Below, in pieces: positions 1 to 64,000 of a stretch of DNA of 64,000 nt (within the stretch, counting starts at the first letter, position 1; the number at the start of each line of letters is the position of its first letter). Source of the stretch: Thainema sp. (GTDB lineage Bacteria > Cyanobacteriota > Cyanobacteriia > Phormidesmidales > Phormidesmidaceae); assembly GCA_052168235.1 (NCBI GenBank), contig JBQLZK010000012.1, forward strand, positions 44,038 through 108,037, given 5' to 3'. The notes beneath the pieces were generated by a model, which saw only the letters and a program-made list of their open reading frames with translations, was not told where the DNA came from and did not search any database. The position numbers and the translations under genes are program-made.

Positions 1-679
1 TCGGGGCATCAGCCGCCAGCGGCTCAAGCTGATTGATCACCGTCAGCATTCCCGCTCGTCCCCGTGCCCCGTCGCTCCCCATCCGACCATCGCGCCCATC
101 CTGACCATCCGTACAGGTGTAGCGTTCTGTCCGACAGTTGCCGTTATTACAGGTTTCCACTTCCCAACTGCGGTCATAGCAGTTACAGCCATCGGTGCCG
201 CGTCCACCGCGCCCACCGCGTCCGCTCACGCCGCCTTCGGCCTGAACATAGACCCGTCGTAGCGCACTGGGGTCGTTGTAGTAAACGGTAACGTTGCCGC
301 CGCTACCGCCATTGCCGCCACGACCACCATCGCCGCCATTACCACCATCGGCTGCCCGCAGGTTGTAGCGCACCCCGCTAGCTTGCCGCTGACAGTTGGG
401 ATAGCCTGCATCTTGACCATCACTGCCATCGCTGCCTGCTTCTCCCATCGTTTCCACACGAATATCGCTGCCAGTGGCCGTCACGTTGCGTTCCGAACCG
501 GATCGTCCATCACGACCTTCCCGACCATGATTTCCATCCCAGGCATCTCGCCCAAATTCACGGGTTTCCTGCGCCCAAGCAATACCAAAGCAACGTAAGG
601 TCGGCGATGCGATCGCAATCGAACTTGCAACAGCCAACAGACCAGCCGATGCAGCCAGCGATTTTGTCCAGCGGCTCAT
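1..679 (-). CDS. Secreted collagen-like (Gly-X-Y rich) protein, 3' end outside the window
   Basis: Manual translation, not in the ORF track: MSRWTKSLAASAGLLAVASSIAIA (signal-like), then GNHGREGRDGRSG, GGNGGDGGRGGNGGSGG and GQDGRDGRMGSDGARG. The frame stays open to base 1 and an AGAGGAG RBS lies upstream of the ATG. Confidence 0.8.
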   Translation of the reverse strand, partial: MSRWTKSLAASAGLLAVASSIAIASPTLRCFGIAWAQETREFGRDAWDGNHGREGRDGRSGSERNVTATGSDIRVETMGEAGSDGSDGQDAGYPNCQRQASGVRYNLRAADGGNGGDGGRGGNGGSGGNVTVYYNDPSALRRVYVQAEGGVSGRGGRGGRGTDGCNCYDRSWEVETCNNGNCRTERYTCTDGQDGRDGRMGSDGARGRAGMLTVINQLEPLAADAP

Positions 680-807
680 ACAGTCTTTCTCCTCTTCTAT
701 GGCACAGCCGTCTAGGCTGTCCTCCTTTGGTGAGTAAGGTCATCCTCTTAGGTTCAGAGCACGCTCTAAACCCAATTGATCATTCCCAAATTGTCTAAGT
801 AGGTTGG

Positions 808-890
808 CATAAATAAACGCATCTAGAAAACCGGGGGAGCACTCCGGAGGGGTGCTCCCCCGGTTTTTTAGATATGCATTTATTTATATG
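808..890. repeat. Long intergenic inverted repeat (REP/SDR-like hairpin)
   Basis: AAAACCGGGGGAGCAC (827-842) pairs with GTGCTCCCCCGGTTTT (852-867), with imperfect outer arms. Confidence 0.8.
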
Positions 891-1137
891 CGGCTACTTA
901 ATCAATACCAAATCCGACTAGAAAGAACCCGAATTACTTTTTGTAAAAGCTGGTTTCTCCGAGTGGATTTCTTTCGTGTAATGACGCAGTCTCTATTTCA
1001 AAAGATCCATCGCAGCGGCAGCCTTACCGGAAAATTTGCTTTCAAGCTTTATGATTCTTCCACTGAAAAACGCCGTGACTGTAAAAGACGGCAACAAAAT
1101 GGCACAATGCGATTTTATTGGGTAGGTTGAAACGCTC

Positions 1138-1479
1138 ATGGATTACGCCACTGCTCACGATTTCATCCTGACTCAGGGTGCTGACTTCGAGAAATCGACT
1201 GAAACCTTTCTGCAACGGCTGCGACAGGGCCAGCCACCGATTCCGGGGCAGGTCACCTCACTGCTGCTAGCGCTTAAGGTCATGTTTGAAGGATTGCAGC
1301 AGGCTGAGCAGTTGGATCGCAGGTTGGTGTATGGCCTCTACATGCTGGCCAATGAAAGCCGCTATTTGTATGAACAGGGCAAGCGTCAGGGGGTAATTTG
1401 GCCTCCGCTGCTGGACGAAGATCTGGGCCGAATTGCGAAGGCGGTTCGGAGCATCTTCTCTGGAACGTGGGAAAGCTAG
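1138..1479 (+). CDS. Conserved cyanobacterial hypothetical protein
   Basis: 113-aa ORF with the PPIPGQVTSLLLALK...WPPLLDEDL pattern seen in a small cyanobacterial family; function not supportable. Confidence 0.7.
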   Translation: MDYATAHDFILTQGADFEKSTETFLQRLRQGQPPIPGQVTSLLLALKVMFEGLQQAEQLDRRLVYGLYMLANESRYLYEQGKRQGVIWPPLLDEDLGRIAKAVRSIFSGTWES

Positions 1480-1692
1480 CAATAGGTGCTTATGTAATAG
1501 GTACTTACTACTTACATAGATGGCCCGTCCGTGTAATGGTGATTGATGTAGCGGTTCGAGTACATTGCAATTGTTACAGTAGGTTGGAATAGATTGGCGA
1601 CCAGTCGTTGACCCACTGGATTGACTCGGTTTCCATCGCTGATTTCGATTAATCGATTTCGTAGATGTCACTCAACTAAACGCTCAAGATTT

Positions 1693-2436
1693 GTGAACAA
1701 GATTTTAACGATTGTCCATCAAGAAACATCAAAACCTGGATTAGTCGGCGAGGTTCTGACCCAGCGCGGATATGAGTTGGAGTCGCGCTGTATTGCAATC
1801 GGAGACTCGCTACCGCAGACCGTGGATGAGTACGCAGCGGTCATTGTCTTCGGTGGGCCGATGAGCGCTAATGATGACCATGAACCCTATATCCGCGCTG
1901 AACTGGACTGGATTCCGACCGTTTTGGCAGCGGATAAGCCCTATTTGGGCATTTGCTTAGGAGCGCAGTTGCTTGCACGGGTACTCGGAGCCAACGTGCG
2001 GCCTCATCCCCACGATCAGCGAGAGATTGGCTATTATCCGATTTCGCCTGCCGCCAAGGTGCCTGAGTTTCGGCAATCGATGCACGTCTATCACTGGCAT
2101 GGCGAAGGGTTTGAGCTGCCTAAGGATGCGGTGCTACTCGCTCAAGGCGGCGGGGCGTTTCCCAATCAGGCATTTCGCTATGGTCAACGGGCTTACGGCT
2201 TCCAGTTCCACCCCGAAATTACAGCCGACATGATTGACTTCTGGACAACCAATGGAGCCGATCAGCTCGATTTACCCGGTGCGCAGCCGCGCGATTTGCA
2301 TTTTGCTAACCATCAGCAGTATGGCCATACGGTTGAACGCTGGCTCCATGCGTTTTTAGATCGCTGGTTAGGAATTGCCACCGATACGTCGGCTCATTCT
2401 CCCGTCACGATGCGATCGCTGCGTCAATCTGCTTAA
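1693..2436 (+). CDS. Type 1 glutamine amidotransferase family protein
   Basis: GGPMSAND, LGICLGAQ (nucleophile Cys) and FQFHPE (His-Glu); GTG start inferred at 1693. Confidence 0.9.
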   Translation: MNKILTIVHQETSKPGLVGEVLTQRGYELESRCIAIGDSLPQTVDEYAAVIVFGGPMSANDDHEPYIRAELDWIPTVLAADKPYLGICLGAQLLARVLGANVRPHPHDQREIGYYPISPAAKVPEFRQSMHVYHWHGEGFELPKDAVLLAQGGGAFPNQAFRYGQRAYGFQFHPEITADMIDFWTTNGADQLDLPGAQPRDLHFANHQQYGHTVERWLHAFLDRWLGIATDTSAHSPVTMRSLRQSA

Positions 2437-2995
2437 GCAAGTCGTCAACATCAGTGCGATTGTCCAACACTACATCGGCCTGATCCATCTTCTGCTCAAT
2501 TGGCATTTGGCTCTGAATCCGCGACGTGGCCTGCTCCTGAGAAAGTTGATCTCGCTCCATTAACCGCTGGATCTGCTGGCTGCGATCGCACATTACCACC
2601 CAAATTTCCGTTACCAAATGGGTCAAGTTGGCTTCAAACAGCAGCGGAATCGACATGACGATGGCGGGTTGATCGGTCAAATCCTGGGCATCCTGCAACA
2701 TGCGATCGCGCACGTAGGGATGAATCTGCTGCTCCAGCCAGCGGCGCTCGTCCGGCTGCTGAAATACGATATCCCCCAATTGCCGCCGATCTAAACTGCC
2801 GTCTGGCTGAAGGATATCCTCACCATAGCGCTGGGCAATCTGCTGCAAAATGGGTGATCCAACTTCAACCGCTTGCCGCGCGTAGAGATCGGCATCCAGC
2901 ACGGGTAGATGATACTGGCCGGCCAAATAGTTGGAGACGGTACTTTTGCCCATCCCCACGCCCCCCGTCAATCCAATGATCCGCTGACTTGTCAT
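2405..2995 (-). CDS. coaE: Dephospho-CoA kinase
   Basis: IIGLTGGVGMGKST P-loop, DAD, LDRRQLG, IHPYV, IPLLFE and SQMP motifs. Confidence 0.95.
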   Translation of the reverse strand: MTSQRIIGLTGGVGMGKSTVSNYLAGQYHLPVLDADLYARQAVEVGSPILQQIAQRYGEDILQPDGSLDRRQLGDIVFQQPDERRWLEQQIHPYVRDRMLQDAQDLTDQPAIVMSIPLLFEANLTHLVTEIWVVMCDRSQQIQRLMERDQLSQEQATSRIQSQMPIEQKMDQADVVLDNRTDVDDLLKQIDAAIAS

Positions 2996-3029
2996 TTCAA
3001 CTACTAGTCTGCCAACTGTATTTTGATGG

Positions 3030-3080
3030 GTTGTGATGGTTGATGGGCCGCGCGAAGCGCGGCCCATCAACCATCACAAC
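3030..3080. repeat. Perfect 24-bp-arm hairpin with a GC-GAA-GC apex
   Basis: GTTGTGATGGTTGATGGGCCGCGC-GAA-GCGCGGCCCATCAACCATCACAAC. Confidence 0.9.
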
Positions 3081-3095
3081 TTATTGGGCATAGTA

Positions 3096-3473
3096 CTACT
3101 TCTGGTGAAACCGTCGATACAGCATGGCCTGAATGGGTTGACCATCCCGCAAATGACGTTGAACAATGGCAGGCACTTCTGCGACCTGCACCCGTTCGTA
3201 CCAAATTTGATCCGGCAGCACCAGTACCATTGGCCCGCTGCCGCACTGTCCCAAACAGCGGCGACCTTCGAGTTCAACATCAACGTCGGCATCTGCGATC
3301 GCAGTTTCAAATGCCTTGAGAACATTGGCTGACCCAGCTTTGCGGCAGGCGGTATTTTGACAGACGATTACTAGTTGCTTGTTGCGATCGCAGTTGGGAT
3401 TGGAATTAGAGTTGCAGGTGGAACTGCGATCGCGGTCTGTCTCGCGTTGGCTGAATGGCTCAGCAGCAGCCAT
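3096..3473 (-). CDS. Thioredoxin-like [2Fe-2S] ferredoxin
   Basis: VCQNTAC...CLGQCGSGPMVLVLPDQIWY...IVQRHL. Confidence 0.9.
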   Translation of the reverse strand: MAAAEPFSQRETDRDRSSTCNSNSNPNCDRNKQLVIVCQNTACRKAGSANVLKAFETAIADADVDVELEGRRCLGQCGSGPMVLVLPDQIWYERVQVAEVPAIVQRHLRDGQPIQAMLYRRFHQK

Positions 3474-3543
3474 AACTATGCGCCTCAAAATTCAGCATTA
3501 TTGGTCAGCACTAGAACTGTGAATCAAATACGTTCGATATCAA

Positions 3544-3609
3544 GTAGGGGCGGGTTCAGCAGGCCAATCTACACCGTGTCCTAGAGTTGACGGCAAAAAA
3601 CGCCCCTAC
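3544..3609. repeat. GTAG-type REP-like element
   Basis: GTAGGGGCG ... CGCCCCTAC terminal inverted repeat. Confidence 0.7.
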
Positions 3610-3629
3610 AGTTGGCGGATTGATTAAAT

Positions 3630-4628
3630 TCACTTGATATACGCTCGACCAATTTCGGGCACTTCTAAATTGCGGGATGCCAGCCACTCGGCGCTATATA
3701 AGCGGGACTGGTAGCGACCGCCCCCGTCACACAGCACGGTCACAATCGTATGTCCCGGCCCCATTTGCTTGGCGAGTTCAACCGCTGCGCCAACATTAAT
3801 CCCGACCGAACCGCCCATGAACAAGCCCTCTTCATACAGCAGCCGATAGATCACCTCTAAAGCCATTGGGTCATCAACTTGAATGGCATCGTCGATCGGA
3901 ACGCCTTCCATGTTGGCCGTAATCCGGCTGTTGCCAATTCCTTCCGTGACGGAGCTGCCTTCGGTGGAAATTTCCCCGGTTTTGACGTAGCTGTAGAGAC
4001 CGCTGCCCATCGGGTCGGCCACCACGCAGCAAATATTGGGGTTCTTCTCTTTCAGAAACAGGGACACTCCGGCATAGGTGCCACCCGTTCCTGTTGCAGC
4101 AACCCAGCCGTCAACTTTTCCGTCGGTTTGCTGCCAAATTTCCGGCCCAGTGGTGGCGTAGTGGGCTTGGCGATTAGCCAGATTATCGAACTGGTTGGCC
4201 CAAATGGCGTTTTCCATTTCCTCGGCCAGGCGACCGGACACCTTCACATAGTTATTCGGGTCGCGATAGGGCACCGCAGGCACGGTTTTTACTTCTGCCC
4301 CCAGGGTTCGCAGCATGTCAATTTTTTCCTGAGACTGGGTTTCAGGAATCACGATCATGCAGCGATAGCCTTTGGCATTACAAATATGGGCCAGGCCAAT
4401 CCCGGTGTTCCCTGCCGTGCCTTCCACCACCGTGCCACCGGGCTTGAGCAATCCCTTTTCTTCGGCATCTTGAATGATAAACAGCGCGGCCCGATCCTTG
4501 ACTGAGCCGCCAGGATTAAGAAACTCGGCCTTTCCTAAAATTTCGCACCCCGTTTCCTCGCTATACCGATTGAGGCGAATGAGCGGGGTGTTGCCGACTG
4601 TGCCAACGAAACCGTCCGTGATCTGCAT
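3630..4628 (-). CDS. cysK: Cysteine synthase A
   Basis: GNTPLI, KAEFLNPGGSVKDR (PLP Lys), EGTAGNTG, NQFDN and GTGGT. Confidence 0.92.
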   Translation of the reverse strand: MQITDGFVGTVGNTPLIRLNRYSEETGCEILGKAEFLNPGGSVKDRAALFIIQDAEEKGLLKPGGTVVEGTAGNTGIGLAHICNAKGYRCMIVIPETQSQEKIDMLRTLGAEVKTVPAVPYRDPNNYVKVSGRLAEEMENAIWANQFDNLANRQAHYATTGPEIWQQTDGKVDGWVAATGTGGTYAGVSLFLKEKNPNICCVVADPMGSGLYSYVKTGEISTEGSSVTEGIGNSRITANMEGVPIDDAIQVDDPMALEVIYRLLYEEGLFMGGSVGINVGAAVELAKQMGPGHTIVTVLCDGGGRYQSRLYSAEWLASRNLEVPEIGRAYIK

Positions 4629-4666
4629 TACTCAAGCACTATTGATGGACTACGACGTTAAGTGTT

Positions 4667-4767
4667 CTCACATCTTGCATCAAAACCCAGGAGGATTATT
4701 TTGCCGCCGCATCGCGGCGGCAAAATAATCGTTTTGGGTTCTCGATTAGCAAGGTGCAAGATATGAG
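4667..4767. repeat. MITE/SDR-like palindromic element, same family as 36678-36781
   Basis: Termini CTCACATCTTGCA / TGCAAGATATGAG; core ATTTTGCCGCCGC-ATC-GCGGCGGCAAAAT. Confidence 0.85.
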
Positions 4768-4897
4768 TATTCGAGCGATCGCACCTAACTATAAGTTTGC
4801 GACCTGCTCAGCGTTCCCTTCCTATCCTAAAGGCAAATTGAGCAAGGGATAACGCCATCCGGTTTTGATTGTACTGATATCTGGCATTGAGCAAAAC

Positions 4898-4933
4898 CAA
4901 AACCCGGAGAGACGCCTGCCTCTCCGGGTTTTG
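4898..4933 (-). terminator. Probable intrinsic terminator downstream of the histidine kinase
   Basis: CAAAACCCGGAGAG / CTCTCCGGGTTTTG stem with T-runs, about 40 bp past the stop codon. Confidence 0.6.
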
Positions 4934-4971
4934 CCAAGTGTTGTTGTAATTGATTGGGGTACAGTTAGCAG

Positions 4972-7095
4972 TTATGCAATGGAACTTGCTTGGGGTTGAT
5001 GAATTAACGGAATATTCAGCTTAAAGGTGGTTTCCCACAGGTCATCTGTGATGACAGTACTCTCGACGGTAATTTTGCCGTTTAGCTGCTGTACTAAACA
5101 ATGCACCAGCGCTAATCCTAATCCCGTACCTTGAATCGCCTGCTTCAGCGCCGCCTGTCCCCGTCGAAATTTTTCAAATACGTAGGGCAATTCTTCGGCT
5201 GGGATACCCGTCCCTCGGTTGGTCAGCGTCAAATTCATCACGGCTACATCATCAATTGAGATGGGCTGGATTTGCAAATAAATGGCTTGTCCCCGCTGGG
5301 AATACTTGCTGGCGTTGGTCAGTAGCTCTCGCAGGACGCGGTGCAGGCTGGTGACATCGGTTCTCATCACCAGCGGCTGCTCCGGCAAATCGACCTGTAG
5401 CTCAACGTTTTTGGTATCCCATAGGGGACGATTGGCCCGGATAATGTCCTGAACGTAGGCATTCAAATTAATTTCTTGCAGCTCAGCCTGGAGCGGCTGC
5501 GATTCGATACTCTGAAGCGCCAACAGGTCATTGATCAGGTCAGTTTCCTGGGAACACTGCTGCTCCAAGATATCCAAATACGCCTGTCGGCGTTCCGGCG
5601 GCAGGTCAGTTTGGCGCAGCATCCGAGCAGCCAGACGCATACTGGTCAGCGGTGTCAGCAACTCATGACTAATCGTACTGAGAAAGTCGTCTTTCAACTG
5701 GTTTAGACGGCGCAGTTGATCAATTTGGCGGCGGGTTTGCTCATAAAGCTTACCCTGCACTTCAATGCTTCGTTCCAGTTGGGCCGTGCGCTTTTCGACC
5801 ATTGACTGGACTTGGCGCAGGGTTTGCACCTGCAAAATGGCTCCACTGAGTTGAGTGGCTACCGTTTCAACCAGCGCACATTCGTCATCGTGCCAAGACC
5901 GCGCTCCTAAATCGTGTAGGACAATAAAGCCCAGGATCTTGCCCCGATTCTCAATCGGCGTGATCAGTAAGGCACTGTCCATCTGGTCTTGATACCAGTG
6001 CTGAAAATATAAATCCTCGACTGGATTGAGCTGAACCGTTTGGTCAGCAGGCTGAGCCTGAAGTTCGGTAGCAGAATGACTGGCTAGATGAGCAGACTGG
6101 ATGGGGGTAGCCTGTCGCGACTGCACAGCTAACGACCGAGGCGCAACTTGAATCGCTTGCTGAATAATGTTGCACTTCGACACCGGAAACATTGGCGAGT
6201 TGTAGCCACTTGCGGTTCGGGCAGCGTTAGGGGGAATAGGGTTTGATGAAGATGAATAAGTAGCCTCAGCCGACCAGGTATGAGCCAGCCGAAACCGAAT
6301 ATTCGTGAAATCAGAGAGGGACTGCTGGAGCACGGGCTGGGAGTATTTCAACAGCAAAATTGAAGCGTGCTGAAGCGCAAGACTCTGTCCCAAGCCATCC
6401 AGTGCGATCGCAAAAATATGATCAATTTCAGTGGTATTACTGATACTCTGCGCCAGTTGATAAACCAGTTGCTGCTGGTGGATTCGCTGTTCGCAGGTTC
6501 TCTGGTTGAGCAACTGAGTCAGAGTGGCTACCGTGGGCACTAGCAATTCCTGGGCTTGCTTTAGCTCAGCTTGGCTCCAATTGCTTGGAGTAGAGCGAAC
6601 CAGGATAAACTGCGCCTGCCTAGTGGGTGTAATCTGAACTGGAGCTGAAAGCGCGATCGCAGTTGAGGCCGATGTATTCATGAAAACATCAGCATCGAGT
6701 TGACAACTGCTTAACGTGATCTCAAAGTTTGCTACGTCTGAATATGAAATACTGGGTGAAGCGGCTTGTCCCCGCGCAATTTCAGGATTTGAGGCACTGC
6801 CTGATGCGTTATTTGATCTGCCGATCTGACCGATCATTTGCCGTACCATTGCCAAGCCTGCAACAATAGATGCGTCAGGTATGTCATCCACCTTCCTATC
6901 GGTAGTTGAATGCCATTGAACACAGCGTTGAGATGGCGGTGAAGTTGTCAGATGCTGGGAGTCTTCTAAAACCACATAGACAGATTGTACCCGCAGTGCT
7001 TGGCCGAGTAGCGCAACAGCGGGTTGAATGGATTGCAAATTTTGACCCGCTGCAACAGTCTTCATTGGCCAAGATAAAGGGGATGGAATGAACAT
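4972..7095 (-). CDS. GAF-domain sensor histidine kinase
   Basis: GAF-like region, H-box FLSTISHELLTPL, N-box ELLTNASKYS and G-boxes (GIP...FEKFRRG...GTGLGL). Confidence 0.9.
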   Translation of the reverse strand: MFIPSPLSWPMKTVAAGQNLQSIQPAVALLGQALRVQSVYVVLEDSQHLTTSPPSQRCVQWHSTTDRKVDDIPDASIVAGLAMVRQMIGQIGRSNNASGSASNPEIARGQAASPSISYSDVANFEITLSSCQLDADVFMNTSASTAIALSAPVQITPTRQAQFILVRSTPSNWSQAELKQAQELLVPTVATLTQLLNQRTCEQRIHQQQLVYQLAQSISNTTEIDHIFAIALDGLGQSLALQHASILLLKYSQPVLQQSLSDFTNIRFRLAHTWSAEATYSSSSNPIPPNAARTASGYNSPMFPVSKCNIIQQAIQVAPRSLAVQSRQATPIQSAHLASHSATELQAQPADQTVQLNPVEDLYFQHWYQDQMDSALLITPIENRGKILGFIVLHDLGARSWHDDECALVETVATQLSGAILQVQTLRQVQSMVEKRTAQLERSIEVQGKLYEQTRRQIDQLRRLNQLKDDFLSTISHELLTPLTSMRLAARMLRQTDLPPERRQAYLDILEQQCSQETDLINDLLALQSIESQPLQAELQEINLNAYVQDIIRANRPLWDTKNVELQVDLPEQPLVMRTDVTSLHRVLRELLTNASKYSQRGQAIYLQIQPISIDDVAVMNLTLTNRGTGIPAEELPYVFEKFRRGQAALKQAIQGTGLGLALVHCLVQQLNGKITVESTVITDDLWETTFKLNIPLIHQPQASSIA

Positions 7096-7347
7096 GGGGC
7101 ACCGATACGCTTGAATTCAGATGCCTAGCTGTGGCTAGAAACGCCACAGGCCACATACTGTCTACAGACTACTATTCCCAAGTTGGCTTCGATATCCGTG
7201 TTTTCCCTAGATATCAGTACTCTTATCAACAAACTCTTGCTAAAGATAGAGTCTCATTTATGAGACGACCAACAAAAGTAAATTTTTTACGACGAAGTAA
7301 TAAAGAATGTACTGATTCAGCTAGATGCTGCTGTCGAGTACCCGTCG

Positions 7348-7530
7348 CTAATGCCGCTTTCTAGCTTTCCAGGTGCCGCCATAGGTGTAATGCGGGTTGT
7401 GATGACGGACATCGGGCCAACAGCGATCGCAGATGAATTTCCATTCGCCTGTCTCGTCGATTTGCACTCGATACAGAATCAACCCTGGCTGATAACAGCG
7501 ATCGCACATTTTTTCTCGAATTCGTCCCAT
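7348..7530 (-). CDS. Small conserved CxxC...CxxC protein
   Basis: CDRC...LYRVQ...CDRCW...NPHYTYGGTWKA; GAGGTG RBS before the ATG. Confidence 0.75.
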   Translation of the reverse strand: MGRIREKMCDRCYQPGLILYRVQIDETGEWKFICDRCWPDVRHHNPHYTYGGTWKARKRH

Positions 7531-7635
7531 GTCTATCACCTCTCAGCACCTCTCAGGGCATTCCAGTCAGTCTCAGTTAAGCGCGGATGTCATCTCAATC
7601 ACAGTCTGTGTATTCTAGAAGACTAAGATGAGCAT

Positions 7636-7725
7636 TAGACTTTATTGGAAATAAAGTTTTTGGGGTTGGAAATTGTTTTGTAGCGCGGCGAAGCCGCGCT
7701 ACAAAACAATTTCCGATAAAGTCTA
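7636..7725. repeat. Palindromic element with outer terminal inverted repeats and a 22-bp-arm GC-GAA-GC hairpin
   Basis: Outer TAGACTTTATTGGAAAT / ATTTCCGATAAAGTCTA; inner arms 7668-7689 and 7693-7714. Confidence 0.85.
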
Positions 7726-7752
7726 TTGATTTGCATTGGCTAAAGATTTGCA

Positions 7753-8472
7753 TTGGGTAAAGATGTGAGGCGACATAGCAAGCAGAGACTGGAGCAAACT
7801 GTACTGCCACCGTTGGAATCAGCAACGGAACCATCATCAACTTCTTTGATGAAGTCGTTTTGGCTGATGGTAGGAGCATTTCTATTGAGCTTCGAGATTG
7901 CTCGTCTGCTGATGCCCAACCTGCGCGAGACGTTTTGGCTGTCACCAGCAGAGGGACAACTGATTGAAGTGCTGGCGATGGTGCTCTATGCCGTTGGCTT
8001 TGGTTGGGGGGTGCGATCGCTGTTGCGTTTGCCCAAAGCAGCCCGCTGGCGCTATTTGCCTATTCCTATTCTAAGTTTTTTGGGCTTTTGGGATGAGCTG
8101 AGCTTTACTGAAAGCGTATTACGGATTCCGGCAATGGACATTTACGGCGTCCGCTTTGATGCACTGCACGATGTGCTTGAAATTGCCTATGTCGCGAGCC
8201 AGGAATATCGTTGGATTGCCCATAGTGCAGCGGGTCTAGCCCTAGCAGGCTTAGCCTTAATTGCGCTCAGGCATCGGCAGATCTGGCGCTTTTTAGTTCG
8301 CTATCCGGCCTATCGGTTTATTGCGATCGCGGCTGTGCTGTTAATTATCCCTATGATTATTGACGTGATGTTTCCGCTCAATGCCGCTGTCAATCATTTT
8401 GAGGAACTACTGGAAACGAGCGCAGCACTGGCGTTTGTGTTTGCGGCTGCGAGTTACGGCGTTCACCGCTAA
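7753..8472 (+). CDS. Hypothetical integral membrane protein
   Basis: About 6 hydrophobic segments with WDELSF and HFEELLE motifs; start uncertain (ATG at 7849 possible). Confidence 0.7.
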   Translation: MGKDVRRHSKQRLEQTVLPPLESATEPSSTSLMKSFWLMVGAFLLSFEIARLLMPNLRETFWLSPAEGQLIEVLAMVLYAVGFGWGVRSLLRLPKAARWRYLPIPILSFLGFWDELSFTESVLRIPAMDIYGVRFDALHDVLEIAYVASQEYRWIAHSAAGLALAGLALIALRHRQIWRFLVRYPAYRFIAIAAVLLIIPMIIDVMFPLNAAVNHFEELLETSAALAFVFAAASYGVHR

Positions 8473-8477
8473 TGTTG

Positions 8478-11400
8478 CTACCAAGGGCTACCCACCAAGG
8501 TAAAGGCTGACCAGTAAAACGGATGCGATAAATCGGAATTACCGACACTCTCTTGACCCTCCTGCCTATCGAGCGGTGGCGAAAAGCCGAATTCCTGGGC
8601 TTCCTCAATTGTCCTCTCGTCTATCTGCACTTGGCCTTGCAGCATCGCGATCTGGGTTTGGCGGAGCGCTTCTGCTTTGATGGGTGAGGTTTGCAGCTGA
8701 TTGTAAAACTCTGTCATTAAAGCCAGTGTTCCCTCGTCGCTGACGTACCAAAGGCTAGCAAGGGCCGATTTGACTCCCGCCTGGAGCGCTAGCCCTGCAA
8801 AACCCAGTTCAGCATCTTCATTGCCAATAGCCGTGCGACAAGCGCTGAGCACCAAGAGTTCAACGGGTGGCTCATTTAAGCCCAGTTCTCGGAGTTCACT
8901 GAGTTTGAGCCGCTGGTCATTAAACTGAATAAACGAATTGCTGGGATCACCAGGCAGAAATTCGGCGTGACTGGCAATGTGAATAATGCCAAATGGCGTT
9001 ATTTGCCGTTCCTTTTTCAAGTTATCGATGGTGAACGCCTCGTCTACTAGCGTTTCACCTGTCCACGTGTCGCCGATGGCCGCGAGTTCAACGGGGACAG
9101 CAGGCAAAGCCGGTAAATCCTTGAATTTATCAGTGCCCATTGCCAATACTTGACTGTTACGCACATCTTCATAGCGTGTGTCGATGAGATTCAGGCTCGG
9201 CATTAGCCCTAAACTGTACTGCTCAATCAAAAATTGCTGACCATCATATAGGGCTGCGACGGGTAGCGATCGCAACTTGGAGGGCATGATGAAGGCAATA
9301 TTTTCAACTTCCTGAGCGACCAAATCAGCTTGTAGTGTGCCGATGATCCACTGATAAAGCTGCTGAGCAGACTGACGATAAGCCGTGGATTGAATGAGGC
9401 GCGGATCGGTCAGTTGAGTTTGTAAATCAACGGCTGCGGCTTCTACCTGTTGACGAGTGATGCCTGGAACCCGACGGCGCACGGGAGGCTGATTGGCAGT
9501 CACCAACAGCAGTTCGAGTTCATCGGTAGGCTGAGGTGCCAGATCGAATGCAATGCCGCGAGACTGGTCTGAACGATTTAAATAGTTGGCAATTTCCTGA
9601 GAAGCCGTTGCTTCCAACTCCGAAAATCCTGGATTGACTGCTAAGGTTGCGGGCAAATAGTTGACATAGATCAGCGCGGGCTCGATGCCCGTTTTGTCGG
9701 CGATATCCTGTAAGACTGCTTGAGCTTCATCAATGGTAATCGGCGGTAGCACCTCGCCTCCCGAAGGATTTTCATCGACATCTAAGGGCGGTTCCCCTCC
9801 GCAGAATGGTGGACACACCGGATCTTGAAACGTGATGTCTTCGGGTTCGGGTTTCGGTTCAGGGTTCGGGTTTGGGTTTGGGTTCGGGTTTGGTTCGGGT
9901 ATTTCTCCAGTTTGGAAGGTGATGGTAACAGCTGCCGAATCTGCTAAACCATCATTCACAACCAGCGTGAATGCATCAATCGCCGTTGTGGCTGTCCCAG
10001 CAGGCACATAGATTAGCGTTTCGCTCTCGGTGACTGTATCACCTGCTAGCACGGGCGTAACACCATCCGCTCGGAAGAGTTCACCGTCCAAAATGCTGTC
10101 AATCTGATATGTCAAGTTGTCGGCGTTGCTGTCGCCAGTAGCGGGAGTAAAACTCGCAATCGTGAACAAGATAGGGGCATTGGTTGGCGAGGACAGACTA
10201 TTTGTTGTTGTACTGAGATTGGGAGCAATGTTATTAAATGTGATGCTGATGGTGCCATTGGTAGCCGTTTCTGTTCCCGCATTTGGGAATGTGGCTAGAG
10301 GTGCGATCGCATCTGCATTGGTGACGATATCACCTGCGGTTCCATTGGTTGACGCATCACCGACTGTAAACGGCACGTTATCCGGGCCACCGTCATGGGT
10401 AATGGCAACAGTGCCGCCTGCTGTTGAACCTTCAGCATTAATCGTTCTGCCTAGCAGATCTTGCCCTGTCCCTTGTACCGTGCCGTCACTTGCGGTAACG
10501 GTAACGTTATTGGCGATGCCAGGGCCAGCAAGAGAGCTTGCGCTGGTATCAATCCGAGTAAATTGAATGTTGCTTTGCCCCGGCGTTGCGCCAGCGATTA
10601 GTTGCACTTCTCCTGCCTGAGCGGTTGACGCTGGAGTTGTTGCGGTCGCGATCACATTGGCTGCTGTAATACTTTGTCCGGCTTGGACAGTGATGTCACC
10701 TGCGATCGCATTCAAAGTAGACTCAACACCTGGTACAAAACCAGGATTCATTTCAGCGGATGTATCCAAGTCACCAACCGTAACCGAACCCGCCGATGAA
10801 ATAATTTGAATCTCTCCACCCTGGGAAAAAATGCCAAAGTCGATTTGAGGATCTGAGACCACCAGTGTTGTGATTGCTCCATTCGCCGTGATGTCACCAC
10901 TGGCCTGTAGGGTTACGTCTCCACCTTCGCCGCCATAGGCATTTAAGGAAGAAGTATCAATGGCAGCCACTTCGATTGCGCCGCTTGGGGCCAGAATCGT
11001 AACATCACCGCTGGTATCTGGCCCAAACTCCGAATCGGTGCCAGTGAGAATGGTGCCGCCGATGTCTACATTTCCGCGCGCATCGACCACCACATCACCA
11101 CCATATCCACCAAACGGCGATGATGTATCGATGGTGCCGCCAACGGTGATATTACCGCCAGCGACGGCATTGGGGGCATATTGAGTCGTTAAGAAAACCT
11201 CAGTGAGATTATTGGGGCTAAACGGAGCAACCTGAATATTGCCGCCAATCGTGATGTTGGCTGCTGTTGGTGCAGCGGTTAGGACAGGATTCCCAGGCGT
11301 AAAGCCGGAACCGGGTGGTGGAATAAGGGGCGCACCTCCTATTGCTGTTGTACCAGCCCGAATATCCAGTGTTGGCACACTGGCACCATCAATGTTAATT

Positions 11401-13598
11401 GCCGTGCCGTTGGACAAGCCAATATTGTTTTCAGTAATTGAATCGACTGCATCCGGTGCATTAATGGTGATGTTGCCTGTAACTGTGACGCTTCCACCCG
11501 CAAATATATGCAGGGAAGCTCCAGTGTAGCTATCAAACGAGACGTTACCTGCCGAGCGAACAACCGGATCATAGGGGCTGAACCAACTGCCCTCGCTGCC
11601 ATCTAGCGTTTCAATTTGGAAGTTGCCGCCTGACCAGTAATGAGCGTCGCCACCAACGGTATTGGCCGATCGCAAAGTTAAATCATTACCTGCAACGAGG
11701 CCACTTTGGTCATGATTAAGGGCAAAAATATCGATTTGCTGATTGCCCTGAACGGTTAAGTCATTGCCTGCCGAGAGTAAAACCGGATTGTCTACCGTAT
11801 CGCGAATCTGTACCGTATCGCCAGCTTGCAGCGTCAGATTGCCTGTCGTAACAACGGTACTTTCCGGCAAAAATAGGCTTTGTTGGGCAGAGAACAAGGC
11901 GCGATCGCTGTTGGCCGATTGCACCATCACATCACCTGCATTAACTGAGGAGCCACTAGCGGCCAGGACAACTTGACCCTCGCTGGTGATTTGAATCTGA
12001 TCGGCATCCGCAAACTGTCCAGTTAGCAACTCTGGCAGGGAGAGAACGGGTAACGTCCAGGTATTATCTGCGCTGGGAGAACTGGTGAGAGGCTGAACTT
12101 CTAAACTGAGTAAGTTTCCGGGCTGGCTAATTTGGACTAGGCTTTCACCCGGTACGGCGGCAACGGTTAGCGCTCCATTGGGGGCTGATAGCTTTCCGGT
12201 GCTGACGACAGAACCACCGAGAAGCGTTAGTGAGCCATTCGTTACCGTTAAATTGCCGAGATTTGCGATCGCACCTGGTTCTGCCACTGTAAAACGATAG
12301 CCATTCGGTTCACCCACCAAGCTGCTGTAGTCATTGGTGCCAATCGCATTCCACCAGCCGTTGCCAAACCGTAGGCCATCTGCGGTGGAGACAGTTAGCG
12401 AACCAGGCAAATCGAGCCTTGCATTGGCTCCAAATAAAATGCCGCTGGGATTAATCAAATACAAATTGGCGTTGCTACCCGTAAGCTGAAGCAAACCATT
12501 GATCACCGACGCATCGCCGCCCATAATTCGGCCCAAAACGTTCATCGTTTCGGGTGGAGCAATGAAGTTCGCGCTTTCGTTGGACTCTAGGCCAAACCGA
12601 TCAAAGCTGTGGAACAGGTTAGCGCCATCGCTGGAAGATGAGCCGCCCGTGATTTGATACTGACTGCCACTGGGTGAAACGATCGTGCCCGTACCATCAG
12701 CAGCGGGTGTGATGGACTGTGCGATGAGGTTGGTGTCAGAAGTTAGTCCCACTGGATTGAGCGTATTGCCCCAGGTTGGGGTTGCCCAGCCGAGCCAAGG
12801 AAGTGCGATCGCAGCTACAGCCGAAGCCGCAACGGGTAATGCACGGCGGCGTAATCTAGCAGGTTGATTAACCCGATCAACGATGAGCCGCTGTCGTCGA
12901 TTCAGCGCTTGTTCCACCGCACAAAAGGCCCAGTGGGTTTGCTCAGCGGCTTTGCGATGGGAATTATTGGCCGCGTAATACCGATAGAAATAGAGCGGCT
13001 TTTTCAGCGGATAAACATCTGTCACTTCCGACAGCCGCAAACAGAGGTCGTAATCGTAAGCGTAGGGAAAGGCGAGGTGAATGCCGCCAATTTGGTCATA
13101 TACCGAGCGGCGCAGCAGCCGGAAGTGGAAGGTGATGAACTTGTGCAGCAGGGCTTCTCGCGAATAGGGAATCTGGCAGCGAGAGCCGAGTCCGGTCACT
13201 TGACTCTCGGCGTCCATCACTAAATAGTCGGTGTAGACCATGCCGACGCGGGGATGGGATTCTAGGACGGCTACCGTTTCGGCCAATGCGGTCGGTGCCA
13301 GGATGTCGTCGCTGTCTACCCAGCCGAGGTAGCGTCCAGTTAACTGTGCGATCGCAGCCGTGCGGGAGCGAGGAATACCCTGGTGTGGTGCGGCGATTAC
13401 CCGAATTCGCTGATCCTGTGCTGCAAACTGCTGGGCAATCTCGACGGAGCGATCGGTTGAGCCATCGTCCCAAATAATCAGCTCAAAATCGGTAAACGTC
13501 TGAGCTAACACACTTTTAATTGCCGTTGCCAAGTAGCGATCGCGGTTGCGATTCGTAATCAGCAGCGAAACAAGTGGTGAGACAGGAGCAGTCGTCAT
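8478..13598 (-). CDS. GT2 glycosyltransferase / filamentous-haemagglutinin N-domain / CHAT protease fusion
   Basis: N-terminal DDGSTD...VDSDD...DYDLCLRL (GT2); NLFHSF...INPSGI (TPS/FHA-N); G/T/A-rich beta-helix repeats; C-terminal IHIASHAEF, LVLSACRTA, SLWYVSD and HPFYWSAF (CHAT). Confidence 0.88.
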   Translation of the reverse strand: MTTAPVSPLVSLLITNRNRDRYLATAIKSVLAQTFTDFELIIWDDGSTDRSVEIAQQFAAQDQRIRVIAAPHQGIPRSRTAAIAQLTGRYLGWVDSDDILAPTALAETVAVLESHPRVGMVYTDYLVMDAESQVTGLGSRCQIPYSREALLHKFITFHFRLLRRSVYDQIGGIHLAFPYAYDYDLCLRLSEVTDVYPLKKPLYFYRYYAANNSHRKAAEQTHWAFCAVEQALNRRQRLIVDRVNQPARLRRRALPVAASAVAAIALPWLGWATPTWGNTLNPVGLTSDTNLIAQSITPAADGTGTIVSPSGSQYQITGGSSSSDGANLFHSFDRFGLESNESANFIAPPETMNVLGRIMGGDASVINGLLQLTGSNANLYLINPSGILFGANARLDLPGSLTVSTADGLRFGNGWWNAIGTNDYSSLVGEPNGYRFTVAEPGAIANLGNLTVTNGSLTLLGGSVVSTGKLSAPNGALTVAAVPGESLVQISQPGNLLSLEVQPLTSSPSADNTWTLPVLSLPELLTGQFADADQIQITSEGQVVLAASGSSVNAGDVMVQSANSDRALFSAQQSLFLPESTVVTTGNLTLQAGDTVQIRDTVDNPVLLSAGNDLTVQGNQQIDIFALNHDQSGLVAGNDLTLRSANTVGGDAHYWSGGNFQIETLDGSEGSWFSPYDPVVRSAGNVSFDSYTGASLHIFAGGSVTVTGNITINAPDAVDSITENNIGLSNGTAINIDGASVPTLDIRAGTTAIGGAPLIPPPGSGFTPGNPVLTAAPTAANITIGGNIQVAPFSPNNLTEVFLTTQYAPNAVAGGNITVGGTIDTSSPFGGYGGDVVVDARGNVDIGGTILTGTDSEFGPDTSGDVTILAPSGAIEVAAIDTSSLNAYGGEGGDVTLQASGDITANGAITTLVVSDPQIDFGIFSQGGEIQIISSAGSVTVGDLDTSAEMNPGFVPGVESTLNAIAGDITVQAGQSITAANVIATATTPASTAQAGEVQLIAGATPGQSNIQFTRIDTSASSLAGPGIANNVTVTASDGTVQGTGQDLLGRTINAEGSTAGGTVAITHDGGPDNVPFTVGDASTNGTAGDIVTNADAIAPLATFPNAGTETATNGTISITFNNIAPNLSTTTNSLSSPTNAPILFTIASFTPATGDSNADNLTYQIDSILDGELFRADGVTPVLAGDTVTESETLIYVPAGTATTAIDAFTLVVNDGLADSAAVTITFQTGEIPEPNPNPNPNPNPEPKPEPEDITFQDPVCPPFCGGEPPLDVDENPSGGEVLPPITIDEAQAVLQDIADKTGIEPALIYVNYLPATLAVNPGFSELEATASQEIANYLNRSDQSRGIAFDLAPQPTDELELLLVTANQPPVRRRVPGITRQQVEAAAVDLQTQLTDPRLIQSTAYRQSAQQLYQWIIGTLQADLVAQEVENIAFIMPSKLRSLPVAALYDGQQFLIEQYSLGLMPSLNLIDTRYEDVRNSQVLAMGTDKFKDLPALPAVPVELAAIGDTWTGETLVDEAFTIDNLKKERQITPFGIIHIASHAEFLPGDPSNSFIQFNDQRLKLSELRELGLNEPPVELLVLSACRTAIGNEDAELGFAGLALQAGVKSALASLWYVSDEGTLALMTEFYNQLQTSPIKAEALRQTQIAMLQGQVQIDERTIEEAQEFGFSPPLDRQEGQESVGNSDLSHPFYWSAFTLVGSPW
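9841..9900 (-). repeat. Pro-X (PE/PN/PK) hexanucleotide linker repeat inside the CHAT protein
   Basis: Tandem GGGTTC/GGGTTT units encoding PEPNPNPNPNPNPEPKPEPE. Confidence 0.85.
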
Positions 13599-13857
13599 AA
13601 CCAGGAAACCACGAAAGATCAGCTGAGTATTCTAACGCTACGCGATTCGACTCTTCGCATCAGGAAATTGCAAGAAAATTTAGGGGATAGGCAGCCACCT
13701 AGGCGCGCCACCAGTGGCACACTTGCCAAATCATCCTACGCACGGCTACGACACTCGATTCAATCCTGATACGCTAAACTCAGGCTTTAATGCATTTTCG
13801 TTATCAGCCTAAATACATCGGTCATTAGCAACCATCTCAGAGTGTTTCGATTTGCCC

Positions 13858-14817
13858 ATGAAGTCCTTATTTTTCAGCGTTGTCATTCCCACCTATAACC
13901 GCAAGCCAATTCTGGAAAAGTGCTTAAGGGCGATGGAGCAGCAGGAGATCCCCGCCAATAGCGCGATCGCAGAGTACGAAATTATCGTGGTTGATGATGG
14001 GTCAACGGACGGGACGGTGGCGTGGCTGACGGAATCCGCATCGGAGTTTCCCCATGTGCGCCTGTTTCAGCAGGAACACCTTGGCCCGTCTGCGGCTCGC
14101 AATTTGGGGGTTGAAGCGGCTCAGGGTGACACGATTATCTTTATCGACAGTGATTTAGTTGTAACCGAATGCTTTTTGCAGTCCCATGCCGATGCGCTCC
14201 AGCAGGGGTACGCTCAACTTGGTTGCGATCGCTGTTTCACCTATGGCGCGGTGATCAATACCTGCAATTTTGACAATCCAACTGCTGAACCTTATAAGGT
14301 AACTGACTTTTCAGCCGCCTACTTTGCGACGGGTAATGTTGCGATCGCAAAACACTGGCTAGAGGAAGCGGGACTGTTTGATACCGGATTTCAGCTCTAT
14401 GGCTGGGAAGATTTGGAGCTGGGCGTGCGGCTGAAAAAGCTGGGGCTAAAGCTGATCAAGTGCCCCGCCGCTGTTGGCTATCACTGGCATCCCCCGTTTA
14501 AGCTAGCGGATATTCCTAATTTGATTGATAAGGAAATTCAGCGCGGTCGGATGGGCGTTTTGTTCTATCAAAAGCACCCCACCTGGAACGTCCGCATGAT
14601 GATTCAAATGACTTGGCTGCATCGAGTGCTGTGGGGGTTGCTCTCGCTCGGTGGACGGCTAAATGAACGGACAATGGCCCCACTTTTGCAATGGCTGATT
14701 AATAGTGGTCGGCCTCAGCTTGCCCTAGAACTAGCACGGGTATTTCTCAACTGGTACAACGTTCGGGGTGTCTATGCGGCCTATGCAGAAATGCAGCAGA
14801 GTCCAGTAAATAAATAA
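13858..14817 (+). CDS. Glycosyltransferase family 2 protein
   Basis: SVVIPTYNR, VDDGSTD, FIDSD and YGWEDLELG. Confidence 0.92.
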   Translation: MKSLFFSVVIPTYNRKPILEKCLRAMEQQEIPANSAIAEYEIIVVDDGSTDGTVAWLTESASEFPHVRLFQQEHLGPSAARNLGVEAAQGDTIIFIDSDLVVTECFLQSHADALQQGYAQLGCDRCFTYGAVINTCNFDNPTAEPYKVTDFSAAYFATGNVAIAKHWLEEAGLFDTGFQLYGWEDLELGVRLKKLGLKLIKCPAAVGYHWHPPFKLADIPNLIDKEIQRGRMGVLFYQKHPTWNVRMMIQMTWLHRVLWGLLSLGGRLNERTMAPLLQWLINSGRPQLALELARVFLNWYNVRGVYAAYAEMQQSPVNK

Positions 14818-14861
14818 CAACAAGCCGTCGCCTGGCTACCAGGCGACGGCTTGTTGTTATT
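14813..14861. terminator. Bidirectional terminator-like hairpin between convergent genes
   Basis: Perfect 23-bp arms AATAACAACAAGCCGTCGCCTGG-CTA-CCAGGCGACGGCTTGTTGTTATT. Confidence 0.75.
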
Positions 14862-14870
14862 GTTCATTGA

Positions 14871-16151
14871 TTAAGCGCTAATCGTAGACTTGTACATTGC
14901 TTCGCGGGTGGCGACCATACCCTGGACGAGGCGATCCATTTCCTCGCGGGTGTGGAGCGCATTCGCAGTCACGCGGATGCGGGGCTTGGCAATGAACCAG
15001 ATGGGAGAAACCCAGATGCCGTGCGTGTCCATTAGCTGGCGAGCAAAAACCTTAGGATTAATATCCACAGGTAGCAGAATGGGTAACACATTGGTTTCAC
15101 CAATGACTTCGAAATCATTGGCCGCAAGCTGCGATCGCAGATAGCGAGTATTTTCCTGCAGGCGCTGCACCAGTTCCGGGGACTGACGCACGCGGCGAAT
15201 GCTCTGGAGGGCGGCTGCCGTTAGCGGTGGCGCGAGAGAAATCGTGCCAATCGACGTAGGCGATACGTTCAATAGCGGCTTTAGCTCAGCGGTAGCGGAA
15301 CTAATCGCAGCCCCAGCAGACGCGGCAAACTTCGAGAATGTGGTCATGATGATTGGCTCAACGCCGCGATCTAGCGCATATTGAGGCGTGATGCCAAAGT
15401 GCTCATAAACACCGCGTCCAGTTGCACCAATGGCTCCACTAGCATGGGCTTCATCCATCACTAAAGTTGTATCCTCATAGGCCGAGAGGATATCAATCAT
15501 CTCCGGCAGGGGCACAACGTCCCCATCCATTGAGAACACAGCGTCAGAAATCACCAAAATGCGATCGCCCGGGCGGGCATAACGCTTCAGCTTGCGGGCC
15601 AAATCTTCCATATCGCAGTGGCGGTAGGCCCGCACCCGTACCCGTGGGCTATGGCCAAATAGCTTGCCAGAGCGTGTACCTGCGTTTGTAACAGCGGAAA
15701 TAATGCAACCGTGGTTGAGCACATCCGTCAAAATCAGCGTTTCGCGGGTGTGCTGAAATCCCGGCACGGGAATGGCTAAATGACAATAGGCATCCATCAG
15801 CGCCTGTAGCGCCATCCACGCATTCAAAAATAGCTGCGTGTGCGGTAAATGCTTAAAGTCCGAAATTTCATCTTCGAGTTGGCGATGGAGATCGATGCGA
15901 CCGCTCAAGACAGAGCAAGAGCTATTGGATGTCCCGTAGTGCTGAATCGAATCAATTGCAGCTTGCTGAACGGATTTGTCTTGAACTAACCCGAGGACAT
16001 CGTTGGTGCAGAAGGTCAGCACGCGACGCCGGATGCCAGTGGCAGATTCCTCAATATCGACGATGTTGCCATGTTTGGCATGACAAATGTATTCGTCCGG
16101 ATCAAGGCCACTTTGATACCACTTTTGGACGTATTCTTTAACAACTTGCAC
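14871..16151 (-). CDS. PLP-dependent alpha-oxoamine synthase family enzyme (BioF/Kbl/Spt-like)
   Basis: FCTNDVLGL, NHGCII, HCDMEDL, DAVFSMDGD, DEAHASG and TFSKF (PLP Lys); GAGAGGAG RBS before the GTG. Confidence 0.85.
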   Translation of the reverse strand: MQVVKEYVQKWYQSGLDPDEYICHAKHGNIVDIEESATGIRRRVLTFCTNDVLGLVQDKSVQQAAIDSIQHYGTSNSSCSVLSGRIDLHRQLEDEISDFKHLPHTQLFLNAWMALQALMDAYCHLAIPVPGFQHTRETLILTDVLNHGCIISAVTNAGTRSGKLFGHSPRVRVRAYRHCDMEDLARKLKRYARPGDRILVISDAVFSMDGDVVPLPEMIDILSAYEDTTLVMDEAHASGAIGATGRGVYEHFGITPQYALDRGVEPIIMTTFSKFAASAGAAISSATAELKPLLNVSPTSIGTISLAPPLTAAALQSIRRVRQSPELVQRLQENTRYLRSQLAANDFEVIGETNVLPILLPVDINPKVFARQLMDTHGIWVSPIWFIAKPRIRVTANALHTREEMDRLVQGMVATREAMYKSTISA

Positions 16152-16929
16152 AGCTCACTCCTCTCACCTAGTTCCTCAATCGCCAAGCTCTGTGTTTCAT
16201 GAAATCCAAATCGTTTCAATGTAATGAGATCGCTCGGTATTCTGCTCTAACGTATCGGATGATATCCCGCTTGGATCAGGGTGATCCTACAGATTTTTAA
16301 CTGGCACACCACTTATCCAAAGGCACATGCTACAAAGCAGCTTGCTATAGAATGCCCCTTATTTCCTAGAGGGGTAGAACCCTGTCAGAGTAAGCACCAA
16401 TTATAGAACCGGACGATTGTATCAATCCTTTCTGGCTTCTTTACAAATGTCAACTATTGCTAAGCATACGCTGATTTCGACCGATAGGCTATAAAACGCT
16501 CGAATCTAGCGGGATTAGGGGATTTACGTGCTCTGGAGCTGAGCTTGACGACCTGTCGCATTTATTTCTTAAGGCACAGTTATCGTTTAGCTCCAAAAAA
16601 TTATTGGGCAGTAGTCTGTCAACTTTATTTTGCTGAGTTTGATGGCTGGTGTGCTGAACGAAGCGCAGCCCATCAGCCTGAATATAACAGCGGTAATTTA
16701 GGTCGTGATTTTTGAGGATACCAATCCGTGTTCTTGGAACATATCCAAGTCCAAGGGTTGTGGATTAAATGGCCTGTAAACCCTTCCATCCTTGGGGGCA
16801 TGGCATTATGTGTCGCTGCCACAAAGACTTCACCTGATTAAATCCGCGTTCCTGAGTGGATTGCCTTTAGAGATAAAGTGTCTAATATGAATGTGAACGG
16901 CGCGATTGAGGAAGTACGGGGGAAATACT

Positions 16930-17925
16930 ATGTCATCTGATCCAGCCACATCTACGCCACCTGTTGACCCCAACCGCACAGGCCGTCAATCTTCGGTTGA
17001 GACGCAGTATTACACCTGGCGTGGCCATCATTGTGCCTATGATGTGCTCACCCGAGATCGCACCTTAAATAATCCGAGTATTTCCGACGCGTCCGATTCC
17101 GATCAACCCGCTATTCTGCTGCTCCATCCGATCGGTGTTGGCTTATCGCGCCAGTTTTGGCAGCGGTTTGCCGAGGCTTGGTTTGAGGCTGGAGAAACCG
17201 CTCCTCTATATAATCCCGACTTATTGGGCAATGGTGAGAGCGGCATGCCCCATGTGGCTTACTATCCAGCCGACTGGGCCGAACAGCTAGAGTACTTTAT
17301 CCAAACGGTGATTCGCCGCCCCGTTATTTTGATTTCCCAAGGGGCGCTGTTTCCAGTTGCGATCGCGCTGACTCAGCGATCCAACAGCCTAGAACTTATC
17401 CAAGGCTTAATTCTGGCTGGCCCTCCGGCCTGGTCAATCATGACTACTCCCTCACCCACATGGCAAAATCGCCTGCTGTGGAGTCTATTCGATTCTCCCC
17501 TGGGTCAGGCGTTCTATCGCTATGCCCGCCGCGAAGATTTTTTGCGCTCCTTTTCAATTAAGCAGCTTTTTGATGATGCCGCCGATGTCGATGCTGAGTG
17601 GCTCAACATGCTGCAAGCGGGTGCTACCGACCCAGCCAGCCGTCATGCTGTCTTTTCCTTCCTAGCAGGCTTTTGGCGGCGAGACTACACGGAAGCGATG
17701 CAGCGGATTCCGCAGCCAACGCTAGTTGTCTTTGGTGAAACAGCCTCTAGTATTAGTCGCTCGGGTAAAAACGAATCGCCACAAGATCGAATGACGGATT
17801 ATCTCAAGCATTTACCCCATGTAGAAGGACGATTTATGTCAGGGCGCAATGTGCTGCCTTATGAGCGGCCAGTTGAATTTGTGCAAACGATATCATCCTT
17901 CGTTCACCAGCTTGCTCAAGCCTAG
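16930..17925 (+). CDS. Alpha/beta hydrolase fold protein with an atypical active site
   Basis: LLHPIGVG, PDLLGNGESG and PTLVVFGE; the nucleophile elbow reads ISQGA. Confidence 0.85.
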   Translation: MSSDPATSTPPVDPNRTGRQSSVETQYYTWRGHHCAYDVLTRDRTLNNPSISDASDSDQPAILLLHPIGVGLSRQFWQRFAEAWFEAGETAPLYNPDLLGNGESGMPHVAYYPADWAEQLEYFIQTVIRRPVILISQGALFPVAIALTQRSNSLELIQGLILAGPPAWSIMTTPSPTWQNRLLWSLFDSPLGQAFYRYARREDFLRSFSIKQLFDDAADVDAEWLNMLQAGATDPASRHAVFSFLAGFWRRDYTEAMQRIPQPTLVVFGETASSISRSGKNESPQDRMTDYLKHLPHVEGRFMSGRNVLPYERPVEFVQTISSFVHQLAQA

Positions 17926-17929
17926 ATGT

Positions 17930-18334
17930 CTATTCTTTCTCGATGCTGACGCGATCAGTTTCGATATGTTTTGTCCCATCGACCTGGCGAACAACATCTA
18001 TAACGTGATCCAGTTCGATTCTGCTGGGAACCTGTCCTTCAAAAATGACGGAATCGCCGAATTGAATTAGCCGCAGTTGCTCTAGGTCAGACGCAACTGG
18101 ATCATCTTCAAGTGCGATCGCGGCTCGCTTGGCCAATCCACTAGGATCATATTCTCCATTCAGGCCCATGAACTCCGGCGGTGGTGGTGGCATGTGAGTC
18201 CCCGCATCTTCCCGGAGCTGAGCATTGTAGTCCTGCCCAAAGCCCGGCTGCATGCGTGATTCCGCATCGAAATCGTGGGTCGGCTGCGTCAATTCCCCAA
18301 CTTGTTGCACATAGGCGCGCTGTAACCAGGTCAT
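17930..18334 (-). CDS. BON-domain (phospholipid-binding) protein
   Basis: GLNGEYDPSGLAKR...FEGQVPS...VDGTKHIET. Confidence 0.75.
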   Translation of the reverse strand: MTWLQRAYVQQVGELTQPTHDFDAESRMQPGFGQDYNAQLREDAGTHMPPPPPEFMGLNGEYDPSGLAKRAAIALEDDPVASDLEQLRLIQFGDSVIFEGQVPSRIELDHVIDVVRQVDGTKHIETDRVSIEKE

Positions 18335-18471
18335 AACTTTGTCTTAAATAAGATACTGCTTCTCTATTACAGCGTGGATACATTGCCCCTACATCATCCC
18401 AGTGTGATAGGTCAAGTCAACTTGATGGCTTCAAAAGGGAGAAATATAGCGCCGTCATTTTGATTGCAGTA

Positions 18472-18546
18472 TTTAAACCAAATCCAGGTTGAAAAGTAGA
18501 GCTTTCCCTCAGGGAAAGCTCTACTTTTCAACCCTGTTGGGGTTTA
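18472..18546. repeat. 75-bp hairpin element, copy 1 (copy 2 at 42613-42687)
   Basis: 22-bp arms GGTTGAAAAGTAGAGCTTTCCC-TCA-GGGAAAGCTCTACTTTTCAACC; 73/75 identical to copy 2. Confidence 0.92.
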
Positions 18547-18871
18547 TACAATCTGATGTTTCAACATTTGAAATTCAACAGTTGAAAATTTTCTATTGGT
18601 TTTCTGTTGGTTTGATTTTGGAGCGCTGCTTATCTGTCACTTTACAAACAGTTTCGCAGTATGAATTTTGAGTATCACCTTTTTGTCAATGTAGCGGATT
18701 ATACGAAGCGGGATCAATGATAGTAATTATTGCCCTTGGGAATAATAATTGAGAACGCTAGTTTTACCGAATTAAATCGCCTGCATCTGCTCATTTCAAC
18801 TGACTATCAGCCGACTATCAGTGATTCGGTATACGAGATTAAAGTCGTTTGCATAAGAGTAATTACGTAGA

Positions 18872-21800
18872 ATGATGTTAGGCCACTCTTTCAGTCACAC
18901 CACTATTCATGAAGCGATTGAACACCAAGCGCGCCAAACACCGCAGGCTAAAGCAATCATTTGGCAACAAACGAGCTTAACCTATGCAGAACTTAATCAG
19001 CGGGCCAATCAGTTAGCCCACTATTTAATTCATTCAGGTGTTCAACCAGAATGTTTTGTAGGAGTTTGTTTAGAGCGATCGCTTGATATGGTGGTGGCGC
19101 TGTTGGCGATTCTTAAGGCTGGAGGGGCTTATGTACCTTTGGATCCCACCTATCCTTCCGATCGCCTCGCTTTCATTATTGAAGATACTCAGCTTCCTTT
19201 GGTCATTACTCAAGTGAGCCTGCAACCGTGTCTACCGGAGTATCAGGCCAAAGCTATCTATCTAGATACCGAGCAGTCAACGCTGGAGCAGTTTTCGATC
19301 CAAAATCCAGACACTTGGCAAAATCCGGCTCAGGGCGTGAACCCTCACAACCTGGCTTACGTGATTTACACCTCTGGGTCAACTGGCCGACCCAAAGGTG
19401 TCGCGATTGAACACCGCAATGCGATCGCACTGATTGACTGGGCACGAGAACTCTATACTTCTGAACAGTTGGCTGGCGTACTGGCCGCAACGTCACTCTG
19501 CTTTGATTTGTCGATTTTTGAACTGTTCGTTACGTTAAGCTGTGGCGGCACGGTGATTTTAGCCAAGGATGCTCTCCAGTTGCCCCGTCTACCGGCTGCG
19601 AATCAGGTGACGTTAATTAATACAGTGCCATCTGCGATCGCAGAACTGTTGAGGATTGACGGTATTCCAACTTCTGTTAAAACCATTAATCTTGCGGGCG
19701 AACCACTACAAAATACGCTAGCCCAGCAGCTTTATCAGCTTGACCACGTTGAGCAAGTTTATAACCTATATGGGCCGTCCGAAGATACCACCTACTCTAC
19801 TGTCGCCCTAGTCCAAAAAGGCGCAACAACTTCGCCCTCAATTGGCCGTCCGATCAGCAATACCCAAATTTATCTGTTAGACAGCCGCCTCAACCTGGTG
19901 CAGGAAGGAGCGGAAGGCGAAATCTATATCAGTGGAGCAGGCATTGCCCGGGAATATCTCAACCGACCGGATTTAACCGCTGAACGATTTTTGCCCAATC
20001 CCTACAATAAGCAAGCACCCCATGATCGACTCTACAAAACCGGGGATTTAGCGACTTACTCTGCCGACGGCACACTCAACTACTTAGGGCGAATTGATCA
20101 TCAAGTCAAAGTGCGCGGTTTTCGGATCGAACTGGGTGAAATTGAGTTTGCGCTGAGCGAGTATCCCGACATTCGTCAGGTTGTCGTCGTGGCCCGAGGT
20201 GATGCACCAGACCGCACGAATAAGCGATTGGTTGCCTATGTTGTACCAGATGTTGTACCAGAGATAAATGAGCATCTAACAAGCATTACACCTCGAAGCT
20301 TACGAGACTATCTTCAGCAGAAACTCCCAAACTACATGATCCCGTCAGCGTTCATGCTGCTGGATGAGATGCCTTTGACCTTAAATGGCAAGGTCGATCG
20401 ACGGGCTCTCCCTGTTCCAAAATGGTCGCGTATGGAAGAAGGCACCTATGTTCCTCCCAGCCGTCCACTAGAGATTCAACTGGCGTACATTTGGTCTCAG
20501 CTACTGGGTGTGGAGCACATTGGCATCCATGACGGATTCTGTGAGTTAGGTGGGCATTCACTCCTCTCGGTTCAGCTCATGGCGCAACTCCAGCAAACTT
20601 TAAATGTTGAAGTTCCGTTGGAAGTCTTTTTAGAAACTCCAACCATTGCAGGACTAGCCCAAGCGATTGAATATCTTCAGCAAGGCCAGCAATTATTCAC
20701 TTCGATTGATAGCATCGAAGCCAGTATTCAGCTTGATGCAAGGGTTCAACCTCAGCATCAGTTAACTGCACCCGTTATGAACTTCTTTTTAACAGGTGCG
20801 ACTGGTTTCCTAGGCGGTTTTATTCTGCATGAGCTGCTTGAACAGACCCATGCCGATGTTTATTGTTTGGTGCGAGCCGATAGTTTGGAAGAGGGCCGAG
20901 CCCGATTGCAACAGGTGCTTCAGCGTTATTACCTGTGGGAAGAAGCCTTCGACTATCGCATTATTCCGGTACTGGGAGACTTGAGTAAGCCAGAACTCGG
21001 AATTGAGCCTGCTCTGTTTCAGCGGCTGAGCGAAAAAATTGATGCCATTTATCACTGCGGTGCTTGGGTCAACATGGTTTATCCCTACGCCACTCTGGAG
21101 CCTACCAATGTTAAAGGAACGCAGGAAGTTTTGAGACTAGCCAGTCAAAGCCATCCTAAGCCCGTTCACTATGTCTCTACGACCGATGTGTTTTCTACTG
21201 CTGCCCGAGCAGGTCTGCATTCAGTTTGTGAACTTACCCCCATTGGGCCAGCTAAGGCTCTGTATAGCGGCTATGCTCAAACGAAGTATGCGGCAGAACG
21301 TCTCGTCATGGCAGCGCGCGATCGCGGTTTACCGGTTGCGATTTATCGACCTGGAAATATCATTGGTTCTCAACAAACGGGGATCTGTCAGACCAGTGAC
21401 TTCGTCGCAAAGCTACTCAAGGGCTGCCTGCAAGCCGGAGCTGCTCCCCAGATTGAAGCAAGTTTAAACCTGTCGCCGGTTGATTTCGTCAGTCGCACCA
21501 TCGTGCGGCTATCTTGCCACACCCTCCCGCAGGGACAAGCATTTCTGGTCGTTAATCCTGATTCGTTGTCCTGGAGCCAATCTATAGACCGGTTGAGACA
21601 AGCTGGATATTCTTTGCAAACCCTACCCTATGAGGCTTGGTACAGCCTCCTTCTGAAGCAGATTGCTCAAACCACTTCTATAAAAGACCCCGATAGTAAC
21701 GTATTGGCTCCTTTGGTTTCACTTCTCACTTACCAAGGCTTTGTACAAAAGCTGTTAGGAGCCCTTGAGTTTGATCAATTGAGGCAGCTTAGTCAATTAA

Positions 21801-21919
21801 CTCGCTATGCGATTGAGTATCCTCCATCAGCCATAGATTCACTCGATTTATATATTTCTTACTTGAGTCAGTGTCGTTTCCTCCCCAAGCCAGTGCTTTC
21901 TAGCCAACTCATGGCTTGA
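18872..21919 (+). CDS. Stand-alone NRPS-like enzyme: adenylation - PCP - terminal thioester reductase (A-T-R)
   Basis: A motifs YTSGSTGRPKG, NLYGPSE, YKTGDL, GRIDHQVKVRGFRIELGEIE and NGKVDR; PCP LGGHSLL; R domain LTGATGFLG and GYAQTK; no condensation domain. Confidence 0.93.
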   Translation: MMLGHSFSHTTIHEAIEHQARQTPQAKAIIWQQTSLTYAELNQRANQLAHYLIHSGVQPECFVGVCLERSLDMVVALLAILKAGGAYVPLDPTYPSDRLAFIIEDTQLPLVITQVSLQPCLPEYQAKAIYLDTEQSTLEQFSIQNPDTWQNPAQGVNPHNLAYVIYTSGSTGRPKGVAIEHRNAIALIDWARELYTSEQLAGVLAATSLCFDLSIFELFVTLSCGGTVILAKDALQLPRLPAANQVTLINTVPSAIAELLRIDGIPTSVKTINLAGEPLQNTLAQQLYQLDHVEQVYNLYGPSEDTTYSTVALVQKGATTSPSIGRPISNTQIYLLDSRLNLVQEGAEGEIYISGAGIAREYLNRPDLTAERFLPNPYNKQAPHDRLYKTGDLATYSADGTLNYLGRIDHQVKVRGFRIELGEIEFALSEYPDIRQVVVVARGDAPDRTNKRLVAYVVPDVVPEINEHLTSITPRSLRDYLQQKLPNYMIPSAFMLLDEMPLTLNGKVDRRALPVPKWSRMEEGTYVPPSRPLEIQLAYIWSQLLGVEHIGIHDGFCELGGHSLLSVQLMAQLQQTLNVEVPLEVFLETPTIAGLAQAIEYLQQGQQLFTSIDSIEASIQLDARVQPQHQLTAPVMNFFLTGATGFLGGFILHELLEQTHADVYCLVRADSLEEGRARLQQVLQRYYLWEEAFDYRIIPVLGDLSKPELGIEPALFQRLSEKIDAIYHCGAWVNMVYPYATLEPTNVKGTQEVLRLASQSHPKPVHYVSTTDVFSTAARAGLHSVCELTPIGPAKALYSGYAQTKYAAERLVMAARDRGLPVAIYRPGNIIGSQQTGICQTSDFVAKLLKGCLQAGAAPQIEASLNLSPVDFVSRTIVRLSCHTLPQGQAFLVVNPDSLSWSQSIDRLRQAGYSLQTLPYEAWYSLLLKQIAQTTSIKDPDSNVLAPLVSLLTYQGFVQKLLGALEFDQLRQLSQLTRYAIEYPPSAIDSLDLYISYLSQCRFLPKPVLSSQLMA

Positions 21920-21941
21920 GCTTTCTTCAATGCAACAAGCT

Positions 21942-21984
21942 AAAGGTTTACTTACTGAGACATCACAGCAGTCAGTAAACCTTT
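21942..21984 (+). terminator. Possible terminator hairpin after the A-T-R gene
   Basis: AAAGGTTTACT ... AGTAAACCTTT stem running into TTTTT. Confidence 0.45.
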
Positions 21985-22194
21985 TTCCAAACACTTTTGA
22001 ATCCAATATTTACCGATATTTATATGCGGCCAAACAATTTTCTCTGCGCAATGTTATTTCAAAAGTCAACTTGGGTACTTTGAAGGTGAGCAAGAGAGTC
22101 AGTTGATGCCGTGGCTCAAGCCCATGCCAAGGTATCAACTGAAGCGTCATACGAATAAAAGTTGAAAATAACTTACCGAGTTTGTGGCGTAACC

Positions 22195-25125
22195 ATGAAA
22201 AAAATCGGCTTTTCAAAAGAGAATTGGGACGGAATCCATAATGCCCAGCAATATAAAGGATCCATCACTCGAAAGACTCTGGTTACGACCGCTATCAGTA
22301 TCAGTGTTGTGATCGTTGCTTCTACGGGCATCGCCTATCGGCAACTTGTTTCAAGGATCACAGATGAAACCTTAGCTCAAGTTGAAAAGTATGCTCAGCT
22401 CCGAGCAGAACGGGAACGAGCCGTTTTTCAACTAGCAGAAGATAACCATATTTTGCTCAAAGAGGCTTTACTCACCGAGCTTGAACAAAATCGCGATCGC
22501 GCCAGTAGCATATCTGCATTTAACCAGCTTTTTGAAAGACAGGCAGACGGTACATTTCGCAATCGAGAAGAATTCTTTAACGTCGAAGAAACCCCTGGTA
22601 TTTTCTTAGGTGCCAACGTTAACGTTGACCAAAATATGCAGCACCGAGTTATCTCATACTTCAATGTTCTAGAAGCCTATGGGCCAGCTTGGCGAAACCG
22701 GTTTGTCAATACCTATATGCAGATTCCAGAGAATGGAATTGCAATCTACATGCCAACCTATCCCTGGGTTCAAAATGCGCCATCTGATCCTGCATTTAGA
22801 GTCACGGATGATGAGTCATTCTATATCACGGACAAGGAACATAACCCAATTCGCGAGACAGTATGGACAGGTATTTACTATGACCAAGTTGCACGTGCTT
22901 GGATGGCATCCTGTGTGACTCCAGTTGATGTGAATAGTCAGCATATCGCCACGATTGGGCACGATATTCTAATTACTGAACTGCAAGATCGAACGATTAA
23001 TGAAACCCTAGAGGGAACTTACAACATGATCTTTCGGGCAGATGGTCGTTTGGTGGCCCACCCCGAATTAATGGATGAAATTCAACAGAACCGAGGTAAA
23101 TTTAATATCTCTCAGTCTGACGATTCTCGGCTTCGCCAAATCTTTGAACTTGTAACTCAAAAGTCAGACGGTCAAATTATCTTAGATCACGTTGAACATG
23201 ATGAATACTTAGCTGTTACTTCAATCGAAGGCCCCGATTGGTATCTCGTGACGGTTTTTCCAAAGGCTTTAGTTCAGCAACAGGCATTCATAACAGCACG
23301 CCTAGTTTTACTCCTCGGTTTCTTTTCGTTATTGATTGAAGTCATCGTTATTTTCTTCATTCTGCGACGCCAAATTTCCACACCGCTTGCTAGTCTAATG
23401 GCAGCAACTGAAAGTGTTGCTAGTGGAAATTTGGACATCGATCTCAATACAGATCGTCAAGATGAGCTTGGTCGTTTGGCTTTTCTCTTCAACAAAATGG
23501 CCCAGCAGTTAAAGGCATCATTTGAAAAGCTAGCCAAATCAAATGAAATACTTGAAGCTCGTGTTGAAGAACGTACGGCTGAATTAAAGCAGGCTAAGGA
23601 AGTGGCTGATGCTGCTAATCAAGCCAAGAGCGAGTTCTTAGCAAATATGAGTCATGAATTAAGAACACCGCTAAATGGCATTTTGGGCTATGCTCAAATT
23701 TTAAGACGTTCTGATACATTTACGGCTGATGAAAAACAAGGATTGAATATTATCTATCAGTGTGGATCGCATCTGTTAACGTTGATTAACGATATTTTAG
23801 ATCTTGCAAAAATTGAAGCTCGAAAGATGGAGCTACATCCAACTCATATTCATTTTCCATCTTTTCTTCAGGGTGTATACGAAGTTTGTCAGATCAGAGC
23901 TCAGCAGAAACAGATCGATTTCACTTATCGGTCTGATCCAAATCTGCCAACTAGTATTTTATCCGACGAAAAACGACTCAGGCAGATCCTGATTAATCTC
24001 ATCAGTAATGCAATTAAGTTTACAGAGTATGGCTCTGTCGTATTTAGCGTACAAGTTATCGATTCCGTTGCTCAATGTGCCAATAGTCCATCTCAATTGA
24101 ATCCAGAAATAGCGGCTGTAAATAAATCTACAGATCAAAGCGATATATTGAAAGACTCAAATACGTTAAGAATTCGCTTTGAGGTGCAGGATACTGGCGT
24201 CGGTATGACCGATGAACAAGTGCAAAAAATCTTCTTGCCATTTGAGCAGGTTGGCAACGTTAAGAAGCAATCTGAGGGGACTGGTCTAGGGCTTTCTATT
24301 AGTCAAACGTTTGTTCAAATGATGGGTGGTTCATTGAATGTTAGGAGTCAGCTAGGGCAAGGTAGTACGTTTTGGTTTGACGTTGACTTTTATGAAGTTG
24401 AGGCATGGGATGAACAGTCAAAAATCACATCGAATTTAGGCAAGGTTACTGGCTTTGAAGGATCTGAGATACCTATCTTGCTCGTTGATGATCGGTGGGA
24501 AAACCGAGTTGTCATTCGAAAACTCCTGGAACCACTCGGATTCAAGATTACAGAGGCTGAAGATGGTCAAGAGGCTTTAGAAAAAGCAGAGCATTTTCTT
24601 CCTCATTTAATTATTACTGATTTAGCTATGCCAGTTATGGGTGGGTATGAGTTGTTAAAAGCACTTCAACAAACTGATGTATTAAAAGATATACCTGTCA
24701 TTATTTCTTCTGCAAGCGTTTTTAATTCAGAACAATATAAAAGTATGAAAGCAGGTGCAAAAGCCTTCTTAGCTAAGCCTATTCAGGCGGAAGAACTATT
24801 TGATGCGCTAGAAAAATATCTAAACATTAAATGGATCTATGAAACCGAAAATCTAGCATTAATAGGTCAAGCAGATCATCCTTGTTCTGATATTTTTAGT
24901 ATTGGAGAGGATGTTTTAGTTCCATCTCATGAAGAACTTATTCAGCTTTATGAATATGCTCAAAAAGGTCGCATACTGAATTTAGAGCAGAGAGTTGAAG
25001 AGCTAAGATTGGAAAATCAAGAACTGGCCGCGTTTGCCAGCCAAATTCGTATGTTAACTCGGAACTTTAAACTAGAAAGGATTCAAGATTTGTTGAGGGA
25101 TTATCTCAATGTTGATCCGAAATAG
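22195..25125 (+). CDS. Hybrid sensor kinase: TM - Cache-like periplasmic domain - TM - HAMP - HisKA/HATPase - receiver
   Basis: Two TM segments, WTGIYYD Cache-like motif, [40 protein letters not shown] and receiver LLVDD...TDLAMP...KP. Confidence 0.92.
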
Positions 25126-25206
25126 TGCCGTGAAGCAATTTTTAAGTGTATCCCTGCTGAAAGATATTCTGATGAATGAAAATAAACATAAAGTTTGGTG
25201 GATAGC

Positions 25207-26652
25207 ATGGTTGATACCGTATGTGATCTTATTCTAATCGTGGATGATAATCCTACTAATCTTGAGGTTCTCTCTAAGTCAATTAGTAGCACAGGTTATT
25301 CTATTGCCGTTGCTACGAGTGGTGAGAATGCTCTTAAGCAGATAGGTTACGAACGACCGTCTCTCATTCTGCTAGATGTCATGATGCCTGGTATCGATGG
25401 CTTTGAAACTTGTCGTCGCCTTAAAGCCGATCCAACAACCAGTGCTATTCCAGTTATTTTTATGACGGCTTTATCAGACATTGAAAACAAAATTAAAGGT
25501 TTATCTTTAGGCGCAGTTGATTATATTACCAAACCTTTCCAGCAAGAAGAGGTCATTGCTCGGATTAAAATTCATTTAAAGATTCAAACGTTAACTCAAA
25601 CCCTTGCCTGTCAAAATGAACTGTTGCGACAAGAAATTCAGCATCGAGAGCAGGCTGAGGCACAGCTGCAATTACTTAATCATGAATTAGAAGTACGAGT
25701 TGCAAATAGAACAGCAGAATTATCTACTGCGCTTCATCAGCTACAGCAAACGCAGGTACAGCTTGTCCAAAAAGAAAAGCTATCAACACTGGGTGAACTG
25801 GTTGCAGGAGTCGCCCATGAAATTAACAATCCAATTGGTTTTATTGCCAATAATTTAGAACCGGCCATGGAATATGTGGCGGATATCGCGCAGGTTATTC
25901 GCCTTTATCAACAGAATTATCCGAATCCAAGTATTGAAATCTCCCGATTTGTAGAAGATATTGATCTTGATTTTGCTTTGGATGATTTAGCAAAGCTTTT
26001 AGCTTCTATGCAACTTGGGACAGAGCGCATTCGGGAAATATCGATGTCCCTGCGCAATTTTTCTCGCTCGGATACAAAGTGTTTGATGCCTGTTAATATT
26101 CATCAGGGATTGGATAGTACACTGCTGATTTTGAAACATCGATTAAAAGAAAATGAGTATCGGCAGGCTATTAGCGTCGTTCGAAATTACGGAAATCTGC
26201 CCGAAATAACGTGTTATCCGGGGCAGATTAATCAGGTTTTTATGAATCTTTTATCTAATGCAATTGATGCATTAGATGAAGGTAGTCAATCTAATCAAGT
26301 TGTCACCAATACCAATTCAACTCATATATTACCGATTAGTTCTAAGTCTTTAGAACCCACTATTTGCATTAGCACAGAGTATGCTGGCGGTAATTGCGCC
26401 ACAATTCGCATTATCGATAACGGCCCTGGGATGGCAGATACCATTCGCGATCGCTTATTTGAGCCTCTATTTACTACTAAAAAAGTAAATCAGGGTACTG
26501 GTTTAGGACTGTCGATTAGCCGTCAAATTGTGGTTGAGCGACATGGGGGGCAGTTGACGTGCCAGTCTCACCCTGGCAAAGGCGCTGAGTTTGTGATTGA
26601 TTTACCAATCAATGCTGAGGTTGCAGCCAGTCAAGCACTACTTGTTTCTTAG
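25207..26652 (+). CDS. Receiver - histidine kinase hybrid
   Basis: ILIVDD...LLDVMMP...KPF, GVAHEINNP, NLLSNAIDA, DNGPG and GTGLGL. Confidence 0.92.
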   Translation: MVDTVCDLILIVDDNPTNLEVLSKSISSTGYSIAVATSGENALKQIGYERPSLILLDVMMPGIDGFETCRRLKADPTTSAIPVIFMTALSDIENKIKGLSLGAVDYITKPFQQEEVIARIKIHLKIQTLTQTLACQNELLRQEIQHREQAEAQLQLLNHELEVRVANRTAELSTALHQLQQTQVQLVQKEKLSTLGELVAGVAHEINNPIGFIANNLEPAMEYVADIAQVIRLYQQNYPNPSIEISRFVEDIDLDFALDDLAKLLASMQLGTERIREISMSLRNFSRSDTKCLMPVNIHQGLDSTLLILKHRLKENEYRQAISVVRNYGNLPEITCYPGQINQVFMNLLSNAIDALDEGSQSNQVVTNTNSTHILPISSKSLEPTICISTEYAGGNCATIRIIDNGPGMADTIRDRLFEPLFTTKKVNQGTGLGLSISRQIVVERHGGQLTCQSHPGKGAEFVIDLPINAEVAASQALLVS

Positions 26653-27581
26653 GCACCGAGAATTTGGTCGTCTAGGGAGAAGTCAACCTCAGCTTGATCT
26701 CGGCCAGATGAAAGATAGTCGTTCTGGAAAGAATCCTTTAAGCCTGAAACGAGATCAAACTGGGGTTGCCAATTGAGTTCGGTTTGAGCTTTATGAATAT
26801 CGGCAAAAAAGTGTTGTACTCGCATTGGAAATGCTTTGCGCTTGCCAAAATTAAACTGCTTCGGATCGTAGTGAACCAGTTCCAGCGCAGCGGGATCTTT
26901 TCCGGCTGCGATCGCACATGCCTTTGCTAAACCATCAAAGGTCACGTAGCGATCGCCAGAGATATTGTAAATCTGTCCAATAGCTTGAGAATTACCGAGT
27001 ACAGCTGCCATTGCTTGGGCTAAATCCTGCACATGGCCGAGCTGAGTGATGTGCATACCGTTGCCGGGAATGGGCACAGTGCGATCTCGGATAACCCGGT
27101 CAAAGAACCAGGCTTCGACATCGTTGTAATTCTGTGGGCCGTAGATGTAAACCGGACGAACAGAGGTGAAGGGGATCTTCTGTTCCGCTAAGTATGTTTC
27201 AGTCTCAAATTTTCCTTTGTGGCGACTGTTCGGATCGACGGCATCGGCTTCCCGATGGGGTAACTGGTCGGTCTTGAGATACACACCCGCAGAACTAACA
27301 TAGACAAAATGCTGTACCCGATCGCCGAACAGTTCAACCAAAGGCTTTGTGTCGCTCAGTTCTCGCCCGTTGTTGTCAAAAATGGCATCAAATGATTGGC
27401 CGGATAGCTTATCTTTAAGCTGTGCTGCATCTTTGCGATCGCAGTGAATTTGCTGGATGCCCTCGACTGGAGCAGGCTTGTTGCCGCGATTGAGTAAAAC
27501 AACCTCATGGCCTTGCTCAACCAAGATCCGAGTGAGGTACACACCAATAAAGCGAGTACCACCCATAACTAAAACTCTCAT
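26649..27581 (-). CDS. NAD-dependent epimerase/dehydratase family protein (CSP41-like)
   Basis: MGGTRFIG, DNNGRE, SSAGVY, RHKGK and RKAFPMR. Confidence 0.9.
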   Translation of the reverse strand: MRVLVMGGTRFIGVYLTRILVEQGHEVVLLNRGNKPAPVEGIQQIHCDRKDAAQLKDKLSGQSFDAIFDNNGRELSDTKPLVELFGDRVQHFVYVSSAGVYLKTDQLPHREADAVDPNSRHKGKFETETYLAEQKIPFTSVRPVYIYGPQNYNDVEAWFFDRVIRDRTVPIPGNGMHITQLGHVQDLAQAMAAVLGNSQAIGQIYNISGDRYVTFDGLAKACAIAAGKDPAALELVHYDPKQFNFGKRKAFPMRVQHFFADIHKAQTELNWQPQFDLVSGLKDSFQNDYLSSGRDQAEVDFSLDDQILGA

Positions 27582-27739
27582 CCGGCTATCCTCCCAGCGA
27601 TCACTGCTTTTCATCTTATACCGTTGCGTGATCCGGCCAAATGTCTACTATATTGGGAATCCTAATACCAGCCCTATAGAAAACGAGCGCTATGGACGAA
27701 TTCAGTGCTGAGTCTGAAGACTGAGGGGCAGAAATACGC

Positions 27740-28279
27740 TTACGCCTCTCGCCTCACGTTATCGTGAGACAGCGTGACGCCTAATTTCTGAGACAGCCAC
27801 ACCTCAGTATTACGAATCAGGTACTTGCGGGGCATTTGGGTTGGGTCAACCATTGGCTCGACCAAAATGGTATACATGCCTAACCGATTGCCAACTAGCA
27901 CGTCCGTAAACAAGCGATCGCCTACCATGCCAACCTGCTCAACTGGCAAACCTAACTCCTGTAGAGCCAAGCGCACCTTGCGCCGCGATGGCTTGCGGGC
28001 ACCAAGAATATAGGGCAGATCTAATGCTTGTGCAATCCGACCAATCCGAACCTGACTCAAATTGTTGCTAACGAGCCAAATACCCTTGAGATGAGGGCGC
28101 AGATCGGCTAACCAATCTTTCAATTCAGCCGTAATCTGGGATGAATTAAATGGCACCAGAGTTTCATCCACATCAAGCACCAGGCCATTTAAACCGCCAC
28201 GCTGAATGGTTTCCGCCGTTAGGCTGAGAATACTGTCTCCCAGAACGAGATCAGGCTGTAATAACTTCCCCCAGGTCAT
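27740..28279 (-). CDS. yqeG: YqeG family HAD IIIA phosphatase
   Basis: LDVDETL, VSNN, KP and VGDRLFTD. Confidence 0.9.
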   Translation of the reverse strand: MTWGKLLQPDLVLGDSILSLTAETIQRGGLNGLVLDVDETLVPFNSSQITAELKDWLADLRPHLKGIWLVSNNLSQVRIGRIAQALDLPYILGARKPSRRKVRLALQELGLPVEQVGMVGDRLFTDVLVGNRLGMYTILVEPMVDPTQMPRKYLIRNTEVWLSQKLGVTLSHDNVRREA

Positions 28280-28383
28280 GCCAGTGCGCGCATTTCACAA
28301 TTTATCGAGCTGAACTATCAGCTTACACCGAGCCTACAACTTTACTCGCGATTTGTCGAAAACCGACATGTCCTGTTACCGAC

Positions 28384-29505
28384 CTACGAATTATCCGCAC
28401 TGTCACCCGATTGACTACGAGCCTCTACCGCGTCGCGAATGGCATTTTGAGCGGCTTGATGTGCCTCTAGCGTTTCGCTAAATACATGCGTGCCGTCGTA
28501 GCGAGCCACAAAGAAGAGATAGTTTGTATCGGCGGGATAGAGAGTGGCTTCTAAACTGGCTAAACCGGGACTTGCGATCGCAGTTGGCGGTAAACCCGCA
28601 TTCATGTATGTGTTATAGGGTGAAGGCGTTTCCACTTGGGCAAAGGTCAGCGGCTGCTCAACGGTTTGGCGAATGCCTAGAGCATATTCAACGGTCGGAT
28701 CGGCTTCTAAGCGCATTCCTTCGCGCAAGCGATTGGTAAACACACCAGCAATAACGGATCGCTCATCGGCAACGACCGATTCTTTCTCAACAATACTGGC
28801 TAGTGTGACCCATTCCAGCAGACTCAAACTAGTTTGATCTTGGCCCTCCTGATACAGCGGTAAGGCGACTTGCTCAAACCGGCTGAGCATTTGATTGATA
28901 AAGGAGGTCGGTGAGACCACGTCACTGGCCAACTGGTAGGTGTCGGGATATAAAAAGCCCTCTAAATGGGGCAAATCGGCAGGCAACCAAGGATACTGAT
29001 CGTAAGGAATTTGACGAGTGGCTGCTTTAAACTCCTCCGCTGAGAAAAAGCCCTGTTCCTCAAAGGACTCAGCCATCTGATCGATCGACCAGCCTTCTGG
29101 TACCGTAAAGCTGGTTTGCAGTACATCGCCTTGCCAGATCTGATTGGCAATTTCTTCCATTGACTGATTGGGAGATAGCTCATAAACCCCAGCCTGAAAA
29201 TCCCCTGTCCGATTTGAAAGATGTTGCCAGCGTGTCCACAAATCCCAGGCTGTTGCAGAACGGATTAGACCAGTCGTTTCCAAATTCTTTCCAATTTGCT
29301 GACCCGGTGTACCGGGCGGAATTTCAATCTGAATTTCCGCCTCAGTGCCATCTGCCGGGCTTTCCGCTGTACTGTTTGACTCCGATTCGGCAGCCGTGAC
29401 TGGGGCACTGGCCCAACTCCACCACGCCCAACCTTGCCAGGCACAAACGCCTAGCACAGCCGCTCCGAAGAGAAGAAATAACAGTCCTTTAAAACGCGAT
29501 TTCAT
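28384..29505 (-). CDS. mltG: Endolytic transglycosylase MltG
   Basis: N-terminal TM, PEG, LEGFLYPDTY, LASIVEKE, SPYNTY...GLPP and YLFFVA. Confidence 0.95.
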   Translation of the reverse strand: MKSRFKGLLFLLFGAAVLGVCAWQGWAWWSWASAPVTAAESESNSTAESPADGTEAEIQIEIPPGTPGQQIGKNLETTGLIRSATAWDLWTRWQHLSNRTGDFQAGVYELSPNQSMEEIANQIWQGDVLQTSFTVPEGWSIDQMAESFEEQGFFSAEEFKAATRQIPYDQYPWLPADLPHLEGFLYPDTYQLASDVVSPTSFINQMLSRFEQVALPLYQEGQDQTSLSLLEWVTLASIVEKESVVADERSVIAGVFTNRLREGMRLEADPTVEYALGIRQTVEQPLTFAQVETPSPYNTYMNAGLPPTAIASPGLASLEATLYPADTNYLFFVARYDGTHVFSETLEAHQAAQNAIRDAVEARSQSGDSADNS

Positions 29506-29595
29506 AATGCTAGCCGTGAGTAGGGGACTATTAGCACAACCCAAAGTTAGCCTGTCGGATTGATGCCAACCGCAATAGTATCAATCCAACCTCAA

Positions 29596-30168
29596 TTAAT
29601 CATCTAGTACATCAAATAGCTGATCTTCGAGTTGTGGTCGCATCTGCTGAAACTCAGTTGGTGATAATAACCTTGGCTTTCCAGTTTCATCTAGCCGGGC
29701 AAAGAATAGCAGCGGATCAAGCGGCGTGCACGCGATATACTCTTGGTCCTGATAGTAAAACGTGGTCAGCTGTTGAAACTGCTCTAAGTCAGCCTCACCT
29801 TTACCTTCGTCTTCTTCTTCAACATCAAGCGAAATCACCTCGTCTTCGTCAACCTCTGGTAAATCACCCGCTGCAGTTAGTGTCAATGCTGTCCGATATA
29901 GCCGTAAATCCTGTTCGGCCAGCACAGCTTTCGCGGTTTCGAACACGCTGTCGATTTCTTCCTCTTCGACATCAACCAGGAATTCTTCTTCGCCCGTTTC
30001 ATCGTCTTGCCAAGCAAATATCTCGATGGGGGCATGAACTGGCATGAGCAGCAGATAAGTTTCACCGTCGATCTCGAAACTGCGCTCAACATAGCACGGC
30101 AAATCTCGACCGGCTTCATCCGTTAACGCCACCGTCGGCATATCTAAATCTGTATCGTCGTCGTGCAT
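29596..30168 (-). CDS. DUF3727 domain protein
   Basis: Acidic protein with LPCYVE, AKAVLAE and PLDPLLFFAR; typical neighbour of ruvX/mltG. Confidence 0.85.
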   Translation of the reverse strand: MHDDDTDLDMPTVALTDEAGRDLPCYVERSFEIDGETYLLLMPVHAPIEIFAWQDDETGEEEFLVDVEEEEIDSVFETAKAVLAEQDLRLYRTALTLTAAGDLPEVDEDEVISLDVEEEDEGKGEADLEQFQQLTTFYYQDQEYIACTPLDPLLFFARLDETGKPRLLSPTEFQQMRPQLEDQLFDVLDD

Positions 30169-30287
30169 GCTTGCTAAACCTTTGTTTGATCAACCTTACT
30201 CATCAATCCTTATAGCAGTTTATGAGCAGGTTCGGGTAAAGCATACCTTTAAACCCTAACTGCTACATGGAGTTTAAATGCTGGGCA

Positions 30288-30710
30288 CTACCGTTGGTCA
30301 AGCCACTGCTGCAAAATGATGGCGGCAGCTTTGCGGTCAATTAAAGCTTTATGGTGAGCAGGAGATCGCCGTTCAGCCTGCAACAGTTGCTCCGCTTCAT
30401 AGGAGGTCAATCGCTCATCAACATACTCAATTGGCAAATTGAGCGCCTGGGATAATCGTTCCGCGACTTTCTGGATCTGTCGTGCCTGATGCCCGATCGT
30501 GCCATCCATTGAGTAAGGCATACCGATCACAAGCAATTGAACCTGGCGCTCATTGACCAGTTCTTGGAGTGCTTCAACTAAATGATCAAACGATCGGCGC
30601 TGAATCGTCGTCAACCCTGTCGCGATCAGTCCCATGCCATCGCAGCCCGCGACACCGACCCGCTTGCGGCCAATATCTAATCCCAATGCTGAAACACGCG
30701 ACGCTGCCAT
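30288..30710 (-). CDS. ruvX: RuvX/YqgF resolvase-like protein
   Basis: LGLDIGRKRVGVA, VIGMP, VDERLTS and ID..AA.IILQQWL. Confidence 0.95.
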   Translation of the reverse strand: MAASRVSALGLDIGRKRVGVAGCDGMGLIATGLTTIQRRSFDHLVEALQELVNERQVQLLVIGMPYSMDGTIGHQARQIQKVAERLSQALNLPIEYVDERLTSYEAEQLLQAERRSPAHHKALIDRKAAAIILQQWLDQR

Positions 30711-30718
30711 ATTTTTGT

Positions 30719-32059
30719 TTAACCAGACGACCCATCCTGAGATAGATCAGGGAAATTTCGCCCCGGTTTGGGTCGATTGGGTTCAGAGGCAAAATCGCGA
30801 TCGCGATTTTGCCCTCCGCTACCATTACCGTTGCCGTTGCCACCTACTTCAGTATCCGGCAGAGCGGTTGACTCGTGATACGGAAGCAAGGGTTCGGACG
30901 ACGGCGACATCCGCCAAGACATCCGACCGGGTACAGGCTTGCGTGAAGGCTGTAATCCTTGCAGCATATCCGATAGCTGAAGCGCATCCAACGAAACAGG
31001 CTTCGATTCCCGCAGCTTGTGCCACACCGAACGAGACATCATTAGCGTTTGCTCAATCGGGCTAGCCTCAATCCGCGTTAGGTACTCTTCTCGCTCTGGC
31101 TGATAATCCGAAGACGACAAATGCAGGGTCTGCTCAGGAAAGGTTTGGACAATCCGCGCCATTTGAGAAACCAGTTCTGGATACAGCCAGGTATAAGCCG
31201 GATGTACCGTTAGTTTGGCTCGATGGGCGCGACTGCCATCGCGACAGCATTCCACTCGGAAATAGCCGATAGCAGCCTTGCGCTGTGACTCAAACACATA
31301 ACCGCTGACTACTTCAGTGCGATTGAGCCAGTGGCGCATCGTGTCGATGCAGGAACTGAGCAATCCCGTCTTAAAATCTTGAATTTGATGGTCAAAAACC
31401 TGCCGTACCAGTGGCGGCATGGAAGCGGTGTCGAGTTGATATAGCAATTGAGCATCGGCGTTACTCACTGGCAGCAGATTAGGTAGAGTCGGTTCCTGCT
31501 CAGCGAGAGTCTTGAGCTGCTCGGGTTTGAGCGCCCAATAGGTCAGATGGGCTAGGGGTTGGAATCCGTTTTGCCGATAGAGAGCCAGCGAATCTTTGTC
31601 GTTGACGCTGACTTCTAACAGCCAAGTCCGAGCTTCCCAAAAGGACTCGAAACAGTGCCGCAGTAGCAGCGAACCAGCATCCGATGCTAACTTAAGCTGC
31701 TCATCATCTGATGATCCATTCAACTTGGTGGAATCAACTGCCACTTGATCTACTCGCCATGTGCTGCGGGTGCGGTTGAAGGGAGAAACCTGGATTAACC
31801 CGCAGAGTTGGTTGCTCTGAACCGCCACATATGTATAGAACAATTGCTTGATCGGGCGCGGCATCAGGCTGAGGAACTTCAGCGGTACATACCACCGCCG
31901 CATTTGCTCAAATCGCTGGTGGGTCGGCATATCCGGATAGAGCTGGTTGGCAACGCTACCGTCCTCTTCTTTCTCAAAGAACGACTCAAGTTCGTCCAGA
32001 TCTTTGTACTGAACTGGACGAATAACAAAGGAAGTGTTTTGGGAGGTTGCTAAGGCCAT
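30719..32059 (-). CDS. GNAT family N-acetyltransferase
   Basis: IQVSPFNRTRSTWRV, ALYRQNGFQPL and LTVHPAYTWL. Confidence 0.85.
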   Translation of the reverse strand: MALATSQNTSFVIRPVQYKDLDELESFFEKEEDGSVANQLYPDMPTHQRFEQMRRWYVPLKFLSLMPRPIKQLFYTYVAVQSNQLCGLIQVSPFNRTRSTWRVDQVAVDSTKLNGSSDDEQLKLASDAGSLLLRHCFESFWEARTWLLEVSVNDKDSLALYRQNGFQPLAHLTYWALKPEQLKTLAEQEPTLPNLLPVSNADAQLLYQLDTASMPPLVRQVFDHQIQDFKTGLLSSCIDTMRHWLNRTEVVSGYVFESQRKAAIGYFRVECCRDGSRAHRAKLTVHPAYTWLYPELVSQMARIVQTFPEQTLHLSSSDYQPEREEYLTRIEASPIEQTLMMSRSVWHKLRESKPVSLDALQLSDMLQGLQPSRKPVPGRMSWRMSPSSEPLLPYHESTALPDTEVGGNGNGNGSGGQNRDRDFASEPNRPKPGRNFPDLSQDGSSG

Positions 32060-32125
32060 TGGAGTCCAACCTAAATACAACGGACGAGCCAGACACCCAA
32101 AGTACCCTTCTATGAAAGACCCTTG

Positions 32126-33316
32126 CTACTTGGTCAGAGTTGGCGCAACAGCGGGGCGAATTAAAACGAGTGGCGTTTGCTCATCTGCATTACCCGCTGG
32201 ATTGTCAATCAAAGCCCGTTCCAGTAGGGGAAGGGATACGTCAGACGTTGCTGCCAATATCTTAACCGCTTTTAAGTCGTTCACGTCTACGATCGCAGCC
32301 GCGAGACCTGTTTCGGCTCGGATTTGGTCAACAACCTGCTGTGGATTATCTGGGCCCAGTACGATGAATTGATCATAGGGGGGAAGAGTTCCCGTGACAT
32401 CATCAATTAGGCGGGCTTGTTCCCCTGCTAGCTGATAGAAACCGCCTCTATATCTAAAGAATAGGCGCATTAAGCTGCCGCCGATAAATGCAAAGGCCAC
32501 CCGCCACGCACCGACTTGATCCACCAGCGTTTGCATCCCACAGGCGGTTGCCAAACTGGACGTGGGTAAAAAGTAATAGCAAATGTGTCGCGCCAGCCAA
32601 CCCGGCTTAACGTCTGTCGGATGCCGCCAGCGCCCCTGCATGATAGCAACTGGAGTTTCTCCCAGCGTGACGATATCGCCCGGTTGAGCATAGGGTGCGA
32701 CGTAGCGCTTTACAATTTCAACTGGAGTGTCGAGGTGCGTCAATAAATGGGTGGGAATGGGCAAGATATCTGCATCAGCCGTGGGACGCCAAGCAGCCTG
32801 ATTGGGATCAACGGTGGGAAATTTCAGCGGCACCACCACGTGTTTGCGTTTGGGAATTCGTCCTTGCGGACCGTAAGTGACGTATTCAATTCTCACCCAG
32901 AGGGCTTTGAGGTTCCGCAGCTCTGGGCCACTGATCTCGATTTCGATTTCGAGATGGGTCGTTTTTGCGCCTTTGACAATGTATGCAAACCAGTAGTCAT
33001 CGGGCCGAGACGACATATCGGGATGATTGGGACGGAGGCGCACGGTATGCGTCGTCTGAGTTAAAGAACTGCCGGATAGCAGAGTTGCTTCGGCATGTAC
33101 CTCGGGTACCATAATCTCTAACTTACGGGTCAGGTTTTGAAACTCTAAATCCCCCAATATGCGGTAGTAATCTGGCTCGTAAGCCTCAATGTTCCAGTCG
33201 CCAGAGGTCAGCGCCAAGGCATTTCCCTGACGTCGGCGATACTGAAGCTCAAACAGCACTAGCCCTAGAATCACCAGGAGCACTAGAATGCCAATGCCAA
33301 TGCCGATTAATGCCAT
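32126..33316 (-). CDS. F420-0:gamma-glutamyl ligase-like protein
   Basis: GETPVAIMQGR, LIDDVTGTLPPYD, IVDVNDL and NPAGNADEQTP. Confidence 0.8.
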   Translation of the reverse strand: MALIGIGIGILVLLVILGLVLFELQYRRRQGNALALTSGDWNIEAYEPDYYRILGDLEFQNLTRKLEIMVPEVHAEATLLSGSSLTQTTHTVRLRPNHPDMSSRPDDYWFAYIVKGAKTTHLEIEIEISGPELRNLKALWVRIEYVTYGPQGRIPKRKHVVVPLKFPTVDPNQAAWRPTADADILPIPTHLLTHLDTPVEIVKRYVAPYAQPGDIVTLGETPVAIMQGRWRHPTDVKPGWLARHICYYFLPTSSLATACGMQTLVDQVGAWRVAFAFIGGSLMRLFFRYRGGFYQLAGEQARLIDDVTGTLPPYDQFIVLGPDNPQQVVDQIRAETGLAAAIVDVNDLKAVKILAATSDVSLPLLERALIDNPAGNADEQTPLVLIRPAVAPTLTK

Positions 33317-33576
33317 AGTCTTATATCCTCAAGTTGCCTCATTCGAGAACTACCATGCACGATTCCTTTAAGAGACTATCGAAAAATGGCTCGGTCGGAA
33401 TGATTTTTTGCCCGGATTTTGCGAGGGTATGTAGTTCGGAGGTGCGATCGCACTTCAAATCCAAACAAGCTCAAAGTTTACAAAACTTATAAGTTGCGGC
33501 ACGATGTAGAGAAATCTGAGTAGCAAAAGAAATCTAAGCGATATTGCTGCGAGTGGCAGTTGGGGAGAATTCAGTC

Positions 33577-34524
33577 ATGAATCGGTTGATAGTTGCAGAA
33601 CGGTATTGTCTAATTGGGCATATTGTGTCGATGGCATTTGGCCTCGCAGGTCTGCTGTTGGTGGTGCCCCATCCAGAGTTTTTAGATCATGTCCCAGCCG
33701 GCCATACGATGTTTAGCTGGAGTATGGCGGGTGGTGGCGTGTCCTACATTCTGCTGGGTGCGATTGCAGTTGCCATCTATGCCTATCGCAATTTGGGCAC
33801 GAAAATCTGGCTGGCGTTCATGATTCCAGCGATTTTGATTTCACTGGGTAGTGAACTATTGGGAACCAGCACGGGCTTCCCCTTTGGCGACTACAGCTAT
33901 CTGAGCGGATTAGGCTACAAGATTGCTGGACTTGTCCCCTTCACCATTCCCCTCTCGTGGTTTTACTTAGGCCTTTCCGCTTACCTGCTGGCACGGGGCG
34001 GTCTCGCGCGCGTGAGCAACGGTGTCACCATTCCAATGGGCGTTGGTCGTCAGTTGATCTGCATTGGGTTGGGTGCCCTGCTGCTCACCTCTTGGGACTT
34101 TGTGCTGGATCCAGCCATGAGCCAAACAGGGATGCCGTTCTGGTACTGGCATCAGGAAGGGGCATTTTTTGGTATGCCCTATCAGAACTTTGCCGGCTGG
34201 CTCGGCACAGGTGCAACCTTTATGACCATTGCCGCACTGTTGTGGCGCAAGCGGGTCTTTGCCTTTACTCAAACGCAATTAACGCTGCCCTTGGTGATTT
34301 ATCTGAGCAACTTTGCCTTCGCCATGATCATGAGTTTGGCGGGTGGCATCATTACTCCGGTACTTTTGGGACTGGTATTGGGTGCGGTTCCTGCCGTTGT
34401 TTGCTGGTATTTGACACCTAAAGTTGCCGTTGCGCCATCACTGGCTGAGGCACCTGTGATGGGTACGGCTCCGCAAGAACTAGGTTCTGAAGTAACCACA
34501 ACAACAGTCGGTGTTTTGAAATAA
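33577..34524 (+). CDS. cruF: Carotenoid 1',2'-hydratase CruF (myxoxanthophyll pathway)
   Basis: SELLGTSTGFPFG, VPFTIPLSWFY, WDFVLDPAM and PYQNFAGW; directly upstream of a cruG-like GT2. Confidence 0.9.
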   Translation: MNRLIVAERYCLIGHIVSMAFGLAGLLLVVPHPEFLDHVPAGHTMFSWSMAGGGVSYILLGAIAVAIYAYRNLGTKIWLAFMIPAILISLGSELLGTSTGFPFGDYSYLSGLGYKIAGLVPFTIPLSWFYLGLSAYLLARGGLARVSNGVTIPMGVGRQLICIGLGALLLTSWDFVLDPAMSQTGMPFWYWHQEGAFFGMPYQNFAGWLGTGATFMTIAALLWRKRVFAFTQTQLTLPLVIYLSNFAFAMIMSLAGGIITPVLLGLVLGAVPAVVCWYLTPKVAVAPSLAEAPVMGTAPQELGSEVTTTTVGVLK

Positions 34525-34555
34525 ATGGCATCGGTTAGACATCATTGGTTGGATG

Positions 34556-34577
34556 GGGTGGGCACTGCCCACCCTAC
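34556..34577 (-). repeat. GTAG-type REP-like element
   Basis: Minus strand GTAGGGTGGGCAGTGCCCACCC. Confidence 0.7.
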
Positions 34578-34617
34578 AGAGGCACGGTTAATCTGAAGAA
34601 TTTGGGTAGGCGCAGGT

Positions 34618-35826
34618 TTGGCAGGATTTGAATTCGGGATTAATGCGATCGCACTCATTCTCTTAGTGCTGCAAGTACCTGCGATCGCGGTTTTACTGTC
34701 GCGTTTATTACAAGGGCCAAAGCGCAAAGCGCCGATATCTCCCCAACCTCCTCATCCAGGTTTACTGGGTCAGGTTAGCGTCGTAGTGCCAACGCTGAAT
34801 GAAGCGGAGCGGATTCAGCCTTGTCTAGACGGCCTCAGCCAGCAGAGCTATGAACTGCGAGAGGTGATCGTCGTAGACAGCCGCTCTCAGGATGGCACAC
34901 AAGATCTAGTCAAGCAGCAGCAGCAGCGCGATCCTCGCTTTCGGCTGATTGAGGATGATCCCTTGCCTGCCGATTGGGTCGGTCGGCCCTGGGCGCTGCA
35001 TACGGGCTTTTTGCATAGCAGTGAGCAGAGTCAATGGGTGCTGGGCATTGATGCCGATACGAAACCCAAGCCAGGCTTAATCGCAGGTCTAATCACTGCT
35101 GCCGAGTCCGCTGGTTATGACCTTGTTTCGCTTTCTCCCCAATTCATTTTGAAAACCGCTGGAGAATGCTGGCTTCAGCCCGCACTGTTGATGACGCTGG
35201 TCTACCGCTTTGGGCCGTCTGGCGCAGGTGAGGGTACGGCTGAGCGAGTCATGGCCAATGGCCAGTGTTTTCTCTGTCGGCGGTCGGTATTAGCAAGTCT
35301 GGGAGGCTACAGCAGCGCTCGCCAGTCCTTCTGTGATGACGTGACGCTGGCTCGCTATGCGGCGGCCAATGGTGCCAAAGTCGGCTTCTGGGACGGAGCC
35401 AAGCTGATTCAGGTGCGGATGTATGAAGGGATGGCGGAAACCTGGCGCGAATGGGGCCGCTCGCTGGATTTGAAAGATGCCTGTTCCGTCGGTCAAAAGT
35501 GGGGCGATTTAGGTTTTCTCACGGCGGTTCAGGGCTTACCGTGGATTCTCACGCCTATATTTACTGGCCTCTATGCGTCGGGTTATGAGAGCTTACCTGT
35601 GCTGGCCGTTGGCCTGAGTAACGGGATTTTGTGCCTGATTCGGTTTGCGCTACTAGCTGCGATCGCACCTTCCTATGATCTCACTGAAGCAAAAGGTGCA
35701 TGGGCATTCTGGCTCTCACCTTTGGCTGATCCGCTAGCGGTAATTCGGATCTATCTTTCATCCCTACAGACGCCAAAAAACTGGCGAGGCCGCATTTACA
35801 ATTGGTCTAGCGAATGGTCTCACTAA
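34618..35826 (+). CDS. cruG: Carotenoid 2'-O-glycosyltransferase CruG
   Basis: VVVPTLNE, DDPLPADWVGRPWAL, DAD, MANGQC, FCDDV and WGRSLDLKD; follows cruF. Confidence 0.88.
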   Translation: MAGFEFGINAIALILLVLQVPAIAVLLSRLLQGPKRKAPISPQPPHPGLLGQVSVVVPTLNEAERIQPCLDGLSQQSYELREVIVVDSRSQDGTQDLVKQQQQRDPRFRLIEDDPLPADWVGRPWALHTGFLHSSEQSQWVLGIDADTKPKPGLIAGLITAAESAGYDLVSLSPQFILKTAGECWLQPALLMTLVYRFGPSGAGEGTAERVMANGQCFLCRRSVLASLGGYSSARQSFCDDVTLARYAAANGAKVGFWDGAKLIQVRMYEGMAETWREWGRSLDLKDACSVGQKWGDLGFLTAVQGLPWILTPIFTGLYASGYESLPVLAVGLSNGILCLIRFALLAAIAPSYDLTEAKGAWAFWLSPLADPLAVIRIYLSSLQTPKNWRGRIYNWSSEWSH

Positions 35827-35879
35827 ATTTTGAATTAATACATCGAAATCAATTGTGAACTTAACTTGAGATTTAAATC

Positions 35880-36662
35880 GTGGAATCAAATTCCATCATC
35901 TGGCTGGGACTACTCGCTAGTTTCGTCGCAGGTCTAGGAACTGGCGTTGGCTCACTGCCTATCCTATTTCTGCGGCAAATTTCTAAGAATGTACAGGGCA
36001 TCATGCTCGGCTTTGGTGCGGGCGTCATGCTGGCGGCATCGGCCTTTTCTCTAATCGTTCCCGGTGTAGAAGCCGCAGTTGAAGTCACGGGCAATGAGCT
36101 ACTATCCGCTCTAATTGTGGCAGCAGGTGTGATTCTAGGTGGCGTTTTTCTCTGGCTGAGCAATCGCTACTTTCCCCACGAACACTTTATTAAGGGGCCG
36201 GAAGGTTCCAACATTCAAAACCTACGGCGCGTCTGGCTGTTTATCATCGCGATCACCATTCACAATTTCCCAGAAGGCTTAGCGGTCGGAGTCGGTTTCG
36301 GTGGGGGGGATGTGTCCAACGGCATCGCGTTGGCAACGGGCATCGGTCTGCAAAACATACCAGAGGGGCTGGTCGTTGCCCTATCTCTTATTACGGAACG
36401 CTATTCTCGCTTGAGCGCTCTGGGCATTAGCCTCGCGACCGGGCTCGTGGAACCTGTAGGCGGACTGATTGGGGCCGCAGCGGTTTCCGTGGCGCAGCCG
36501 ATTCTTCCTTGGGCAATGGGCTTTGCCGCTGGCGCAATGCTGTTTGTAATTAGTGATGAAATTATTCCAGAATCCAATCGCTTAGGCTATGAGCAGGCGG
36601 CAACCGTTGGTTTGATGACGGGCTTTGTAGTGATGATGGTGCTGGATGTTTCGCTGGGTTAG
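35880..36662 (+). CDS. ZIP family (ZupT/GufA-like) metal transporter
   Basis: PHEH, ITIHNFPEG, QNIPEG and AAGAML...EIIPE. Confidence 0.92.
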   Translation: MESNSIIWLGLLASFVAGLGTGVGSLPILFLRQISKNVQGIMLGFGAGVMLAASAFSLIVPGVEAAVEVTGNELLSALIVAAGVILGGVFLWLSNRYFPHEHFIKGPEGSNIQNLRRVWLFIIAITIHNFPEGLAVGVGFGGGDVSNGIALATGIGLQNIPEGLVVALSLITERYSRLSALGISLATGLVEPVGGLIGAAAVSVAQPILPWAMGFAAGAMLFVISDEIIPESNRLGYEQAATVGLMTGFVVMMVLDVSLG

Positions 36663-36677
36663 GTGTGTTTGGGTTAT

Positions 36678-36781
36678 CTCACATCTTGCACCTTGCAAAC
36701 CAAAGACCCAGAAGGGTGATTTTGCCGCCGCGTCGCGGCGGCAAAATCACCCTTCTGGGTCTTTGGTTTGCAAGATGTGAG
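36678..36781. repeat. MITE/SDR-like palindromic element with 40-bp perfect arms, family of 4667-4767
   Basis: Arms 36692-36731 and 36735-36774 with loop GTC; termini CTCACATCTTGCA / TGCAAGATGTGAG; between convergent genes. Confidence 0.9.
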
Positions 36782-36790
36782 GTTATGGGA

Positions 36791-37621
36791 TCACTGAGAA
36801 GTATCACTGTATAAACTGGCTAGCTCATCTAAACCAATTGTTGACAACGTGCTGAGCCAGAGCGCATCGGCTTCTTCCTGTTCGCTGGGGGGTAAAGCTG
36901 CGATCGCATCTAGATAGTCAAACCAAAGGCCGTTGGTGCCGTAGATTTCAATTCGTTCTTCTAGATCGGCATCGGCCAGTTGAGTTGCAACTTCAGAATC
37001 CAGCATCATCCGCTGCACCCAGCCCATGATATTCAGGTTGCCCGCCGGATTTTCGGCATTACAGATCAGATCCACTGACCAGCGATAGGTGCGTCCCATA
37101 ACCAGCGGTTGTGCTTCACCCGTTGGCGGCAGCGTTAGGCTGACCATACCGCCTTCGGTCGGTGCAGGCTGTACGGTTTCGTAGATCAGCATGCCCTCGG
37201 AATCCGTTCGATTGGGATCAGCCGCGTAAAGTTGAAAACGCATGGCCTCAGCGTTGGACTGGGGCACATACCAGCGAAAGGTCGGAAATGCCTGGGTGGT
37301 TTGTCCCACGTTGCTATCTGGCAGTAAGGCAATTAGGTTTGATGGGCGACCTACGGCACAGCCGCCACGGGTGCCGCCACTAGCTCGTCGTCCCGGTAAA
37401 CCCGCATCAGGCGGTACAAACTGCGCTGCTGCTGGCACTGTCCACAGCGGTAGGGTTAGGCACAGACTGCCAACTAATAATCCAAATCGTCGGCATAGCC
37501 ATGCTTGCGGTGACTTGACGGTCGCAGCGAGGGGAGTGCGATCGCAAAACGGGCGAAACCAAAACGAACGAATCATAACAAGATAGGGGGGATAAGCGAA
37601 TACAGGTGGGCAAAACTGCAT
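36791..37621 (-). CDS. DUF928 domain protein
   Basis: PGRRASGGTRG.C, LIALLP, PTFRWYVP, YRWS...C, GWVQR and GLWFD; start uncertain. Confidence 0.85.
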   Translation of the reverse strand: MQFCPPVFAYPPYLVMIRSFWFRPFCDRTPLAATVKSPQAWLCRRFGLLVGSLCLTLPLWTVPAAAQFVPPDAGLPGRRASGGTRGGCAVGRPSNLIALLPDSNVGQTTQAFPTFRWYVPQSNAEAMRFQLYAADPNRTDSEGMLIYETVQPAPTEGGMVSLTLPPTGEAQPLVMGRTYRWSVDLICNAENPAGNLNIMGWVQRMMLDSEVATQLADADLEERIEIYGTNGLWFDYLDAIAALPPSEQEEADALWLSTLSTIGLDELASLYSDTSQ

Positions 37622-37930
37622 CCAGCCTACTTTGTTTTTTCAGCAAATCGCTATGGCTATCCGGAACAAATGCGATTTTGCGATCGCAACTTTAACATCT
37701 TGACAGTAAGGCTTAGCTGTATGGCTAGCTGTGCCGTGCTCAACTTGAGCAAATTCACCATAACCAGGTTGATCAATCGGCAGTTTCGCTTTAGAACGTA
37801 GAGGGATCTCCATGAACCTGACTACAGGTGAGGGCTCACCGCACAAATGTAGCCTTCATCTTTTAGTGAAGAAATCACCCGTAACGACCGTCACGCTTTG
37901 TTCGTCTTGATCTAAGTAAGGCACCTACTC

Positions 37931-39373
37931 ATGGATTTTTTGTCAGATAGCATTGTGCTGTCGCGGATGCAGTTTGCGATGACAGCCATTTTCCACATGC
38001 TCTGGCCTGTGTTGACCACTGGTTTAGGCATTTATCTAGTTGTCATTGAGGCTATATGGCTGAAAACGCGCAATCCTGATTATTACTATCACGCCCGCTT
38101 TTGGTCAAAGCTCTATATTTTGAATTTTGGCATCGGCGTGGCCACAGGCATTCCGATGGAGTTTCAGTTCGGCACCAACTGGGCCCCCTTTTCAGAAGCC
38201 GTGGGCAACTTCTTTGGTAGCATCATCGGCTTTGAGGCGTCCTTTGCCTTCATGCTGGAGGCCGCGTTCCTGGGCATCATGGTGTTTGGCTGGGAGCGCG
38301 TCAATCCCGTTATTCACTTCTTGGCGACGATTCTGGTGGCCTTTGGTGCCAATCTGTCTACGTTCTGGATTTTGACTGCCAACTCTTGGATGCAGACACC
38401 CGCCGGAGGCGAATTTGTTGACGGCAAATTCATCGTTAGCGATTATTTTCAGGCAATTTTGAATCCGTTCATGGCCGTGAGCATTTCCCACATGTTCCTG
38501 GCCACGCTGGAAACCTCGCTGTTTGTGATTGGCGGCATCAGCGCCTGGTACATCATCAATCGGCGCAATCCAGCGTTCTTCCAGAAAGCCTTCAAGATTG
38601 TGCTGGTGGTTGCGATTGTCGTTGCTCCTTTGCAGATATACGTGGGACACCTGAGTGGCGAGCAGGTCTATCGTGAGCAGCCGACCAAGATGGCCGCTAT
38701 GGAAGCGCTTTGGGAAACTGTGCCTGCCGGAGGCCCTGCCGACTGGAGTTTGGTTGCATTACCGAATACCCAAACCGAGCGCAACGACTGGGAAATCAAA
38801 ATTCCCAATGCTCTGGGCTATATCCTGGAACTGAAATCCGATTTGTCAGAACCCGTGCAGGGGTTGAAAGAGTATCCACCCGAAGATCGACCCAGCATGG
38901 TGGGACTGGTCTACTACTCGTTTCGGATCATGATTGCCATTGGCTTCTTCTTGGCCGGACTGATGGGATTAACCTTACTTCAGTGGCTGCGAGGCAAATT
39001 ATCAGCAGATGCGATCGCAGATCAGCGCTGGCTGATGCGAGCTTGGATTTTCTCAGCACCGCTGGGATATATCGCCGTGGAATCTGGCTGGATCGTTCGC
39101 TGTGTGGGACGGCAACCCTGGGTTGTTTACGGTGAAATTCGCACCGTAGACGCGGTCTCAAACCTGCCACCTGCTGATATCTTGGGTTCGCTGACGGGCT
39201 TCGCTGCCGCCTACACCATTTTGTTTATTGCCGCCCTCTACTTCGGCAGCCGCATCATCCGCCGTGGCCCCAGGCTCGATCTACCCATTCCCGGTATCGA
39301 AACTAAACCCGCCGTCAATACCGAACCCGCCGAATTTGTTCCCGACGAACGCCCCGTCGAAGCCAAGCAATAG
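37931..39373 (+). CDS. cydA: Cytochrome bd quinol oxidase subunit I
   Basis: SRMQFAMTAIFH, MEFQFGTNW, ANSWMQTP, QPTKMAAME and GRQPW. Confidence 0.95.
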   Translation: MDFLSDSIVLSRMQFAMTAIFHMLWPVLTTGLGIYLVVIEAIWLKTRNPDYYYHARFWSKLYILNFGIGVATGIPMEFQFGTNWAPFSEAVGNFFGSIIGFEASFAFMLEAAFLGIMVFGWERVNPVIHFLATILVAFGANLSTFWILTANSWMQTPAGGEFVDGKFIVSDYFQAILNPFMAVSISHMFLATLETSLFVIGGISAWYIINRRNPAFFQKAFKIVLVVAIVVAPLQIYVGHLSGEQVYREQPTKMAAMEALWETVPAGGPADWSLVALPNTQTERNDWEIKIPNALGYILELKSDLSEPVQGLKEYPPEDRPSMVGLVYYSFRIMIAIGFFLAGLMGLTLLQWLRGKLSADAIADQRWLMRAWIFSAPLGYIAVESGWIVRCVGRQPWVVYGEIRTVDAVSNLPPADILGSLTGFAAAYTILFIAALYFGSRIIRRGPRLDLPIPGIETKPAVNTEPAEFVPDERPVEAKQ

Positions 39374-39392
39374 CAATTATCTATTCCTATCC

Positions 39393-40409
39393 ATGAACAC
39401 ATTGACCTACTTCCTGCCCCAGGTTTGGTTTGGCATTCTGGCGTTATTCCTCTTCCTCTATGTCATGCTGGATGGCTTTGATCTGGGTGTAGGTATCCTC
39501 TCACTCACGTCATCCTCCGAAGAACGCCGGGGTTTGCTCATGACCAGCCTCAGCAACATTTGGGACGCAAACGAAACTTGGCTAGTCTTAATGGGAGGTG
39601 CTCTGTTTGGCGCGTTTCCCTTGGCGTATGGCACCATTCTCAACGCGCTATATATCCCCGTTTTGCTGATGATCTTTGGATTTATCTTTCGGGGAGTCGC
39701 CTTTGAGTTTCGAGAACAGTCAAACCGTAAGCTGTTTTGGAACTATTCATTTGGGATTGGCAGCTTGCTGGCCGCGACTGGACAAGGTTTTGCGCTAGGG
39801 GGAGTATTAGCGGGAATTCCGGTTGATGAAAGCGGCCATTTTATCGGCAACACGCTGGAGTGTTTCAACCTGCCGTCTGTGCTAGTGACGCTGACGCTGA
39901 TTCAAGGCTATGTGCTGATTGGTTCCACCTACCTCGTGTGGAAAACGGAAGGCGAACTGCAAGAGACCCACTACAAAACGGCTCGCATTGCAGCAATCAC
40001 GACCTTAGCAGGCGCGATTTTAATTACGATCGCAACTCCAATTTTTTATGAATATGCCCGCACTCGCCTGTTCCAAGCGCCGCAGGTTTATATCTTTGCA
40101 GCCATTCCTATCTTGGGCGTATTGCTGATCACGCTGCTGCTCAGAAGTCTGAACAAAAAGCAGGAACGCTGGCCATTTGTCTGGACGATCTTGCTGTTTG
40201 TGCTGACGTTTCTGGGCCTAGCACTGGTAGTGTTTCCCTATATCATTCCGACGCAAATCACCATTTACGAAGCCGCTGCCGATCCGAGTGCGCTGGTGTT
40301 TATGCTGATTTTCATTGGTGGTCTGATTCCGATCATGCTGTTCTACAACGTTTATCAATACATCGTCTTTCGCGGCAAAGTCACCACGGATGTCTATGGT
40401 GGCGAATAA
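39393..40409 (+). CDS. cydB: Cytochrome bd quinol oxidase subunit II
   Basis: LDGFDLGVG, WDANETWL, FGAFP and FRGVAFEFR; ATG at 39393. Confidence 0.95.
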   Translation: MNTLTYFLPQVWFGILALFLFLYVMLDGFDLGVGILSLTSSSEERRGLLMTSLSNIWDANETWLVLMGGALFGAFPLAYGTILNALYIPVLLMIFGFIFRGVAFEFREQSNRKLFWNYSFGIGSLLAATGQGFALGGVLAGIPVDESGHFIGNTLECFNLPSVLVTLTLIQGYVLIGSTYLVWKTEGELQETHYKTARIAAITTLAGAILITIATPIFYEYARTRLFQAPQVYIFAAIPILGVLLITLLLRSLNKKQERWPFVWTILLFVLTFLGLALVVFPYIIPTQITIYEAAADPSALVFMLIFIGGLIPIMLFYNVYQYIVFRGKVTTDVYGGE

Positions 40410-40427
40410 GTGAATAGGGCAATAAAG

Positions 40428-40466
40428 GTCAGCTTGTGCCGCTGCATCGCAGCGGCACAAGCTGAC
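40428..40466. repeat. Perfect 18-bp-arm hairpin after cydB (REP-like or terminator)
   Basis: GTCAGCTTGTGCCGCTGC-ATC-GCAGCGGCACAAGCTGAC. Confidence 0.8.
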
Positions 40467-40560
40467 TCCAAGTTTTCGGGTGAGCCGCAACTATAGGAAA
40501 ATGTAGGGAGCAAAACTAAAATCGTCGCGTCTGTGAACCTATTGCGTCAAAGAAAAGACC

Positions 40561-41796
40561 ATGAAACAGCAGTGGACACCAAACTGGATGAAGCGGTATT
40601 CAAAGCCCCTTTCCCTAGTGCTTTTAGCGTTAGCAGGAACAGCAGCACAATCATTTACTAACTTGCCCCAATCGTCCTACTCTCAATCGCGATCTCACCT
40701 TCCCATCGCTACAGATCAAATCCTAGTCAGCCAGGTGCCAGCCGGAGGACGCACGGGCCTCATTCAGGCAACAACGGGCAGCAGCTTTATTGCCGATGCT
40801 GTTGAACAAGTTGGCCCCGCCGTTGTCCGAATCAACGCCTCTCGCACCGTTGAAACGCAGGTGCCCTCTGTCTTTCGCGATCCCTTTTTCCGCCGCTTCT
40901 TTGGCGAGATTCCCGACATTCCCTCAACGCGGGTCGAACGGGGTACAGGCTCAGGTTTCATCATTGATCGTGATGGCTTGATTCTGACCAATGCTCACGT
41001 GGTTGAAGGTGCAACCGATGTGACCGTGACGTTGAAAGATGGGCGCGAGCTACAGGGACGTGTGTTGGGCCGCGATCCGCTGACCGATGTGGCTGTGGTT
41101 CGGGTGGAAGAAGGCAATCTGCCCGTTGTTAACCTGGGCGATTCGAATCAGCTTCGACCTGGAGAATGGGCGATCGCAATTGGCAATCCACTGGGCTTGG
41201 ACAACACCGTAACCGCAGGCATCATCAGCGCCACGGGTCGCAGCAGTTCCCAAGTCCGTATTCCCGACAAGCGAATTGACTTTATCCAAACCGATGCGGC
41301 GATTAATCCGGGAAATTCCGGTGGCCCGTTGCTGAATGAGCGGGGTGAAGTAATCGGCATGAACACCGCAATCATCGGCGGTGCCCAAGGTCTCGGTTTT
41401 GCGATTCCTATCAACGAAGCGCGAGAAATTGCTGACCAGCTGATTGCTACGGGTTCTGTTCAGCACCCCTATATCGGCATTCGGATGCAAACGCTAACGC
41501 CGGAACTGCGCGACGCCATCAACCGTGATCCTCGCTTTAACCTCCGAGTACAAGATGATGCGGGCGTAATTGTGATTGCTATCGTTGAAGGCTCTCCCGC
41601 TGCCAAAGCAGGACTGCGCCCCGGTGACGTAATTCGACAAATTAACGAGCGTGACATTGCTCGCGCTGAAGACGTACAGTCACTGGTGGAACAGTCTTCC
41701 ATTGGCGACACGCTCCAGCTTGAACTGCGACGCAATGGTCAAAATGTGACTGCGTCGATCCGCCCAGAGGCGCTGCCGGAGCAGTTGTTGAACTAG
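40561..41796 (+). CDS. HtrA/HhoA/HhoB family serine protease with PDZ domain
   Basis: [30 protein letters not shown] and a C-terminal PDZ. Confidence 0.95.
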
Positions 41797-41896
41797 CGCT
41801 CCTTCAGGATTATTTCTCTTCTCCTCTGGATAGACCGAGTAGGGGAGCGAGGGGACAAGGGAGAGCGCGCGGGTGTCATTAGTGGCTGAAGTGGAT

Positions 41897-41946
41897 AAAC
41901 GTTTGAACGTTCAAAACGTTTCAACGTTCAAACGTTTCAACGCTTT
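41897..41946. repeat. Short tandem repeat of the palindrome AACGTT with about 8-nt period
   Basis: AACGTT at 41898, 41906, 41915, 41923 and 41931, plus AACGCT at 41939. Confidence 0.85.
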
Positions 41947-41978
41947 CAAATTCCCTAATGTCTTAACCGATGTGGTTG

Positions 41979-42581
41979 CTATATCGTGGTGTTGGTCTGT
42001 TTGCGTGAACTGAGATCGCACCTGATCCGCCGCCAGCCCCATAATCCTGCCAGTGCGATCGCACTGTAGGCTAGCTCAACTCGAATAAATTCTAGATGTC
42101 CCCAGTAGAGCAGTCCTTCTGAATGATGCACGGATGGAAAAAGGGGTTGAGCGGCTTGAAAATATTGATCTGAAAACGGCTGCAAGAGCTGCATACCGGG
42201 GCCGCCTGCCGTGAAGTAGTCCAGCAGTAAATGGCTACCGTACACCATTAGCGTCAGGCCACAGCTCATCATCGCAATTCTCATCAAACGATGACGATTG
42301 AGCCGATAACCTATCTGGAAACCAACAAAAAACAGTAAACCTGCGATCGCACTGACGACCAGCATCGCCATCAAACTATGGCTAATGCCGCGATGCTTCC
42401 CCAGGCCAATCATCTGCCCTAGGAAATCTAGATCTGCTAAATTGCCGACCAACACACCGTACAGTCCTAGCAATCGGGCCGAAGCTGAGCGAGTGAAGGG
42501 CGATACTGCTTGAACGATACGCGGCGGCAGTAAACTTGCGCAAATATAACCTGCAACAGAATGTGCGATCGGAGAGGGCAT
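41979..42581 (-). CDS. Membrane-bound metal-dependent hydrolase (YdjM/DUF457-like)
   Basis: MPSPIAH, LADLD, HRGISHS and SHLLLD. Confidence 0.85.
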   Translation of the reverse strand: MPSPIAHSVAGYICASLLPPRIVQAVSPFTRSASARLLGLYGVLVGNLADLDFLGQMIGLGKHRGISHSLMAMLVVSAIAGLLFFVGFQIGYRLNRHRLMRIAMMSCGLTLMVYGSHLLLDYFTAGGPGMQLLQPFSDQYFQAAQPLFPSVHHSEGLLYWGHLEFIRVELAYSAIALAGLWGWRRIRCDLSSRKQTNTTI

Positions 42582-42612
42582 AGTGGCTCAAAATCTAAAC
42601 AAGTTAATCGTG

Positions 42613-42687
42613 TTTAAACCAAATCCAGGTTGAAAAGTAGAGTTTTCCCTCAGGGAAAACTCTACTTTTCAACCCTGTTGGGGTTTA
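42613..42687. repeat. 75-bp hairpin element, copy 2 (copy 1 at 18472-18546)
   Basis: Same sequence and orientation; differs only by one compensatory C-G to T-A pair. Confidence 0.92.
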
Positions 42688-43033
42688 GAGTCCTGTTTTT
42701 GTAATAACTGAATAATGTTGATACTGCTACTCTTCTGTTGCTCCACTCCAGATACAGGGGAACACTGAAACCATCTTATTTGGAGCAAATTCTTGCGTCC
42801 AAAATGCCTGTTTTGGGGTTTAATTGCAACCTTGCAAAATTAAGTCTTCATATTTATCTGTGCATTGCTGCTAAAGCATAAACTTTGGGACAAGAAGCCG
42901 GAACGCTGTGCAGATAGCTGTATTACTGCACAGTGCCAGGGAAGTCTAGTAATTAGGATAACCAATCAGGTTAGTGTCTACGTCACGTTAAACCACCGCA
43001 CTCCGCTCACTCTCACCATGTCACCTTCGGCTC

Positions 43034-43819
43034 ATGAATCTTTTAGACGATACAGCGGTTCGACAAGTTGCCATTCCAGGAATTTTGGGTGGGCTTGGCC
43101 CCCTTGCCCATATTGAATTTGAGCGACGTCTGCTGTCGGAAAGCACCAGACGAGGGGCGCGCTGCGATCAAGACCATCCCACTTGGCTACTCGTTAATGC
43201 CACGGCTATCCCCGATCGCAGTCGCAGCATTGCTGGAAAAGTTGAAGATTGTACGCCTTGGCTTGTGAGATATGGTCAGCTGCTGGAATCAGCGGGTGTG
43301 AGTTTTCTAATTGTGCCCTGTAATACGGCCCACGCCTTCTACGACCGAGTCCAGCCACAGCTCAACATTCCCTGGATTCACCTGATGACCTGTACATCGA
43401 AACACATTGTGGAGACTTATCCGACTGCGCAGCGGATTGGTGTCCTGGCTACCGACGGCACCTTGAAAACCGGCTTATACAGCAGAAGTTTAGCCCGTGC
43501 AGGTCTAATTCCCATCATGCCTGCACTCGATTCGGACATTCAGCAGAAAATTATGCAGGTTATTTATGACCCAAATTGGGGAATTAAAGCATCAGGAACT
43601 TGGATTTCTGATCAAGTCCTAACTCTTCTGGAGGACATCTCAGGCTGGTATGCCAAGCAAGGAGCCGATTTGCTGATTGCTGGCTGCACTGAGCTATCCG
43701 TTGGTTTCGCTCGTGCTCAAAACTTGGCCGTACCGTGGGTTGATCCACTGGATGCGGCTTCCAAAATCACGCTGGATTTGGCATTTGGTCTGCGTCACAT
43801 CCATTCGTTTGCCGCTTAG
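43034..43819 (+). CDS. Aspartate/glutamate racemase family protein
   Basis: GILGGLGPLA, DQDH, IPDRS, PCNTAH and AGCTELS (both catalytic Cys present). Confidence 0.92.
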   Translation: MNLLDDTAVRQVAIPGILGGLGPLAHIEFERRLLSESTRRGARCDQDHPTWLLVNATAIPDRSRSIAGKVEDCTPWLVRYGQLLESAGVSFLIVPCNTAHAFYDRVQPQLNIPWIHLMTCTSKHIVETYPTAQRIGVLATDGTLKTGLYSRSLARAGLIPIMPALDSDIQQKIMQVIYDPNWGIKASGTWISDQVLTLLEDISGWYAKQGADLLIAGCTELSVGFARAQNLAVPWVDPLDAASKITLDLAFGLRHIHSFAA

Positions 43820-43829
43820 GAGAAACTCA

Positions 43830-45161
43830 ATGTTCAAAAAGACAAGGCAATCCGCCCACAAAACCTTGCTGAGGTTAGGACTACTGACGGTGGTTGGGCT
43901 ATTCATCGTTGGGTTCTCCCAACTGATCCCGCTGAAGGCTGTGGCGACGACCAGCCCATCTGCGCCAGCGGTGGAAATGACAGTGGCGCAAGCTCCAACT
44001 AATAACGTGACCGATAGCGTGACCGACAGCGCGATGGGCAGCACGGATGATACCAATGCGCCTCAACAAACGCTACGGGTCGGCAGCCGGGGTGAAGCGG
44101 TTAAACAACTGCAAACTAAGCTCCAGCAGCTAGGCTATTTTGCTGGCACTGTTGATGGTGTCTACGGCAACGCAACTCGTCAGGCTGTTCTAGAATTTCA
44201 GACGGCAACTGGTCTGTCAGGTGACGGCATAGCTGGAGCTGAAACTGTTGCTCAGTTACAGACGGCCTCTCCTAAACCAACCCGTGAGCCGGAGGCAAGT
44301 AATACGGAAGTTGAAATTGCGATCGCAACCTCAACAAACTCAACTTCAAACCCAGCACCTGCCGCAGTTCCAACTCGTGCAGAAGATACAGCCTTGATGC
44401 CACCGGATCTCCAGCGGATTCTCGACCGGGGCAAACTAATTGTGGCGGTTTTAAATGAAGACAATCCACCCTTCTTCATGGCTGGCGAGAGCGACGCACT
44501 GGATGGTTCTGATATTCAACTGGCCCGCGATATCGCTCAACAGCTTGGCATAGACGTGGAATTTCAGCGCGGCGCACAAACCTTCAATGAAGTCGCCGAT
44601 ACGGTTTACCAACGCGACGCCGACATGGCAATCTCGAAACTCAGCCGCACCATGCAGCGGGCGCAGCGAGTTCGATTTTCACGCCCCTATCTCAACATGC
44701 GCCACGGTCTGCTGGTCAATCGGCTGCAAATGGCTCAGCAAGCGAAAGGCCGCAGCATGACCGAGGTGATTCGCAATTTGGAAGGTCGTGTCGGCGTGAT
44801 TGAAGGCTCGTCCTATGTTGGCTTTACCAAACAGAAGTTCCCCAAAGCCGAAGTCGTCGAATACCCATCCTGGCCCGCTGTCGTAGAAGCCGTTACCCAA
44901 GGTGATATTTTGCTGGCCTACCGTGATGAGCTAGAGGTGAAGAAAATCGTTCGCAGTCAGCCCGACGCCGCCCTGAACTTTCAAACTGTGGCTTTAACTG
45001 ACACCAACGATTTTATTGCGATCGCAGTTCCTTGGGAAAGTACTCACCTTCTTGCCTTTGTTGATCAGTACCTCGAAACCTCTAGCACCACCTATACCGC
45101 AGATTCCCTGCTAGAGCAGTATTCAGTCTATTTTCAACCCAAACCCGCTGAAGAATCGTGA
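43830..45161 (+). CDS. Peptidoglycan-binding domain plus amino-acid-type solute-binding protein (SBP family 3)
   Basis: N-terminal TM; LRVGSRGEAVKQLQ...DGVYG...FQ...GL..DGIAG (PG_binding_1); IL.RGKL.VA...PPFF...G.DI.LA...SKLSRT..RA..V.FS.PY. The AGGAGA RBS overlaps the racemase stop. Confidence 0.88.
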   Translation: MFKKTRQSAHKTLLRLGLLTVVGLFIVGFSQLIPLKAVATTSPSAPAVEMTVAQAPTNNVTDSVTDSAMGSTDDTNAPQQTLRVGSRGEAVKQLQTKLQQLGYFAGTVDGVYGNATRQAVLEFQTATGLSGDGIAGAETVAQLQTASPKPTREPEASNTEVEIAIATSTNSTSNPAPAAVPTRAEDTALMPPDLQRILDRGKLIVAVLNEDNPPFFMAGESDALDGSDIQLARDIAQQLGIDVEFQRGAQTFNEVADTVYQRDADMAISKLSRTMQRAQRVRFSRPYLNMRHGLLVNRLQMAQQAKGRSMTEVIRNLEGRVGVIEGSSYVGFTKQKFPKAEVVEYPSWPAVVEAVTQGDILLAYRDELEVKKIVRSQPDAALNFQTVALTDTNDFIAIAVPWESTHLLAFVDQYLETSSTTYTADSLLEQYSVYFQPKPAEES

Positions 45162-45164
45162 GAC

Positions 45165-45326
45165 AGAGTGCGAGTGAGTGCTCAGTAAAGTGCTGAGTGC
45201 TGAATTCTGAGGTCTGAGTTAAAGAAAATTTCGCCTCACGCCTCACTTTCTTTATAACCCCCTACAACCCTCCTACCCATCTACCCATCCCCCCATCCAC
45301 CCTCCTACTCTCCCACCCTTTCACCC
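45165..45326. repeat. Cyanobacterial STRR-like short repeats and C-rich tract
   Basis: GTGCTGA-like units, CGCCTCA twice and CCCATC/CCTACC units in the intergenic space. Confidence 0.6.
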
Positions 45327-45335
45327 CAAAACATC

Positions 45336-46625
45336 ATGACTATCGCTAGCCGCTTTAAGCGTCCGCCCAGCTTCTCGATTCACTGGCTCCGCAGCCCTTG
45401 GGCTATTCTCATCAGCGTCATTTTGGGAGTCTACATTGGCACGTCCCATCACGGCATCGCTGATCTGATTACACCGATTGGGGAACTGTATCTTGGCATA
45501 TTGAAAATGTGCGTCATGCCCATCCTGCTGGCCGCTATCACCACCAGTATTGGGCGGCTCATGGGCACCAGCAATGCCGGACAGTACATCCGCCGCATTT
45601 TGATTGTGTTTCCGGTTAGCCTGCTGCTGATCAGTACCTTGTCCCTGGTAATTGCCATGATTACTGGGCCGGGTCGCAACTTGTCCGTCTCCACGCTGGA
45701 AACGCTGGGAGTGCTGGTCAATAACTCCGGCATCGATATGGAGATCTCCCTAACTGGCCCGATTCAAGAGGCAGAAGAAACCTTGGGGCTGACTACCTTC
45801 TTTTTGAATATGGTGCCAGAGAATATCTTTACCGCTTTGAGTGAGGGCCAAACGCTAAAGGTACTGGTTTTCTCAATTGTTTTTGGCGTTACGCTGGGCT
45901 TGATTCAGGAGCCGATTACGCAATCCGTTTTTGACGCCTTGGAAAGCATTTATAAAGCGTTCAACCGAATCATTCACTGGATGACCTATCTGCTGCCCTT
46001 TGGTTTGTGTAGCTTGTTGGCCCATCAGTTGTCTCAACTGGGCTTGGATGTGATGTTCTCTATGCTGAACTTCATCCTGGTTGCGATCGCAACTTTTGCC
46101 ACCATCTACATCCTCTGCACCCTGATCATCTGGTACCGCGCCAAGGTCTCCCTACTCAAGGTGCTATCGGTTGTGAAAGAGCCCACAATTCTAGCGCTTG
46201 CCACCTCCAGTAGCTTGGCCTGCCTGCCCTCGGCGATTTCCACCCTGCACGAAGAACTGAAGTTTGAGGCACAGGCAACGAGCTTGGTTACACCTTTGTC
46301 GATTACGATTGGCCGCTTTGGGTCGGTGATCTACTTTGTGCTGGCCTCGGTCTTCGTTGCGCAACTTTATGATGCGAAATTGGGCTTATCTGGGCTGTTC
46401 ATTATTATCATTGGTTCTATCTTCGCGGGGATGGCGACCTCTGGCGTCACGGGCATTCTCACCCTCACCATGATGGGACTGGTGCTCGAACCGCTGAAGC
46501 TGCCTCTCGAAGCGGTATTGGTGCTATTCATTGCCATTGACCCCATCATGGATCCCTTCCGCACGCTGGGCATCGTTCACACCGGAATGGCAACAACCGC
46601 AATGGTGGCTGATTTAGAGTCTTAG
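45336..46625 (+). CDS. Dicarboxylate/amino acid:cation symporter (DAACS)
   Basis: LKMCVMP, VPENIF, LALATSSSLACLP and IDPIMDPFRT. Confidence 0.9.
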   Translation: MTIASRFKRPPSFSIHWLRSPWAILISVILGVYIGTSHHGIADLITPIGELYLGILKMCVMPILLAAITTSIGRLMGTSNAGQYIRRILIVFPVSLLLISTLSLVIAMITGPGRNLSVSTLETLGVLVNNSGIDMEISLTGPIQEAEETLGLTTFFLNMVPENIFTALSEGQTLKVLVFSIVFGVTLGLIQEPITQSVFDALESIYKAFNRIIHWMTYLLPFGLCSLLAHQLSQLGLDVMFSMLNFILVAIATFATIYILCTLIIWYRAKVSLLKVLSVVKEPTILALATSSSLACLPSAISTLHEELKFEAQATSLVTPLSITIGRFGSVIYFVLASVFVAQLYDAKLGLSGLFIIIIGSIFAGMATSGVTGILTLTMMGLVLEPLKLPLEAVLVLFIAIDPIMDPFRTLGIVHTGMATTAMVADLES

Positions 46626-46657
46626 GTTATTCTGTCCCCTTTCTCACGGGTTTTGTT

Positions 46658-48118
46658 ATGCAGCGTTCTCCGTCTCGCCAGCGTTTAAATACGCGATCGC
46701 GCTTTGGCCTCAAAACCACCCTTGTGGGCGCTATCTTGCTCATCGTCAGCGCCACGGCCACGGTCGTTTATATTCCTTGGTGGTTGATGTCCCAAAGAAA
46801 TATCAAAACTATCGTCAACCAGGTCAACAAAGAAATCATTCAGGGTACCTCCCAAGAAGTGGAGCGTCTATTTGCTTCCAACGAATCTGCCCATCAGCTT
46901 ATTCTCAGCAGCATCAACCGCAACTTGCTGACGCTAGATCGGGCTGAAGAGCGAGAAAACTATTTAATTAGTGTCCTAGAGGCCAATCCAAACTTTACTT
47001 GGGTGCAGTTTGGCTATAGCAATGGCGATTTTATTGGGGCCCAGCGTACGACGGATGGACTAATCAAGTATCACAATCGAGACTGGAATCCAGAAACTCA
47101 AAAAACGGTTGCTACAATCCGCACGTACCAGAATGATGAAGGCAACCTGGAACTGCTGGATCAGGAAATCGCCGAAAGGAATCCGCCCTACTATGCACCG
47201 GATCGTCCTTGGTATCAGAATGCCGTCGAGAAACAGGGTGAAACAGCCTGGACTATCTACATCTACAGTTCGAGTAGCACTCCGGGCATGGATTCGAGTG
47301 TCGTGCTTGAACGAGATGGTGAGGTACTTGGCGTCATTGGTGTTGGGATGGAACTGACCCAGCTATCTGAGTATTTATCGCGACTCCAAGGCGATCGAGC
47401 GGGTGAAATTTTCATCATCAATGCCCAGGAAGAGCTGATTGCAGCAAGTAACCCAGCTGCTGTTTTGCCCGAAGCTGGGATGGAAACCAATATGCAGCAA
47501 TTCAACAATACTGATGATTTAATGCTGCAGTTGGCTTACCAGGGGTTTCAGACCGAGAATATTACAAACCAGCTGGTTAATGAGCTAGAGAAAGGTGAGT
47601 CACAGAAATTTGTCTACGCTGACCCCGACTCCGGTGAAAAGTATTTAATTTCATTTGCTCCCATTGGGCGAAACAACTGGATTTTAGGGACTATCATTCC
47701 GTCTGATAGCTACTTGGCCACTATTCGTCGCAATCAGCAGATCCTACTGGTGGCGATTCTGTTTTTTATCATTGGTGCAGCGGGCATTGCCATCCTGATT
47801 TCCGATCGCCTAATTGCTCGGCCTATTCTCAAAATTGCCAATATGGCCACCGACATTGAAACTGGCCAGTTCGAAGTGCATCAGCTCGCTGAAGTCGCTG
47901 AGCGCCAGGACGAACTGGGTCGGCTAGCTCGCGTGTTTCAAACAATGGCGCAGCAGGTTTATGAGCGGGAATACAAAATGCGGCAGCAAATTGAAGAACT
48001 CGGCTTCAAGGCCGATCAAGCCGAACTACAGCAGCTCAATCTCGATCAAGTTGACAGCTACCAGCAGTTGCTAATCAAATCCCGCCGCCTGCGCGGCAGC
48101 CTACAGCAAAAGCGCTAA
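46658..48118 (+). CDS. TM - dCache - TM - HAMP protein with no catalytic output domain
   Basis: YYAPDRPWY Cache motif, [19 protein letters not shown] and a short coiled-coil tail ending at the stop. Confidence 0.85.
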   Translation: MQRSPSRQRLNTRSRFGLKTTLVGAILLIVSATATVVYIPWWLMSQRNIKTIVNQVNKEIIQGTSQEVERLFASNESAHQLILSSINRNLLTLDRAEERENYLISVLEANPNFTWVQFGYSNGDFIGAQRTTDGLIKYHNRDWNPETQKTVATIRTYQNDEGNLELLDQEIAERNPPYYAPDRPWYQNAVEKQGETAWTIYIYSSSSTPGMDSSVVLERDGEVLGVIGVGMELTQLSEYLSRLQGDRAGEIFIINAQEELIAASNPAAVLPEAGMETNMQQFNNTDDLMLQLAYQGFQTENITNQLVNELEKGESQKFVYADPDSGEKYLISFAPIGRNNWILGTIIPSDSYLATIRRNQQILLVAILFFIIGAAGIAILISDRLIARPILKIANMATDIETGQFEVHQLAEVAERQDELGRLARVFQTMAQQVYEREYKMRQQIEELGFKADQAELQQLNLDQVDSYQQLLIKSRRLRGSLQQKR

Positions 48119-48834
48119 GCTGACGACGCCTGCTCGATCGATTCGGTTGATTCTGCCTCAGCATGGGGCTGATAACCATCGGGAAAAATCGCGCCTTCGA
48201 GCTGGGCATCGGTAAAGTCCACTCCATTCAGGCTGGCATTGCTGAAATCAGCCCCATGCAGCGTCGCGTGACTGAACTTGGCTCCATCTAGATTCGCACC
48301 GTTGAAATTGGCCTGAATTAAGTCAGCCTCGCTCAAGTCTGCCCCACTCAAATCGGCATTACTAAAGTCAGCCCGAATCAAGCTACTGCCCGTAAAAATC
48401 GTGCCGATCAAATCCGCCCCGGTAAAGTCAGTCTCAATCAGGCTGGCATGACTCAGATCGGCCCGAATCAGTGCCGCATAGCTGAGATTGGCGTGGCTAA
48501 AATCAGCCCGACGCGAATCTGTTTCAATTAAATTGGCGTGGGGCAGCTCGGCCTCGCTTAGATCCGTTTTCCGCAGTTCGGCACCGCTCATGTCAGCTTC
48601 TGACAAATCTGCTTGACTCAAATCAGCCGCAATCAAATCATTGCGGTGCAGGTTCGCATCTGACAAATCCGCACCGCTATAGTGCCCGCCCCGCAAGAGA
48701 CTGGCACCGCTCAAATCGGGCCGAATATCCTGGTGCTCTGCTCGCCACTGATTCCACTCTTCAACGTCCTGCTGGATCAAAGCCAGATGATCTGGATTTG
48801 CCAAAATGCCTCCTTCGGCAATCGTGTGCGCCAT
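48115..48834 (-). CDS. Pentapeptide repeat protein
   Basis: WNQWR...PDLSGA followed by A(D/N)(L/F)xx repeats. Confidence 0.95.
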   Translation of the reverse strand: MAHTIAEGGILANPDHLALIQQDVEEWNQWRAEHQDIRPDLSGASLLRGGHYSGADLSDANLHRNDLIAADLSQADLSEADMSGAELRKTDLSEAELPHANLIETDSRRADFSHANLSYAALIRADLSHASLIETDFTGADLIGTIFTGSSLIRADFSNADLSGADLSEADLIQANFNGANLDGAKFSHATLHGADFSNASLNGVDFTDAQLEGAIFPDGYQPHAEAESTESIEQASSA

Positions 48835-48905
48835 TCACGCTTAATGACTCAATCAGCATATCCAGAGTGAAAGTGCGATCGCATCCATCCCAATCTAGAT
48901 TCTCA

Positions 48906-49802
48906 TCACTTTTTCAATCCCCAAACACTCTCCCTCTGCCGCTCCGACAGCGTCACCTGCAAATACGGCAGTCCCTGGTGAAATGACGTGGCACTGCACA
49001 GCTCTGGCCAGCGCGGTTGATGAGAGGTGTAAGCGAAAAAGACGGCAACGCGCTCCGTCTGCGGCACCCGTCCGTGATGAAACACTTTAGCGGTGTCAGT
49101 GAAAATAACGGTTCCGGCTTTGCCCGTGCAGACTTGCCACTGGTCTGGCGGCACCACCTGGGCCATGTCGGAATTGGAGATTTGGTAGTTCACGGCCTTG
49201 AACTGCTTGTAGGAGGGCGATTGCGACTTGGGGATGTACTCAAAGGGGCCGTCGGTCTCGCCCACGTCCGTCAGATAAATAATGATTTTGACCACATGGC
49301 GATCTTCGCCATCGCGGTGCCAGAAACGAGTGCCAATCTGCTGCCCATCCACCACGTCCCGCCGCAGATTGACGCCCTGGCAAGCAACGGGAGCCTGCAT
49401 GTAGACTTCCAGAATATTCAAAATGCGATCGCACAATCCCCAGGTAAATAGGGCTGAATAATCCCTGGCAATCTGAATTGGGCTAGCGGGGACGGCGTGA
49501 CTAAAAGCGTTCTGTCGATCATGGGGTCGAGGTGCGATCGCAGGTTGCGTTTGTAGCTCGGCCATCAGCGCTTGAGCGGCTTGCATAAACTGCTCGGTAT
49601 CTGGGATTGCCAGTTCAGCTAGCGAGGAAACCGCTACACCGTCTTGTTTAATAACTGACACAATTCGCTGATCAACCGGATGGAGTAGCGCCCGCTGTGT
49701 CTCAATCTGAGGTGCATAGCGCTGCTGTTCCAGCCAAAACTTGACCTCCGACTGAGCCACCTGCCACTTGCGCCGAATCTTTTGCGGGAGCGTCTGAAGC
49801 AT
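48906..49802 (-). CDS. 2OG-Fe(II) oxygenase / PhyH-like protein
   Basis: WHRDGED, KIIIYLTDV...GPFEYI and GTVIFTDT...HHG. Confidence 0.8.
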   Translation of the reverse strand: MLQTLPQKIRRKWQVAQSEVKFWLEQQRYAPQIETQRALLHPVDQRIVSVIKQDGVAVSSLAELAIPDTEQFMQAAQALMAELQTQPAIAPRPHDRQNAFSHAVPASPIQIARDYSALFTWGLCDRILNILEVYMQAPVACQGVNLRRDVVDGQQIGTRFWHRDGEDRHVVKIIIYLTDVGETDGPFEYIPKSQSPSYKQFKAVNYQISNSDMAQVVPPDQWQVCTGKAGTVIFTDTAKVFHHGRVPQTERVAVFFAYTSHQPRWPELCSATSFHQGLPYLQVTLSERQRESVWGLKK

Positions 49803-49856
49803 TTGCGAAATTCCTCAGCGTTGACTGAACTAATCTATAAATAGCGCACTCAAAGC

Positions 49857-50768
49857 TTAAGAATCGGCTGGATTGCGCGATAAGGTTGCGCCGATGGCGG
49901 CCAGTGTGACCAGCGCGATCGCAACTACGGATCTCATGGTCAAGACCTCGTGTAGGAATAGAAGACCCACCAAAGCTGCGATCGCAGGTTCGATACTAAT
50001 CAACACGCCGAAGACGCGGGGCGGCATCCGCTTAAGGGCATTGAACTCCAGCGAGTAGGGGATGACAGTGCCCAGAACGGCCACGCCTAGCCCAATCAGC
50101 AAGGCTGGGGGACTGAGCAAGGCGGTACCCGCTTGCCCAATGCCAAACGGCAGCAGCAGCAAGGCGGCAATCGTCATCGCTAGCGTTAGGCCGACTTTGC
50201 CAGAAAAGGCTTGTCCCACGGCTCGCGACAGCAGGATATAGCCCGCCCAGCAGGCTCCCGCGATCAGCGCCAGGGCAACTCCAAGTGGGTCGAGCGTCAT
50301 GGAGTGTAGGGGATTGAACAGCAGTACCCCAGTGGTGGCTAAGCCAGCCCAGAGGAAATCGAGCCGCTGCCGTGAACCGAGAATTGCCACGCTCAGCGGT
50401 CCCAGGAATTCCAGCGTGGAGGCGACACCCAGGGGAATCCGGTCAATGGCGCTGTAGATGGCCAGGGACATGCTCGCCATTGTCAGTCCCATGAGGCCAA
50501 CCAGTAAATAGCTGCGGCGCGAGTAGTCCCAGCGATAGAACCGACAGGTGGCCAGCAGAAATAAAGCTGCGATCGCTTTATATAAAAATGAGGCTCCCAC
50601 CACGCCCAGCGTCTCGAACATGGACTTGGCAAAGACGGACGCGAGCTGAATGGCAAAGCTGGACAGCAGCACCAAACCGCTGGGCGGCATGGCTCCCGCT
50701 AGGCGCTGAAGAGTTTGAGCCGGACGGGTAACGGCGACCGACCAATCGGAACGAATGGGGTAAATCAC
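49857..50768 (-). CDS. EamA/DMT transporter, RhtA-like amino-acid exporter
   Basis: IPLGVASTLEFLGPL, WAGYIL, IPYSLE and FGVLISIEPA. Confidence 0.9.
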   Translation of the reverse strand: MIYPIRSDWSVAVTRPAQTLQRLAGAMPPSGLVLLSSFAIQLASVFAKSMFETLGVVGASFLYKAIAALFLLATCRFYRWDYSRRSYLLVGLMGLTMASMSLAIYSAIDRIPLGVASTLEFLGPLSVAILGSRQRLDFLWAGLATTGVLLFNPLHSMTLDPLGVALALIAGACWAGYILLSRAVGQAFSGKVGLTLAMTIAALLLLPFGIGQAGTALLSPPALLIGLGVAVLGTVIPYSLEFNALKRMPPRVFGVLISIEPAIAALVGLLFLHEVLTMRSVVAIALVTLAAIGATLSRNPADS

Positions 50769-50864
50769 GATAGATGTGCGGATAGGTTATTGCTTGGATT
50801 GATCATCATAGGATGTGGGGGGTGTTGGGAGATAGTGTTTAGGCAAGGGGTTTGAGGCTGTAGA

Positions 50865-50955
50865 GGGGAGTGGGGGAGTGGGGAGTAGGGGAGTAGGGAG
50901 TAGGGGAGTGGGAGAGGGAAAGAATGTGGGGAGTCGAGGGGGTAGGTGTGAGGGA
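50865..50955 (+). repeat. G-rich STRR-like repeat (GGGGAGT units)
   Basis: GGGGAGTGGGGGAGTGGGGAGTAGGGGAGTAGGGAGTAGGGGAGTGGG in a divergent intergenic region. Confidence 0.85.
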
Positions 50956-51018
50956 GCGGCTTGGATGGGTGAACGTTAGAATAATTTGGGTAGATTTACT
51001 GCTTTGTTTTCGACTCCT

Positions 51019-51939
51019 ATGACGCAAACTGCCGCGATCTCAGATTCTAATCCTAGTCCAAACTCCAATTCAGAAACCTATTGGACGTGGCGTGACCAGC
51101 CGATTCACTACGTCAAGGCGGGTTCGCGTGCTGACCGTCCGCCGCTGCTGCTGATTCATGGCTTTGGCGCTTCGACCGATCACTGGCGCAAGAATATTGC
51201 TCAGCTCCAGCATGAGTTTGAGGTGTGGGCGGTTGACCTGCTGGGCTTTGGACGTTCGGCTAAGCCGGACTGGCAATATAGCGGTGATGTCTGGCGCGAT
51301 CAGCTCCATGATTTTGTGCAGCATAAAATTGGTCGCCCGGCAGTGCTGGCGGGCAATTCGCTGGGCGGTTATGCCTCGCTTTGTGTGGCGGCACAGCGAC
51401 CGGAATCGGCGGCGGGTGTGGTGCTGCTGAATAGTGCTGGCCCGTTTTCGGAACCCGTCCCGGCTGGGGCGGAGGCGGAGCAGGTAGCGAAGTCGAATCC
51501 GCTCCAGCAGGCGGTTCGCATGTTTATGCTACAGCCGTTGCCAAGCTGGGTGCTGTTCCAGTACACGCGGCGGCGCTCGACGATTCGGCGGGTGCTGAAG
51601 CAGGTCTATCTGGACGAGTCGGCGGTGACCGATCAACTGGTGGAAGATATTTATCGGCCTTCCTGCGATCCGGGGGCGGCGCGGGTGTTTGCGTCGGTGT
51701 TTAAGTCGCCACGGGGCGAAACGGTGGACAAGCTGCTGGAGCAGTTGAAGCACCCGCTGCTGCTGCTCTGGGGCGAGGGTGACCCCTGGATGAATGCCCG
51801 CGATCGCGGTGTCAAGTTTCGCCAATATTATCCTGATCTAACGGAGCATTATCTCCAAGCGGGGCACTGTCCCCACGATGAGGTGCCGCATCAGGTGAAT
51901 GAGCTAATGACCCATTGGGTGCTGCAAAACTGTATGTAG
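51019..51939 (+). CDS. Alpha/beta fold hydrolase
   Basis: LIHGFGAS, DLLGFGRS, GNSLGG (Ser), WGEGDPW and AGHCPHDE. Confidence 0.93.
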   Translation: MTQTAAISDSNPSPNSNSETYWTWRDQPIHYVKAGSRADRPPLLLIHGFGASTDHWRKNIAQLQHEFEVWAVDLLGFGRSAKPDWQYSGDVWRDQLHDFVQHKIGRPAVLAGNSLGGYASLCVAAQRPESAAGVVLLNSAGPFSEPVPAGAEAEQVAKSNPLQQAVRMFMLQPLPSWVLFQYTRRRSTIRRVLKQVYLDESAVTDQLVEDIYRPSCDPGAARVFASVFKSPRGETVDKLLEQLKHPLLLLWGEGDPWMNARDRGVKFRQYYPDLTEHYLQAGHCPHDEVPHQVNELMTHWVLQNCM

Positions 51940-51973
51940 GTTTGAGCCAATTTCACGTTAAGGGGCGACCATT

Positions 51974-52588
51974 ATGGTGCGATCGCAAGTTAGTAGCCCG
52001 ATGAGTTTTGAGGCGTTCTTGGCATGGTATCCAGAGAATGGTCGCTGCTATGAATTAATTGAGGGGGTAGTTGTTGAAGTGTTACCAACAGGCCCCCATG
52101 AAGATGTCGCTGGCTTTTTGGCGGCGGAGCTAAATTTTGAAATTCGGCGTAGTCAGTCGCCCTACTCGATTCCGCGCACCTGCCTGATTAAGCCGCAAGC
52201 GGAGGGTTCGGGGTATGTGCCGGATGTGGTTGTTCTGAATCGCGAGATGTTACCGCAAGAACCGCTATGGCCAACAGCTTCAGTGATTCAGTCGGGTGCA
52301 ACGATACCGCTGGTAATTGAGGTGGTGAGCACAAACTGGCGCGATGATTATGGTCATAAGCTGGTTGAGTATGAGGCAATGGGGATTGCTGAGTATTGGC
52401 TGGTGGATTTTCGCGCTCTGGGCGCGGTGCGGCATATTGGCAAACCGAAACAGCCCACGATTACGATCTGCCAGCTTGAAGACAATGAGTACCAAATGCG
52501 GCGATATGTGGCTGGGGATAAGCTCGTTTCAGGTGTATTTCCTCAGCTTGATTTGAGTGTTGATACAGTGTTTGCCGCTGCGGGTTGA
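51974..52588 (+). CDS. Uma2 family (DUF820) endonuclease-fold protein
   Basis: YELIEG, PDVVV, LVIEVVSTNWRDDY..K..EY...GIAEYWLVD. Confidence 0.92.
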   Translation: MVRSQVSSPMSFEAFLAWYPENGRCYELIEGVVVEVLPTGPHEDVAGFLAAELNFEIRRSQSPYSIPRTCLIKPQAEGSGYVPDVVVLNREMLPQEPLWPTASVIQSGATIPLVIEVVSTNWRDDYGHKLVEYEAMGIAEYWLVDFRALGAVRHIGKPKQPTITICQLEDNEYQMRRYVAGDKLVSGVFPQLDLSVDTVFAAAG

Positions 52589-52629
52589 ATTAGACTTGCG
52601 ATCGCACTTAATTTTAGGGTGAGTAAAAT

Positions 52630-52774
52630 TAGTTGTTGTTGGTTGCTCTTGGTCAACCCAACTTACAATATTTGCGTTGCTTACTCTGAAAAAATATTCT
52701 GTATCTGATAGAAAATAATCTGAAATTGTGTTGAGGTCTTTGCTGGCGGGAACAGTAATTCGCAGAGATTTCAT
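52630..52774 (-). pseudogene. Truncated ParE/RelE toxin
   Basis: MKSLRITVPASKDLNTISDYFL is a ParE-type N-terminus overlapping the antitoxin stop (ATGA); resemblance is lost after about 22 codons. Confidence 0.7.
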
Positions 52775-53058
52775 TCGACGGCTCTAGCTGCTTCAACTTT
52801 ATTGCGTAATTGGCTGATTACATCATCCGCAGATAAAGTGTTGCCTTGCTCCGCAGCCTGTATTCCAGCGTCGATCTTGAGACGAGTTTGTTCCACCCAG
52901 TCTAAATAGTCTGGGCTTACATCGGGGGCATGTTGATTAATCTCGTCGGCAAGCAAGATCAACGCGGTGTCGATGGCGTCTCCCAGGGATGCATATCCGC
53001 CTTGCTGTGAGAGAAGTTCAAGAATCTTGGTTTGCTGGGTACTGAGGGTGATTTGCAT
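52771..53058 (-). CDS. ParD-like type II antitoxin
   Basis: MQITLS...GGYAS..DAIDTAL.LL...TRLKIDAGIQAAEQG...DDVISQLR; coupled to a parE-like start. Confidence 0.8.
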   Translation of the reverse strand: MQITLSTQQTKILELLSQQGGYASLGDAIDTALILLADEINQHAPDVSPDYLDWVEQTRLKIDAGIQAAEQGNTLSADDVISQLRNKVEAARAVE

Positions 53059-53401
53059 ATTTGGCCAAGAACGTAACGCAATGAATCTCGATCTCAGTTT
53101 AGCTCTGCCACTGTGCTCCGCGCAGAGTTGAACCATTCAAAGTAAAGATAAAGATCGCCCTTAATCGTTTGGGTGAGTAAAATAGATGGCTGACAGGCGT
53201 TGTTTGTCAAGCCAGTTTGAGGGGTTTGCGATCTCACTTCTTTTTGGGTGTGTAGAGCCCTATTAGATAGCTGGTGAACTAAGTTGATTGTGAACAGGTC
53301 ACCCTGCCCACAATTAACTTAAGGTTGTTATGAAATAGATTCTTGTTAGTTTTGGCGGAAGCATCTAACATCTAAAATTGAGGATATTTTCGGAGAACTG
53401 A

Positions 53402-54673
53402 GTGAAAGGCAAACAGCTTAGTGAGCTTTCATATGATGTTCAAACTGGATTGGGTAGGATCGATGTTCCAGATTTTGATCAAATGCGCATCATGGGCATG
53501 GCTGCATTGTTGGCCATCCATATTCGTGGGTTGGGAGAAATAGATTATGAAGTTCTTCGAAAAGTAAGTGATCACTACTTCAATATTCCATCTTCTGCTT
53601 TGAAAGAAGTGGTAAGCATACTTGGGGAAATTGAGTATATTCAAATTATTAAGACAGGAAAGTCAATCACGTCCATCATCCCTGATGTTCCTAGATTCCA
53701 GGACATTTATGAGGGGGTTGGAGAGTATTTTTCATTCTCAGATCTGAATGAGTGTGAACAAGGCACTCTGTTAATCTTGTCTGAGCTACAGAATAAGCCA
53801 GAAAACAAGGATAGGCTGAGAAATGCTATTGGAATAGAAAATAAGTTACTAAGTCGGTGCCTAGATATAGGACAGAATGGCAACTATATAAAATCTTTTA
53901 GAGCTAGAGGTAAGGATATAATAGCTAGCCCATTTTATTTTGCTGACAATCTAGAGTCTCTTATTGATGTTGCAGCAAAAAGCGGTGGCTCTGATATTCA
54001 GAGAGTGTTAGAAATTGTAAAAAATAACCAAGGATGGCCGCTATCTTTGGTAGAGAAAAATCTTGAGATTGGGGGAACAAGATTAACCCAAACCCAGAAA
54101 GATTTGCTTCTATATCTTTGTAGCGAAAGCATTTTAAAGCCACCCTCTCTTAAGTTTGGAAACAATAAGGAAACATTTGTTTTTACTCCAGCCCCTGGAG
54201 CATCACGCCTCAATTCAGCTAACCGTGAAATATACGAGCGAGCAATGGCTTTAATTTCTTGTGTAAGGAAAGGGCAGCTTTTAGCTGAAAAATATAAGAT
54301 AAGGATGCCTCTCAGATTGCTGGAGGCGCTAAAGGAGAAAGGTTATCTGAAGTCTAATTCAGAAGCAGCGGTTCAGTATAGAGAACTTATCTTTTTAAGA
54401 GTAGGAAAACTGAGACAAGCAACATCTGATCGCTGCCAGTTTCATTTGATTAAGACAGATGAAAACTTGGAAGCCTTAAGCCTGGCAATAAACCTCTTAA
54501 AGACGGGAGAGTTATCTAATCTTGAGGTTGATCAAGAAGCTAGATTAGCTCTATCGAAAAACGATGAATATATTCAATCTGTAATTTCAGCTGCTGAACT
54601 AAAGGAAAGACAAAGAAGCCCAATCAACGAAGAAGCTGCTCAGCAATTTGAACAAATGATACTTGCTTGGTAA
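53402..54673 (+). CDS. Hypothetical protein, 423 aa, AT-rich, possibly several winged-helix-like segments
   Basis: Long ORF with GGAG RBS and GTG start; no family recognised. Confidence 0.8.
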   Translation: MKGKQLSELSYDVQTGLGRIDVPDFDQMRIMGMAALLAIHIRGLGEIDYEVLRKVSDHYFNIPSSALKEVVSILGEIEYIQIIKTGKSITSIIPDVPRFQDIYEGVGEYFSFSDLNECEQGTLLILSELQNKPENKDRLRNAIGIENKLLSRCLDIGQNGNYIKSFRARGKDIIASPFYFADNLESLIDVAAKSGGSDIQRVLEIVKNNQGWPLSLVEKNLEIGGTRLTQTQKDLLLYLCSESILKPPSLKFGNNKETFVFTPAPGASRLNSANREIYERAMALISCVRKGQLLAEKYKIRMPLRLLEALKEKGYLKSNSEAAVQYRELIFLRVGKLRQATSDRCQFHLIKTDENLEALSLAINLLKTGELSNLEVDQEARLALSKNDEYIQSVISAAELKERQRSPINEEAAQQFEQMILAW

Positions 54674-54678
54674 TAATA

Positions 54679-55785
54679 ATGAGTAGTCTTGACCGAGATA
54701 TCCATCAAAAAGAGAGTGCAATAAGATTTTGCCTCTTAGCCAATTATCTGCCATTTTTAGAGGTAATAGTCAAGAATCAAAGAGAGCTTTCTGATATTTC
54801 GACGACGCTAACAGATATAGATGTCCTTGGTATTTCTATAGATATAAGTGGTGTAAGAAGACGCATAATATTTGACTGTAAAACAGTTAATGTAAGCCCA
54901 ATCAATAGGGCTTTCTGGGCTGGAGGATTGATGAGATATGCATCTTGCGATGAGGCTTATGTGATTCTAAAGAAAAGAGCGTCAGAAGCGCACAGATTGT
55001 CGGCTAGATGTATCAATGTACATTTGTTTGATGAAAAGCAATTCGCCAATTATTCTGAGTCTTACTCGTTAGATTTTAATCTGGATTACTGTTATTCAAC
55101 AGACATAAATGTTTGGATGAATTACACTCAGTTGTTCGCCCGTAGAGACTTCTTTGAAAAACTCGGGGCTTTCTTGAATAGTGAAGTGGCTATGGAGCTG
55201 GATGCTCCACGAGGCATTAGACGTCTTCTTGCTGCTCTCAAAAAAGGAAAAGGAGAATTCAATCCCGAGAAGGCAGGACATCAAGCTATTTTCTATCATT
55301 CTGTAATGGTATTCTCATTTTTCATGTCTCAAGTAATTCAAGATTTAAAGAACGTTGTAGATTATGATGCCAATCAGGAGGATTTTGAAGGCTATTTAAA
55401 GTACTACATTTGGGGCGGCAAAGAATCATTTAAGCAGCGACAGGAAATGAAATCTTTTTTCTCGGAAGCTTATCAGACTCCTTCGGCTTTGAATCTTGAA
55501 ATACCAAACTGGGATTTGTTTTTGGAATTAGCCAGAAAACTTTTAGATTCGCCCACAGATGTATTCAAAGCTTGCTTTCCAATGAGAGAAATTTCTTTTA
55601 GAAGTATTTCAGATCGAACTCATCAAAAAGAGCTATACCTTGCAAAGTCTATTGAAGAAAATTCTAGAATTCGGCAATTTCTAACTTCTCAAGCAAGATA
55701 TTTAGTGAAAGCAACAGGGTTGCCACATGATTTTGAAGTCAATTTATCTAATGTTTTTGATGAGCTTAAACAAAAATCGGCATGA
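54679..55785 (+). CDS. Hypothetical protein with an N-terminal PD-(D/E)xK-like nuclease motif
   Basis: EV....TDIDVLG...IIFDCKT; ATG 5 bp after the upstream stop. The nuclease call rests on the motif only. Confidence 0.7.
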   Translation: MSSLDRDIHQKESAIRFCLLANYLPFLEVIVKNQRELSDISTTLTDIDVLGISIDISGVRRRIIFDCKTVNVSPINRAFWAGGLMRYASCDEAYVILKKRASEAHRLSARCINVHLFDEKQFANYSESYSLDFNLDYCYSTDINVWMNYTQLFARRDFFEKLGAFLNSEVAMELDAPRGIRRLLAALKKGKGEFNPEKAGHQAIFYHSVMVFSFFMSQVIQDLKNVVDYDANQEDFEGYLKYYIWGGKESFKQRQEMKSFFSEAYQTPSALNLEIPNWDLFLELARKLLDSPTDVFKACFPMREISFRSISDRTHQKELYLAKSIEENSRIRQFLTSQARYLVKATGLPHDFEVNLSNVFDELKQKSA

Positions 55786-55950
55786 TCGCACTCTTGTGTT
55801 AAAACATTTTGTCATCAATCAATGCGTTACCGCTAATGCACAATACGTTCTATAAAACTTGAGTTCGCACCTTAACCATCTGTAATCGCATCCGATACAT
55901 CTGCGATCGCAGTTTTCCGGTTTCTGGAGTGGAGAAGTGCGATCGCATTC

Positions 55951-56202
55951 ACGACCTCTGTAATCCCATCCGACCTCTCTGTTGTTGCTGCAGAGAAGTG
56001 TGATCTTGCAACAGACTTCTCTGTTGTTGTTCCAGACTTCCCTGTTGTTATTGCAGACCTCTCTGTTGTTGTTGCAGAGGAGTCTGATCTGGCAACAGAG
56101 ATCCCTGCAACGCTTCCCGACAAGTCTGTAGCTGCAACAGAGAAGTCTACAACGCTTCCCGACATCTCTGTAGCCCTTTCTCAAGCTTGTGTTGTGAAAC
56201 TG
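55951..56202. repeat. Degenerate 21-bp tandem array (about 11-12 units) bracketed by HIP1 sites
   Basis: Exact 21-nt register at 55972, 55993, 56014 ... 56161 (e.g. GACCTCTCTGTTGTTGTTGCA, GAGAAGTCTACAACGCTTCCC); HIP1 at 55939 and 56217. Confidence 0.9.
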
Positions 56203-56255
56203 CAATTCGCAAAAGCGCGATCGCACCTCACCGCGTTTCTGTCAGTGAATTTAGA

Positions 56256-56284
56256 TTGACTCCACAGGCCAGATCCCGTACTGT
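56256..56284 (+). promoter_or_regulatory. Sigma70-type promoter candidate
   Basis: TTGACT-N17-TACTGT upstream of the structured leader and the 56521 ORF. Confidence 0.55.
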
Positions 56285-56334
56285 GAAACGTTAAGTTGCC
56301 GTGCAACTATCACCTGCACTCGGCAACTGGATAC

Positions 56335-56416
56335 CAAAAATCTAGTCAGCGCGACCCAGAATTGATTGCAGCAACTCTGAGCCGCTAACCCCAACGTTGG
56401 TCTAGCAACGCAGGGC
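56335..56416 (-). ncRNA. Candidate cis-antisense small RNA of about 80 nt
   Basis: Minus-strand TATAAT at 56424-56429, then a hairpin (56344-56389) followed by TTTTT on the minus strand; inferred only. Confidence 0.3.
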
Positions 56417-56520
56417 TCAGGAGATTATAACCCTCCTGTAGCCCCCCTGCTTTGCGCTTCAAATCGCGGGGGGGCTAGATTTTTGGCTTTCCTCTCGAAA
56501 GTCAAAAACAGGAGAAAACA

Positions 56521-56802
56521 ATGACATACTTAATCTCTGGTGCTGCCTCCGATGCAGCGCCACAGTCCGGTGCGCCTAATCCCAACAGCTCACAGCGTAA
56601 CGGTCGCCATCCCCTGCGGATTATCCTGCTCGGCACCCGCCCCGACATCATCATCACCGTCAAAAACCTGCATCGACGCGGCTTTGCCGAAGCCAACGAG
56701 TGGAGCCAGCCCATTCCCTGTCCCAGTGCTGGCGACGTGGCGCGGCTCCTGCCTCGTCACCCCGAGGATCAGCTCAGCATCCTGACTCGCTATCTGAGCT
56801 GA
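56521..56802 (+). CDS. Small cyanobacterial hypothetical protein
   Basis: AGGAG RBS; LRIILLG...LHRRGFAEANEWSQPIP...SILTR pattern resembles a widespread cyanobacterial small-protein family. Confidence 0.8.
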   Translation: MTYLISGAASDAAPQSGAPNPNSSQRNGRHPLRIILLGTRPDIIITVKNLHRRGFAEANEWSQPIPCPSAGDVARLLPRHPEDQLSILTRYLS

Positions 56803-56804
56803 TT

Positions 56805-56893
56805 GCCCTCACCCTAAATCCCTCTCCCACAGGAAAGGAAATTCCGATCCGGCTCCTCTTCTCCTGCGGGAGAAGGGGCTGGGGGATGAGGGC
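56805..56893. repeat. Cyanobacterial CCCTCACCC...GGGGATGAGGG REP-like element
   Basis: GCCCTCACCCTAAATCCCTCTCCC ... GGGAGAAGGGGCTGGGGGATGAGGGC. Confidence 0.8.
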
Positions 56894-57091
56894 CAACGAT
56901 TTGTCGGTGCAACAAGTGCGATCGCACTATAATCCTCAATCAGCAAGCTGTTCAAGGGAAAAACTCTACGGCATTCCAACTCGGACAAATAAGGAATACC
57001 AACGAAATCCCCCATGTGCGTAGGGAGATTTAGCTCTATAGGACTGGATATTGTAAAAACAGCTAATATCCACACTTTGAGAGGATTCACG

Positions 57092-57250
57092 ATGCTGAAC
57101 GTATTCAAGCCTAAGTCCAAATCTGCTCAGGTCAAGCCTTCGCTTGAGCAAAATAGCTGTTTAGTTGAAGAGATTTCTGAAACTGAGCAAAGCGTAGTCT
57201 CAGGTGGCCACCATAACAAGTTTTTAGGAGAGTGGATTAGATACGCTTAA
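57092..57250 (+). CDS. Putative double-glycine leader peptide precursor, 52 aa
   Basis: GAGAGG RBS; VEEISETEQSVVSGG followed by the core HHNKFLGEWIRYA. Confidence 0.65.
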   Translation: MLNVFKPKSKSAQVKPSLEQNSCLVEEISETEQSVVSGGHHNKFLGEWIRYA

Positions 57251-57377
57251 TTACAGCACCGCGATTTAGTGATTTTTCGTTGCCTCTAGTAGTCTATTGA
57301 CTGCTGGGGGCAGCACCGATCTTGAGTATGTGCGATCGCATCAAGAAGCGTAGATTTCGTACGGTGAAGTTCTTGGC

Positions 57378-57405
57378 GTAGGGACACGGCGCGCCGTGTT
57401 CCTAC
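57378..57405. repeat. GTAG-type REP-like element
   Basis: GTAGGGACACGGCGCGCCGTGTTCCTAC. Confidence 0.8.
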
Positions 57406-57539
57406 AGGTGGGATGATTCACAGGTTATTTAATTCACTATTCTAAACAGAACTCCGTTTCCAGTGGGGAGTCGTTTCTAACCTGCGAAAGTCGTTCTAGA
57501 TAACGCCCCTACATAAGATCGGGACAATAGATTGAAACA

Positions 57540-58643
57540 GTGAATTTCCTCAACGTCATGACCGATTGGATCAAGTGCATATCTGACCTGATGGACGAGA
57601 TCAACGCCCAGTGGGACGCCGCCAAACGCACCATCAACAAGCAACTGGGTATCCAAGATCCAATCCACATCATGCCCTACTGCGGCTATGGCACCCCCCA
57701 GAAAATTTATCTGAAAGGGCGAGTTCTGCAAGACGAAGGCATTGCCCTGCGGGAAGAAGACGCGCCTGTTTGGAAAAATCTGCTGAACATGTATCGTCGG
57801 TTCGAGACCGATGAAGTGCCCGGTGTCCCGGTGCGAATTCACGTCGGCGAACAGCAGCAGGACGTGACGACCAACGACGAAGGCTTCTTCAATATCGAAA
57901 TTGAGCTAGAGCCAAACTGGACGAATTGCGATCGCATCTTGCAGCCCGTCCAGATGGAACTGCTCACGGATGAGTATCCCACTATGTCTGACTCAACCGA
58001 AGGTAACGTGCTGGTCGTATCCGATCAGGCCGAATTTGGCGTGATCAGCGACATCGACGACACGATCATGCACACAGCCGCAACCGACGTGCTGAAGATG
58101 ATCCAGATTGCGTACCTGGGTAATGCCCAAACCCGGCGTCCCTTCAACGGCGTGCCAGAGTTTTACCAAATGCTCCAGCAGGGTCGAACCGGAAAGGCGG
58201 GCAATCCCATCTTTTACGTCTCCAGCAGTGCCTGGAATATGTATGACGTGTTCGCCAAGTTTATGGAGCTAAGCGACGTTCCCAAAGGCCCAATTCTGCT
58301 GCGGGACATTGAACTCTCGCCTGCCAATTTGCTGAACTTTGACCACGAATCCCATAAGCGGGAGCTGATTCGCCCCATTCTGGAGCAGTTTTCTGAGTTG
58401 CGCTTCATCCTAATTGGCGACACCGGACAAAAGGATGCCGAGATCTACCATCAGCTTGCCCAGAATTATCCAGGCCGAATTATGGCCATCTATCTGCGCA
58501 ACGTCACGCCCGATAACAAAGAGCGTCTGCAACAATGGGAAGCTCTCGGCGAGTCGCTGAAGGCACAAGGAATTGAGTACCTGATTTTTTCTGACACCTT
58601 AACCCTCGTTAACCACGCCACCAATCAAGGTTGGATCACGTAG
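57540..58643 (+). CDS. App1/DUF2183 family phosphatase
   Basis: GVISDIDDT, FYVSSSAWN, GPILLRD, ILIGDTGQKDAEIY and AIYLR. Confidence 0.9.
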   Translation: MNFLNVMTDWIKCISDLMDEINAQWDAAKRTINKQLGIQDPIHIMPYCGYGTPQKIYLKGRVLQDEGIALREEDAPVWKNLLNMYRRFETDEVPGVPVRIHVGEQQQDVTTNDEGFFNIEIELEPNWTNCDRILQPVQMELLTDEYPTMSDSTEGNVLVVSDQAEFGVISDIDDTIMHTAATDVLKMIQIAYLGNAQTRRPFNGVPEFYQMLQQGRTGKAGNPIFYVSSSAWNMYDVFAKFMELSDVPKGPILLRDIELSPANLLNFDHESHKRELIRPILEQFSELRFILIGDTGQKDAEIYHQLAQNYPGRIMAIYLRNVTPDNKERLQQWEALGESLKAQGIEYLIFSDTLTLVNHATNQGWIT

Positions 58644-58922
58644 GGGCAATGTTTTGACTAATTACAACGAAGCGTCAAGAAGTATTTCAATTATTTGAGC
58701 AGAAAGTGCGATCGCAGTTTGCCAAAATCGCTACGCATCAATCACTTCAGCGATCTTTACTCTATTTATCGAGCTTCACTTCGCTTAACAGTAATAACTC
58801 ATATCGTCAGCCTGTTTGAGACAATCAAATTCAACCTCAACAACATGCCTCAACAACATGACTGATCTCTGATTTAGGCTTTTTTACCTACTTCTTCACA
58901 ATAGGAGATTGCTGATTTTATT

Positions 58923-58965
58923 ATGAGTTGTGATGTGGGGGCACCGCCCCCACATCACAACTCAT
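58923..58965. repeat. Perfect 20-bp-arm hairpin upstream of chlB
   Basis: ATGAGTTGTGATGTGGGGGC-ACC-GCCCCCACATCACAACTCAT; shares GTTGTGATG with the 3030 hairpin. Confidence 0.85.
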
Positions 58966-59064
58966 CCCCAGATTAAGCAATGCCATTTCACAGTAGGGCA
59001 GAAAACCTATTCAGCGTGGCCTATTAACCAAGCGATATTTAGAGAACACTAGGGAGAATTGTGT

Positions 59065-60591
59065 ATGAAACTGGCTTATTGGATGTATGCAGGCCCCGCC
59101 CACATTGGCACCCTCCGCATTGCCAGTTCCTTCAAGAACGTCCACGCAATTATGCACGCCCCAATTGGTGATGACTACTTCAATGTCATGCGCTCCATGC
59201 TGTCGCGGGAGCGCAACTACACGCCTGTAACCACCAGCGTCGTCGATCGCAACGTGTTGGCGCGGGGTTCGCAAGAGAAAGTGGTGGACAACATCACCCG
59301 TAAGGATCAAGAAGAAAATCCTGATTTGATTGTGCTGACGCCGACCTGCACCTCCAGCATTTTGCAGGAAGACTTGCAGAACTTTGTCGAGCGGGCCCAA
59401 ATCGAGTCCAAAGGCGACGTGATGCTGGCGGATGTCAATCACTATCGCGTCAACGAGATTCAGGCAGCAGACCGCACTCTGCAACAAATCGTCCAGTACT
59501 ACACCGAAAAGGCTCGCAAGAAGGGTGAACTGCCCGAAGGCAAGACCGAAAAGCCGTCGGTCAACATCCTCGGCATGACCACGCTGGGCTTCCACAACAA
59601 CCACGACACCACTGAGCTGAAGCGCTTGATGGCCGACTTGGGGATTGAGATCAATGAAATCATCCCGGAAGGTGCGTCGGTACATAACCTGAAGAACTTG
59701 TCTCGCGCCTGGTTTAACCTGGTGCCCTATCGCGAAATTGGCCCGATGACGGCTAGCTATCTGCAAGAGCAGTTCGGCATGCCCCACGTGGACATCACGC
59801 CGATGGGAATCGTCGAAACGGCCCGCTTCATTCGCACCATTCAGAAACTGCTGAACGAACAAGGTGTTGATGTCAATTACGAAGAGTACATCGACAATCA
59901 AACCCGGTTTGTCTCGCAAGCGGCCTGGTTCTCCCGCTCCATTGACTGTCAGAACCTGACGGGCAAGAAAGCGGTCGTGTTTGGCGACAATACCCACGCG
60001 GCGGCAATGACCAAGATTCTGGCGCGGGAGATGGGCATTCACGTGGTGCTGGCTGGCACCTACTGCAAATACGATGCCGACTGGTTCCGTGAGCAGGTGG
60101 GTGAATACTGCGATGAGATTCTGATCAGCGATGACAACGGTGCGATCGCAGATAAAATCGCCAAAGCTGAACCGTCTGCCATCTTCGGCACCCAAATGGA
60201 GCGCCACGTCGGCAAGCGGTTGAACATTCCCTGCGGCGTAATTGCGGCTCCGATTCACATTCAGAACTTCCCGGTGGGCTACAAGCCGTTCGTGGGTTAC
60301 GAGGGTGCAAACCAGATTGTCGATCTGGTCTACAACTCGTTCACCCTGGGCATGGAAGATCACCTGCTGGAAATCTTCGGCGGCCACGACACCAAAGAGG
60401 CGATTACCAAAACCATGTCCGCCGATTCTGACCTGATGTGGACAAAGGATGGCCTGACCGAGCTGAACCGGATTCCCGGTTTCGTGCGCGGCAAAGTGAA
60501 GCGCAATACCGAGAAATTCGCCCGCGATCGCGGCATCTCGGAAATCAGCGCTGAGGTGCTATACGCCGCTAAAGAAGCTGTCGGAGCTTAG
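59065..60591 (+). CDS. chlB: Dark-operative protochlorophyllide reductase subunit B
   Basis: [35 protein letters not shown] and [14 protein letters not shown]. Confidence 0.98.
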
Positions 60592-60675
60592 CTTATCGTC
60601 AAGTTCCCTGATAAATAAGTTCGATATGCTGGGGATATTCCAACGGGATATCCCCATTTTTCGAGTCTGCTAATT

Positions 60676-61254
60676 ATGACGCTGCTGACGTTGGACTTGC
60701 GCCCCATATTGCACCTCACGCATGAGCAATTTGAACAGATTGCCCTTGCCAATCCTGATGTGCGTATTGAATTAACGGCTGATGGAGAACTTGAGCTAAT
60801 GCCACCAACAGGCGGCAGTACTGGACGACGCAACTCTGACTTGACCTATCAAGTCACGGCTTGGAATCGACAAACCCAACTCGGGGAAGTCTTTGATTCA
60901 TCGACGACATTTCGGCTACCAAATGGTGCTGAACGCTCACCGGATGTTGCCTGGGTCAGTTGCGATCGCTGGTCTGCGCTATCAGCAGAAGAACAAGATG
61001 CGTTTCCGCCGCTGTGCCCTGATTTTGTGATTGAACTGCGTTCCAAAACCGATTCACTCAAAAAGCTACAGGCCAAGATGCAGGAGTATATGGAAAATGG
61101 TTGTCAGCTTGGTTGGCTGATTGATCCAGCAAGTCGCACAGTCACAATTTACCGATCCAATCAAGCACCAGAAGTTCTGGCCTCACCTCTAACGGTTTCG
61201 GGTGAATCGATTTTACTGGGTTTCGAGCTAGACACTCAACGAATTTGGACGTAA
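60676..61254 (+). CDS. Uma2 family (DUF820) endonuclease-fold protein
   Basis: FDSSTTFRLPNGA.RSPDVAW, PDFVIELRS and KMQEY...LGWLIDP. Confidence 0.93.
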   Translation: MTLLTLDLRPILHLTHEQFEQIALANPDVRIELTADGELELMPPTGGSTGRRNSDLTYQVTAWNRQTQLGEVFDSSTTFRLPNGAERSPDVAWVSCDRWSALSAEEQDAFPPLCPDFVIELRSKTDSLKKLQAKMQEYMENGCQLGWLIDPASRTVTIYRSNQAPEVLASPLTVSGESILLGFELDTQRIWT

Positions 61255-61460
61255 GTATTGCAGTAGATTGCTTTGTGCTCAGCAGACTATCACTAACATG
61301 GCATAACCATCTTTAGCAGCATCAATCGCTACTTGATTTGTCGCCGAAACGGCTTAGTCATAAGCGAGCTATGCAGATGTTTCTACATAATCAGCGAAAA
61401 AATCGGTGAACTCAATCCTTTAAAATACTATGGCGCTCCAATGATTCACCGGATATCCTT

Positions 61461-62651
61461 ATGCAATCGTTTCGTCTTGATCCCTATTTATGGATTCACC
61501 TGGCCGGATTGGCCGCATTGCCCATTCTGCTGGAGGTTTGCCTACTGGGTTTAGCGGTTGGTTATCCTCTGCTGCCGCCCGTCCTAGAAGTGGCCATTCT
61601 AGCCGCGATTGGGATTGCGCCGATTCTGTGGATGCAGTGGACGCGTCCCTTTTACATCTTTAGCTTGATGGCCGTGGCGCTCCAGCCGGAAAAGCTGAGC
61701 GACCAGCAGCGGCAAATGCTGCGCTTTTTCAAAACGCCAGTGGCCAAGGCTTTTACCCTGATTGCACCCGTAATCTTGATTTGGGTGCTCTGGCAGCTCT
61801 ACAAGCTAGCTCCTATTGCCGCTGACTTTACGCCGATTTCGTCTCAGTTACGAATTGTGGGATTGCTGGTAGCCGCGATCGCATTTTTGGCTTGCAACTT
61901 ATTTCTGCAAGTCCCCCTCAGCGTGCTGCATGTGCTGCTGGTTTCACCCCAGTCAGTCGAAAACGCAGAAGCCTACTCAATCGCCGAGATTCCGCAGAAC
62001 TTTACGCTGATCGGTCTGCGAATTCCCAAAATTTTGCCGGAATTGAAGGCGGAGCCGAAGACTGCGCCAGTTGATGTGCCGAGACGGGATGAGGAGCAAG
62101 AGGAGCAGGAGGAAGGACTGGTTGAGCCAGAGTCTGCTGATGTTTGGGAAGAAGATACGATTGTTGAGGACGAGGGAGAAGGTGCGATCGCAGATTTATC
62201 AGACTCACAACTGACGGAATTCGAGCGAACGGCATCTGAATCTGTAGATAGAGAAGAGGTGTCGTCTGCATCGGATGCATCAGAGGAACTAGACGAAACC
62301 GCCGGTGAAACGGATGAAGTGTATACAGCCGTCGATGAATCGATTCAAGTGACGGATCAGGCGGTTGAAGAGACGATTACAGAAGTGGAATTGGACGCAA
62401 CGGATGAATTAGAAGATGAAGCATCGGATGCGGAGGCTGCATCGGAGCGAGAGCAGGCACCAGAACTATCTGTTAGTGAGGCTGACATAGCTGAAGCTGC
62501 GGAGGCTGCCGATGCTGAGTCAGAATCTTCTCCTCCCGCAACGGCAGCGAACGAAGACGAGGCCACTGAGGATAAAATCGCTGAAGATGATGATACGAAT
62601 ACAGCGGAACCAGAAACCGCGACAGACATTAATGAGGATGATAAAGACTGA
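61461..62651 (+). CDS. Cyanobacterial low-complexity tail membrane protein
   Basis: DPYLWIHLAGLA, PILWMQW.RPFYIFS, NLFLQVP, about 4 TMs and a long D/E-rich tail. Confidence 0.85.
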   Translation: MQSFRLDPYLWIHLAGLAALPILLEVCLLGLAVGYPLLPPVLEVAILAAIGIAPILWMQWTRPFYIFSLMAVALQPEKLSDQQRQMLRFFKTPVAKAFTLIAPVILIWVLWQLYKLAPIAADFTPISSQLRIVGLLVAAIAFLACNLFLQVPLSVLHVLLVSPQSVENAEAYSIAEIPQNFTLIGLRIPKILPELKAEPKTAPVDVPRRDEEQEEQEEGLVEPESADVWEEDTIVEDEGEGAIADLSDSQLTEFERTASESVDREEVSSASDASEELDETAGETDEVYTAVDESIQVTDQAVEETITEVELDATDELEDEASDAEAASEREQAPELSVSEADIAEAAEAADAESESSPPATAANEDEATEDKIAEDDDTNTAEPETATDINEDDKD

Positions 62652-62796
62652 GTAGGGTCAAATCTGCACTGAATAAGCTAGCTTAGATAATTGATGAGCG
62701 CGTGAGCCTCCCAAGTCTTCCTAGCTCCTTCGCTTTCTTGTACAGACCTTTGCAGCTCTCCCTTTCCTTATCTGCTGATTCACCCAACCGACACCC

Positions 62797-63585
62797 GTGA
62801 CTCAACCTGAAGTTATCAAACAGTTACTCGAAGCCGTTGCTCAAGGAGCCGTTGATCCTGATGTGGCACTGGAAAAGCTGAAGCATTTTGACTTTGAACC
62901 GATCGAGGAATACGCTCGAATCGACCATCACCGATCGCTGCGGACGGGCTTCCCAGAGGTGATTTGGGGGCCAGGTAAAACGCCGGAGCAAATTGTCGGC
63001 ATCATCAACGCCATGCGCGATCGCAACCCAATCGTAATGGCCACGCGGATTGAGCCGGAGGTCTACGCCAAGCTGCAGGCGGAGATTCCAGAGATGCACT
63101 ACTATGCTCAGTCGCGCATTTGTGCCTTGATTGAAACGGAAATTGAGCCACGCTATCCGGGTGTGATTAGCATTTTGTCGGCGGGAACCGCAGATTTAGC
63201 GGTGGCAGAAGAAGCGGCGATTACTGCAGAGTTGTCGGGATTTGAGGTGAAGCGGCTCTGGGACGTGGGCGTGGCTGGAATTCATCGCTTGCTGAGCAAT
63301 CGCCATGTGGTGCAGTCAGCGGACGTGCTGATTGTGGTGGCAGGCATGGAAGGTGCACTGCCCAGCGTGGTGGCGGGCATGGCTGACTGTCCGGTGATTG
63401 CAGTGCCGACGAGTATTGGCTACGGTGCGAGTTTTAATGGTCTTGCGCCCCTGCTGACGATGCTGAACTCCTGCGCGGCAGGTATCGGTGTGGTGAATAT
63501 TGACAACGGCTTTGGCGCTGCGGTGCTAGCCGGACAGATTTTGCGAACCGCTGCACGAGTTGCAATTAAGGAACAAAATTGCTGA
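62797..63585 (+). CDS. larB: LarB / CpmA (AIR carboxylase-like) protein
   Basis: IDHHR..RTGFPEV, AGTAD..VAEEA, DVGVAGIHR, AGMEGAL and VPTSIGYG. Confidence 0.9.
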   Translation: MTQPEVIKQLLEAVAQGAVDPDVALEKLKHFDFEPIEEYARIDHHRSLRTGFPEVIWGPGKTPEQIVGIINAMRDRNPIVMATRIEPEVYAKLQAEIPEMHYYAQSRICALIETEIEPRYPGVISILSAGTADLAVAEEAAITAELSGFEVKRLWDVGVAGIHRLLSNRHVVQSADVLIVVAGMEGALPSVVAGMADCPVIAVPTSIGYGASFNGLAPLLTMLNSCAAGIGVVNIDNGFGAAVLAGQILRTAARVAIKEQNC

Positions 63586-63587
63586 GT

Positions 63588-64000
63588 TTAAGGAGCAACG
63601 CCTAGGCTTTGCAGCTCTTGCTCAGTTTCTTGGCGAAGTTCACTATTGCTAGATAATTCAAGTGCCTTTTGAAAGTCTTGAATAGCTTGTTCTAGATCAC
63701 CCTTACCTTTATATGCCTGCCCACGATATAAATACCGTTCTGCTACATCACTTCCTAGCTTGATAGCATAATTTAGGTCATCGATAGCTCTATCAAAATC
63801 CTCCTGCCCAAGATAGGCAAAACCTCGACTACCATATGCGTAAGCATTATCAGGACTTAATTCAATCGCGTGATTTAGGTCTTTAATAGCTTGTTCATAT
63901 TGATTTAATTTAGCATAGGTGTAACCTCGATTGTTATAAGCCAACGCATAATCAGGATCGATTTGAATCGCTTTATCATAGTCGGCAATTGCTTTTTTGT
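63588..64000 (-). CDS. TPR repeat protein, 5' end outside the window
   Basis: AIADYDKAIQIDP..ALAYNNRG repeats; frame open to the window end. Confidence 0.9.
   Translation of the reverse strand, partial: KKAIADYDKAIQIDPDYALAYNNRGYTYAKLNQYEQAIKDLNHAIELSPDNAYAYGSRGFAYLGQEDFDRAIDDLNYAIKLGSDVAERYLYRGQAYKGKGDLEQAIQDFQKALELSSNSELRQETEQELQSLGVAP

Follow-up and report, generated by a model that had tools for sequence, protein, structure and literature searches.

In Vibrio (CqsA/CqsS) and Legionella (LqsA/LqsS), the gene for an autoinducer synthase neighbours that for a membrane hybrid sensor kinase. In both pairs, as in the locus described here from a 64,000-nucleotide stretch of DNA (the window), one enzyme acting on an amino-acid-derived substrate stands beside a hybrid kinase that starts a phosphorelay. 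The components differ: CqsA and LqsA are PLP-dependent acyltransferases with a long-chain ketone product, whereas the window synthase is an NRPS-like A-T-R enzyme with a small polar amine as its predicted product, and CqsS and LqsS are multi-pass membrane sensors, whereas P0002, the kinase in the window, has a periplasmic dCache sensor.

The established chemistry of A-T-R enzymes is thioester reduction and release without the carboxylate. The minimal NRPS 'ATRed' of Xenorhabdus indica has the same A-T-R architecture without a condensation (C) domain as the window synthase, and is reported to release an amino aldehyde able to dimerise to a pyrazine; it comes from another phylum, however, and the abstract portion of that report names no receptor (PMC7586950). 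The diatom Phaeodactylum makes tryptophanol with PtNRPS1 (A-T-R1-R2), likewise an NRPS-like reductase that converts an amino acid to an amino alcohol whose role is physiological and of a signalling type; this enzyme, however, is from a eukaryote, carries two R domains and uses another amino acid, and here too the abstract portion names no receptor (PMC13194791). Among sensors, the dCache_1AM amine sensors, including PctD, PacA, McpX and mmHK1S-Z3, are reported to have a fold derived from amino-acid sensors, in an article whose main text mentions cyanobacteria 0 times (PMC10589655). A literature search found no paper on pairing of A-T-R enzymes with Cache kinases in cyanobacteria.

Organization of the locus

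Three genes lie co-directionally on the + strand: ORF1 (18872..21919), encoding a stand-alone NRPS-like A-T-R enzyme (P0001, 1015 aa); ORF2 (22162..25125), encoding a membrane hybrid histidine kinase (P0002, 987 aa from a TTG start); and ORF3 (25195..26652), encoding a receiver-histidine kinase (P0003, 485 aa). Pfam domains agree with the preliminary description of the locus as a lone A-T-R enzyme without a C domain, followed by a Cache/HAMP hybrid kinase and a receiver-kinase. The database gene call for P0002 has 976 aa, probably corresponding to a start at the ATG at 22195, and the intergenic spacing between synthase and kinase is 242-275 nt. Neither an exporter nor a DNA-binding output was detected by Pfam in the three genes. 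Tailoring genes had been described as lacking, consistent with the flanking AONS-like, alpha/beta-hydrolase, BON-like and SDR genes being kept, at 80-88% DNA identity, in a congener (G001) where the three-gene block is absent. In the following, G000 is the genome of the window and L-numbers are compared loci.

The synthase

P0001 matched the Pfam families AMP-binding (residues 17-363), AMP-binding_C (423-507), PP-binding (540-599) and NAD_binding_4 (640-877), with no Condensation domain, and scored above the NCBIfam cut-offs for TIGR01733 (428 bits, cut-off 317) and TIGR01746 (318 bits, cut-off 213). The A domain (residues 17-507; 18920..20392, + strand) is followed by a carrier (T) domain with the serine site GGHSL (residues 540-599; 20489..20668, +) and by a thioester reductase (R) domain with TGATGFLG and YAQTK motifs (residues 639-1003; 20786..21880, +), assigned from NAD_binding_4 and TIGR01746. 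The solved structure closest to the R domain is MxaA (4u7w, E 1.2e-82).

A specificity code of D-L-F-N-N-A-L-T-Y-K had been read by hand, and alignment yielded the same ten residues. Comparison with McyA2 (PDB 8jbr), reported to show its strongest adenylation with L-Ala (bioRxiv 10.1101/2023.11.13.566838), argues for the alanine-type pocket originally proposed: the aligned 149-residue segment shows nine code residues, all of them identical (9/9). The McyA2 A domain, however, belongs to a C-A-T-E module of a multimodular line and is reported to be far more active with its own C domain (bioRxiv 10.1101/2023.11.13.566838), whereas P0001 is stand-alone and has no such domain.

The sensor

P0002 matched dCache_1 (148-364), HAMP, HisKA, HATPase_c and Response_reg in Pfam, the dCache_1 match scoring 40 bits, below the 45-bit curated cut-off; a match to LuxQ (NCBIfam) was weak and also below cut-off. 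The domain order is TM, dCache sensor, TM, HAMP, HisKA, HATPase, REC and a C-terminal extension that is conserved in a C-terminal alignment. The periplasmic dCache sensor (about residues 62-375; 22345..23286, +) was assigned by structure and profile comparison. Its AlphaFold2 model (mean pLDDT 92.2) falls among dCache domains by Foldseek and VIA-align, with Z of 17-19.

The strings ESFY, WTGIYYD, WM and GHD, from which a ligand pocket had been proposed, are all found in ORF2, and the candidate pocket residues are D217/E218, F220, Y221, Y239, D241, M248, S250 and D268. When the sensor was profile-aligned to PctA, Mlp24, Mlp37 and 7k5n, Y239, D241 and D268 corresponded to PctA Y144, D146 and D173, and the position of the carboxylate-binding PctA R126 was occupied by D217 or E218, the register being uncertain by one residue (roles of PctA R126, Y144 and D173 as given in PMC10589655). 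As first suggested, the pocket lacks the RxWY arginine; it has Asp/Glu at the Arg position and retains the residues that contact the amino group in dCache sensors of amino acids. R-P-W-Y is present in 7 of the 9 other G000 dCache domains parseable by pattern. Judged from these alignments, the pocket looks like that of an amino-acid sensor deprived of its carboxylate clamp, and the retained Asp/Tyr amine-contact residues would be better suited to a protonated amine than to an aromatic pyrazine.

The YxD...M...D amine pocket of the preliminary description held up in part. There is partial agreement with the published dCache_1AM motif, in that F220-Y221, M248/S250 and D268 are spaced close to F188/Y189, M215/S217 and D235 of PctD and the carboxylate-binding Arg is absent from both, the likeness being traced at those positions of a motif that also includes W155 and the R103/D133 insert (PMC10589655). 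Profile E-values to dCache_1AM chains, on the other hand, were weak (3lib 1e-4, PacA 7psg 6e-4, PctD 0.16, McpX 0.4); those to amino-acid sensors were ~2e-8 to 3e-7.

Conservation of the synthase-sensor pairing

Loci similar to P0001 were drawn from two samples. From 41 related genomes, every match that spans the R domain was taken (17 loci, L081-L097); a 401-genome sample of the phylum supplied the 16 matches whose open frame runs to ~970-1390 aa and a further 4 with a longer frame (L098-L117). With the window excluded, a sensor kinase was the next gene or one gene off in 24 of 30 single-module reductase-terminated loci, and in 23 of these 24 kinases the sensor is of dCache type, as recognised by Pfam or by its homology to that of P0002. 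No adjacent sensor kinase was found at the terminal C-A-T-R modules of multimodular NRPSs (0/7). The cassettes are spread over 9 GTDB families, and gene order in Lyngbya confervoides BDU141951 (L001) is the same as in the window. Synthase and kinase are separated by 6, 16, 17, 39 or 40 nt, or overlap, in L081, L107, L098, L085, L084, L103 and L105, an operon-like spacing in these relatives. In the 7.5 Mb of G000, dCache_1 is matched 23 times, in ~22 genes, from which we estimate that a random gene would have a dCache gene within two genes in ~1% of cases.

The reverse comparison started from 13 sensors at least 55% identical to that of the window, one of them at a contig end; an A-T-R gene lies immediately upstream in 11 of the 12 with available upstream DNA. 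Co-occurrence of A-T-R gene and Cache kinase, the lack of which the preliminary description had named as refuting its proposal, was thus found in both directions, and refutation on this ground fails. Exceptions are A-T-R genes without a kinase (L093, L112 and L094, the last a paralogue in G000 on contig C55) and an orphan sensor-kinase pair (L121). P0003, which matched Response_reg and HATPase_c in Pfam and consists of an N-terminal REC, a coiled coil, an H-box (AHEINNP) and HATPase, has orthologues of 43-56% identity 3' of the hybrid kinase in L098, L100, L082, L083, L086, L087, L120 and L001; in L102 the orthologue is instead upstream of the A-T-R gene.

Three sensor subgroups adjoin A-T-R genes, all without Arg at the R126 position: groups I and III have D/E there, whereas group II has Q. 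Ala-type and Gly-like codes pair with group I, Pro-like codes with group II, and acidic-pocket codes with group III or divergent group I. The R-domain tree, whose deep nodes are weak, does not group loci by sensor type; therefore the correlation between code and sensor is confounded by descent and shuffling. Sensor pockets beside Ala-type and Gly-like synthases are nearly the same, only Y221/Q221 varying and not tracking the code, so group-I sensors may either fail to discriminate the Ala and Gly products or bind something else. Some loci carry further genes: a MatE between synthase and kinase (L088), an NNMT/PNMT/TEMT-family methyltransferase (L086, L087), SDRs (L082, L083, L092) and an aldehyde dehydrogenase (L098), which fit an exported amine. 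Fusions of the P0002 sensor family to MCP, GGDEF and SpoIIE outputs occur as well, as expected for a real extracellular cue.

Proposed function and alternatives

We regard it as moderately probable that the three genes are a synthase/receptor cassette, self-contained and signalling through a small molecule. The A domain would load L-alanine onto the carrier domain and the R domain would reduce the thioester, so that the amino acid would be released carboxylate-free, either as alaninal or, if reduced a second time, as alaninol. The small amine would presumably get to the periplasm, where it may bind the membrane-distal pocket of the adjacent dCache domain and alter autophosphorylation of the hybrid kinase; the downstream receiver-kinase would then take up the signal through its receiver domain and could act on a response regulator encoded elsewhere. 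Besides the recurrent pairing and the pocket, this reading is favoured by the operon-like spacing in relatives, the match of substrate code to sensor subgroup, the accessory genes, the other outputs and the absence of the three genes as a block from G001. Counting against it are the lack of an exporter and of a DNA-binding output in the window cassette, the 242-275 nt between synthase and kinase and their difference in GC3 (0.46 against 0.34), the sub-threshold dCache_1 match, the register uncertainty at R126, the orphan genes, the distant group-I sensors lacking an A-T-R neighbour and the shared pocket beside Ala-type and Gly-like synthases.

Synteny alone, however, fits regulation of a producer as well as sensing of its product. 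The Cache kinase might sense an external amine or other environmental cue and control the neighbouring A-T-R at the level of expression or activity; the A-T-R product would then not be the ligand but would serve another use, for example as an osmolyte, as a building block or, in the form of a pyrazine, as an antimicrobial. This is possible, though we think it rather unlikely. Among group-I sensors at greater distance (33-48% identity), 16 of 19 have no A-T-R gene in the fetched flanks, and those without one carry MCP, GGDEF or SpoIIE outputs; being common without an A-T-R, group-I sensors must respond to something present without a neighbouring synthase. The near-identical pockets beside Ala-type and Gly-like synthases point the same way, as do PilZ inserts in some synthases, which suggest that other signals control the enzyme. 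Yet the cassette holds no transcription factor, the close sensor homologues almost all adjoin a synthase (11/12) and sensor subgroup tracks substrate-code class, while loss of the carboxylate clamp with retention of the amino-group residues exactly matches the effect of the reductase on its substrate.

Quite improbable, in our view, is a metabolic role in which the A-T-R enzyme supplies an amino aldehyde or alcohol with which the cell envelope or lipids are modified, the kinases monitoring the state of the envelope, so that the pairing reflects a shared process and not a ligand-receptor relation. The window has no exporter or output regulator, kinase-free paralogues such as L094 exist, and the genes further around include those for YceG, a glycosyltransferase and an AONS-like enzyme; but these neighbours are kept in the cassette-free G001, so they are unlinked to the cassette, no lipid or glycan enzymes recur across the 30 loci, and the solved dCache structures nearest to the sensor model bind small ligands. 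Histidine kinases are very numerous in cyanobacteria (298 first-look P0002 candidates in G000), but dCache genes are few, and the pairing in 24/30 loci from nine families against 0/7 multimodular controls, together with the reverse comparison, makes chance adjacency or an annotation artefact hardly credible. Recurrence of the pairing across many cyanobacteria points to an undescribed self-made chemical signal system, and the window cassette would be one 'dialect' of a cyanobacterium-wide family of single-module reductase-ending synthases with varied codes and varied dCache subgroups.

Borders and base composition

The block had been described as more AT-rich than its flanks. This applies to both kinase genes (GC 0.405 and 0.408; GC3 0.34 and 0.33; ~3rd percentile of 2859 long genome ORFs), but the A-T-R gene is just mildly low (GC 0.488; GC3 0.46; 14th percentile of the same ORFs). 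DNA similarity between the window and G001 stops near 18445, and 18446-26657 has no counterpart there; both flanks are kept in G001, yet in other contexts. The three genes were gained or lost as a unit.

The wider neighbourhood includes a glycosyltransferase, an AONS-like enzyme and YceG. The upstream AONS-like gene, which is unrelated to the cassette, matched the NCBIfam model for alpha-hydroxyketone autoinducer synthase weakly, below the cut-off. A palindromic dispersed repeat of ~75 bp (18474..18546, no strand assigned), identified by matches to G000 contigs, lies at the left edge of the segment missing from G001; it also occurs on 12 other G000 contigs and at a second site on C12, most matches being on both strands.

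Domain organization of the A-T-R enzyme and the two adjoining kinases

Three co-directional open reading frames were found at 18872-26652, matching the preliminary description of an A-T-R enzyme followed by a Cache/HAMP hybrid kinase and a receiver-kinase. P0001 (18872-21919) contains the Pfam domains AMP-binding, PP-binding and NAD_binding_4; P0002 (22162-25125) contains dCache_1, HAMP, HisKA, HATPase_c and a receiver; and P0003 (25195-26652) contains a receiver followed by a kinase core. Catalytic motifs were intact in all three translations. A scan showed no terminator-like site on the + strand between the genes, and fewer promoter-like sites than in shuffled sequences; the scan is uninformative.

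The adenylation domain of P0001 scored 281 bits with PF00501 and 428.5 bits with TIGR01733 (cut-off 317.4), and its core motifs YTSGSTGRPKG, YGPSE, YKTGD and NGKVDR are present in the translation, as is the A10 lysine. The carrier domain (PF00550, 57 bits) has its phosphopantetheine serine in GGHSL, while the thioester reductase domain (TIGR01746, 318 bits against a cut-off of 213) carries the Rossmann motif TGATGFLG and, as its YxxxK motif, YAQTK. Pfam revealed no match to the condensation domain PF00668 in P0001 or in the scanned flanking open reading frames. P0001 thus has the adenylation, carrier and SDR-type reductase domains of a single-module A-T-R enzyme and no condensation domain, and the stand-alone architecture read by eye was borne out by Pfam and NCBIfam matches. 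The acid loaded on an A-T-R enzyme leaves it as an aldehyde or alcohol. The nearest solved reductase domain to that of P0001 is from MxaA, which we take to form an alcohol, and this closeness gives a weak hint that the P0001 product may be an alcohol.

P0002 combines HisKA (81 bits), HATPase_c (84 bits) and Response_reg (85 bits) domains in one chain, as expected of a hybrid kinase. Its database gene call is 976 aa, which points to the ATG at 22195 as the probable start codon. The H-box of P0003 is AHEINNP. Past the receiver of P0002, a conserved and apparently helical extension of ~100 residues was observed (residues 890-987, window 24829-25122). This extension is common to the hybrid kinases of several types of cassette, meaning an A-T-R gene with its adjoining sensor kinase; it has no conserved histidine, and is not an obvious Hpt domain.

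Substrate code of the adenylation domain

The ten specificity positions, located by aligning 35 related enzymes, read DLFNNALTYK in P0001, identical to the hand-read residues that had been assigned to alanine. When the pocket segment was compared with solved structures, McyA (8jbr) was the top match (E 7e-60; next match, E 7e-18), and P0001 and McyA2 (8jbr) agree at 9/9 code positions within the aligned segment (D-L-F-N-N-A-L-T-Y). In the preprint on 8jbr, adenylation by McyA2 was strongest with L-Ala, and its A domain was much weaker without its C domain, a caveat for P0001, which has no C domain (bioRxiv 10.1101/2023.11.13.566838). The alanine assignment is upheld by the identity of these residues to those of the L-Ala-preferring McyA2, and the P0001 pocket, matching the code of a domain assayed with L-Ala, is predicted to be of the alanine type.

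The sensor region of P0002

The dCache_1 match in P0002 (PF02743) reached 40 bits, under the curated cut-off of 45 (E 4e-10). An AlphaFold2 model of the sensor built on 45 homologues (mean pLDDT 92.2) predicts a dCache domain, with a double PAS-like fold and a long stalk helix, lying between two transmembrane helices. VIA-align gave Z scores of 17-19 over ~230-250 residues to many solved dCache domains, and Foldseek gave E values down to 1e-10 for solved dCache ligand-binding domains, its best solved matches being the amino-acid chemoreceptor domains Mlp37, PctA and Mlp24. VIA-align Z scores were 16.5-19 for amino-acid and amine binders alike, and the structure searches do not split these two classes. 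A single-sequence search against the PDB gave marginal matches only (E ~0.02). A profile made from 23 sensors matched the proline-binding 7k5n, PctA, Mlp24, Mlp37 and CtaA at E 2e-8 to 3e-7, and matched amine binders more weakly (3lib, 1e-4; PacA, 6e-4; PctD, 0.16; McpX, 0.4); the PctD match, examined for the upstream insert with its R103/D133 pair and for W155, is a weak alignment that spans residues 228-282 only.

The profile alignment placed Y239, D241 and D268 of P0002 onto PctA Y144, D146 and D173. According to a study of these receptors, R126 of PctA binds the ligand carboxylate; amine sensors have no such Arg but, like amino-acid sensors, possess Y144 and D173 (PMC10589655). P0002 has retained both amino-group residues of the universal amino-acid sensors, dCache_1AA (Y239 and D268, aligned to Y144 and D173), and has D217 or E218 in place of the arginine, with the register uncertain by one. 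In the alignment to 7k5n, the Arg of RPWY faces the same D217 or E218, by register: HMMER places the R126 position one residue off from the intuitive ESFY/RPWY pairing, and both registers put an acid opposite the Arg. The absence of the RxWY arginine, noted in the preliminary description, holds in either register. E218, F220, Y239, D241, M248 and S250 are kept in at least 90% of the 45-sequence alignment; E218 is also kept in at least 90% of the 23 homologues, and D268 is invariant in both alignments. Judged from residue numbers quoted in PMC10589655, F220-Y221, M248-x-S250 and D268 may tentatively be compared, with roughly matching spacing, to the aromatic pair, hydrophobic-x-Ser pair and closing Asp of the amine-sensor (dCache_1AM) motif. 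Arg is missing from the R126 position in all three sensor subgroups that occur next to A-T-R genes (groups I, II and III, with the P0002 sensor in group I), while R-P-W-Y occurs in 7/9 other pattern-parsable dCache domains of the Thainema genome (G000), a small control.

Other dCache sequences were seen in the same genome. A second dCache_1-bearing open reading frame of 501 aa was found at window ~47201-47692 (G000:C12:91238-91729), and another dCache kinase (G000:C53:28252-28680) has E-P-W-Y rather than R-P-W-Y, like group-III sensors beside A-T-R genes elsewhere.

Adjacency of A-T-R and sensor kinase genes

Loci from other genomes were picked by enzyme similarity and open reading frame length, with neighbours ignored, and gene maps were drawn from BLAST, a sensor HMM and Pfam. 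One sample comprised every match in 41 related genomes that spanned the R domain (L081-L097); the other, from a 401-genome sample of the phylum, comprised 16 matches with an open frame of ~970-1390 aa and four of the ~1450-aa class (L098-L117). With the window left out, a sensor kinase gene lay directly beside the A-T-R gene, or with a single gene in between, in 24 of 30 single-module loci (L081-L088, L090-L092, L098-L103, L105-L111). The sensor was of the dCache type in 23 of these 24, by Pfam or by homology to the P0002 sensor; the sensor region of L107 had no Pfam match. Among the other single-module loci, L104 has its kinase 10.7 kb off (L129), in L089 a FIST protein and a kinase are encoded 3.3 kb upstream, and L093, L094, L112 and L113 have no sensor kinase nearby. 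Terminal C-A-T-R modules of multimodular NRPSs had an adjacent sensor kinase in 0/7 cases (L095-L097, L114-L117). Synthase-kinase pairs span nine GTDB families. No P value is attached to the pairing because related genomes are not independent; for scale, the Thainema genome has ~22 dCache genes in 7.5 Mb. The gap between synthase and kinase is 6-40 nt, or an overlap, in several genomes, and 242-275 nt in the window. Lyngbya confervoides BDU141951 has the gene order of the window.

For the reverse comparison, the window's sensor region was searched against the same 401 genomes and gave 33 matches in 28 genomes. Thirteen were at least 55% identical to the window sensor, and 11 of them had an A-T-R gene directly upstream (one with a PilZ insert); of the remaining two, L121 is without an A-T-R gene and the other lies at a contig end, so that 11 of 12 scorable sensors are paired. 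Nineteen sensors were 33-48% identical: two adjoin an A-T-R gene, one is within 11 kb of one, and 16 are not near any. Pfam analysis of seven of those 16 revealed MCP outputs (L122, L126, L131), GGDEF (L134), SpoIIE (L127) and histidine kinase (L123, L128) domains; sensor fusions with no adjacent A-T-R gene lie at L122:8154-10154, L126:8167-10137, L131:8516-10513, L134:8134-10074 and L127:8013-10205. A database search with the sensor returned 190 clusters at E 1e-10 or better, and all source names given were cyanobacterial. A-T-R and sensor kinase genes are thus mostly adjacent in both directions of comparison (24/30 and 11/12), as the synthase and receptor genes of an autoinducer pair would be, and the lack of co-occurrence that would have told against the autoinducer proposal was not seen.

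Cassette variants and pairing of codes with sensors

The order A-T-R, kinase, receiver-kinase is shared by the window, L098, L100, L082 and L083. In L103 and L105 a small HATPase_c_2 protein lies upstream, and the A-T-R gene is followed by kinase, receiver and receiver-SpoIIE genes; L088 has the order A-T-R, MatE, kinase, receiver, receiver-SpoIIE, and in L091 an unannotated 199-aa open reading frame replaces MatE. An A-MT-T-R enzyme precedes an NNMT/PNMT/TEMT-family methyltransferase, a kinase and a receiver-kinase in L086 and L087, C-A(PilZ)-T-R or A(PilZ)-T-R enzymes precede a kinase in L084, L085 and L120, and the A-T-R gene is convergent with a non-hybrid dCache kinase gene in L090 and L092.

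Pfam located the PilZ (c-di-GMP-binding) domain inside the adenylation domain of synthases beside dCache kinases (L084:7219-11463, L085:4899-9734, L120:10117-13482), which suggests that c-di-GMP may control the synthase through the insert. PF07238 was also matched in P0048 and P0059. An aldehyde dehydrogenase or short-chain dehydrogenase adjoins some cassettes (L098:10639-12108; L082:14609-15379; L083:14797-15521; L092:6870-7583), possibly for tailoring or turnover of aldehyde or alcohol. In L103, a DDE transposase gene (L103:5817-6656) splits the Cache kinase, leaving a sensor fragment of 360 aa and a kinase of 604 aa; the genome in which synthase and kinase are 10.7 kb apart (L104, L129) is of the same genus.

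Other cassette enzymes carry the code DILQLGMIWK, which we take to be Gly-like, DVQFIAHVVK, presumably Pro-like, or acidic-pocket codes, which we assume to select 'basic' substrates. Ala-type and Gly-like codes pair with group I sensors and Pro-like codes with group II; acidic-pocket codes pair with group III, except that C-A(PilZ)-T-R enzymes with such codes have a divergent group I sensor. This pairing fits a matching of ligand to receptor but is confounded by common descent. The group I pocket does not tell Ala-type from Gly-like partners. In an R-domain tree built as a test of co-inheritance, sensor types were scattered and kinase-less and multimodular reductases were interleaved; no order of events is drawn from it because of this scatter and the weak deep nodes.

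A candidate synthase/receptor pair

Little is understood of how cyanobacterial cells signal to one another chemically, and we know of no widespread synthase/receptor pair established there. The cassette is a concrete candidate: a substrate can be predicted for its single enzyme and a ligand class for its single soluble periplasmic domain, and there are natural variants in which substrate codes and sensor subgroups shift together. It consists of an intact A-T-R enzyme with an alanine-type pocket and an intact dCache hybrid kinase with its receiver-kinase, the adjacency is conserved, and the sensor pocket keeps the amino-group residues and has no carboxylate-binding Arg. In its pairing logic the cassette resembles CqsA/CqsS, a synthase/hybrid-kinase autoinducer pair, although both protein families differ.

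We propose that P0001 would produce alaninal or alaninol, that this product would reach the periplasm and bind the distal pocket of the Cache domain, and that the signal would pass to P0003 and then to some further regulator. The preliminary description had also offered 2,5-dimethylpyrazine as the product sensed. A minimal aldehyde-releasing NRPS from Xenorhabdus is reported to yield a pyrazine (PMC7586950), and a diatom A-T-R1-R2 enzyme to make tryptophanol (PMC13194791). A free amine is favoured over the pyrazine as the probable Cache ligand, because the conserved Asp and Tyr are residues that hold a protonated amino group. The autoinducer interpretation is supported in part: what it says of code, pocket and synteny holds, and more strongly than reading the sequence alone could show, while its chemical and physiological core is a prediction.

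More tentatively, and as a whole somewhat improbable in our view, the cassettes may represent a phylum-wide, modular chemical language of cyanobacteria, in which single-module reductase-ending synthases make amines from amino acids and matching dCache receptors, descended from sensors of amino acids, read them. The substrates would be alanine or glycine-like, proline-like or basic, sometimes N-methylated, with the carboxylate stripped; the receptors would have had their carboxylate-binding arginine replaced, with the same sensor type also feeding chemoreceptors, c-di-GMP cyclases and partner-switching phosphatases; and some synthases would be gated by c-di-GMP via the inserted PilZ domain. Should the cassette itself be confirmed as a signalling pair, carboxyl-reduced amino acids would join the known bacterial signals as a new chemical class and NRPS-like reductases would have a new use; it would also give a clear example of a receptor pocket evolving alongside enzyme chemistry, and would aid ligand assignment for many orphan dCache receptors. 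Full-text searching, incomplete in coverage, for a cyanobacterial or bacterial A-T-R enzyme linked to a sensor kinase found no paper describing one, and a phylum-wide survey from 2014 has zero occurrences of 'histidine kinase' or 'sensor' (PMC4247773).

Composition and borders of the three-gene block

The block had been described as visibly AT-rich. This was true of the kinase genes (GC3 0.34 and 0.33, ~3rd percentile of 2859 long open reading frames in the Thainema genome), and the synthase gene proved only mildly AT-rich (GC3 0.46, 14th percentile; genome mean, 0.54). In a congener (G001) without the block, both flanks are kept at 80-88% DNA identity, there adjoining other regions, and window 18446-26657 has no counterpart in G001 beyond scattered short matches (65-82%) to adenylation- and kinase-domain motifs. 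This comparison suggests that the three genes were gained or lost as one block. The best G001 match to P0001 (42% identity) corresponds to a second, kinase-less A-T-R enzyme on contig C55 of the Thainema genome. The neighbouring AONS-like, hydrolase, BON-like and SDR genes were rejected as cassette members, since the flanks are conserved in G001 while the three genes are absent.

The AONS-like gene (14871-16151, - strand) encodes a BioF/Kbl-family alpha-oxoamine synthase that reaches no equivalog cut-off (bioF, 223 bits where 426 are required) and weakly matches the alpha-hydroxyketone autoinducer synthase model; it too is conserved in G001, and was rejected as part of the cassette. Two dispersed repeats were also observed. 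At the left border of the block missing in G001 lies a ~75-bp palindromic repeat forming a perfect hairpin (18474-18546), which matches 12 other contigs of the Thainema genome, most on both strands, and a second site on C12. The spacer that separates the AONS-like gene from the hydrolase gene holds a ~100-bp repeat (~16753-16860); a BLAST search with window 16600-16900 returned 47 rows, including the self-match, and copies of this repeat are present in G001 as well.
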